Source: Sphagnum compactum
Lineage: Eukaryota
Direction of reading: 5' to 3'
Assembly (NCBI GenBank): GCA_965153455.1
Contig: OZ234493.1
Location: 6,262,001 to 6,309,808, forward strand
DNA: 47,808 nt
In this document: one piece after another, positions 1 through 47,808 of the stretch
How positions within the stretch are numbered: position 1 is the stretch's first letter
How the letters are laid out: each line of letters opens with the position of its first letter
Program-made: the position numbers and the translations under genes
The notes under the pieces: model-generated
What the model saw: the letters and a program-made list of their open reading frames with translations, nothing else
Databases searched by the model: none
What the model was told of the DNA's origin: nothing

Positions 1-2599
1 AAAGAATGACTTTTCATTTGATTTTTATTCCATAAAGGCCATACATGTCCCATTAGTTGTAAAGGTGACCAAAATTGACCGTAACCTTATGAAATAATAA
101 TAAAGTCAATATTGAAAACATATTCAACATTATATAAATGAATAATTTTGGTATGCACAAGGAATGTATTAAAATCATATTTAGTTATATTAAAAATATA
201 TTCAAATATATCAAACATAAATTTTTATACATGTATATTTTTGGATTATTAAATATGTATTTAAAATATACATAAAATATATTATGGCCATATTCCAAGC
301 GTATCCATGGTTTATTATATTGACAAAAACTATTATTTTTGTCTTATTATTGTTACAATTAAATATTCATTTATGTAGTTAGTAGTACTTACAACAATTG
401 ACATAACAAACAAATAATAATAATGTTATAGGTAATTTTGTTTGGCTACCTCTTAGCTAAATTATTGATTCAATAAAAATGACAATAATAGTTATTCCTT
501 TGAATTTTATTTTAAAATAAAATAAAATAAACTTGTAATTAAATGTACTTAATTCAAATAGATTAATAAATAAATTTACCCACAAAATATTATAGTAAAA
601 TTAATGTAATGAGCCAAAAAAAATCATTATAATAATAAATTAATGATTTCATTTATAATTGAAATTAATGTTGATAAACTATAACTTGCATTTAAAAATT
701 TAAGTTTTTAGTTCAAATTTTTATAATAACTTTATTGTACTTAATGTATAATTATTGTAAAATCAGTGTAATTATTATATTTAGACAATAATTATAGTAG
801 TTCCATAATCTACATTTCATATATTTAGTTATTCATAATTAATCATTTATATTCTTTAAATTAATTAATTATAATTGCATAGATTATATTGTAGTATATA
901 TATATATATATAAATTTCCAGTAATTTTTTATTATATATATTTCTAATAATTTTATTATAATTAAAAATAAACGTAATTACCATAGATTATTATGTTTAT
1001 TATTTATAATTACTTACTTAAAATTAATCATTTGTTTTAAAACTCACGTTTTAATAACAATAGGTAACTTGTTATTTTAAAAGTAAAAATAATTATATTT
1101 TAACATTAATTACATAATCTATAGATAAATTAATTTTTTATAGTTTACAGTTTGAAATTATTGTAGTTATCTATTTATTTATTTATGAATTATGTATTCA
1201 TAACTTATAACAATTTAATTATTTAGTCAAGTATTAATAAGTTACGAGTTGTTTAAATAGGTGAAAATGAATTGTTAATATTTACTAGGTTAATATTTTT
1301 TAATATATTCAATTTATTAATTATTAATTACATAATAATATAATTATTTACTTAGTCATTTACTTGATTTAATTGTATTATATAAATAAACTTAAATGGG
1401 AAAAAAAACACAGTTAAAGTTTTGTAGTTGTAACTTAGTTTAATTTGTGACTAAATTAAAACTTCAAAACTTATTTTGTATTGTTTTTCTCCATTCCCAT
1501 TTTGAGAACTATATAAAAAAGGGGTGTGGTTTTATATTTTCAAATTTAAAAGTAATGGCGTATGGGATGAGCTAAGGAAAAGGCTTAACCCAAGATATAA
1601 TAAAAATGTTTACAGACCATTTTTAAATACCTACCTCCCTCACCTATTTAACTATTTATCTATTTAACTAACTATGTAGGTAGGTAGGTAACCTAGGTTT
1701 GTGGGTAGGTATTTAGTACTAGATACTTACCTAAATACATACCTACCTATTAACCTATTAACCTACCTAAGTACCTAACTATTTACATAAATACCATTAG
1801 CCTACCTAAATATTAACATTAATTTATTTTGATAAAAACTCAAAGTAATATGCCATGTGGTAGATCTATATTACACCACATGTCACAATTTTAAACCATC
1901 CAAGGATCTGAATAGGATGTTTTAAATTATTTCAAAATCAAAATAATTTTTTTAATCTCAAATAATTAAAAGTTGGGACATATGGCTTCATGTCACTTGC
2001 CCTCATTAGTGAGCAAAATAGTTGCATTTTACTTGCATGTAACAATACATATACAATGGAATCAAAAGATGAATTTGTATATTATTGATTTTTCTTTCAT
2101 TCAATACCCCTTGTGGTTTGTGATTATGGTCACATGTGACTTGACTTTTGTGACTATAGGAAGTTTAGTTGTATATGTCACTTGTAATTAAGATTTAGTT
2201 GCCAGCACCAATTACAAATCCAATTTTTCTTTTATTGTAAGTTGTTGTTATAAGCTAGCCATGTGATTAAACCTTAATTCAATAATAATGGTAAAGGATT
2301 GGCACGAGTTAATAATGAGAATGTGGGTAAGTTTTCAATTGGTAAGTTAATAAAACAATACGAATCGGTGTTGGATCAATCTATGTATCATGGTATGTGA
2401 GCAACAAATATTTAATAGGTAAGAACGGATGCAAACCCTATATTAATTGGAAAGGGGTAACATGTAGCTATTTTAAAGGCGAAGTAAGAAAAAATATTGT
2501 GGGTAGAAATTAATCCTAGTCATTATGCTTTTCACCAATGAATTTGGTAAACAATGTACTAATAACTTTGTGAGTACTTTTAGCTTGTCCATTACCCTA

Positions 2600-3300
2600 C
2601 AAATAATAGGTTGTGGAATTAATATGTTTGAATAGAAAATGATCAACAAAATGGGTTTTTACAACAAGAAGACCCAAGTTTTCCAAAAAACGTTTTATTG
2701 TGCACATTATTTTTTTATAAAGATCTATGGCCCAAAAAAAATTAAAGATGTCGCTCCTATTTATTGTTGGCCTTTTCTTTGCAAGTTCTCTTTCCATCAA
2801 ACTTTTCGTGTTATTGTTCACAAGTTTTCTTCCAATGTTTTTACAATTAATCCATGGTTTGCATCCACATGTTTCTTCAATACAATTATACCATTACTTT
2901 TGAAATAAAATACTAGATTCTTCCTCAACCTTGTCCTTAGGTAGAGAAAAGACATTAGACTATTATAACACACCATAGAAGGCATCAGTTTTGGAACATT
3001 TACATCCACTTTTGACCCACAATTAACACAATAGAATGCCCAACATACAAAATCCCTACCATTAGACTTCTAATGAATTTTTTGCTCATGCAAAATTTTC
3101 AAGATTAAATGCAATGTTTCATCATTTATTGATTGTGAACTTTGCAATGTCTCAAACCTTTTAAACCTTTCCTTTTCACTTTTATCTTTTGGAAAAATCT
3201 CACTTTCATTCATGATAAGATTAAAGCTCTCCTCCACATGGATTGATACCATAATTTTAGGATTTGTTAACAAATTAGTGTTGAAAAAGCTAGTATTCTT
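2600..3300 (-). pseudogene. Decayed AT-rich hAT-type transposase N-terminal (BED-finger-like) remnant
   Basis: Broken minus-strand frames join to ...CWAFYCVNCGSKVDVNVPK..MVCYN...YFKSNGIIVLKKHVDANHGLIV...LAKKRPTINRSDIFNFF. The W..F / C / NG...LKKH...H layout resembles a hAT BED finger. Stops and frameshifts present. Family call from memory. Confidence 0.5.
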
Positions 3301-4768
3301 CAAATTTTGGCAATTGTGATTTGTTTATAATATATAATTTCAATAAACCATAAACAAGCAATTAATGAAAGCAATTACAAATATTTACGAGTTCATCACT
3401 CACTTTATCTACGATGATGCATGACATTATAAAAATATGTCGATGAAAATATGCAAGTGCAAATGAAGTGTCAAATGTTGTCCTTGTTTACAAAGATGGG
3501 TTTAAAAAATGTAAGTCAAAAATGCCTCCCCAAACAATGAAGAAGGTTTAGTAGAACAAACATCGACAATATGACAAGCAAAAGCAAAGCTAGTACTTGA
3601 AACTTCACTAGAATAGTGGGCAGGTCCAGTGTTTCTTTTTACTGGCAAATTTTTGCCAAATTTCAACCTGAAAAACACCAATTGAGAAAAATGGCCAAAA
3701 TTAGTCAGATTTCGAATTAAAAAAATTCCAAATCACCAATGTATTATGATAACTTCCAGAAGGAAGCAAAGAACATAGATTTTTTTATATAAAAAAATTA
3801 ATCTTCATATCTATTATGTAGCCAAATTTGGCTAAATTATTTTCTGGATGATGGACACACTTTGGCTACATCACAAAATCCATGGAAGAAAGCCGGAGCA
3901 AGTGTCTGATCTTTTTACATAAACACCCCCAACAATTTGAATGAGGATAGTACAAATAATGGGTGAGTATCAATTCTTTGTCCCTAAGATGAATTTTTGT
4001 AATGGCATATACTAGTGAATGCAAGCTATAATGGCTCACTTTTGTTGAAACGAGGTAAAACAACGTATTCCCGATTTAGCAAGGAAGAGTAATGAGTGGA
4101 GGAGATTATGGACGGACTCTGGATTGAGCTGCCACTTCTGTAGGAAGAGGCAAACTCGACCACAAAGCTCGGGATAAGAAGGAAGGAAGAATTGGGAAGA
4201 ATTATGCTCTCTCTTGGTATGTGTAGCCGTGGCCACAGTGAAGTGAACCAGCACCCACCAGTGCACCATGAAGGATGGATGAATGGTAAGTGGTCCCAAA
4301 ACAGTTTTTCGTTGGGTTCCAGTTCCCAAGCTAACCATGATGGATGGTTAGCTCAGTTGCTTTTCTTTTCTACCTATCTACCTACTAACAACCCTACAAG
4401 GGGGGAGGTTGTTAGTAGGTAGGTAGTAAAAAAAAAGCCCCTTGCATATGTATAAACCATCTACTTATCTAGTATTTACCTATTTTCCTACCTATCTACC
4501 TATATATGAGAGCTATTTCAAATTGGGAAAACCCAAATGGGATCCCCAAATTCAGCACATCAGTTTTTTTTTTGTTTTTCATTCATGGGCTGCCCACCTC
4601 TAATTTATATTATGGGGGCTAAATATATGGGCTAGGGGGGCTAAGGTGATGTTGGCTATTGATTATGGTTGTTCACAATTTGATTTTTTTATTGATTATT
4701 GTTATGGCTATTGGTTATGGTTATTAGTTTTGGCTATTTGCTATGGGTTTTGGTTATTGTCGATTGTC

Positions 4769-4935
4769 TATTGTTGATGGCTATAGATGATTATTATGGC
4801 TATTGGTTATCGGTTATTGTTGATGGCTATAGATGATTATTATGGCTATTGGTTATCGGTTATTGTTGATGGCTTTAGATTATTATGGCTATTGGTTTTG
4901 GTTGTTGCCTATTGTTGATGGCTATAAATTATTAT
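4769..4935 (+). repeat. 46-bp minisatellite (~3.5 copies) within a GGCTATT/GGTTATT-rich tract (about 4650-4990)
   Basis: Unit TATTGTTGATGGCTATAGATGATTATTATGGCTATTGGTTATCGGT starts at 4769 and 4815 (identical), then at 4861 (diverged). Confidence 0.85.
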
Positions 4936-5009
4936 AATGGTTATTTGATTATTTTTTTTGGCTATTGATTATCTGTTTTGGCTACTGATTATTTTAAAGT
5001 TCAATTTTT

Positions 5010-5516
5010 AGAGTTTAGGGTTTGGGCCTTCAAGATTTGATTTTAAAAAGTTAGGGTATGGGCTTTCAAAGGTTAAATATTAGGGTTTAACTTTTTAGGT
5101 TTAATTTTTAAAACGTAAGTTTGGGTTTTTTAGAGTTTCATTTTAGGTTCTAGTTGGATTTGTTTTAGGGTTTGAGTTTAAAGGTTTAATTGTAGGGTTT
5201 AGGTTTGGGCTTTGCAAGGTTGAATTTTAAGGTTTAGGTTTGAACTTTTGTGGGTCCAAATGTAGGGTTTGATTTTGAAATTTAAGTTTGGGCTTATTAG
5301 GGGTTGAATTTAAGGTTTAAATTTGGTCTTTTGTGGGTCCACATGTTAAAATTTGGTTTTAGAGTTTAGGGTTGGGCTTTTTAAGGTTTGAATTATAGGG
5401 TTTGGTTTTTTAATTTATATTTGAATTTTTTAGGGTCTGAATTTTAAGGCTTGTTTTTTAAGTTTAAATTTGAATTTTTAAGGTTTGACTTTATAGTTTA
5501 GGAATTGCAATTTTAG
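5010..5516 (+). repeat. Degenerate TTTAGGG(TTT) telomere-like tract, resuming at 8082-8170 after the hAT insertion
   Basis: Many TTTAGGGTTT / TTAGGGTT variants on both sides of the hAT element. Confidence 0.6.
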
Positions 5517-8081
5517 CAGGCCTCCTTAAATGTGGGATTTTAAAAATAGACCTCACTTTTACCACATTTAAACCTCGTCGGACCCCACTTTTAAGAGAGT
5601 GAGTCATGAATTGTCCAAAGGTGCAAAACGATGCACCTGGGCTCAATTACAGGCAGAAAGTAGACTTGCGGACCTTGTTGCGGACCTCCGCGTCGCTATC
5701 GTGATCATGCCGCCGAAGAAGAAGTCGAGCCCTTGGCAGCCGGCCTACAAACAGAAGCTCGGGCTGCACGTGACGAACCGCGACGTCAAGACATCCGCGG
5801 TTATCGAGGCGGTCTGCTCGTTTTGCAAATACTTTGGGTGGTAAGTCGACATGGCGAACCGGAAGCGCGTTGCGCGCGTCGCAAACCAGACGTACGGGCT
5901 CGACTTCCATGCGGATGTCATGATCAAACACATGGAGTCACAGCACCAGGAGAAATGGAGCAAGTACCAGGCATTGTCGCCGTCCGACCAGGTCAAGTTC
6001 TTCGACGGGATCGTGTCGCGCAACAACACGCTGCACTGGTACATCGAGATTGACGATGACGAGCTGACGCTCAAGATCTCGAACGTCGTCGTCAATACGA
6101 TCATTGGCGAGCTCTTGTTCCGGCCTGAGGACGAGATGGCCGCCCTCGAGCACAACGATGGCGAGGTTCTCGATCCGAATATCGCTGAACGTGCTACTCG
6201 TCTGATCAAGCTGAAACGCAACGCATTGCTGTTGTTCAAGCCGGATGGCGAAGCTGACGACGGGTCGTACGTCGTCGTGATCAAGAACGTCAAGCGGTTC
6301 CAGCTCATCATCAAGCACGCGTCGTGCGGCATGTTGTTTCGGCAGATCGCGGCTGCGATCGGACACACGCATGATGTGATGAGCATCGGCAAGTTGACCG
6401 ACGTGAGTGACCATCTGGTCGGCCAGTATGTCCGCGTTTTCGTCGGCGTCGCCCTAACCAAGATCGGCGTCCTGCTCTCGAGCGACGACGTGTGGGCGTT
6501 CTCTATCGCGTTCGATGGCAGCACCCATCGCGGCACCACGTTCTTCGACGTCCGCATCCGCATCTCTGTCAAAGGGATCCTCTACAATTTTCATCTGATC
6601 GCGATGCCGCACTTCGGTCACCACACAGCCAACCTGCAGGTCAAAATGCTCGTGACGCTTCTCGGCGCGCTCTGTGTGTCGTGGGCCGACAAGCTGATCG
6701 GGGTTGCGACCGATGGCGAGCGCACGAACATGGGACACATCACCGGCATTCAGAAGCAACTTGTCGACCTCGTGACGCATGACGTCACACAGGTGAACTG
6801 TGTCAACCACCAAGCCGATCTCGTTGTTCAAGCCACTGTCAAGCTGATCGATGAAGGCGAATTCGTCGCAAAAGTCTATGAGGCGACGGTCTACCTTCGC
6901 AAGCAGAACACGCTGATCACCGAGATGGGCGTCGCCAACCCGAAGAAGATGAACCGGTGGGCCGCACTGAATAGTGTCCTCCAGTTCGATATCAAGTACG
7001 AGCGACAAATCATCGCGTTTATTAACGAACGGTGCGAGCAGCGTGGTGTGGCCGTCCCGCCTGTTCTGTTGGAGACGTGGTGGGTCCAAGTCTTTGCGGT
7101 GGCACCTGGCCTCGAACTCGTCCACAAGATGTTCTGCGAGTTGCAAGCTCGCCTCCTTCTCACCTGCCAACAACGCGCGTACGTCAACAAGCTCGTGGTC
7201 GACCTTCAGATGGTGTACAAGGTGCGCCGCATTGATATCGACGCTGAGCTCGGCGACCTCGAGGCGTCAGACTACTTCCAGCGATTTGATTGGTTCGTCA
7301 CCTTCGAATTGCTCGAGTTGTTCGTCCGCAATCAGGGTTCGCGTGCCGAGGCGCACTTCGATGCGCTCGACGACGTCGCGCAGCGCGATGTGCTGACATC
7401 GATTGGCATGTTCGCTATGGGCATTGTTCAAGGCATTATCGACATCTAAGTTGAACGTAATTCACGCAATGAGCCTGCCGACAAGGAGGCGCCGCCCATC
7501 ATACCGTCCGATCTTGTTCGTGTTCAACCTGTCGTGTTCGTCCGCGACGTCCTGCAGCCGCGCAGTGCGCACTTGATCAAGGCGAACTGGGACGTGGACG
7601 CCATCTACAAGATTGAGCAGCAGCATCGCGATCTGGTCAAGGCGTATAAGTACGAGCCCTCCATCAAGACGATCCTCGACCAGCACGACCTCAAGACAAA
7701 ATTCAATGACGCGTGGGAGGCTCTGGGTATTTGGTTCGCGACCCTACGAACGTTCTGTGGCGGCCTCGCGACGCTGTTCCCGAACTCGACCCCCGTCGAA
7801 TCAGACTTCTCCATTCTCAAATGGGAAAAGGACTCGTACCACGACAATTTACTCGACCTGTCGCTAGAGGGTGTCTTCCAGACCAAGCAGTTTGACACAC
7901 TGGCCATCATCTAAACCATGTTTTATTCCTGACTTCGCTATCATGAATAAAACGAACGTAACAGAGGCGCCTATCTGACTCTAAAGTCTAAATTCTAAAT
8001 GGCACACCTGGACCCCCCAGTCGACCCCACTTTTAGCTTATGAGGGTTAAAAGTGGGGTTTACCACTCTTAAGGAGGCCTG
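5517..8081 (+). mobile_element. Full-length hAT-superfamily DNA transposon (2565 bp), GC-rich
   Basis: TIR CAGGCCTCCTTAA (5517-5529) / TTAAGGAGGCCTG (8069-8081). Perfect 8-bp TSD AATTTTAG (5509-5516, 8082-8089). Subterminal CCCCACTTTT-type motifs at 5551, 5583, 8025 and inverted at 8049. Internal transposase frame. Confidence 0.93.
5707..7914 (+). pseudogene. hAT-like DDE transposase, 735 codons, intronless, disrupted by two in-frame TAA stops (5842-5844, 7447-7449)
   Basis: ORFs 5599-5844, 5851-7449 and 7534-7914 are all in one frame. ATG 5707 gives MPPKKK (NLS-like). Motifs: CSFC...KHMESQH zinc-finger-like, AFDGSTH (D, 6514), ATDGE (D, 6712), CVNH (CxxH), NRW, PNSTPVESDFS (E, 7798). AATAAA at 7946. 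Confidence 0.88.
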
Positions 8082-8327
8082 AATTTTAGGGTTTAGTTAT
8101 AGGGTTAGGATTTTTAAAATATGGTTGTCAAAATTTAGGGTTTTAGAATAAAATATTAGGGTTTAAGTGATGGTTTGTACTTTTGTAGACTATGGTTTAT
8201 ATCTAGTAGGGTAGGTTAGTACTTAAAATGTAAATTAAGACTCCAATGTGGACTATATGAAGAATATGTCTTCTTTCTTTTCTTTCCTTCTTGTTTTCAT
8301 CAATTCTTATTTCATTTTGAGCCTTAA

Positions 8328-8636
8328 ATGATGTCTTCTTCAAGCTCTTCAAATAATGATGATTCCACCTCACCTTCAAGTGATGAGGATATTTTGGAGG
8401 ACATGGACCAAGATGACCTTGTCATTTTTCAAACGATGGCTTCGAACATTAATGATTTTTTCAATTCACATGAAATGGAAGAAGGGGTAGGGTCAATCTG
8501 TTGATCTGACCGTTAATGTTCATGATGTTTTGGGTACGATGCAAACTACATTGACATTATTCAAGACTTTGACAAACTTTACATTGGAGGAACTTGATGA
8601 ATTGGCTTCTTGAGTGGTCCCTACCATTAAAGCCCA
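8328..8636 (+). pseudogene. Decayed PIF/Harbinger(ISL2EU)-like transposase N-terminal fragment
   Basis: Acidic N-terminus MSSSSSSNNDDSTSPSSDEDILEDMDQDD..., frameshift near 8490, then ...LFKTLTNFTLEELDELAS*VVPTI, resembling the HTH_Tnp_4 motif (F..LT.FT.EEF.EL). Family call from memory. Confidence 0.4.
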
Positions 8637-9464
8637 ATGCTTAAGTTCTTATTGTATATGTAGATTGTATTTTTAATATTTTCAGAACAAGTTTGTATGC
8701 TTTAAATGTTTTAGATTAAAAGTGAATTAGATGGTTCCTTGTGTAATCAAACATTTCATTTCTTTTGTCCTACTAACTTCTTTTATTTGTATATTTGTTT
8801 TATAGTATCGTAGGAATGATTGTATCATCTTTAGTTCAAGTGGAGGAAAACAATGTGCATTTGGAGATTTGTCAAGTTTGGGGGTGAAGGAATTGTACAT
8901 CATAATTATTCAATGCTAGAACATGGCCTTTCTGTTGGCATTACAACTTGCTTGATAAGAGGTGTTCATTTGTCAATTCCAAACTTAGACCATAACCCTT
9001 TTTTTTATATTGTTGAAGATGTAATTGGGTATTTTGTGCTTTGTCTTTGGAAACAAATCATTTCATTCTACTCGACGATCATGTTATATGGTGTACATTG
9101 ACTCAAGTAAACCTTGGATCAAATCATGTTTTGTACATTTTGAAACTTTTACAATGTGATGAAATATTGGTTTGCAACTCTTTGTATGTTTGTGCAACAG
9201 TATACATGTGTGTGGTGTCAATGATCCATGCAATGTTTGTGTGAAATATGGGTCTATACAAGTTCAAACTAGATAACATGTGAATATGATGTAGGTATAT
9301 ATTTGTAATAACATAGTGTAGGGTTAATTAGACTATACATTAGGTTAAAATGTTGGTATAAATGTATTATTAATCAGTTAAAGAATGAACAAATAACTAG
9401 AAGACAATTTGGCATGTTTTGCAATCATCCACATAATCAATATCATTCACAAAATCAGTCACAA

Positions 9465-9860
9465 CAAATAGCCATGTGGCACATAAATATAGGTTGATTC
9501 ATTACTCACCTTAGTTAAAATAAACAATCCATGTGTCAACTAGGTATAGGCACATTTGTTAGTCATCACAATCAAAACAAATGTGCCATGTGGCACCTAA
9601 TTATTAGCATAATCATATTAGCCAAAACATACATGCCATACATGGCATGTAGGTATTGGCAAACTTTATAATCATTTCAATCACAACATACATTCCATGT
9701 GGCACCAAAATATAGGCCAACATATTAATCATGTTTAGTTAGTTCAATCAAAATATATATACTAGGTGTCACCTTGGTATAGGCCAACATGTTAGTAATT
9801 TTAGTCAAAACATACATGCCATTTGGCAGCCAAGTTAGCTAGGTACTTAGTTAGGTATGT
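9465..9860 (+). repeat. Degenerate ~55-65-bp tandem repeat with CCATGTGGCAC core
   Basis: Core variants near 9472, 9529, 9586, 9641, 9695, 9764 and 9819, each followed by TATAGGC..TTAGTC..AAAACA-like sequence. Confidence 0.6.
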
Positions 9861-10173
9861 CAGAATCGACACTACAAATTTTAGTCACAATATACATTCA
9901 GTCAAAATAGACTTACTATGATTTTAGTCTAAAATGACTGGTCCATTTTGGCTTAGGACATTTCTATCCATTGTATGTTATGATTGAAATTTCAATTAGA
10001 AAAGACAACATAAAACCTTTAATTTTGTAATAATGATTAAAGAACAAAAAAAGAATGAAAGAGAGGAATAAAAAACAAGGAGAATAATTAAATTTTTAAC
10101 CTAGCTGAATGAACAATTCAATGTAGGGTTGAAAAACAAGCAAGGGTTGCCTTCAATAAAACTTGGTCTATAA

Positions 10174-10973
10174 TCTTATATATAAAAGCAAACGTGGTGT
10201 CTGTCTGTCTGTCCGTGTGGACAAAAATTGGGCAATGCCTGGAAGATTCTTCCAGTCATTGCCCGTTCCCTGTGGAGCATTTGATGATGATAATAATAAT
10301 CGTCTGTGCGTCTGTCTGTCTGAACCTGTCCATTCCGACCCGTTAACAGTCTCTGCGAGGCCGATTCTGCAACCCCCCAGATGACAAATTTACTATTGCA
10401 GGATTTTTTATGCACAAAATAGGGTGGACAGTCCAAGACTGGCTTCAATAGGTGGACAGTCTAAGAAGTTGAAGATATCAACTTTTGGATGGGGGATGGT
10501 AGGGTGTTGGGGGAGGTATTTTTGGGATTTGGAAGGTGGGTGAGGAGATTTGGGTGCGCTTTTTTTTTTCCCGAAGGATGCATGGGCTAAGGGTTTAGGA
10601 GGGTCATGATTTTTATTTTTTTCGTGGAGGGGGGGAGGGGGTGGGGGTGGGGGTGGGGTTCTAGGGGTCTTAATAGGTGGAAGTGAGAAAGAACACATTG
10701 TAATATTATGTTGGGGAACACATTGGGAACCAAAGAAAAATGAAAAGAAACCCTCCCCCCACCCCCCCCCCCCCCCCCCCCCCCCGGGCCCCTCCTCCCA
10801 AAATTTAAAAGGAATAAAAGCAAGGCACCTTGAGTGCACCCTTGGGCCTTCCATTGGCTGCATGAAATTTCTATTCCCAAAAGAGTTCGTCACCGTTTAA
10901 AACCGGAGTGAGAAAAACGAAGGACCGGGTGGGGGGGATCGACGGGGTGCATTATGCACTGGGTTCACACTAG
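10174..10973 (+). mobile_element. Non-autonomous Helitron (800 bp)
   Basis: A|TCTTATATATAAAAGC 5' end with (GTCT)n microsatellite. GTGCA-TTA-TGCAC hairpin (10947-10959) 10 nt before terminal CTAG (10970-10973), followed by T. A/T insertion site, no TSD. Confidence 0.8.
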
Positions 10974-11699
10974 TAGCCATTAGAGATGTAGGGGATAGAT
11001 TTCATTGCAATTTTCAAGTTGGTTACAAAGTTCATCATCAAAGATGAAACAATGATATAACTTGGAGAAAATCAATGGCTTGACAAATAAGGAACTCGCC
11101 AATGAATAAGAATTAAACAAACTTATTATTTGAACACGGCTCATGCAAGTTAGGCACGAAATGGACTATGAATATGAAGCCACAACTTGCATTATTGATA
11201 TTGGGGGGTGGTGCCCTTCAATTGTTTTTTTCTTATACTAGTTAATGAATTTTTTAAAAAGATCATCAACCTTTTGAAAATTACACCAATTAAGCTTTCT
11301 ATAAGTTTATACTAGATAATTTCACCTACCACATTTTAAAAAAGCTTTTACCAACTATTTAAAAAAAAATTCTTCTAATTACATCTTTTAGACATTTCTA
11401 TCATTTATTCTTCTAAAACTTCTTTTAGCAGATTTTGCTAGTTTAAAAATCTTTAAAAATATTTAAAACATATTTATCAATAATCTTTCTCAAATTTAAA
11501 AAAAAAATCTTTTATAATTTCCATGACACCTATTGGATACAAAGGTGTCAATTTAAGTTTTACAACACCACTATATATATATATATGTTATAAAGGCTAG
11601 TGCTAAGGTTAAGGCCAAAATGCATGCAAAAGGACATGTAGTAAAACTCCAGCAAGTAAACACTAAATAAACTAATAGTAAAAAAGGGAGGGCGAGGGG

Positions 11700-12600
11700 G
11701 TGGTTTGAGGCAAGGTTTAGAGCTTGGGGGGTTGGAACAAGATGAGGTTGACGAACTAAGATCTTAGAAAGAGGATGTAACTTAGAGATAGGTTATAACT
11801 TAGAAAGAGGCAAAATTTTAGAGAGAAGTTACTTCAACTTATAGAGAGGCAAGGAGACAAAAATTGAAGGGAAAAAAATGCGAGACCAAAATTGGTGGGG
11901 TAAAAAAATTAAAGAAGAAGTAGTCTCAAAAAAGTCTTCAAATAGATGGAAGTAGGTTGTAGCTTATAAAGAGATGAGAAGAGAAAGAAAATCCTTTGAA
12001 AGGAGTTGATGAATAAATTAACCCAAGATAGATGAAACTACAATGCAAAGAAAGGCTTTGTAAAAAGATTCAATGAAAAAAAAAGTAACTTGAAAAGGAA
12101 CTACAACATAGAAAGAAGTGTTGAAATAGGCTTAGAGACCAGACTTGGTGGAAAAAAAAAATTAACTCAAGAAAGATGGAAGGGAGTTGCATTAAATAGA
12201 GGACTTGGTGAGAAAAGAATTAACCTAAGAGAGATGGGAAGGAGCTACAACATAAAGAAAGGCAGTGAGAGATAGGTTTAGAAGGAAAATTCAACAAGGA
12301 AAAAAAATCCGAGATGAATGGAAAGTAGTTGTAGCATAAAGAGAGGTGAGAGAGGCTTAGAAAGAGGATTTGATGAAAAAAAAAGAAAACTCAAAAGAGA
12401 TGGAAAGGAGTTGTAGTGTAGAAAGAGGTGATAACAAAAGAATCAACAAGAGTAAAAAATTCTTTTGGTAAGAATCACTGAGGGAAAAAAAGGGTGGGTC
12501 TTGGTGTACAGAGAGAAGCAAAAGAGAGGAAGCAGTTTTAAGTGGTGGGTTTGTGTGTATAGAAAGAGGTGACGAACAAAAACAACATGCGATCAACTAG
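11700..12600 (+). repeat. Purine-rich degenerate repeat tract (GAGATGGAAAGGAGTTGTAG/AGAGAGG motifs), probable TE interior
   Basis: Recurring GAGATGGAA(A)GGAG(T/C)T(G/A) motifs and strong A/G skew; no credible ORF. Confidence 0.4.
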
Positions 12601-14107
12601 AGGGGGATGAAAAGTTCAAAATGAGCTTGCTAATACTTGCAAGCACACTGCAGCAACAAGAAAGGCGATAAGCACATTGCAACAAAAAAGATTGCAAGCA
12701 CACTTGTCAAAATGTTGATGAGGATGAATAGCAGATGCTTTGCGCTACCTGCAAACACAAATCAAGTATTTACTCAAGTTTGAAGGAAGAAGTGAACTGA
12801 AAATGAAGCACAAGAGCAAAGGGATGAGAAGGAATAAATGATGACAATTACATAGATGAAGTCTTACAAGCAAGATTGCTTCAAAATCTTTAATAGTCAA
12901 CTATAAGACTAGAAGCATGAAAAGCAAGTGAGACCGAACATCACTAGAGTGAGGTAGGAGCAATTGGGCAAAAACTAAAGACACCTCCAACTAATTAGGA
13001 TTTTAGGTTTATCAAATTATCCCATAATCATAGATTAATATAGTATTTTGAACTTTTGATCTCAAATGTTGGTGTAAAATGGATCATTTTGCACATAAAA
13101 ATGAATTATTTTTCTGGCATCAGTTCCCATTGTTCATCAATATTTATTTTGTTTGGAAAGATTTTTTAATAGTCAAAAGAGGTCCCCTACTTTGGTGCTG
13201 CATATCTTCCTTGGTTCTTGACCAAACTGGATGATTCAATGGTCCTAGGTGCACAAGAGACGGGGAACAAATTCAAATAGATGCCAAACTTTTCAAATGC
13301 ATCACTGATGCCAAAATAAATAAATTTGTAAATGCTATAATTCAGTTCAGTGAGAAAAGAATCATAGCTATGAGAACTAACATGATAAAAAGATTGCATA
13401 ATGACAAAACAACTCAAGTTCAATATAAGTGTCTCCACCTTTAAAATGGCATGAAAAGACTGCCATGAATCACTAAGGAATTACAATAAGATGAACTTTC
13501 TAAACTTTAAATGTAATTTCATCTTCAAGTTGCCATTCAAAAGACTAATCCTTCCTATTCAAATGAATCAAAGCACCCAAATTTCATGAAAAATTTGAAC
13601 ATAGTGCTTTGGTAGAGCTGATCCAGAATGATTTAAACCTTATAAGGTGACAAGTGGATCCACACCCAAAAGGAAGATGAACACAGAAAAGAAAGAGGAA
13701 GAAAAAGTAAAAGCAAAAGAACAAACCCAAACAAGAAAAGAGGCAGGAGTGAGAGAAACAAAATGGCAAACCTTATGGCATGGTCTTTAGAGGATAAAGT
13801 GGGATTTGAAAAGCTACCCACTGAAATAAGAAGCCCTTGAAATAATCATTTTGAAGATTCAAAAGGTGAAAACACCAAACAGAACGATGTTGAATAAACT
13901 ATGCTACAGATGATGTAAGCAAGGAGCAGCTGATGTTAACCTGTATCTTGACTTCATCATAGAGAAGCCCGACAATTATTGCCTAACAACAAGGAGCCTG
14001 TGGTTGGAAGAATGGCCTGCAGGATTTCTTACCAGTATTGGACACTAATGGCACTGTCAATATCAAACGTGGTCTGTGGAATATGTTAGCATAAGCTGTT
14101 GGTACTT

Positions 14108-17100
14108 TCATGGCAACTTCACAACAACCTCCTTACGGTCTGCTCCATATGCCTGGCATACATCACATGTATCAACAATTTCCTTGTCAAGCAAGACCAG
14201 ACCAGTACGGGATGGTGACACATAAGGTATTACTGAAAGACTAACAAACATGGAAACTGCCATCTGGTGCAACAGCTCTGGTCAACACACAGGTTTGACC
14301 TTTCTGACTGTGTCAGGGTGACCAGTCAAATGACCTTTCTCAATGGAAAGCATTATTGACTTGTGGTCAAATGCAAAATATGCACATGTGCAATGTGCAA
14401 CATCTCAAAAGCTCCTAAAAGAATGAAAGAATTGTGTTTGCAGACAGGTGCAACTACTCCCGTTACATGACCCTCAGTTAGAAGGCCAAAATATTGGAGA
14501 GGGACAACATGGTTGCTGTACTGTGCATATGACAGCGTAGGCCAAGCTCACTTACACATTGAACCCTAAAAACCAGGGTAAAGGCTAAAGTGTGAACAGT
14601 ATTGGTCATTGTAATCTTGCAGACAGTCATTGGAGAACCTGGACACAATCTAACTTCTACTACTGGTAAACATCAGTGTTGAAAACAACGACAGTCTGGG
14701 AGGAAACAGGATTCATGACTCCTTTTGTGAGGTGATGCAAATGAAAGACTGAGTGGTCCAGCTTAGATAACTGCCAGGTCCTGCTACTTTCAGACATTAT
14801 CCATAATTTGGCACCTATAGTGAGCTACGAGAGCAGTGATGTGACCAAAAAGTACCTCAGCACCATAACCTTTCACCCAGATGTGAGAGAACAACTCTGA
14901 TGTATCCGGTTGTGGGCTCTCCTGCATAAAGCACATAGATATCCAAGCCATTATTCAATTCTGCAGTGGTGATGTTGAGTGAGGGTAATAATTTGATGCA
15001 GCTTCAAGAAAGTTAGCAGGACCATCTCAAAGCCTGCATAAGTCTAAACATGAAGTCCCCTTATCACAAAGGTCTCAACTTTAGCTCCCTCAGCAACATT
15101 GTGCCTTGAAAAAGAAATGGATCTGGGAGACCAACCTTGGCTTTGGCAAGAGCCTCATCGACTTCACTCTTGGCTTCCTTTTCCAGTGTCTGCACCCCCA
15201 AAAATATCACCCTGTGTTACAGTCCTGCAATGCCCTTTCCCCCAGAACGACTCACTGGTTCCATGATTTCCCCTCAATTAGTAGTGAAACTTGTCCTCAA
15301 ATGCAGCAGTAGGGTGGCAACAATACCAGTAGAGCAGATCAGAGGGTTAATCTACCTTGAGGTCTGCAACACTGGCAATCTCAAGTGATAGCAACAGTTT
15401 CCTGATTCTCTCGATAGGATCACGCTCCTGTTCCACAGAGCACAATTGTGTCATTATAGTGTTTCCCTCCAGCTCCATGAGGAGAGGAAACTAGCTGCTT
15501 AGCCCAATGCAATTAAGCGAAGTAATATTTGTCTCTAATAGAACCTGCTCATAGCTCATCCAGGCAGTGAAGAAAGATGATTGCAAACCTGCCGGACACC
15601 AGAAATCTCATCACGGGTGCGGTAGGTGCTGCCAGGATCAGACATCGAATGACCATGGTAACGATATGTATCAAACTCCAGCACCTTCAATACCAATACT
15701 TGTTAATGAACAAAAATAGTGCAACTTAAAACAACTTCAAATTGCCTTAAATCTAAACAAATAAATGCAAATTCAAATTGGAGTCTGAACAATGAGGGTA
15801 GATGAAGACGGAGCTTACAAAAGGTCCATTCTTGAGAGCATACTCTTTAGCATACTTCACAGCTTGCTTTACAGCCAAGCAGTCCATGCCATCCACCTGA
15901 GTTATCCACCCACAGAATAACAAAGAAACTTAGTCCTTCAAACCTATGCTCAATACCATAGCACTGCAATGACATGAAAGCTGCAGGGAATAAGAGGCAA
16001 TTCTATGCAATATATTGCAACACAAGGACTTAAATGAGGTAGGGTATTACCTTCATCCCAGGAACATAGTCACCACGTTTATAGTATTCAGGGCTCTTAG
16101 CTGACCGCCACTCAGCCGTTCCCATACCATCTGAAGTCACACAAGCATATTCCAACTTTCAGGGTCAGAAGATCTTGCCCTTGAAGCAGATGGAGTTCTT
16201 GGTGAACCTGGCTCACAAAGTTACTAGTGGAGAGTTAGAAAATCAGAACAAGCTCCCCAACCTTTAATATGACAGTTCTTGCAATGAGCATCCTTTTCAA
16301 ACTGGAATCAGAAGATGACATGAGCTTTCTGCTCCAAACTGTGTTTTATGGTTTCTTCTAATTTCAACAATAAGCAGAAATTTTCAGGGAGGGAGTGCAC
16401 AAAGGTTGAGATATAAATGTGTAATACCAGAATAATGAAATACTACAGCCATAAACACACAGGGAATTAGAGATCCAATTCATGAAAAAGAATGGCCAAC
16501 ACCTTAGGGTTTGGACTATGGTACTGAACAGAGAGCTCAAAACAAGTAGATTTCAATTCAATTGAGAGCTCCCAGGATATGGAGTAAAGGGACATGGCCC
16601 AGATACTGACTGCCCTGCCAAACTTGTACACCTTAGTTTAAGCCATGGTGAATGTGGATTGAGACAAAGGAAACTGCTGCTGTAAGTCAATGCACAATGG
16701 GTGGCAATCATTGTGCAACCTGTGACAGATCTAGATGACCTGCTGGACGAGGCAAGTTGGACAGTTGAATAGAACATACTACAGCTGAAAAAATTGGAAA
16801 GCGATCTAGAAGGTTGGACAAGAAAGATCCAAATTCAGATGACTGCTGACTCTAGGGTTTTATGCATGGAAGATTTTCCTTCTTGTTGGAGCATTCCATA
16901 GAGAACCAAGGGGATCTGGATTAGAAATCCATACTTACAATGATTGTTTTCACACACAAAGATGACAGGTAAGCTCCACAGCGCGGCAATATTCATGGCT
17001 TCGAAAAGCTGGCCCTGATTGGCAGCACCGTCTCCATACATTGTCAGGGTGACGCCGTCCACCTTCAAGTACTTTTGAGCGAATGCAAGGCCTGCACCCA

Positions 17101-17677
17101 ACGGCGTTTGCGCACCGACGATGCCATTACCTCCAAAGAATCCTCCTTTCTTGTTATACATGTGCATGGATCCGCCTTTCCCAAGAGAGCAACCATCCTT
17201 ACGACCCATCAGCTCGGCAAAAACCTCCAAAAGCGTCCCTCCTCTGCCCAAATGGATGCAGTGATCCCTGTAGGCCGTGATAATACAGTCCTTTTGGTTC
17301 AACGACGCCTCCATCCCCACGCACACAGCCTCCTGGCCGTCGTAGAGATGACAAAACCCACGAATGAATTTCGACTTGTAGAGGGAGTCCGCCGCGATCT
17401 CCATGCGCCGCATGGTGAACATGGTTTTGAAGAAACTCAAAAGCTCCTGCGCCGATGTCTCCACAGAAAGCGATGGCGCATCACACTTGTGCGCTTTGAA
17501 GGGCACAGGCACATCCACCGTCAACGCATCGGCCGCGAAACCCGCTCTCTGCTGCTGCTGCTGTCGCGGGATGATGGAATCTGATAGTGGAATCAGCGAA
17601 GAAGAAGCGGAAGAGGAAGAAACAATTGCCGACAAACGAAGCAAGTTACGAGTACGATGACATAACTGCTGCGCCAT
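14108..17677 (-). CDS. PDHA1: Mitochondrial pyruvate dehydrogenase E1 component subunit alpha (409 aa)
   Basis: Exons (minus): 17677-16939, 16130-16051, 15896-15819, 15684-15589, 15427-15356, 15189-15136, 14921-14856, 14152-14108 (TGA). All introns GT-AG; total 1230 nt in frame. Motifs [15 protein letters not shown]-binding GDGAANQGQ...ENNHY, phospho-loop [20 protein letters not shown]-rich N-terminal presequence. Confidence 0.97.
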
Positions 17678-17700
17678 GGCCGCCAAATCCCGCAACCTTC

Positions 17701-17812
17701 AAACCCTAGGCAACAGCAAGCGGAACAGCAATGCGTTGCAAACAACACAGGAAACAAATCGAAAGCGAAGAAGAAGCGAGAAACACAGCCAAACGAGGGA
17801 AGACGAAGCCCA
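17701..17812 (-). promoter_or_regulatory. Telo-box (AAACCCTA, 17701-17708) and site-II-like motif (TGGGCT on minus, 17807-17812) upstream of the PDH E1-alpha start
   Basis: Motif matches only; telo-box and site II are known plant promoter motifs of housekeeping and mitochondrial-protein genes. Confidence 0.4.
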
Positions 17813-18615
17813 AAATCCAGGGCCTATCACCAAGTCCAGGTGGCCAAAATCAGCAGGTCCAGGTCCCAAAACACGGAACTGTTTCCTCTTATGCTACACA
17901 CAGAGTGGGGTCTCTATGATTTTACCATTGTTGCCACTGTAGTGATGGTTAACCCAAGGCCACTTTGGTTACATCACAAAATTGATCAAAAAAACCAAAC
18001 ACTCTATTTAAAAAAACCCATTTAATGGCCATATTAAGCCCCAAAAATTTAGATTTGGACTCGAGGACCCTGCTTTAGCTTGCGAAGAAGATTATATTTA
18101 CAAATTTTATAAGTAATTTAAATGGGTTCTGGGGTTTTTACCATGATCCCAATGTGCGGTCAATTCGCCCTGGCCTGTGTGAAGAAGGCCAACTTAGGTA
18201 GTCTAGATAAGTAGCTAGTTTAAATAGGTAGGTAACTCGAGTAAGTGGATACATAGGTGGACAGGTATGTAGGTGTAGCCTAGTTAGTTTAGATTAGTGT
18301 GGCATGTGCCCTTGGCCCAAGTGTTACCAAGTCGTCAACTGATTTTTCCTTCGGCAACCTGGTTTTTTGGAATTTATTGGAATTTTCTCTGTAGTAGAAA
18401 TCACTTAAAAATCAATATCTCCCACATTCTGAATCCAGATCTTACAAAATAAAATTCCATTAAATCCTGCTCATCAAGATCTTTCCAAAAACACCAAAGG
18501 CACATTCGAATTCCTCTGAAATTTTCAGCTACGATTTAATTTAATAGGTTTGATAGGTAGGTAGCCTAAATGGGTAAGTATGTTGGTGGGTTGATAACAT
18601 AAGTAGTTAAATAAA

Positions 18616-18946
18616 GAATTTTTTTAAATTCACACCTTTTTTGGTTAAATTCACACCCTTCGCGCGTCTGATTTTATGCAGATTAAACTTTAAGAGTATG
18701 TTCCTTTATCAGTTCAATTACTTCTGCGGGCAAGAAGTTCTCGAGTTGTGCCCTGATTGACCACAGACCCCACACTTGCATCCTTCCACGTATTCAAAGT
18801 GAGACTTGTCTCTGGTCATGCTTGTCTTGTTCTTAGAGCCTAGGGGCGGGGTGGGGCAGACACACTCAAATTTAATTTGCATATAATCGGACGCGCGAAG
18901 AAAGGGTGTGAATTTAACCAAAAAAGGTGTGAATTTAAAATTTTCC
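18616..18946 (-). mobile_element. MULE/Mutator-like internally deleted element (331 bp) with ~75-bp TIRs and zinc-knuckle remnant
   Basis: TTTTAAATTCACACCTTTTTTGGTTAAATTCACACCCTT..CGCGCGTCTGATT at left is inverted at about 18870-18946. Flanks TAAATAAA / AAAATAAA (7/8). Interior encodes GSKNKTSMTRDKSHFEYVEGCKCGVCGQSGHNSRTSC (CX2CX4HX5C). Confidence 0.7.
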
Positions 18947-20406
18947 AAAATAAATAACCTAAAATGAATCTATAAATAGGTCAGTAGCTGAGGCCAATAT
19001 GTAGGCACTCTTGGAACATATGTATACCTTATATCTTATACCTACCACATAAGGCACTCTTGGAAAAGTTTTAGTGTATTTGGAGAAAATTTGACACACA
19101 TGGATTGTAGTTGGCACACCATTGAGAGTAGGGCTACCCTTCAAGAGCTTCTTGTTTGTGGTTGCTCGTTATACAAAAATTGTGAGTTGCCCAGCATGAT
19201 AGATGCTCTAAGCTACTCTATGCAACACTAATGTGAAAGTCAATGAGAAGTTTTGTTGCTTAATGTTTTCATCATTTTAATTTCTCTTTTGAAGCATAAT
19301 GTAGGCTCAATCAACAAGCCATTGGCACAAGCTTAGTAGCCAAAGGTTGGCATGGCTTTCAATCTACACCCAATGGGTTTGATCCTAGAACCTTTTTTTG
19401 AGGTCCCAAGGTCTTAGACATGGGCTACACCACTAAATCATAACCATTGTTACTTTTTGAAAATTTTCGTCAAAAATGTGAAAAATAAAAATTATAAGGA
19501 AGGAATATTATGTCACAATTTTCCCTTTTTTAAAATTTCCAAATTTTGTGAAAAAAATTGGAATTTTTTTTGCCACATTTGGACCCTGCCTTTAGTTTTG
19601 TAGTAGTTTAAAAACTAGTTTTTGTATTGTTTAGACTATTGTTTTTGTTTGGTTGACAAAATTTTGCTAAATTTTGACCTGAAAAAAATGATTTTGACCT
19701 CTATAAGGGATTTTTCATTGATAAAATGGCCCAAATTCACCAGATTTCAAAGAAAAAATAATTCAAATCACCAGATTTTTATCATAAGTTCCAGTAGTTA
19801 GCCAAGAATATTAAACTTTCAGTGATGACAATTCTTCAGTTCTCATCCAAATCTCTCGTTTTTCATTAAAAAATTCAACTTGAAATTCTCTACAAGTCAC
19901 AGAATTGGATTTTCAAAATTTCATGACTTTTAAGCACATTTATGAAAGTTAGTCCATTTTTTGGATTGGGATTGTTTTGGTCAATTGTCAAAAGTTAAAG
20001 AGTAACTTGCACTTGGTAACTGAAAGAGGATTTAGGTCAAATATTGAACGACACCTCTTTAGGTCTTCAAACTTTCCATTCCATTTCTTCCATCTTTAAA
20101 TGTCTTCCAATAAAGTTTCACAAGGTTCACACAAAAGTTTTGTCACATTTTGAAAATCATAGATGTTTTTAAGTTGTCACATAATTCTAAATGTTGCAAA
20201 TTATTTCTCAATAGAGGTGTCTTGAGGGCCTAACATTTGAAGGTGTTTTGCATGAACAATAAAGTACTTGAGACAAAACATGTGAGAACCATGAGCCATG
20301 ATTGGATGTATAAATCATTTACATAATTTCTATTCTTAAAGCATTTCCACTCACATTCTCAATGTGGGCCACAATAGTGTTTGTCACATTCAAACTATAA
20401 ACAAAA

Positions 20407-21367
20407 CTAGTTTGAACCCTGTGCCTAATGCACAGGTGTGTTATTTCAACAATGTTTGGTTCATGTTTTAGTTTTTTTTTAAAACTTTTATCTTTTTTAT
20501 TTTTTTATTTTTATGTGTTTTCTGTTTTTATTATTATTTTGTATAATAAAAAGAAAGTGTTTCTTTTTCACTTTTGTATTTTTGTTTATTTGGATGCAAG
20601 TTTGAAGTTTGGAGAAAGAAGACACACCTCATTCTTTTTCAAGTAGGGTTTTTCTTCATTATTATAAGTTTTATTTTTTCTTATTTTCTACTCTTTATTT
20701 GGTTTCTTCTTTTTTGTAATTTTTTTCTTTTAAAATGATTTTACTGTATTTCCCTTTCCTTGTTTCATTTGTTTCCATTCCTTTTTTATAGTTTTTGTGT
20801 TTTTACTTTTTTTTTGTTTATGTTTGTTTCATGTTTTAATTTTTTCTATTTTTATTTTGTCTATCTTCATTTTTTTCTATTTTTATGCGTTTATTTATTT
20901 ATTTATTTTCTATTTTCTTTTCCAAAAAAAATTATAGTTTTTCTAATATGTTTTACAATAAAAATAATTAAAAAAACTTTTTTTAATTGTTGTTTGATTA
21001 GATGCAGGTTTGAAGTTTGGAAAAAGAAGACAAACCTCATTTTTTTTTCAAGTATGGTTTCTTTTCTCTATCTTTCGCTCTCTGTTTCGTTTCTTATTTT
21101 TTGTCATCTATTTTTTAATTTTCTTTTAAGATTATTTTACTGTATTTCCCTTTTTTTGTTTCATGTTTAAGTGTTTACAAAAAGTTTCTAATTGTTAAAG
21201 TGTTTTTCTGTTTTTATTTTTTTTCTAGTTTTTTCCCTTTTTAAAAAATATATTTGTTCTGTTTGGATGGATGACGGAACGGACGACGGGATGGATGACG
21301 GACGAATGGATGAAAAGCTTCATTTCATCCCGAAGCTTCACGACCAGGACGTCCTTTACTATATAGA
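20407..21367 (-). mobile_element. Non-autonomous Helitron on minus strand (~960 bp) with internal direct duplication
   Basis: Minus-strand 5' TCTATATAGTAAAGG with CATCC/CGTCC microsatellite. 3' hairpin CCTGTGCATTAGGCACAGG then GTTCAAACTAG|T. Internal repeat 20593-20770 vs 21001-21170. The base before the 5' TC is T rather than A. Confidence 0.72.
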
Positions 21368-22509
21368 ATGTCCTTCAACTTCTCACCCATAACCAAGAAA
21401 AGGTAGACAATATAAAGTGAGAAACAATTCAAATATCACCATGTGGGTCAATCATTACGGTCGGTCAGTCAAAACTAACAAACAATTGTTCTAAGTCCCT
21501 TATTTTGAGAATGCCCCCACCTTAGGGCTTTACCTTACACATAATTTGAGGTAGACTCCTTTCCTCCCCCCCCCCCCCCAAATAATATTACTACCTCACT
21601 AAGCTATTGCCCAAGTCTCTACATTGAGGGGGTTTTACCTTGTTCTTAAAAATTGATAGATCATAGGGTGCAGGAGGGGAGGGACATTATGGCTACTCCT
21701 TTAAGAGTGGGAGACATCTTACACCTAAAAGTAGGCATAAGATCCTTCTCACTCTTAAGGTAGACCTAATATCCCTTCTCTTTTCATCTGCTGGAGGGAT
21801 ATTAATGGATATAAGGTGCCCTCTGAATACACCAGGAACTTTCTTAGAGTGCTTTACATGCAGGATAAAGCTCGATGCAGGGGACTTTACTGAATTAAGG
21901 GACCCCAAGGCAGGAGCTGAGGCGTCCCTGAGTTCGGTAAAATCCGCAGTCTGTAGACTTAACCCAACATACAGACCAAAAGATTTATTTATTTTTCACT
22001 TTTACAAAATGTGGGTGCAGTTCATTAGTCCCTGTTCAGTGACTAGTGAATTCATTCGTTTCGATTTCACTAGTTTTTTTGCAATAGGTACTGTTTGTGT
22101 GCGACTAATGAATTAATTCACTCAAAATCCAATGAAAGCACTCGGATGAGAATAGGGATGCATTTTGCATTTTGTTATACTGTAAGGTGCCTTTTAACTA
22201 CACTAAAATTTTTGGACCAGGTCTTTAGGAAACCTGAAAAGCTGCATTTAAATAGTGGTGATTCAAAATGCGGAATCCTTTGCAAAAAATGTCAGACACA
22301 CTGATTTTTTACTGATAAGTGCTGGTGGAAAAAACTTACCTGTGATCAAAACCAAATGGGTTTCAAGACTGAAAGGAAACCTATTAGCAGCAACAAATAC
22401 ATCGCCAGAAAAGCTTGGCATGCAAGAGAAAGTAATACTACTGAAGTTGAATGGTACATTTCCTAGAAAGCTTTGCACACGAGGAAGTAATACTATTGAA
22501 GTTGGGGAC

Positions 22510-25242
22510 TCACCGTTCCCAGCCACGAGTGTTAAGGTCCAGCTCACTACCTCTAGGCATTGAGATCCCATTTCCATAGTTTAGATCAAGAGCTCCTCCT
22601 ACCTTCATATTTGTTGATGCTGGTGTTTGAGCTGGTCTATGGGGTGCTCCCATGTTACTACAATATTTAGTTGTCACCTGTAGTGATGAACGAGTAATTG
22701 AAGTATGGGGAGATCCACCACCACCATTTCTTTCCTCCGCCAGTGATTGGATTGTACCCCTCCTGGGTGTGGGCCTCTCAAGTGCAGAAGCCCCTCCTTC
22801 TGATGACTTCATCATGAAAACATGGGAATCAGAGATGGTCTCTTTGGATTGACCCATTCTACCATCTGCAGGAGAAGATTTGTCACCTGCTCCTTCTGCC
22901 CCCCCAATCCCAGCACTCAATGAGAGACTGTCTTGTGAAGCTACAGACCATGAGGGGGGACCCTTCAATTCGGTAACGCCCTTCAGAGCGGCTGCAGCCT
23001 TAGCAAGCCTATCCTCAGCTCTAGCATTGCTTGATCCCTGCATGGGTGGGAAGTTAGCATTCATCTCGCGAAGCTGGGCCATCTGCTGCCCCTCACCATC
23101 ATCATCCTCTGAATAAGTACAGGAACTGCAAGCTCTTTTCTTACCCGTTGCTGCCTGCTGCTCGCCACATCCTGAAGCACCCCCACTGTCCTCAGGGTTA
23201 GCTGTGAGACTGGTCAGGTAGCTCTTCTGTGATGAAGAGTCTGATACCCTTGACTGCTGGCGAGGAAGCTGCTGCTGCCGCAGTAGGGATGATGCACCCC
23301 CTCGTGGATCCACAGCGTGTTGCAAAGATTCAGGACTGTTTATTCCAGGCAAGTTCATCCAGGAGAAAGATTGGCCCAATGGGTCATTACTGACTTTGGA
23401 TGCAAGCTCAGTGAGCTCTGCATGAGCAGCTTCCAGCCCTGGAGACGAGGATGCATGTCCAGCTAATGTTTCCTTTGCTTTCTCCAAAATGGATTGTAAA
23501 TACTTGCCCTGTGCTTCAATCCGTAATTGGAGGCTTCTTTGAACCTGCATCCAACTCCAACCATTGGTGTCAACTTCATTGCATTGGTCAAGTAAAAACA
23601 CCAAATGTGAATATATTGAAAAGCAATCTTCTGATACAAAACATCCAAAAGACGTAGGACTTATGCTGTGTGAGCAGTCTTGAGCATCAAATAGTCAGCA
23701 AAAGGTTGAACTGAACTGACAATTCAAGAGAGGACCAAAGATACCTCAAGTTGCTGCTGTAGGCGATGCTGCACTTCCATTTGCACTCGAATTGCTTCTG
23801 TAATTTCAATGCCACTGAAAATTCCACCATGATAAACATCAGTCATTGCATGCACCCAAAATTTATATTCGCATAGTTACTGTATATTGGTCACCAGGAG
23901 TAAGTAGAAAAGATGTTTTGTCAGGTTGTTGCATTATGAACAACTATTAGGGCAATCTGAATCCAGAAGACACTTTCAAAATGACTAGCTGCAGTAGAGA
24001 AGGCTGTAAGGGAATTTTGTGGGGATGGGGGTGCTGTTTTGAATAGTATTCTGTAAGCACTAACATGCTAAAAAACCAAAACATGACAATACACTAAGCT
24101 TATGACTGTCACATACTCTTGAGGATGCTTTGGTTGAAGTGTGGCCATGCTATCAGAAGCAACATTGCTTGATAATCGCATATCTGAAGACCCCGAAAAT
24201 AGCAAAACTCATCAGGCCAGTAAGGCTACCAAAAGACACAGTCATACACACAGACAGAACAATCATTTGCATGTTTTAGAGCATAAAGCAATCTATGTTC
24301 CTCTCAAGAAGAGATTGACAACACTGTACACATCCAGGTATTTACAACAGAACACAATCTGCTGATTGTCCCACCCAAATGGAAGTTAGATTGAAACAAA
24401 ACAATGGCATGCAATTCTCAAGAGTGGACATTAAAAAGAGCATACCACGGGGTCCATCCTTATTTGCTTCATGAATATTTGTATCTCTGTGAAGTTGCTT
24501 CCCAAGTCTGAACTTCTGTAAGACAAGGATCACCTTGTTGAGTCAAAATCTATTCTGACACATGTACTTTCACTTTCTTTACAAGGAAAAACACCAGCCC
24601 TCCAGAACTGAAAGCTTTGATCAACAAGTCAATGTTCAAGAAATCACTGACCTGGAGATGGCTTTTCAAGTGGTAGAGTGTGAGACCCTTTACACCCATA
24701 ACTCGCAGCACAGATTTAGGTGTTGCTTCTGCACAATTTTTCATAAGCAAGTGTTGATTTAGCATGCTTTACAAATGCAAGAATCAGGTCAAGGAGATGT
24801 GCTCAAATCAGAAATAAGATACCTCTGGTACATCAACTTGTGGGAAGAAGAAGATTCATTTTCGTGAATTGATCATACTATGGCTCATATAGGACTTTGC
24901 TGATTTGCAACTGATGTTGATGCAGCTTCTCATCAATGGGTAGATCACATATTTGGTACAATAATACATGGGATGTGAGGTGATGCATAGAGCTTCTCAG
25001 AAGAAGAGAAGGTAAGAAAGGAACTTACTATCAGCACCTCCAAGCTGTGCTACTGCATCGACAAAACGCTCATGAAGCTCTGGCGTCCAACGCAAGCGTG
25101 GCTTTGGATCAGCTGCATTCACTCCATGAGCTGCTAAGCTGCCAGCATAAAGACTCGGCCGCTCAAGGTGTGGTGAAGTCTGTGGCCGGTGTGGCATCAA
25201 CCCCCCTGGGGGGCTTGATGTATACTTCTTAATTTGGTACAT
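22510..25242 (-). CDS. APL: GARP/G2-like MYB-CC transcription factor, APL/PHL clade (510 aa)
   Basis: Exons (minus): 25242-25029, 24728-24652, 24515-24446, 24183-24117, 23814-23745, 23544-22510. GT-AG introns; 1533 nt in frame. MYB domain [60 protein letters not shown] is very close to Arabidopsis APL as I recall it. CC domain [43 protein letters not shown]. The symbol means APL-like; orthology not proven. Confidence 0.92.
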
Positions 25243-27834
25243 TCTTTACAACCAGTCTTGGACTTGTCTGCTATGCACTGCTCTTCAATCAGGCTGATGG
25301 TAGTTGAATGTGCTCTGCTGAGAACTCAATCAACAATTCCCTTCACTGCCGTCAGACAGTAATCGTCTCAGAAGATGAAGCCAAATTCTCCCGGCTATGA
25401 TGCATGAAGCTGAAGATGAAGAAAGCTTGTACCATTGGTTCCAAGAATTCTACTCTGATCACGGATATGCCATCTCTATGAGATGTTGCAGACTGAACTG
25501 AAGAAGTCTTGGTCTTCTCAAGGAGAGTAACAAATGGAATTTTGAATCCAAGAGTGTATCAAGTTCTAAGAAATGATTTCTCCAAAGTGCAAGTCCGAGA
25601 GATTGGAGCAGAATTGGAATTCCGGTTGGACGTATGGAGGGAGATCAGCTACTGCATTATCATCGTCGTCATGGAGGAGAAGAAGTAGGAAGGTTGGACA
25701 CGGAACGAGAAGACCTTGACGCTCCAGATGTCTGAGCAGTAGTAGTAGGGATGCAAGAAGAATCAAGAAGGAGACGACTGTAGTAGGATAAACACCGAGA
25801 CAAAAACTGTAATGTATCATATGCCACCACGACTTTGCTGCTCGCAGACAGGAAGGGGGAAAAAGAGGAGCAACAAGGAGAAACTGTGTGAACTACCAAG
25901 CGAATGAACGCACACTACTGAACGACGAATAGACCTTCTTCTTTTTAGTAGCAAGCAGTAGACAGATCCAGCACAACGAGGGAAACCGAGCGACTGAGGG
26001 ACACCCTTCAAGAAGACTAGCTATTGAGGTTCCACGAGGACTGCAAAGCGTTGGATGAATCAGAAGAAACGCTGGACTCTTGTTTCAATCTGCAACAGCG
26101 CAGAAGCCTGTCTCGCAGTCACCTGTGTCTCGAAGATACGCTTTTCTTTTTCTCCAATGTCTCCTCAAACCACGAGTCGATAAGGGAGACCGCCAAGCAG
26201 TAGGATACCAGAAAAAGGCTGTTCCTCAAAGAAAGCAAGCAGTAGGATACAAAAAACACTGATCTTCAAGGAAAGAAACAGACTTCTATCTCCCGAATGC
26301 AAGAGGCAATCTTCAAACTATGAAACCGTGGCAAAAACAACAACTGTTATAAAGTCGCAGGATGTTCGATTCGCTTCGCCGTCAATCAGAAAACACAGCA
26401 AACAACAGAGGAATTCTATGACAAAAAGCAAAGAGAAATGAATCTTGGAGTTGAAGAGCTGGAAATCGACAACAAGATCAAAAAGTTTGAAGGCGAAATC
26501 CACACTAGTATACTCTCACACACAGAAACTCCAGCAGCCAGTCAAGAGGCACATATAAATTGAGCAACAACGTACCTTCACTGAAAACTCTCGTGCTAAA
26601 ATACCACAAAAAACACCTCTCTCTTCCCCCCCGCCCTTTCTCCCGCAGAACAACAAAACAACAAAACGCAAGTAAAGAATTCCCACGGGCCGGTCGTACT
26701 TTATCAACCGAAACTGAAACCGCGAACTTCCCCCGCCCCAAAACAGGCAGCAATCGTCGGTACAAAGCCTGCCTTGACAAAAACTCCCAGCAATAAGACG
26801 TCGGATCTCAGCACGACAAGAAAAGACCAACGAGAGAGAGATCACAATCGCAACTCAATAACAGCATGGATGATCGATCCTTCCTCCCCTCTGGCTCAAA
26901 ATGGCTCTTTGGAAACCACAGAGAAGGAGACGAATCAAGCGTGTACACACACACAGACAAAAACCCCCTGACTGCAAATCACGAGCACGAGAGAAAGACA
27001 GAAGAGAGAAGTGCGAAAGAGGAGACAATGGACACGAAGCGCACTAATAAAGCCGCAGACAAGGGAGGGCGAGAAGCTCCTCCCGCGGAAGCTCGGGCAG
27101 CGGAAAACTGCCCCCCCCCCCCCCGCCCCCCCAAAAAGAAACCGAACGGCTGGTCACATAATTAGGGTCGGCCCTTTAAAATGACATCCATATGGATGAT
27201 AAACATTGGGGTACCAAACTTTGGCCCGTTCGTGTGGGTGCATCACAATACGGTCTCTATCCCAAAAGGGGTGTTTGGGGGGGGGGGGGGGAGAGTGGGG
27301 GGCGAGAGCCAACCAACAAACAAACAAAACGAATCTTTGTGCACTGAAAAAGGGGACAAGTCCGTGCACTGTCGTCTTCCTCTTGTTCGGGCAACTGACC
27401 CCCCCCCAGCCCCCCACCCCCCCTCCCACCCCAATCGATACCTAATAATTTAGAAAAAATAAAATCTTACATTACAATTATACAATTATATAATAATTAT
27501 GATTCTTCAATGAAAGGTTCGTTTCTACTTCTGGTAGGCTTGGCGAATCAAAATAATTGAATTAAAAAAAAAACACACACACACACACACACACAAACTG
27601 GCTTGGTCGGCCCCAACTTGGGAATAAAATTCTTTTCCTTCCCCCCCCCCCCCCCCCCACCCGGCGCTAGAAAACAAAAGAAAATCGGGTAGGTACTGAC
27701 TGGCAGCCATTAAGTAGGTGCAACAAAAGGATAGTATCAGAAGATTCTCATGGCTAATAAGTCAGCCCCACTAACTTACTACTTCCTGCAAGTCAAATTC
27801 ACCAACAAAGGACAAAGAATTAACTAGTTAGTAG

Positions 27835-27940
27835 CAAGGGGTGTGTGTCGCACTGTGGCCTTGCCATTTTGCATTAAGAAGAAGTAATCTTAAAAGGCAA
27901 AAGAAGAATTATGAAAACTCCAAATACTACTTCAACCATC

Positions 27941-27976
<36 letters not shown>

Positions 27977-28209
27977 CTTCAAAAAATCCTCTAAAGGAAA
28001 CCTAAACCCTTTCAAAGATATTATTTATTTATCACTCTATAATAACTAATCTCAAGTTTTCAGCACAAGTCCAAAATATCATCTTTCAAAAATCCTCATA
28101 ATAAAAAATAGACCTATTATTATTTATTACCTAGTAGGGGCCTATAAAAATCCCTTAAGCTACTCTACTCTATAATGAATCTAAACACAAATATCCTCAC
28201 CTTTGATAG
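27835..28209 (+). repeat. Dispersed ~300-370-bp repeat, copy 1 of 3
   Basis: CAAGGGGTGTGT..TGTGGCCTTGCCATTT..CTCAAGTTT..AAATCCCTTAAG..ATAATGAATCTAAACACAA, shared with 36487-36785 and 42484-42799. Confidence 0.85.
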
Positions 28210-30093
28210 GCAACGCCACTAAATACATCACACATTTAACAATTACTATAAAAAATCATATTTTGCTCAAGAGCCTGTCTACCAATATAGAAAATAAAAT
28301 AATCAAATATTATTACTATGTATATAAGGTACATTGTAACGGGTCATAATAATCTACTCTTTAATAAGGTACCAAATTTAGTGATACCCAATAATAAAAT
28401 ACCTAGCAAACCCCAAAATCCATTTAAATTGCTTATAACTATTCAAGGTCCCTAAGTTCAAATCTATAATTTTTGGGGTCTAATATGGCCATTTAAATGG
28501 GTTTTGGAGCTTTTACCATGATCTCAATGTGGGGGTCAATTTGCCCTCGCCTTAGGTAATGCCCCCCCCCATTTGGGACGATGGAACCTGGTGGAATGGT
28601 TAAGGGAGGGTGATTATTGGATGTAATTGGCTCTCCAATATGATCGTGCCATTGTCATTAAGAACTTTGTAGATTATTTGCAAAAATTCACAATGTTCTA
28701 TGTGCCTTCTCGTGCATTTGAAAGAGTAGTTGACCCTAAGAAGGTTAGAGTAAAGGGTGAAATCTTTCCAAAGTGACGATTACGCACCCTAAAAAAAGGT
28801 ATTCAAAGATTAGCATCCCTAAGTGGTGCGTAATTTACCAACTATACTAATAGGGATCCCTTGTTGATGTATATAGTTTTGTGCTTGTCCCAAGTAAATG
28901 TATATAGTCATGAGCTCATTACAAGGCTTACTTTCTCTAGTGGTTACCTTGCATGTTCAAATTTAGCACAAACTCTTATTATTTTGGGATGGAGGGGTGG
29001 GGTAAGGACCCATGTTTTGTGTGGGTATTTGATTTTTGAAATAACTTTAAGTTTTAATTTTTAGAAAATTTGAAAAATCAAATAACCTTTGGTTTTGATT
29101 TTTTGGGGGTTCAAAAAAATGTTGATTCTAGTTATTTCAATTTTCAATATTGGTGGTTCCTTACCAAGCCGGTTATTTGAGCACCAAAGAATGGACAAAC
29201 ATTTAATTGTTTTTGGGCCTAACAACTCATCAAATGTTTTAAATTTTGTAACGGTTATAATTTGGTTTTTTGATATTATAAAAAATGTTTTAAGGTTGTT
29301 AGAACAATTTTGAAAAGCAAGGTCGTGTATGTCCACAAATGTTCAATGGGCAATTCCATCATTTGTCAAGTACATGGGAGCAAAACCTCTTTTGAAATTC
29401 AAATTCTACCTCTAGCACACAAGATTTATGTGGTTTTCGATTTTACAAATCCTCCAAGCAAACAACAAAAGGCCTATATATATATATATATATATATATA
29501 ATGTTGTTTTGCACAAGTCAAGAGGATTCAAGAGCTCCACATACACTCATAAAGAGCTAATGAACCAACCATGTGTATAACAAAGTATAGGTGACAAATC
29601 AAACATACATATTGTAGCATTGTGTGGATAACACAAGTGCAATAATAGTTATGAGAACTCTTAAAATTTCTTTTTCACATTTCATTCGAGAGCTTATCAC
29701 AACATCCTACAAGATTAATAAACATTGCACAATTAGATCTACCCCACTTAAAACAAAGACAATTTCACAATTGATACCACTAATTGTAATTAAACTTTTA
29801 GAAGTAGATTATAAATTATAAATTATTCAATTGACCAATCGTGTTAATTCAAAGTCATTAAGCCATAACACTAGATTCCTCCTAATGCCTTTGGTAGCAA
29901 AAGTGCAATCGATCGACATGAATGAAATGAGAAACAATTATCATGTTGTTACAAACATCAAGGCCAAACTTCTATTGTGATTGATTCTGAAACATAAAAA
30001 ATAATAAATTCTACCATCAATATTAACATGTTGCTTTATATTGGAAATAAAGTATAAAAAAAACAAAGCAAAGGTTTGAGATTACAAATTACT

Positions 30094-30914
30094 TGTCGCA
30101 ACCCCACTTTGAAGGAGTGTGAGGATGACACTCACACTCCCGAAATGGGGACTTCGGAGTCCTTCGGGACCCCCAAAAATTAAGAGTTCGACTGCAGGGG
30201 TCAAAACACCTCACCTTGAGGTGTTCTTTATACCATTGAAAAGGTCTTGAAGTGTAAATGTCGAAAATGGTCTCACATGAGCCATTCAGATATCTGTAGC
30301 ACAAGTTATGCGCAAAAGAAGGGCCGGGAATCAAACTGGCAGTTTGACTTCCGACCACTAAAAGTCGGGAATCGACCCGACCCCGGTGTGTGCAGGTGGA
30401 GTGCGACACACCGTTGGAAAGCTCTTGAGGAGAGCTACAAGTTTGCTTCAGACCTCATCTTAATCGGAGGTCTGAGCAAGGGGTTAAGAACTCCCAACCT
30501 CCCGGGAGTCCAAACCGGGATAGTTTCGGGACTCCTCCTTGGGAGTCCTGGGAAAAAATGTCATTCGAACGTAGGTGCCACGGAGTAACGCGGAGAATAC
30601 TATATGGGGGAAGGTGGTGGCTTCCCTTGAGTCCGGGCCGTGGTGAATCATGTGAGTCCAAGGTCGCTCGTGGCTTGTCCTAGCACTGGAAGTGCTTCCA
30701 AATGTGAACTAACCAACTTGTTGGTTGGTTTGATACAGGTTCGAGTAACTAAGTAAAGCTTGTCCCTCATCATAGTCTAATCCCGAAGTTTCAGCACGCC
30801 CCTCTACCCCTTTTAGTGCTGGAAGCTGGGAACGTGCCCCAAGTTCCAAACAATTCCGTTATTTGACTTCTTTAGACCCAACTTGGGTCTAACAAGGAAC
30901 TTAGGAACGTGTCA
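30094..30914. mobile_element. Solo LTR of an LTR retrotransposon (821 bp)
   Basis: TGTCGC...GTGTCA termini (TG...CA). Perfect 5-bp TSD TTACT (30089-30093, 30915-30919). GC-richer than flanks, with no gag/pol interior. Confidence 0.85.
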
Positions 30915-31509
30915 TTACTTGCACAACCTACATACCCAAATGAGTTTCACAAAGGTAAACCTTGAAATTGTCTCATGCTTCCATACTCTATGTTGTTCAT
31001 GACAAGTTCAACATTTAGTCATAATTCATAAAATCCCCAATTTTTTAATAATAATTAGTTACAATAGTTGCAAGTCCAACATGAGAGCTAATATTGTAGT
31101 TAGATGCACAAACAACATCAAATGACCATAACAATGCAATCAACTGCACAAAAAAAATTTGCATCCATCCTATCAAAAAGTAAAAATTAAAAAATATTTC
31201 CCTTTCATGTTCACATGTGCACAACATGATGTTATTCAATTTAAAACCAAATGCATATACTGTGTTGCAATTCATGCATGTGTACAAACAAGCATGTGAA
31301 TACACTCAAGAAACAACATTAATTCATGAATGTTTATCATCTGCAAAATACAAATTGATGGCAAGAGTCAAAAGTTTAATAATCAAAATAGGTCCCCTAT
31401 TGATCATGTACATTGGAAATTTCCTCATGCTTAACGACACCTTCAAACTCCTCTTCAAACTCATCTATAAAATCTCTTCAAGCTCAATCATCTTTGCCAT
31501 ATTTTTTGA

Positions 31510-31800
31510 AACATTGCAATCAATTATGGGATCATTAAGCCAATTTTTGTTCGCTAAAATCAATTTCTCAAGGTTCTCAATTTGCAACCTACATCAACAA
31601 AAATTGGTCAATATACTAGCAAGGGGAAAAATGTAATCATTCTCAATTTGAAATCCTGTAGTGCACAAATTTTATTGTGCAAGCAAAACCCACAATGGGT
31701 AACATATTCTTGTGTTTGCTGCACCATTGCTAAGGGCACATGTTATCCTTTGCATCAACCTAAAACTGATTGAACAATAACAACTTTCAAATGATGCAAT
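31510..31800 (-). pseudogene. Decayed hAT transposase C-terminal dimerisation domain (host-type, AT-rich)
   Basis: Minus strand: LLAQ*I/CTTGFQIENDYIFPLASILTNFC*CRLQIENLEKLILANKNWLNDPIIDC, a degenerate form of the Dimer_Tnp_hAT pattern LA..IL.I..S....ERIFS.AG......R.RL...NLEKL. Confidence 0.65.
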
Positions 31801-32361
31801 CCTTTGATGGTTCATTGTTGCAACTTGCCATTTCAAAGATGGTCCGAGCCACATCCTTCATAAACATCCATCTAAGAAAATTGTGAGTTAATAAAAAAGT
31901 CTCAAGTACCTTGATGCACGTTATATTTACAATGCTTGAACAACATTGGGATTAAAGATGTTAATGGTGGAGTTACTTTATTAGTAATAGATGGTTGCAT
32001 TTAATTATAGTGGCATAGAATTGTTTTTGTTTCTTGATATAACAATGCATCTTTGAAAAACATGCATGTAAAGTCATTAAAGGCTACAATCCATCCAAGC
32101 TCATAGAAATTAGAAATTTAACCTAGAAAACTTTAATTTAAGATCTCCTAATTGAAATTTCTTCCACAATTCATCACATAATAGTGGGTCAATTCAACCA
32201 TTTGTTGCCACAACTATATTGGAAAAAATAGTATCAAATGATGTTTGTCATTGACTTTATCACCTAGTTTTAGTTGACAAAATATTAGGTTGGAAGTTGT
32301 AATCCAACTTTTGAATCTTTTATAATCATCACCATTTAAATTAATCCATCATGAATCATGA

Positions 32362-33003
32362 CCTTAAACAATAGTAACTATTCACTTCCAAGTTCTATAA
32401 TTAGCATGTGAGTGAGATCAAGCATCAAACCCAAATTTTTTTTTAACATAGACAACTAGAAGATTCATGTTGAACTTAGAGAGTGAAGATTTGTAGTTTA
32501 CAATACTCTATAGTCCTTTACATGAATGCACATGAATATAAGGCAAAGTTATTTATGGATAGAACAAAATTGAAATTTGTTCCTCCAAAACAAACAAAAT
32601 CTCTACAACTCAACCTTCTATTACCACATCTACATGGAATAAATAGTAGTATTAGATTATGTTTATAGTTGATTTCATCACCCACTTTCAATTTGCAAAA
32701 AATCAAGTTGAAAACAAAAATCCAACTTATGAGGCTTTTGTAACCACAACCATTACTAGTCAATCACAAGCTTAAACAATATTGACTATTCACTTTTGAG
32801 TTGTACAAATGGCACATGAATGAAATCAAACATAAAACCCAAAAAAATGCTAATAGAGTTGATTAAAATATTAACATTGAATGTGGAAAGTGAAATTTAT
32901 AGTTTATAATATTTTAGAGTTCTTTACATGGAATGCACATGAATATTGGGAAGGCTATTTATGGATATAAAAAAATTGAGATTCTTTTGTCCAAAATAGA
33001 CAA
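32362..33003 (+). repeat. Diverged ~235-bp direct duplication (32362-32595 vs 32771-33003)
   Basis: CTTAAACAATA..ACTATTCACTT...TTTACATG(G)AATGCACATGAATAT...TATTTATGGATA in both copies. Confidence 0.7.
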
Positions 33004-35829
33004 CACTTCTATTTTGTTGTAACCTTGGTTAGTCACTCATCAATTATCAAGTCTTATAACCAAATCAAACAAACAAATGCAAAAGTTCTTACAATCAAAT
33101 CAATTAAACATTTGGAAATTCTTGCAATCAAATCCATTGAACATTGAAGTTTTGCTACAATCATATGAATCCAACATTTTTGAAGTTATTGGAATTTTCA
33201 TTTTTTAAAAAAAATTCTTGCAAATTGGACCTATCCACGAACATCAAACCTCTAGAATTATCTTGTTGAAAGAAGAATCAAACATCTTGAAGTTCTTACA
33301 AGCAAATCAATTTGAAACATCTAAAGTTTTTTGTAACCATCAAAATTTAAACCTAAATCTTGAAACCTTACAAACTCAAATGTAAAATAAAAAAATAAAC
33401 AAAATTATCCAAAGGAAGGATTTTCAAAAGTGGGGCATGACTTAGAACTAAAGCTATGATGTAATCCAAGGAATTGAAGCTTGGATGTTAAGGAAGAAAT
33501 GAAGACCTAACATGGAGGGAACAACTGAAACTTTAAATGTTTAGTCCCAAGGAAGAGAAATATGGAAGAATCTCATGCCCATTAACAAAATTTGATCAAC
33601 TACACAAATTAGTAAACAACAAGACACATTTGCTATTAGCTAAAAATGATCAAATATAATATTACACTTGGTGATTGCTATAAAGAAAATAAAAATTGCA
33701 GAACTACCACAAAAGTTTAAAAATTGAAAACTTGACTTTAGAATTTATTCACAATGCAAGTTCACTTGAAATAATAATTGTTGAAATTTTCTAGTGAAAA
33801 CATAGCAAAATTGTATAGGACAATTTTGATAGGAAAAAACAAGACAATTCTCATATTTTTGCAAATTTAACCCCAAAAAAAATAAAAATAAAAATTGAAA
33901 ATCATAAAACATAGTCTTCCCACAAGAAGACAACATTTGTAATCACAAACCCACATCAATGCAAACCTTTGTCCATTCTTGGAATACTTTGCTAAATTCT
34001 TTAATCAAGTAATTCATTTCTAAATATCTACTTAGGTAACTTTTATGAACACATCATGCAACCCACACGGTGAAAACACACAATATATAGTGATCTTATA
34101 TGGATGTAACATTGGTAGGTTTTCATGTATTTCTTTAAAACAACAAATAAAATAATAATTTCTTTGAAATACAAAAAAAGAATTCGCTTATGCAACCTTA
34201 AGATACTTAGCTTTTCAAGGTTGTGAAAAGCACATCAAAATCATGGATACACAATAAGTATTGACCTTTTGAATTTTGGCAACAATTTTCATCACACTTA
34301 TGGACCTTCAATTTATAATGTATTAGCCCATTGTGTTTGAAACTTTGGGACATTTGCATGATTGATGTGTAAGAAACTAAAGATGCACTGAATGAATGGA
34401 ATGTAAATTAAATTTATTGTGTTATGGACTTTTCAAGGCCTCAAAAATTATAATTATTTTTAAAGTATTTTTAAACATAAAAAATGATTTTTCAGAAACT
34501 ATTTTTAAACATAAAAAATGAATTTTTAAAAACTTATATTTCTAACTTGAAACTGTAGATGAAAAAGATGTTAATTTTAATAAAATTTAAATATTCATAT
34601 TTTAAACTAGTTTCCAATTGCACTAAATATAACTTTCAAACTGGACTTTGATATGTTAAAAATGAAATACTTTAATGTGCTTCCACCCCACAACAAACCT
34701 TATCATTACTTGTTCTATATTGACAAGCCTTTGACATAACATGGCTAAAACAGTTGCCTTGAAAAGGCTCCTTCAACCCCAAGCTCTCACAACTGATTTC
34801 AATTTCAATGCAATGGTCATTGCTATTGAATTAACACTTCCTTTTTCATATAAGCAAGGATTTATTTTTTCAAATCATATTTGTCAAGTAAAGCTTGATG
34901 CTTCAATGTAATTGTTTGCATTATTGTTTTAGTAGTTTCAAACAAGTCAATTGTTACATGTTTGGGCTCCTAATTTGCACCAATAAAATTAACAAGAAGA
35001 GCAAATGCGTTATGCACACCCATCCACAAATCGAATGTGGTTATCACTATTCAAGGCATTCAGACAAGGTAGGCATGACATAAATTCTTAGTTCTTTCAA
35101 CCAAATCCTATAGCACCACATCTATCAACATTTTTCTAGAAAAAAAAAAATACAAGGATAAAACATTAATGACAATTGCTAAAGCCATATGCTATTGACT
35201 ATCCAAATAGGTAAACAACTTTTGGTAATGACAAGAACCAACTCTTGAACAAAGACTTGTTGTTCATGGTGCTTCAATCTATAGACTCAAAAAATTAATG
35301 ATGTTGCATGGACTAATTCAAGGTCGTTTTTTAATGGGACATTGTACCATTAAGGCATGGAAGTGCTGCTCACTTCTTTAGAAAGCTTCTATGCAAGGTT
35401 GGAATACTTAACATCGATGTGCTACTTCATGGTTGTGATGTCATTCACCTTGAAATAGGTGATCAGTCCTTTGTGACATTGTTTCCAATTGATCACTTGG
35501 TGGGTCGGACGACTCCATTGTGGATGACCCACAACAAAGCTACCAGGGTTTCACCTTGGTAACCTATCCTACAAACCCTCCTATTTCCACCTCACACTAC
35601 TGAGGTGATGTGAGTGGGAAGAAGGTATGATGGGTATATTAGAGTTTTCCTTAAAGTCATCCTGTCTTCACCCTGTCTTTGGGCCTCTTTTCACCCCCTA
35701 TCCCCCTGTTTGAGTGAGGTCTGCAAAGTAAGGAAGTTTTATTAAATCTGGGTATGAAATGCTGAAACTCAGGGTGGGTTCTGGTGCTGTGTTTTTTCTG
35801 CCGAACTTTACGGATAACTCTGATAACAA

Positions 35830-36470
35830 GGAAGGGGATTTGGGAGGGGAGGACTCTGGAATTGGACATGAGAATATACAATCCTTCTCCTCCTCCTCCT
35901 CCTCCTCCGTAAGTGACATCGGGTTAGCTCACATTTCAACTTTGAGCTAAATTCTGAGTGCATTGCAGTGGCACCTGAGAAAGGGATTTTGGCACAGAAG
36001 AAGACTCCAGAATTGGACATAAGAAAATGTGTATTATATATATATATATATATAATTAATTAATTTTTTTCCCATGGTTAGCTCACCTTTCAAATTTGAG
36101 CTAAATTCTGAGTGCATTACAGTGGCAGGTAATGAGGGGAATTTGGCACAGAGCACTCCGGAATTGGACACGAGAATAGACGTCCTCACTACCTTACATA
36201 TCACGTGGTTGGTTCACCTTTCAAATGTTGAGCTAAATTCTGAGTGCATTATAGTGGCACGTAACAAGGGGGATTTTGAGAAGAATTGGACATAAGAATA
36301 GACATCCTCCTCCTCGGGTACGTGAAAGGTGGTTAGTTCACCTTTCAAAAATTTCAACTAACTTTCTGAATGCATTACAGTGGGCACCTAACAAGGGGAT
36401 TTTTTGGCAGGGAGGAGGACTCCAGCTGGGAATTGCATGGACATGATGATGAGAATATACATCCTCACTA
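35830..36470 (+). repeat. Tandem array of ~125-155-bp units (~4.5 copies)
   Basis: GGTTAGCTCAC..TTTCAA..GAGCTAAATTCTGAGTGCATT..AGTGGCA..GAATTGGACA at about 35922, 36076, 36207 and 36331, plus a partial unit at 35830. Confidence 0.85.
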
Positions 36471-36486
36471 AGTGACACATGCTCAA

Positions 36487-36785
36487 CAAGGGGGTGTGTC
36501 ATCACATTGTTGGCCCTTGCCATTTACAGTAAAAAGTATCTTAAGGCAAAAGAAAATTTATGACAATTCAAATATTTCACCATGCAAAAAAAAATATGAT
36601 CTTCAAAAAAAAAAAATCCAACCAAAATCCTTCAACATATCATAACTCTATTATAACTACTCTCAAGTTTCAACACAAGCCAAAATATCATCTTTCAAAA
36701 ATCCTCATATAAAATTAGAGCTATTACCTAGGGGCCAAAATCCCTTAAGCTAGTATAGGTACTCTATAATGAATCTAAACACAAT
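36487..36785 (+). repeat. Dispersed ~300-bp repeat, copy 2 of 3
   Basis: Homologous to 27835-28209 and 42484-42799. Confidence 0.85.
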
Positions 36786-39564
36786 AAAACACCTCCTATA
36801 ATTGACATTCTCATAACCCTACATGAACAAGCTAAGTTTTGAAAACCCTAAAAGTTGCACTTCCCTTTCTTCGTCTTTTCTTTGTGTGAACAATGGGGCA
36901 TTTGTAAATCTTGTAAATGTGTAAGCCATGAGGTGCATTATTTGCTACAATGACATAATATATCCTTGGTAATCAAGCTACAAAAACATGGAGTATTTTC
37001 ACATTTTGATCGACAAAATATGGATGGTTGGAAGTCCTAGAATAATTTTATAAAGTCAACTATTTAGCATTTGCACCCGTATCACAATTTGTTTGTTTAT
37101 TTTTGCATAATTTAAGACATCCCAAATTGTTAGATAGCCCATTCAAGCTAGATTTTTAAAAAATGATCATGTCTTCTTCTGGTTTTTGGTGGGAACAAGG
37201 ATTGCAAAGTAGAAATTAGGATTAAATCCACATGTATCAATGGGCAAGATGAAGTTTTGTTTATTAAAAGAAGGTGAAGAATTATGGGATCCAAAGTTGT
37301 ATAGATATGAAGAAAGGACATGGACATGGACTTCAAGTGTGTTATTAGGTGATGAAAGAAAGAATCTAGTTGTCAAAAGGTATTGGAGAAGGCAAGCAAA
37401 TTCCTTGTCTAGGAATAACAAAAGTCCAAAAAGATGGTCTAAAGATAACTATGATGACCTAGAGGTGCCACCATTAGATGAACAAGGCATTGAACCATAA
37501 ACAAGAAACAAGGGTTATGAATTGCTAGTCATGTATTGAATGAATTTTGCATGGGTTTCAACAAAAATTTTATTTATAAAGTTTTGATTTTGGGCTTCAT
37601 GACTATGACCACAAGCAAATCAACAAGAACATAATAGTGGGTTGAAAAGTTAATTAAAGAAGATTAGCAAAGCAACATGAGTAAGTCGACAAGAACAAAC
37701 TTGTAGGTCAACGAAAATAAACAAGCAAGTTGGTAGGTGCAAATCAACAAATCAATAAAAGAATACAAGTGAATAAAAAAAAGTAAACTAGCACATTAAT
37801 AATAAAAAATAAATGAGTTAGCAAAAATTGATGACTAGCAACCAACAATACAAAGCAATGCGGAAAAATACACGTGGATTACCAAAAAAACACAAGTGAA
37901 TTGATAAAACAAAACAATTAAATCAATTGAAGGATCAAAAGTCATTTAAAATCAAAATCTACCATTCAATATATAACCCCACAATCACTCCCAAACCCAA
38001 AAATGTGAGCAAATTTCAAAATTTGAGATAAAGGTTTTGAAAAGGTATTTTATCAAAGTGATCATTGTTGAAATATGTTACCATTTTTACGTTCTACCCT
38101 TAACCCCAATCATGAACAAAAAAACCCCTTTCAATTCTAAAACAATGTTCAACAAGAAAATAAAAATTGTCCAAAACTTAAATCTCAAACAACACTAACA
38201 ATTAAGATAAAGGTCTAAACAACATCTAATGTTTAAGGCATCCCAAGGTGGTGACCCCTCAACAAACACATTGAGTATTGACGGTGACAAACCTCACAAC
38301 CATATTAATAAGGGGGGTTAAATTCGCAAACTTTAGCATTCATTTGGTTGTCCTATGAATTGTTTTTGTCATTATAATAATGCTACCCCAATGAGATTTA
38401 TGGATGAATATAGTTCAATGTTGTTAAAAAAAAAGGATATTTTAACCTCGAATATTCGCACACATCTAACTAAAAGGAATGATAGGGAAAAAAATCAACT
38501 AATAACTTTATTCAATGAATGAAACTTTATTTGGGTATAGAAAAAAGATTACAAATTTCAAATTTGAAAATTAAAAACAATTGCACCAAAAAAAATCTTT
38601 TTTTTTCCATGCCACTCCAAATATTAATGATATTAGGCCAATTCATCACCTTGGCTTCCAAGTTGCACAATTTTTTTTGAATCAAGGGACCCAAAGACCT
38701 TATTTTCAATTTGCTTCACTTATCAAATTTCAACCAATTTTGCAATCTATGAATATGTATAGTTAAATTTGTTAGAGTAGGCTACACCCTTTACCATATC
38801 CCTTTACAATGTATACAATATCCTCATCAAATGTGGAGAAATAAACCAAAGGTACACAACAAAAACTTGCAATCAATTTTTTTCCACAAACTCAAACAAT
38901 TGAATTTTTTGCCTCATTAAAAAGACCTATATTGTGAATAGTCTATCAAATTATTTTTTTTGAATTTACCTCATTGTCTACCATTTTCCGAATTGTGCAT
39001 AAGATTGAAATTGAAAATTAAAAATATTTAGAGCAATATTTTTTTTAATTTTTCAATGAAATATCAAATTTATTCTTTCTTACCAACCAACAATCATCCA
39101 ATATCTCTTTATTAAACATTTGAGAATGAGTTTAACAAACAAAACATGATTACATGACATTCCATGCTCATGAATGTAATGTTGTGTTTATACAACTCCT
39201 AAATGAAACTATTCAAGATTTTAAATCTTCCTTATGAGTTCACAAGGTAGAGATGTAGGTTTTATGGGAAAAAATATAACCTCCATTCCAAAGCACAATG
39301 AGGTACCCCACCAAACTCTATACCTAAACATGTTTTGCACTAGAGACTAAGAATATGTGGTCAAACTCCAAAATACCTTGTACACACTAGGCATACGAAC
39401 ATGGCTGAAAAGGCCTACATAGATTTAGTTGACCTAAAGGCTACTATTGTATCCCCTAACCTTTCATTTTTTACATTTGATTTGTCATTTGCAAAACTAG
39501 AACTTCAACTTCTTGATATAAGTATTTAAGAAACATTTGCCTTTCAAGTGAAACATTCAAGGTA

Positions 39565-40247
39565 CAATAAAACCCCTTTATAATCACATCCTTGGTGACC
39601 ACTTTTTTTGTGACACTAACGAATTGTGATTTAAATGTGTATAGTCACATTCCATAAAAACTCTTACAAGATTGTGATTATAGGTAAAAAAACCTTACAA
39701 AACAACCCTTTTATGCTAGAATAAAGGTGCCAATTGTTTAAATTTATTATGTGGGTTATTTTAAACTCTATTATGCATTATTAAACTTGAAGAAGGTTGT
39801 GATTTCTACATGTTTTAATGTGACAATCTACATTGAGTTTGAGCTTCTTAACTATGAGCTTGTGTATTTTGTGAACTAAATTATTTTTATTAAAATTTTC
39901 TGTTTTTTTAGCAAGCTTGCATATCTTTTGCTTGTTTACATTAGAAAGTTGCTTTTTTCTTTTTTCTTCAACCAGATTCATTTTTGTCAATTTGCACAAC
40001 TTGAACACAAAACAACACTAACATTGTTAAAAGGAACTACAATTTACAAAACCTTAATATTTGTCATAGATTTCCCCCGTTATAGTCACATTTACTAAGA
40101 AAGCTTTGCAAATTTTTTGTGCTACTAATGAGTGTGATAGTGACTTGAAATAACGGTGTTTCTTACTCAAACGGATGGTTACCAAAAAATGTGTAACACA
40201 AACAAGAATGTGACTAAATTGGGAGTGATTATAAAAGAGGTTTACTA
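39565..40247. mobile_element. Tc1/mariner (pogo-like) MITE, 683 bp, TA target duplication
   Basis: TA|CAATAAAACCCCTTTATAATCACATCC ... GGGAGTGATTATAAAAGAGGTTTACTA|TA. Removing it restores TCAAGG-TA-AT, the empty site seen in the adjacent tandem unit (TCAAGGTAATTGCTCC at 40381). Confidence 0.8.
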
Positions 40248-40249
40248 TA

Positions 40250-40773
40250 ATCGTTCCTCTTAGAGGACTAAAGGTGAAGAACATTCCAACCTTCAAATTC
40301 CACTATTTTTTGGCACCTCCATTCCTCTTTAACATTGTCATGAACTTGTGATGAAAACATTTGCCTTTCAAGTGAAGCACTCAAGGTAATTGCTCCTCCT
40401 ATAGGACTAAAGGTGAAAGGCATTCCAACCTTCAAATTCCATCATTTTTTGGCACCTCCATCCCTCTTTAACATCATCATGAACTTGTGATGAAAACATT
40501 TGCCTTCCAAGTGAAGCACTCTACATAATTGCCTCTTATAAGACTAAAAAGGTGAAGGGCATTCCAACCTTCAAATTCCATCATTTTCTAGCACCTCCAT
40601 TCCTTGTTAACATCGTCATGAACTTGTGATGAGAACATTTGTTTTTTCAAGTGAAGCACTCAAGTAATTGCTCCTCTTATCATCGTACTGAAGGTGGTGA
40701 AGAGCATTGCAACCTTCAAAGTCCATCATTTTTTCTGACATCTCCATTCCTCTTTTAACATCGTCATGAACTT
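40250..40773 (+). repeat. ~139-bp tandem repeat (~3.7 copies, plus a partial copy at 39530-39564)
   Basis: GGACTAAAGGTGAA..CATTCCAACCTTCAAATTCCA..GCACCTCCATTCCTCTTTAACAT..TCATGAACTTGTGATGAAAACATTTGCCTTTCAAGTGAAGCACTC at about 40265, 40404, 40541 and 40685. Confidence 0.9.
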
Positions 40774-41760
40774 GGTTTTCTCATCACATGCAAAAAATCC
40801 AAATGGGAAGAATGAATTTTCTTCATGCTTGGAGTGCTAGTAAGTAGTAGTGTAGTATCTATCACATTTGGTGACGAGAAAGAAATGGCCGACCAATTGG
40901 CCAAATGAAATCAGAGTGAGGAGCTGACACTGCCAAGCAACTGGAGATATTGCATACTAACTACTAACTACCTAATCAGCTTCCAAACATGGGGCAGCTT
41001 CATTTCTATCCTCTGAGTTGATGAACATCTGATTGGATTCATTTATGGCTTTGAGGATAGAGATGAATTTTTTTGTATTCAAAATGATAAATAGTACTAA
41101 AATTACTGTCAGAATCACTCAAAAACAGCAAACTGAGTGCTTTTTATTTCCCCTTTTTTTTTAATTCAAACTTTGATTTCACAAAAAGTGATCAAAAAAA
41201 ATTCTGGAGAGAAAAAAAAAAAACATATTCGGAACTCCAATTTTTAATTATTTTTTAAATTCTGGGTTTTTCTCCAAAAAAAAAGAATTTCACAAAAAAA
41301 TAGCCAAAAAAATTAAATTTGCCACTAAAGAAATCACCGGTTGGTTACAAGAGCCCTACAACTAACTACTTGACTTGTACACTACCTATATAGTGATGGT
41401 TCATTTAGTTTGAAACCTTTGATGGGTGTCACACAAACCCTCCATGAAGTGCGGATACCTCAAACTAGTAGTAGGTAACATGACCGTATAACTATGAATA
41501 GAATTTCCATGCAACCAATGAGAAGTTCAAAGGAGTTCAAAGGAGCCTCCCTTTCTTGAACAAATAAGCTCATGTTGGAGTGTGTATGGTCCTATCTAGC
41601 CTGTATGTAGTGGTAGAGGCGACCACAATTTATAATGTAAGGGCCACAAGATGGGGGAACATTCCCAAACTAAGGGACATAGGACAAGGCAATAGGGTTT
41701 ATTGGGCCCTGCAGTTGGGGAATGAATGAACTCCCCCCCCCACCACCACCCATCAGCTTT

Positions 41761-41872
41761 ACCAATCATAAAGCATGAGGCAAACAAACACTATCGTGAA
41801 CTTAAACATATGCCGTCACCAATCATAAGGCATGAATGAGGGGAACACTATCATGAACTTAAAAACATATGC
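41761..41872 (+). repeat. Two tandem ~57-bp copies
   Basis: ACCAATCATAA(A/G)GCATGA...AACACTATC(G/A)TGAACTTAAA..CATATGC at 41761 and 41818. Confidence 0.75.
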
Positions 41873-42483
41873 AAATCATGAGGAGCCGTGGAGAGGAAGG
41901 TTCTTACACCTACTCCTGAAGAGTTGGATGGATGAATCTTACGTCTACATATATAAGTAGATGTAAGATCCTTCCCCCCATGAGTAAAGTGGGTATTTTT
42001 CATTAGGAAAAAAGTGGGTATTTTTCTTTAATTAATTAATTAATTAATTAAATTTCAGAATGGGCTATTGACAATGCCAAATGGAGGGGGAAAGGGGGAA
42101 AAATAAAAAAACATTAAATAAGTCAAGCTGCAAGGAAGGAAGCTTGACCAGCAAGGAACTAACTGTCTTCCCTCTCATCACCCATCCTGAAAGTGGCATG
42201 AACTCAGAAACCATGATTTGTTTGTACTAGTTGCTGCTGCACATAGTGAAGAAGGCAGAATCTGCAGGTGGGTATCATCACACTTTGTAAGGCAAATTGC
42301 ACCATCCCTCCCTCCCTCCCCATTTTGAACATTTCAACCCATCTTCTTCTGATGCAACCTCTCACAACCAGCAACTCACAGCAGAACATGGGGGGGGGGG
42401 GAGAATCAGAGCTGACCCACCGACTTCCCTGTGATGACAGATCTCACCTGGTAGTAATAGGAGGCTATGGATCTGAATTCAAA

Positions 42484-42799
42484 CAAGGGGTGTGTCACAC
42501 ATTGTGGCCTTGCCATTTACATTAAAAAGTATGTATCTTAAGGCAAAAGAAGAATTACGGAAACTCAAATATTTCACCATGCAAACATATAATCTTCGAA
42601 GAATCCTCTAAGAGAAACCAAAATCCTTCAAGATATCATAACTCTATTATAACTAATCTCAAGTTTCAACACAAGCCAAAACATCATCTTTCAAACATCT
42701 TCATATAAAAATAGACTTATTATTACTTAGGGGCCAAAATCCCTTAAGTTATGATATTCTATAATGAATCTAAACACAATAATATCCTTGCTTTGATAG
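42484..42799 (+). repeat. Dispersed ~315-bp repeat, copy 3 of 3
   Basis: Homologous to 27835-28209 (both end in CTTTGATAG) and to 36487-36785. Confidence 0.85.
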
Positions 42800-44829
42800 C
42801 ACTATTATTATAAAATGTGGGTGCAGTTCACTGGTGGTTCCCGTTCATTAGAACGATGAATTAATTCATTGTTTTTCTCATTAGATCCTCAGTGTTTTAT
42901 ATTACAATCAGTGAATTCCCTCAAAATCCAGTGAAATCACTTAGCGTACATAAACAACACCTTTTGTTTTGTTGTAGTGTAAACAAAGTCAACAAAGGCC
43001 AATATGTTTATTTATTAAGGAAGGTGGTTTGTTTGTCATGTAGAGTAGATTAGATCTCCTCAACCATGGCAGCACCCACCACACTCTTGCTACCATTGGA
43101 AAGTGCTGGAGTGATGAGGAGGTAGGTGTGCACTGAGATGGTGGGTTTTGTAATGTTTCGAGAACATTACAATGCAAAGAGCCATATTGAACAATTTTGT
43201 CAAAGACAATTTTACGAAACAAAAAGCAAATGTTTTCAGGCAAATCGTGGCAAGGTTTTGATAGTGTTTGAAAGCCCTTGATGAGTGGGATCTCTCGGAG
43301 TTGGTTTCATTTATTTTTTTTATAACCTAAGGTGAGGTGGGGGAAGATAATTGAATTTTGAGTCATTTTCATCACTGAAAATTAATTTAAAAATATGAAA
43401 ATATTTTCTTTCCCAATTGATGAGCTCTATTACCAGGGTCTTGTTCACACTTGGAACAGTTACATAGTCATGTGTTCACACTTGAAGCAGTCACATAGTT
43501 GTGTCCACACATGGACAAGTGGCACAAGCGACACTAATTATATACTAATTCAAAAATAATACGAGAGTAACTTGGCAACTTCAACACCGATTTATATTAT
43601 TTGTAAAATTGTTGAAATTTTCACCAAAAATAAATTCAAAGATTATTTTCAAAAATTCCAAAGGAAAATAAAGAATATGTTTATTGTTCAGGAATATTAT
43701 AATTTTCAAAATGCCTTTTAAGGACAGGCCCTGGTTGACAATTGGGTTTGATATTTTTTAACTGGTTCCAGAATTGGGAAATGAAACCAATTATTTTTGA
43801 AGAATTTTTTTTTTTTGGAGAAAATGAGACTACAATTGGGGGGTTAACCACAAGTTAATCAATAGTTAATTATCAATTCCAGTCGGAGTTACCCATAACC
43901 ACATTGGAACCAGGTTTGGTTTTTTTATAATTAGAATTGAAATTGAAATTTATTTGTTTGAAGAACCAAAGCCTAGAACTACAATTCATGATTCCATTTA
44001 TGTGTGGAACTAAAATCAGAATCCTTCTAATTTATTTCTTAGAGTTAGAATTTATTTATTTCTTCATAAAAAATCAAGAACCGCCCAACATTGGTTTTGA
44101 CACATATGGTCTATTTACATTTGAGCTCCGTGCTGCTATATACACACTATCAATGCTCATCAACTATTTTATTTTATTTTTTTAATGTTTTCATACAATT
44201 TTTAACGTTTTTTAATTATTTATGTCAATGTCAATTTTAATTTAAATTCATATACATTTCATGGACATGAAAAGACACATGATAAAATTTTTTTACATAT
44301 CCAGGTTGATGGATATGGAAAAGAGTGAAGTAGTTATAAAATGGAAGTAGTTATTAAGAAAGAAATGAAGTAGATAAGCTTGAAAATGAGGTAGTTATTT
44401 CTGAAATTGTTTTTGGAATGGTCTATAGATGAACATAGGAAGGATTCCAAAAAATCTCCGAATTAACTAGTTATGATTACTCATCATTAGAATTAACAAT
44501 AGAACTTCAATAAATGCATAACATAAATACATAATCTATATTTCCACACCTTCATTTTTAAAATTCCATTTTCACTCAATCTACCAACATGCCATTTAGT
44601 AAATTTGTTTCCTCCTTACCATTATCAATTTGTCGTCATCAACTTGTTATTCCCACAATTTTTCCATTGCACTAGCTTACCATTTCAACTTTCAAGTAGC
44701 ATTTGGTTAGTTACTTGTGGATACGCCTCAATTTTCTCCTTTTTTTCATTTTTCAAGTTTGTAGTTGTTGGCTTGTTTTTTTTAGCTCGTTTTTCATAAA
44801 CCAACTAGGCATACATGTTCAAAGTCTTT

Positions 44830-45860
44830 TGTCCTTTGCAAATTGGCTCAACATTTTAGAACCAATTTGAAATCTTGAAATCACGATTTGAATTTAAAGT
44901 TCCAAATCTACTTGTTAAACCACATTCTTAAAATAGGGTTGCCAATTTGAAATGTGAAAATGTGGCCCAAATGTGTTCGCCAATTTGAAATCCTAAAATT
45001 AAAGTTCCAAAGCAAGTGTCAAACTAAGGTTCCATATTTGCTAGTCAAATACAAATCCCAAATTGCCTTGCCAATTCAAGTCTCATTTTTTCTTGTTCAA
45101 ATTGAAGTTTCATAATAGGTTTGATGATTTGAGGTGTCAACAAAGAGGTTTTAAATTGACTTGCCCAATTGAGATCCCAAAATCATATTACCATATTTAA
45201 GTCCCAAATTGGCTTGCCAAATTGACATCTCAAAGTTAAGCTCCAGAATTATTTCAATGTTCCAACATCCAAGTTCCAATGTGACTTGTCAATTGAAGTT
45301 CCAAATTGGCTTATTGAACATTTAGGTCCCAAAATATGTTTATCAATTTGAGGTGTGAAAAGGGGTGCCAAATTGAAGCTTCAACATTTAAATCTAAAAA
45401 TGGCGTGCCAATTGAAACATGTATTTAATTGATTTAGGATTTTGTAATAGTCCAAAATCAACAATCAACAATCTGGAGAGTTCAAATTACATTAGGCTAA
45501 ATGTGCTGAAATGATAAATGGCATTAAAAAAACAATGGATGAAAACCTAGTGGCCATTAGGTCATAAAAGAAAACATGGAAGATAAATTAAACATTATTG
45601 AAACCTTTATGATAATTAGAAAACAATGAAAGAATTGAACAATGTAAGAAAATCATTAGATTAAGATTTGATGGTCATGAGGTCACATAAGAAAAGATAA
45701 ATTAAACATAGAGTTTTAATGAAAGTTAAAAACAATGAAACAACTAAACATTGAAGGAATTATAACATTAGATTAAAACCTAGTGGCAACTAGTCAGATT
45801 CAAAAACACGAAACACAAATTAAAATTGATTATATAAACAATGAAAGAAATCACTAAATT
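44830..45860 (+). repeat. Degenerate tandem repeats (GCCAATTTGA/AAGTTCCAAA units 44830-45420; ~118-bp units 45540-45860)
   Basis: Recurring GCCAATT(T)GA and GTTCCAAA motifs; AAACCTAGTGGC, AAGATAAATTAAACAT and AAACAATGAAA repeated. Confidence 0.5.
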
Positions 45861-47229
45861 ATTATTCATGAATGTTAGATATTTTGAGCTTGAACCTAAA
45901 ATGCTTGAAATCAAATGTATTAATGTAAAAAACTTTGAAGTGTATAAAGTATACCATTAAGTTTAAAGTAATATGTCATTTGCCCCCAAAAAATGTAACA
46001 ATTTTAAGTGTCCGTGAACCTAATCCTAACCCAAATAAAACCCAACAATGGAATGTTACTTGACACAAATAAATTCATGTTTTGTTCATCACCTAAACAA
46101 ACTCGCATAGTGATATAATTGCACTACGACAAAAAATGTAGATGGCAAAAGATAAATAGGCAGAAAAAAACATAAAGAGCCAAAAACACCAAAAATGACA
46201 AAAATCCAAAAATAAAAGGTACTCACCAAACAAGGTATACTCATATAAAGGATCTCCATTGTTGCTCATTTTATATTGCATGAACCAAAAAATAGTTTGG
46301 CTCAAAACAGGAAAAGGGAGGGCAAAACAATATGCACATGTAAGGATAATGCTTCTTCATAATCAAAGCACGAGGGAGATGTTAAGGATAAGCCATAGAT
46401 GAAGGCAAAGGTCCATGACTTGTATATTACACTTTGACAAGTGTTGTCCCTTAAAGGATTCAAGGAAGACATGATTGTAATGTGAATTGCAAATAGCCTT
46501 GTTAGGCTTCTTGTTGATAAGCAACACATGGTCTTTCATATGATGATGAAACATTGACTAAAACTCTAAATACATCATGTTCAAATCTTTAAGATAATAG
46601 GTTAAAGTTGGTGTGATTCTACCCAACATTTGGGAACATCTCTCTTTCCCCCAAACAAAAACAAACTTGCATATGAATTGCCTTGGCATGAGCAACAGAA
46701 GAAGTTCATGAATGTCCTCTAACAACATGCCAAACCAAATTGCAATTTGGAATTCTTTGAATGTTAAAACAAATAATTGCAACAACCATGTCTCTTTTCT
46801 ACCTTGATCACATCTATGGTATGGTCTCACACATGATGACGCCTTTACAAAATTGCACTTTTAGGAAATAACATAGAACACCATTGAGATTGAAAATTAT
46901 TTATTTATCTGGTAAGATGGAAACTTGTCAAAAACCTGAAGTAAAAACCTTTGAGAGTGAAGGTCAACATAAAAAAGAGGCTTAGGGACATCACTATAAG
47001 TCATGCAATCACATTTGAAAGCAAAAGATCTTGAATTGGCGTTCCTTGAAAAGGAGAAGCATAACACAAGAAAGAAACAGATGAAAAAAATGGATATCTA
47101 ATGCAAAATATTGTTATAATCTCCTTTTCATTAAGATTTTTCTTTGACAAACTTACAATCTAAAGCTTCCATTCATTGGTGCAAGGTTGAAAGAACCTCC
47201 CATAATAGGGGTATTAGAGTCAAAAAATT

Positions 47230-47808
47230 TAATGTTACCAAAAGGTTTGACTTCATAAAATCCAAAATTGCCATGCTAAAGGAACGAAACATATGTAGGT
47301 AAAGGAGAAAAATGGTTAACAAATAATTTTCAAAAGGCTCAAAACTCTCAAGGAAAATGGAATCATAAGGAGGGTTATGGATGGCCTTGTGCGGGGAACC
47401 ATCTACAAGGAGAATATTATTAGGATCATTATCCAAATATTGTGAAAATAACCTCACTAAGTTCTTGTGGAACACTAGTTTATCGTGAGTTTATGAAACT
47501 TGCCATTTAAAACATGGGTTTTGTTTATGCAAAAAGATTGGTCAAGGATATTGTTAGTTTTGAACTCAATTTGAGTTTCATTTATTATTTTTTCAAAGTA
47601 ATGTACAATATTGTGGCACTTGACTAATGACCAAATGTAAACAACAAAATGACCTTTACACGATGTGAGGAAATCTTTCAAACCAATCCTTAACTAAATA
47701 ACACAAGGCCCTATGATTTCGTGTGCTATGATGTCTTGGGCATTGTGAAAATGATGAAAAATCCAAAAGACTCCTATCACAAATGCAATCCAACACCCTA
47801 ATATAATG
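47230..47808 (-). pseudogene. Decayed FCP1/NIF-like HAD phosphatase domain, running off the window end
   Basis: Minus strand: LRIGLKDFLTSCKGHFVVYIWS...N, then after a break FHKNLVRLF...NNILLVDGSPHKAIHNPPYDSIF. These match the RPGL..FL...F.V.IWSS and NTLL.DDSP.K...NP motifs of NIF domains. Frameshift and stop near 47475. Confidence 0.6.

Follow-up and report, generated by a model that had tools for sequence, protein, structure and literature searches.

A decayed hAT element in Sphagnum compactum belongs to a family of probable oomycete-like origin

The window analysed here, a 47,808-nucleotide stretch of Sphagnum compactum DNA (contig OZ234493.1), carries a plant MYB-CC gene and a pyruvate dehydrogenase E1-alpha exon with 97–99% identity to six named Sphagnum sequences, the next named match being Calypogeia at 88%. 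It also carries a hAT element whose limits fall exactly at positions 5517 and 8081. The element has terminal inverted repeats (TIRs), CAGGCCTCCTTAA and TTAAGGAGGCCTG, and an 8-bp target site duplication (TSD), AATTTTAG, identical on its two sides (Table 1); the perfect TIRs and TSD reported in the initial annotation were exact. TIRs of hAT elements are short, about 10–25 bp, and commonly start with CAG. The repeats lying just inside both TIRs are probably transposase-binding sites.

Table 1. Features of the hAT element and its target site, in window coordinates.
Feature	Position	Strand	Evidence
Left TSD AATTTTAG	5509..5516	.	identical to 8082-8089
Left TIR	5517..5535	+	13 bp perfect, 17/19 extended; same terminus in L001-L005, L007-L009
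Left subterminal repeats GACC(T/C)CACTTTTA	5549..5593 (5549-5561, 5581-5593)	+	inverted partners at right end
Transposase pseudogene	5707..7914	+	735 codons; terminal TAA 7912-7914; collinear with 22 full-length relatives
CxxC...HxxxxH region (C37, C40, H75, H80)	5815..5946	+	columns at least 90% conserved in A1
Premature stop 1, TAA, codon 46	5842..5844	+	P0003, P0004, P0005, P0006 read GRQ/RRQ here
RNase H-like catalytic core (predicted)	6484..6816	+	strands 265-301; D270, D281, D336, C365/H368; conserved columns, secondary structure, Hermes alignment
All-helical insertion domain with R417/W418 (predicted)	6847..7686	+	conserved columns, predicted structure
Premature stop 2, TAA, codon 581	7447..7449	+	Q in P0002, P0006; TAG at same codon in L009
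C-terminal region, VESDFSILKWEKD motif (E698)	7738..7911	+	E698, F701 invariant in 23 sequences; aligned up to Hermes residue 609
Right subterminal repeats	8023..8062	+	GACCCCACTTTTA at 8023-8035, inverted copy 8047-8059
Right TIR	8063..8081	-	pairs with left TIR; X1 contig record 8 crosses end
Right TSD AATTTTAG	8082..8089	.	matches left TSD; 8-bp TSDs in 4/4 complete copies

The flank of the window element is a degenerate repeat containing words similar to the TSD, so the window TSD on its own could be a chance match. Perfect 8-bp TSDs were present in all four copies with two ends (the window copy, L001, L002 and L009), namely AATTTTAG, CTTTTCAC, ACATTAGG and GTATTAGG, and the flanks of these copies were unrelated. 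The element terminus was conserved in eight of nine related loci, the end being absent from L006, and contigs from other sequencing runs switched to other flanks exactly at 5516/5517 and 8081/8082.

The element differed in base composition from its surroundings. Its GC content was 0.55, GC3 0.773 and CpG observed/expected ratio (o/e) 1.32, compared with GC 0.353 and CpG o/e 0.34 in the rest of the window and GC3 of 0.40 and 0.60 in the two host ORFs checked there. The step was sharp and fell exactly at the element ends. Earlier counts of 33/60 GC at 6001–6060 and 12/60 at 5401–5460 were reproduced exactly. A transposon can have a base composition of its own without being of foreign origin. The composition of this element is foreign to its host. 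Oomycete genomes have G+C contents of 47–58% (PMC3681718, Table 1).

So sharp a step is also what oomycete contaminant DNA misjoined into a moss contig would give. Among the contigs listed, none contained the whole element with both flanks, and the left junction was uncovered by the contig pieces listed. However, a chimeric join would not be expected to yield a precise TIR and TSD, and one X1 contig (record 8, 351 nt, 0 differences), corresponding to 8053–8403, crossed the right end, although just 29 nt of it lie in the element. Other copies lay in other moss-like, AT-rich flanks with TSDs of their own, relatives were found on Sphagnum chromosome-scale records of 16–32 Mb, and the loss of C to T at CG and CHG sites (see below) points to residence in a plant genome. 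We regard an assembly artefact as barely credible. A separate X8 contig that joins 5486 to 8084 could be read as an empty site; with 21 nt on one side and a repetitive flank, it was too weak to indicate insertion polymorphism.

The element contains a single 735-codon frame, free of frameshifts and collinear with its relatives, in agreement with the intronless frame first described. The element had also been called structurally complete, which did not hold: the frame is interrupted by premature TAA codons at codons 46 and 581, both at positions where relatives have Gln. Immediately before the first stop is a Trp codon in place of the Arg of relatives, a difference that fits C>T changes. We considered a genetic code in which TAA is a sense codon, as all three stops in the frame are TAA, and rejected it: in other copies the terminal stop is TGA at the same codon and the two internal sites are Gln codons, and the host belongs to the land plants. 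The first stop is followed by GTAAGT, but tiny introns around the stops were likewise rejected, as relatives are collinear through both with no gap.

We aligned the window protein with 22 full-length relatives (alignment A1, 23 sequences). D270, D336, C365, H368, R417/W418 and E698 were conserved in at least 90% of the sequences, and D336, W418 and E698 were invariant. An AF2 model of the transposase had a pLDDT of 84.1 and a pTM of 0.74. The top 12 Foldseek matches to this model were all Hermes, the transposase of Musca domestica (E = 2.6e-9 to 3.4e-6), and VIA-align returned six Hermes entries with Z scores of 17.6–20.6 over 401–413 residues (rmsd 3.8–4.4), the next row having a Z score of 10.2. 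The alignment covers model residues 226–737 and Hermes residues 135–609. In the model, the window protein has a fold in common with Hermes (PDB 4d1q, 6dww, 2bw3, 8sjd, 8edg), running from an RNase H-like core through a helical insertion to the C-terminus. The D, D, CxxH, W and E motifs occur in the same order, and both elements make an 8-bp TSD. Unlike the fold, the sequences are only 12–14% identical, and no PDB chain gave a sequence-profile match: the A1 profile searched against PDB sequences returned only three chance-level rows (E = 0.39–1.7). The window protein is also about 130 residues longer than Hermes, and its N-terminal part is different and hardly probed by the structural match.

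The order and spacing of the motifs suggest catalytic roles for D270, D336 and E698; E698 would be the third catalytic residue, within a C-terminus of hAT type. The CxxC/HxxxxH region near the N-terminus resembles a BED zinc finger in its sequence pattern and may be one, with no Pfam zf-BED match to this region and structural matches that barely cover it. Together, the TSD, the TIRs, the conserved motifs and the modelled Hermes-like fold support membership of the hAT superfamily, as originally assigned.

The family escapes the usual hAT domain models. None of the 23 A1 members matched a transposase family in Pfam, including the models Dimer_Tnp_hAT (PF05699), zf-BED and DUF659, at E values up to 1. 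For a C-terminal dimerisation domain, PF05699 thus gave 0/23 matches, yet the structural alignment reaches Hermes residue 609 and an ESDFS motif is present. For genome annotation, this means that copies may be missed by Pfam hAT models. Gene models of the family in Sphagnum magellanicum (P0005, P0006) skip parts of the frame.

Among plant hATs, those of the Ac/Ds, Tam3 and Tag1 types carry one transposase gene and short TIRs that begin with CAG; they also have subterminal repeats and an 8-bp TSD. The window element has all of these. It differs from them in lacking PF05699, zf-BED and DUF659 matches, in having no named seed-plant relative, and in its GC3 of 0.77 and undepleted CpG. The hAT groups Ac and Buster are named in PMC3942097. 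As regards Buster-type hATs and related domesticated proteins (ZBED5, FAM200 and GTF2IRD2-like; PF27073 'FAM200-ZBED5_RNase-like' and PF14291 DUF4371), ten distant family members carry a precomputed PF27073.1 match (P0022, P0026, P0035–P0038, P0040, P0044, P0049 and P0056), whereas the window protein and its closest relatives are without any Pfam match. Our local Pfam search returned no match even for P0022, one of the ten carriers. Atlas neighbours of the relative P0013 (score 0.88–0.92) carry PF27073, PF14291 and PF05699, which we treat as a lead only. ZBED5 and FAM200 are derived from Buster, and Buster elements prefer the target nnnTAnnn. In contrast to that TA, the TSD centre was TT in all four complete copies. 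The eight bases left of further copy ends, read by eye, had centres of TT (L003/L005) and TA (L004), and two X8 loose ends had TA and CA; these sites are few.

The window copy is one of many. We identified nine metagenome loci of the family (L001–L009), representing at least six distinct insertion sites as judged by their flanks, with 86.6–89.2% DNA identity to the window copy. Many variants of 90–99% identity were present in all four runs compared, under two organism labels. The element's words also made up small shares of air and moss metagenome runs, which we did not count as evidence of habitat. Within the window, a tblastn search with seven family proteins found no second copy, and none of 11 stop-to-stop ORFs from 2600–3300 and 31510–31800, previously described as remnants of other hATs, matched a hAT Pfam model.

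All six near-complete copies were broken, and the pattern of their decay was informative. In the L copies, 20 of 22 premature stops were at CAG, CAA or TGG codons. Pooled C>T changes per site reached 7.0% at CG (126/1800) and 8.3% at CHG (59/713), against 1.9% at CHH (53/2739), while transitions at A/T sites were at 0.23% (13/5742). C>T change at CG and CHG sites was therefore about 30 times faster than transitions at A/T sites. This is the pattern that plant DNA methylation would produce, as judged from the mutations themselves, and it indicates that the copies have resided in the moss genome. The dN/dS ratio between sub-lineages was 0.19–0.25, below the simulated expectation for pure decay (0.38 ± 0.05), a hint that the family was active for a time within Sphagnum.

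The initial annotation proposed that the window copy had come recently, and structurally complete, from a microbial associate. Several features fit such an arrival: the perfect 13-bp TIR and TSD, the absence of frameshifts, only two premature stops compared with five to seven in four of the other copies, and the highest GC (0.55 v 0.505–0.527) and CpG o/e (1.32 v 1.03–1.31) of the seven copies compared. Nevertheless, the two nonsense codons and the divergence of the sister copies largely refute it. The window copy also departs from the majority state by 57 C>T/G>A changes, and three species, S. compactum, S. troendelagicum and S. magellanicum, have named proteins of its sub-family, which fall in the same clade (support 100). 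Nor was there the similarity to a donor, far above that of genes, that a recent transfer should leave, the nearest named protein outside Sphagnum being only 45% identical; no sampled donor is therefore close. A recent arrival of the window copy is very improbable. Of the proposed transfer from a microbe, what stood was the foreign, oomycete-like origin of the family, as distinct from the recent arrival of a complete copy.

The evidence for that origin comes from the relatives. Nineteen relatives had organism names: 12 Sphagnum sequences from seven species, four from Aphanomyces, two from the chytrid Batrachochytrium salamandrivorans and one from the diatom Fragilaria. The oomycete/stramenopile likeness noted earlier was thus borne out by named relatives, including three Aphanomyces species. 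None of the 19 came from a land plant other than Sphagnum, most matches being without an organism name, while dozens of further plant taxa were retrieved when this database was searched with a host gene. Plant annotations often omit transposon proteins. Within these limits, the sequence matches are suggestive of a patchy taxonomic distribution. The four proteins of Aphanomyces invadans, A. euteiches and A. astaci (P0015, P0019, P0020, P0025) are full-length and collinear with the window protein, at 37–45% identity over 60–100% of the query, and share a clade with the window's lineage (support 100/99); compared as proteins, their divergence is too great for any of them to be the donor. With the relative P0013 as query, the nearest ESM Atlas cluster (score 0.97, 86 members) had Oomycota as its commonest phylum, the phylum being known for 80 of the 86. 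No relative was found among viral contigs, considered as a possible vector, in 107 pattern matches.

Sphagnum and Aphanomyces rows were interleaved in both trees, which were built under LG+G4; in the larger tree, 65 of 85 rows lacked an organism name and could include other plants. A single clade of all eight Sphagnum rows, against five Aphanomyces/Fragilaria rows, was rejected (AU test, delta lnL 437.7, P = 3.4e-5), owing mainly to the S. magellanicum protein P0030, which falls in a second clade. Monophyly of the window, S. fallax and S. jensenii lineages (S1+S2+S3) against the two nearest Aphanomyces rows was a borderline case and was not rejected (delta lnL 6.26, P = 0.051). Two separate lineages in Sphagnum are therefore well established, and the case for three or four is suggestive only. 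The branches placing the window's lineage had support of only 82/71 and 86/76. On these trees, the family phylogeny is at odds with that of the hosts.

The similarity by itself would be compatible with very old vertical descent, in which a hAT lineage of early eukaryotes or plant ancestors was lost nearly everywhere and kept, GC-rich, in Sphagnum. The identity to Aphanomyces of only 45% suits that history, as do the size and diversity of the family (9165 representatives at E values up to 0.001, 1214 at E values up to 1e-30), the dN/dS below that of pure decay and the failure of the AU test to reject a common origin for three of the four Sphagnum lineages. It is opposed by the lack of any other land plant among the 19 named relatives and by the interleaving with Aphanomyces and the rejection of one Sphagnum clade. 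It is opposed also by a CpG content that is undepleted and a GC3 of 0.77–0.82; given the rate of C loss at CG and CHG sites, such a composition would be hard to keep over a long residence in a methylating genome. We consider vertical descent unlikely.

Our preferred reading, to which we give a probability of about 0.65, is that the window element is a dead copy of a multi-copy, Buster-like hAT whose family entered Sphagnum horizontally from an oomycete-like donor. The evidence supports a foreign, oomycete-like source for the family, which probably crossed kingdoms, though neither recently nor as the window copy. Under horizontal entry, the family would not be native to land plants; the donor was most likely an oomycete-like (saprolegnian) organism, and entry would have preceded the spread of the sub-family over several Sphagnum species. 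The family would still carry a donor-like composition, with GC3 of about 0.8 and CpG undepleted.

An active transposase of the family would be expected to work like Hermes, with a finger that binds DNA and a core combining D270, D336 and E698 with the CxxH and RW motifs, the RNase H-like fold being split by the helical insertion domain. After binding to the subterminal ACCCCACTTTTA repeats and to the 13-bp TIRs, such an enzyme would cut the element out and insert it again, duplicating 8 bp at the new site. The window copy would have inserted into a G/T-rich minisatellite and been methylated by the host, and C>T deamination would then have created two CAA>TAA nonsense codons, leaving a copy unable to make a full-length transposase of its own.

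More tentatively, Sphagnum may have been invaded two to four separate times by Buster-like hATs of saprolegnian oomycetes that share its bog water, within a wider exchange reaching a chytrid and a diatom, with CG/CHG methylation killing each invader and leaving datable GC-rich, CpG-rich fossils. Such recurrent invasion, if true, would give transposons a recurrent path across kingdoms into a land plant. To our knowledge, horizontal transfer of transposons from non-plant eukaryotes to plants is rarely documented, and our full-text literature searches turned up none that describes a hAT passing from an oomycete to a moss. If the origin proposed here is correct, Sphagnum is a land plant with several transposon lineages in common with water moulds of its own habitat, and the ecology of transposon transfer becomes testable. 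The copies themselves would offer a clean natural read-out of plant methylation eroding a CpG-rich newcomer.

No Pfam domain was found at E up to 1 in the read-through protein of the element (P0001) or in 23 family members, and the family profile had no match among PDB sequences. An AlphaFold2 model was built from the 23-sequence family alignment (pLDDT 84.1, pTM 0.74), and its best 12 Foldseek matches were all Hermes hAT transposase (E 2.6e-9 to 3.4e-6). VIA-align superposed model residues 226-737 on residues 135-609 of six Hermes entries (Z 17.6-20.6, 401-413 residues aligned, rmsd 3.8-4.4), the runner-up after Hermes being a retroviral integrase core (Z 10.2). The predicted structure is clearly that of a hAT (Hermes) transposase. 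The conserved residues of the family (see table) presumably share the order and spacing of Hermes D180, D248, H268, W319 and E572. This is a large family: when its profile was searched against 1.84 billion representatives, 9165 proteins matched at E up to 0.001, of which 1214 reached 1e-30 or less. More distant members carry a precomputed match to Pfam PF27073 (Atlas name 'FAM200-ZBED5_RNase-like'), and DUF4371 and Dimer_Tnp_hAT are also present on Atlas neighbours of one relative, P0013. ZBED5/FAM200 are of Buster origin, and these domains offer a lead, though only a lead, that the family may lie on the Buster side of hAT.

Positions of features in the window, and residues of the family protein conserved in the 23-sequence alignment
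Feature	Position	Strand	Details
AT-rich stretch	501-1500		extreme; GC 0.13-0.16
Tandem arrays around the element	4693-5496, 8082-8170		G/T-rich, degenerate; periods 13/26/46/92, 35, 83-84, 49; GC skew up to 0.67
Target-site duplication (TSD)	5509-5516, 8082-8089		8 bp, AATTTTAG; abuts both element ends
Element	5517-8081		2565 bp; terminal inverted repeats at both borders, left CAGGCCTCCTTAA, right TTAAGGAGGCCTG; 13 bp perfect, 17/19 matching when extended
Element reading frame	ATG 5707 to TAA 7912-7914		735 codons, zero frameshifts
Premature stop 1	5842-5844		TAA, codon 46
Premature stop 2	7447-7449		TAA, codon 581
162-aa ORF	10408-10896	minus	51% GC island; low CpG o/e, 0.21; no Pfam match
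Pyruvate dehydrogenase E1-alpha exon	16835-17698	minus	Pfam E1_dh; CpG o/e 0.89
MYB-CC (LHEQLE) plant-type transcription-factor ORF	22510-23694	minus	CpG o/e 0.26
hAT-like match	46547-46675	minus	weak in tblastn (E 0.034, 39% across 44 residues), against the C-terminal part of relative P0016 with ...ESDFS...; no Pfam match on the ORFs at this place
Conserved Cys/His	C37, C40, H75, H80		N-terminus
Conserved Asp	D270		terminus of strand 265-274
Conserved Asp	D336		directly past strand 330-335
Conserved Cys and His	C365, H368
Conserved Arg and Trp	R417, W418
Conserved Glu	E698		within VESDFS motif

A set of 5.8 billion proteins was searched twice by word index, with 41 and 33 matches, most without an organism name. 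Among the 19 distinct named relatives, 12 were from Sphagnum (seven species), four from the oomycete Aphanomyces (three species, 37-45% identity), two from the chytrid Batrachochytrium salamandrivorans (P0052, P0057) and one from the diatom Fragilaria crotonensis (P0032). The resemblance to oomycete proteins proposed in the initial annotation was borne out, the nearest named non-Sphagnum relatives being those of Aphanomyces, at up to 45% identity. The best Atlas cluster for P0013 (score 0.97, 86 members) had Oomycota as its commonest phylum. The members from the chytrid, an amphibian pathogen, and from the freshwater diatom were 32-33% identical. All the named hosts live in fresh water or wet habitats.

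In trees of 85 rows (quick) and 29 rows (careful), both under the single-matrix model LG+G4, the Sphagnum rows formed four lineages. S1 (support 100) is the lineage of the window, in which S. compactum, S. troendelagicum and S. magellanicum are named, and S. fallax P0014 (S2) was its weakly supported sister (82/71). S3 (S. jensenii, S. tenellum, S. balticum) was nested with oomycetes in the arrangement (A. invadans,(A. euteiches P0019, S3)), supported at 100/100, 97/94 and 99/97. S. magellanicum P0030 (S4) fell elsewhere, in a clade shared by A. astaci and by Fragilaria (99/98). Placing all eight Sphagnum rows in one clade against five Aphanomyces/Fragilaria rows was rejected (delta lnL 437.7, AU test P = 3.4e-5). 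Without S4, uniting S1, S2 and S3 against the two nearest Aphanomyces rows cost 6.26 lnL (AU test P = 0.051). Thus, two separate Sphagnum lineages are firm, and a third or fourth is no more than suggested.

The best explanation in our view, with a probability of about 0.65, is that the family was acquired horizontally from an oomycete-like donor. The main rival, vertical descent with massive loss in other lineages, seems unlikely, at well under half that weight. No land plant other than Sphagnum was among the 19 named relatives, which are annotated proteins only; a host-gene query of the same protein database returned dozens of plant taxa. Full-text searches, covering mostly titles and abstract openings, found no paper on exchange of hAT or other transposons between oomycetes and mosses, Sphagnum included. 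HelenSM92, a Helentron-type family in Sphagnum magellanicum, is given as a land-plant example of its group, at that point without a claim of transfer (PMC11417382).

The initial annotation had called the element compositionally foreign, giving sample counts of 33/60 GC inside and 12/60 in the flank. Both counts were exact, and comparison with host sequence agreed. The element has a GC of 0.55, a GC3 of 0.773 and a CpG o/e of 1.32, against GC 0.31-0.34 and CpG o/e 0.17-0.27 in its 2-kb flanks, 0.353 and 0.34 in the remainder of the window, and GC 0.49-0.52, GC3 0.40 and 0.60 and CpG o/e 0.26 and 0.89 in two host ORFs. Oomycetes are not known to show CpG depletion. The G+C of oomycete genomes is 47-58% in Table 1 of PMC3681718. 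The composition of the element is compatible with an oomycete-type source.

The element had also been described as structurally complete, which its reading frame contradicts. Close relatives have Gln at both premature stops ('...GRQVDM...' in P0003, '...NIQAERN...' in P0002), and the codon preceding the first stop is Trp in the window copy and Arg in relatives; all three differences are consistent with C>T changes. With TAA at each of its three stops, the frame could suggest a code in which TAA is sense. We rejected this, as the five other copies reaching codon 736 terminate in TGA and the host belongs to the land plants. Tiny introns at the two stops were likewise rejected, as 22 full-length relatives align collinearly through both sites. 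The element is thus a pseudogene copy.

The window copy is flanked by a G/T-rich tandem repeat, degenerate and with periods of 46, 49 and 83-84, which contains words like the TSD, so that this TSD, taken singly, might be coincidental. We fetched nine related loci from metagenome contigs, with at least six distinct insertion sites by our count from the flanks. Three of them have perfect 8-bp TSDs in unrelated flanks (L001, CTTTTCAC; L002, ACATTAGG; L009, GTATTAGG), which makes four of four both-ended copies including the window copy. Given these, the window TSD is genuine. Contigs from other runs depart from the element precisely at 5516/5517 and 8081/8082 into different flanks. The subterminal repeat (G)ACC(T/C)CACTTTTA, 12-13 nt long, occurs four times within the element, twice near each end and, at the right end, in both orientations. 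Many units of the flanking tandem arrays are similar to TTTAGGG, the plant telomere word.

Seven copies were compared (window, L001, L002, L003, L004 (partial), L006 and L009). Their pairwise DNA identity was 86.6-93.8%, with about 5-10 times more transitions than transversions, and many 90-99% variants covered the element in four runs (two organism labels, four studies). None of the six near-complete copies is intact: the window copy has two stops, L001 and L002 have five each, L003 has five and a 29-nt insertion, L006 has a 7-nt insertion, and L009 has seven stops, two deletions, both small, and an insertion of 870 bp. This last insertion lies in the 3' part of the copy (locus coordinates about 4994-5863). 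Premature stops in the L copies fell at window CAG, CAA or TGG codons in 20 of 22 cases. In the L copies, private changes against the majority state were 81-100% C>T or G>A (pooled 303/364; lowest in L006, 35/43). With the six L copies taken together, C>T per site was 7.0% at CG (126/1800), 8.3% at CHG (59/713) and 1.9% at CHH (53/2739), with A/T-site transitions at 0.23% (13/5742). High CG and CHG with much lower CHH rates are the signature expected if plant cytosine methylation was followed by deamination, and this pattern suggests that the copies resided in a plant genome. Because the slowly changing A/T sites barely differ, raw identity overstates the age of the copies.

Among the seven copies, that of the window ranks first in GC and CpG, and it differs from the others by 53-58 transversions, against 22-28 among full-length L copies, which places it in a somewhat separate sub-lineage. 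Crude polarisation of the C/T and G/A polymorphisms gave a stop-free starting state with GC 0.61, GC3 0.82 and CpG o/e 1.41. Observed dN/dS between copies was 0.19-0.32 (window against L copies, 0.19-0.25), and a neutral simulation with the measured bias, a crude model, gave 0.38 ± 0.05. The low window values faintly hint that part of the divergence occurred under selection as a working transposase, in which case the family would have been active in Sphagnum for some time. The transfer had been proposed as recent. That does not fit a sub-family named in three Sphagnum species, copies that are diverged and dead, and no sampled microbe above 45% protein identity. The public S. magellanicum gene models P0005 and P0006 miss stretches present in other copies, and their identity to the window protein is 60-67%, compared with 82-88% for those copies; they appear to be dead transposase copies annotated as host genes, with predicted introns probably causing the gaps.

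A contaminant chimera, in which foreign DNA was misjoined to the moss contig, is very unlikely given the inverted repeats and TSD, the plant-type decay of the copies, and a contig from another run (X1 record 8) that spans the right junction (8053-8403, 0 differences, 29 nt inside the element). The left junction was covered by none of the contig pieces listed. Six named Sphagnum rows match the E1-alpha exon at 97-99% identity, followed among named rows by Calypogeia, a liverwort (88%), and Ceratodon, a moss (85%). With the plant-type MYB-CC ORF also present, the window is identified as nuclear DNA of Sphagnum. CpG depletion differs between the E1-alpha exon and the MYB-CC ORF, which may reflect unequal gene-body methylation. 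The hAT-like match near the end of the window may be a remnant of another such element.
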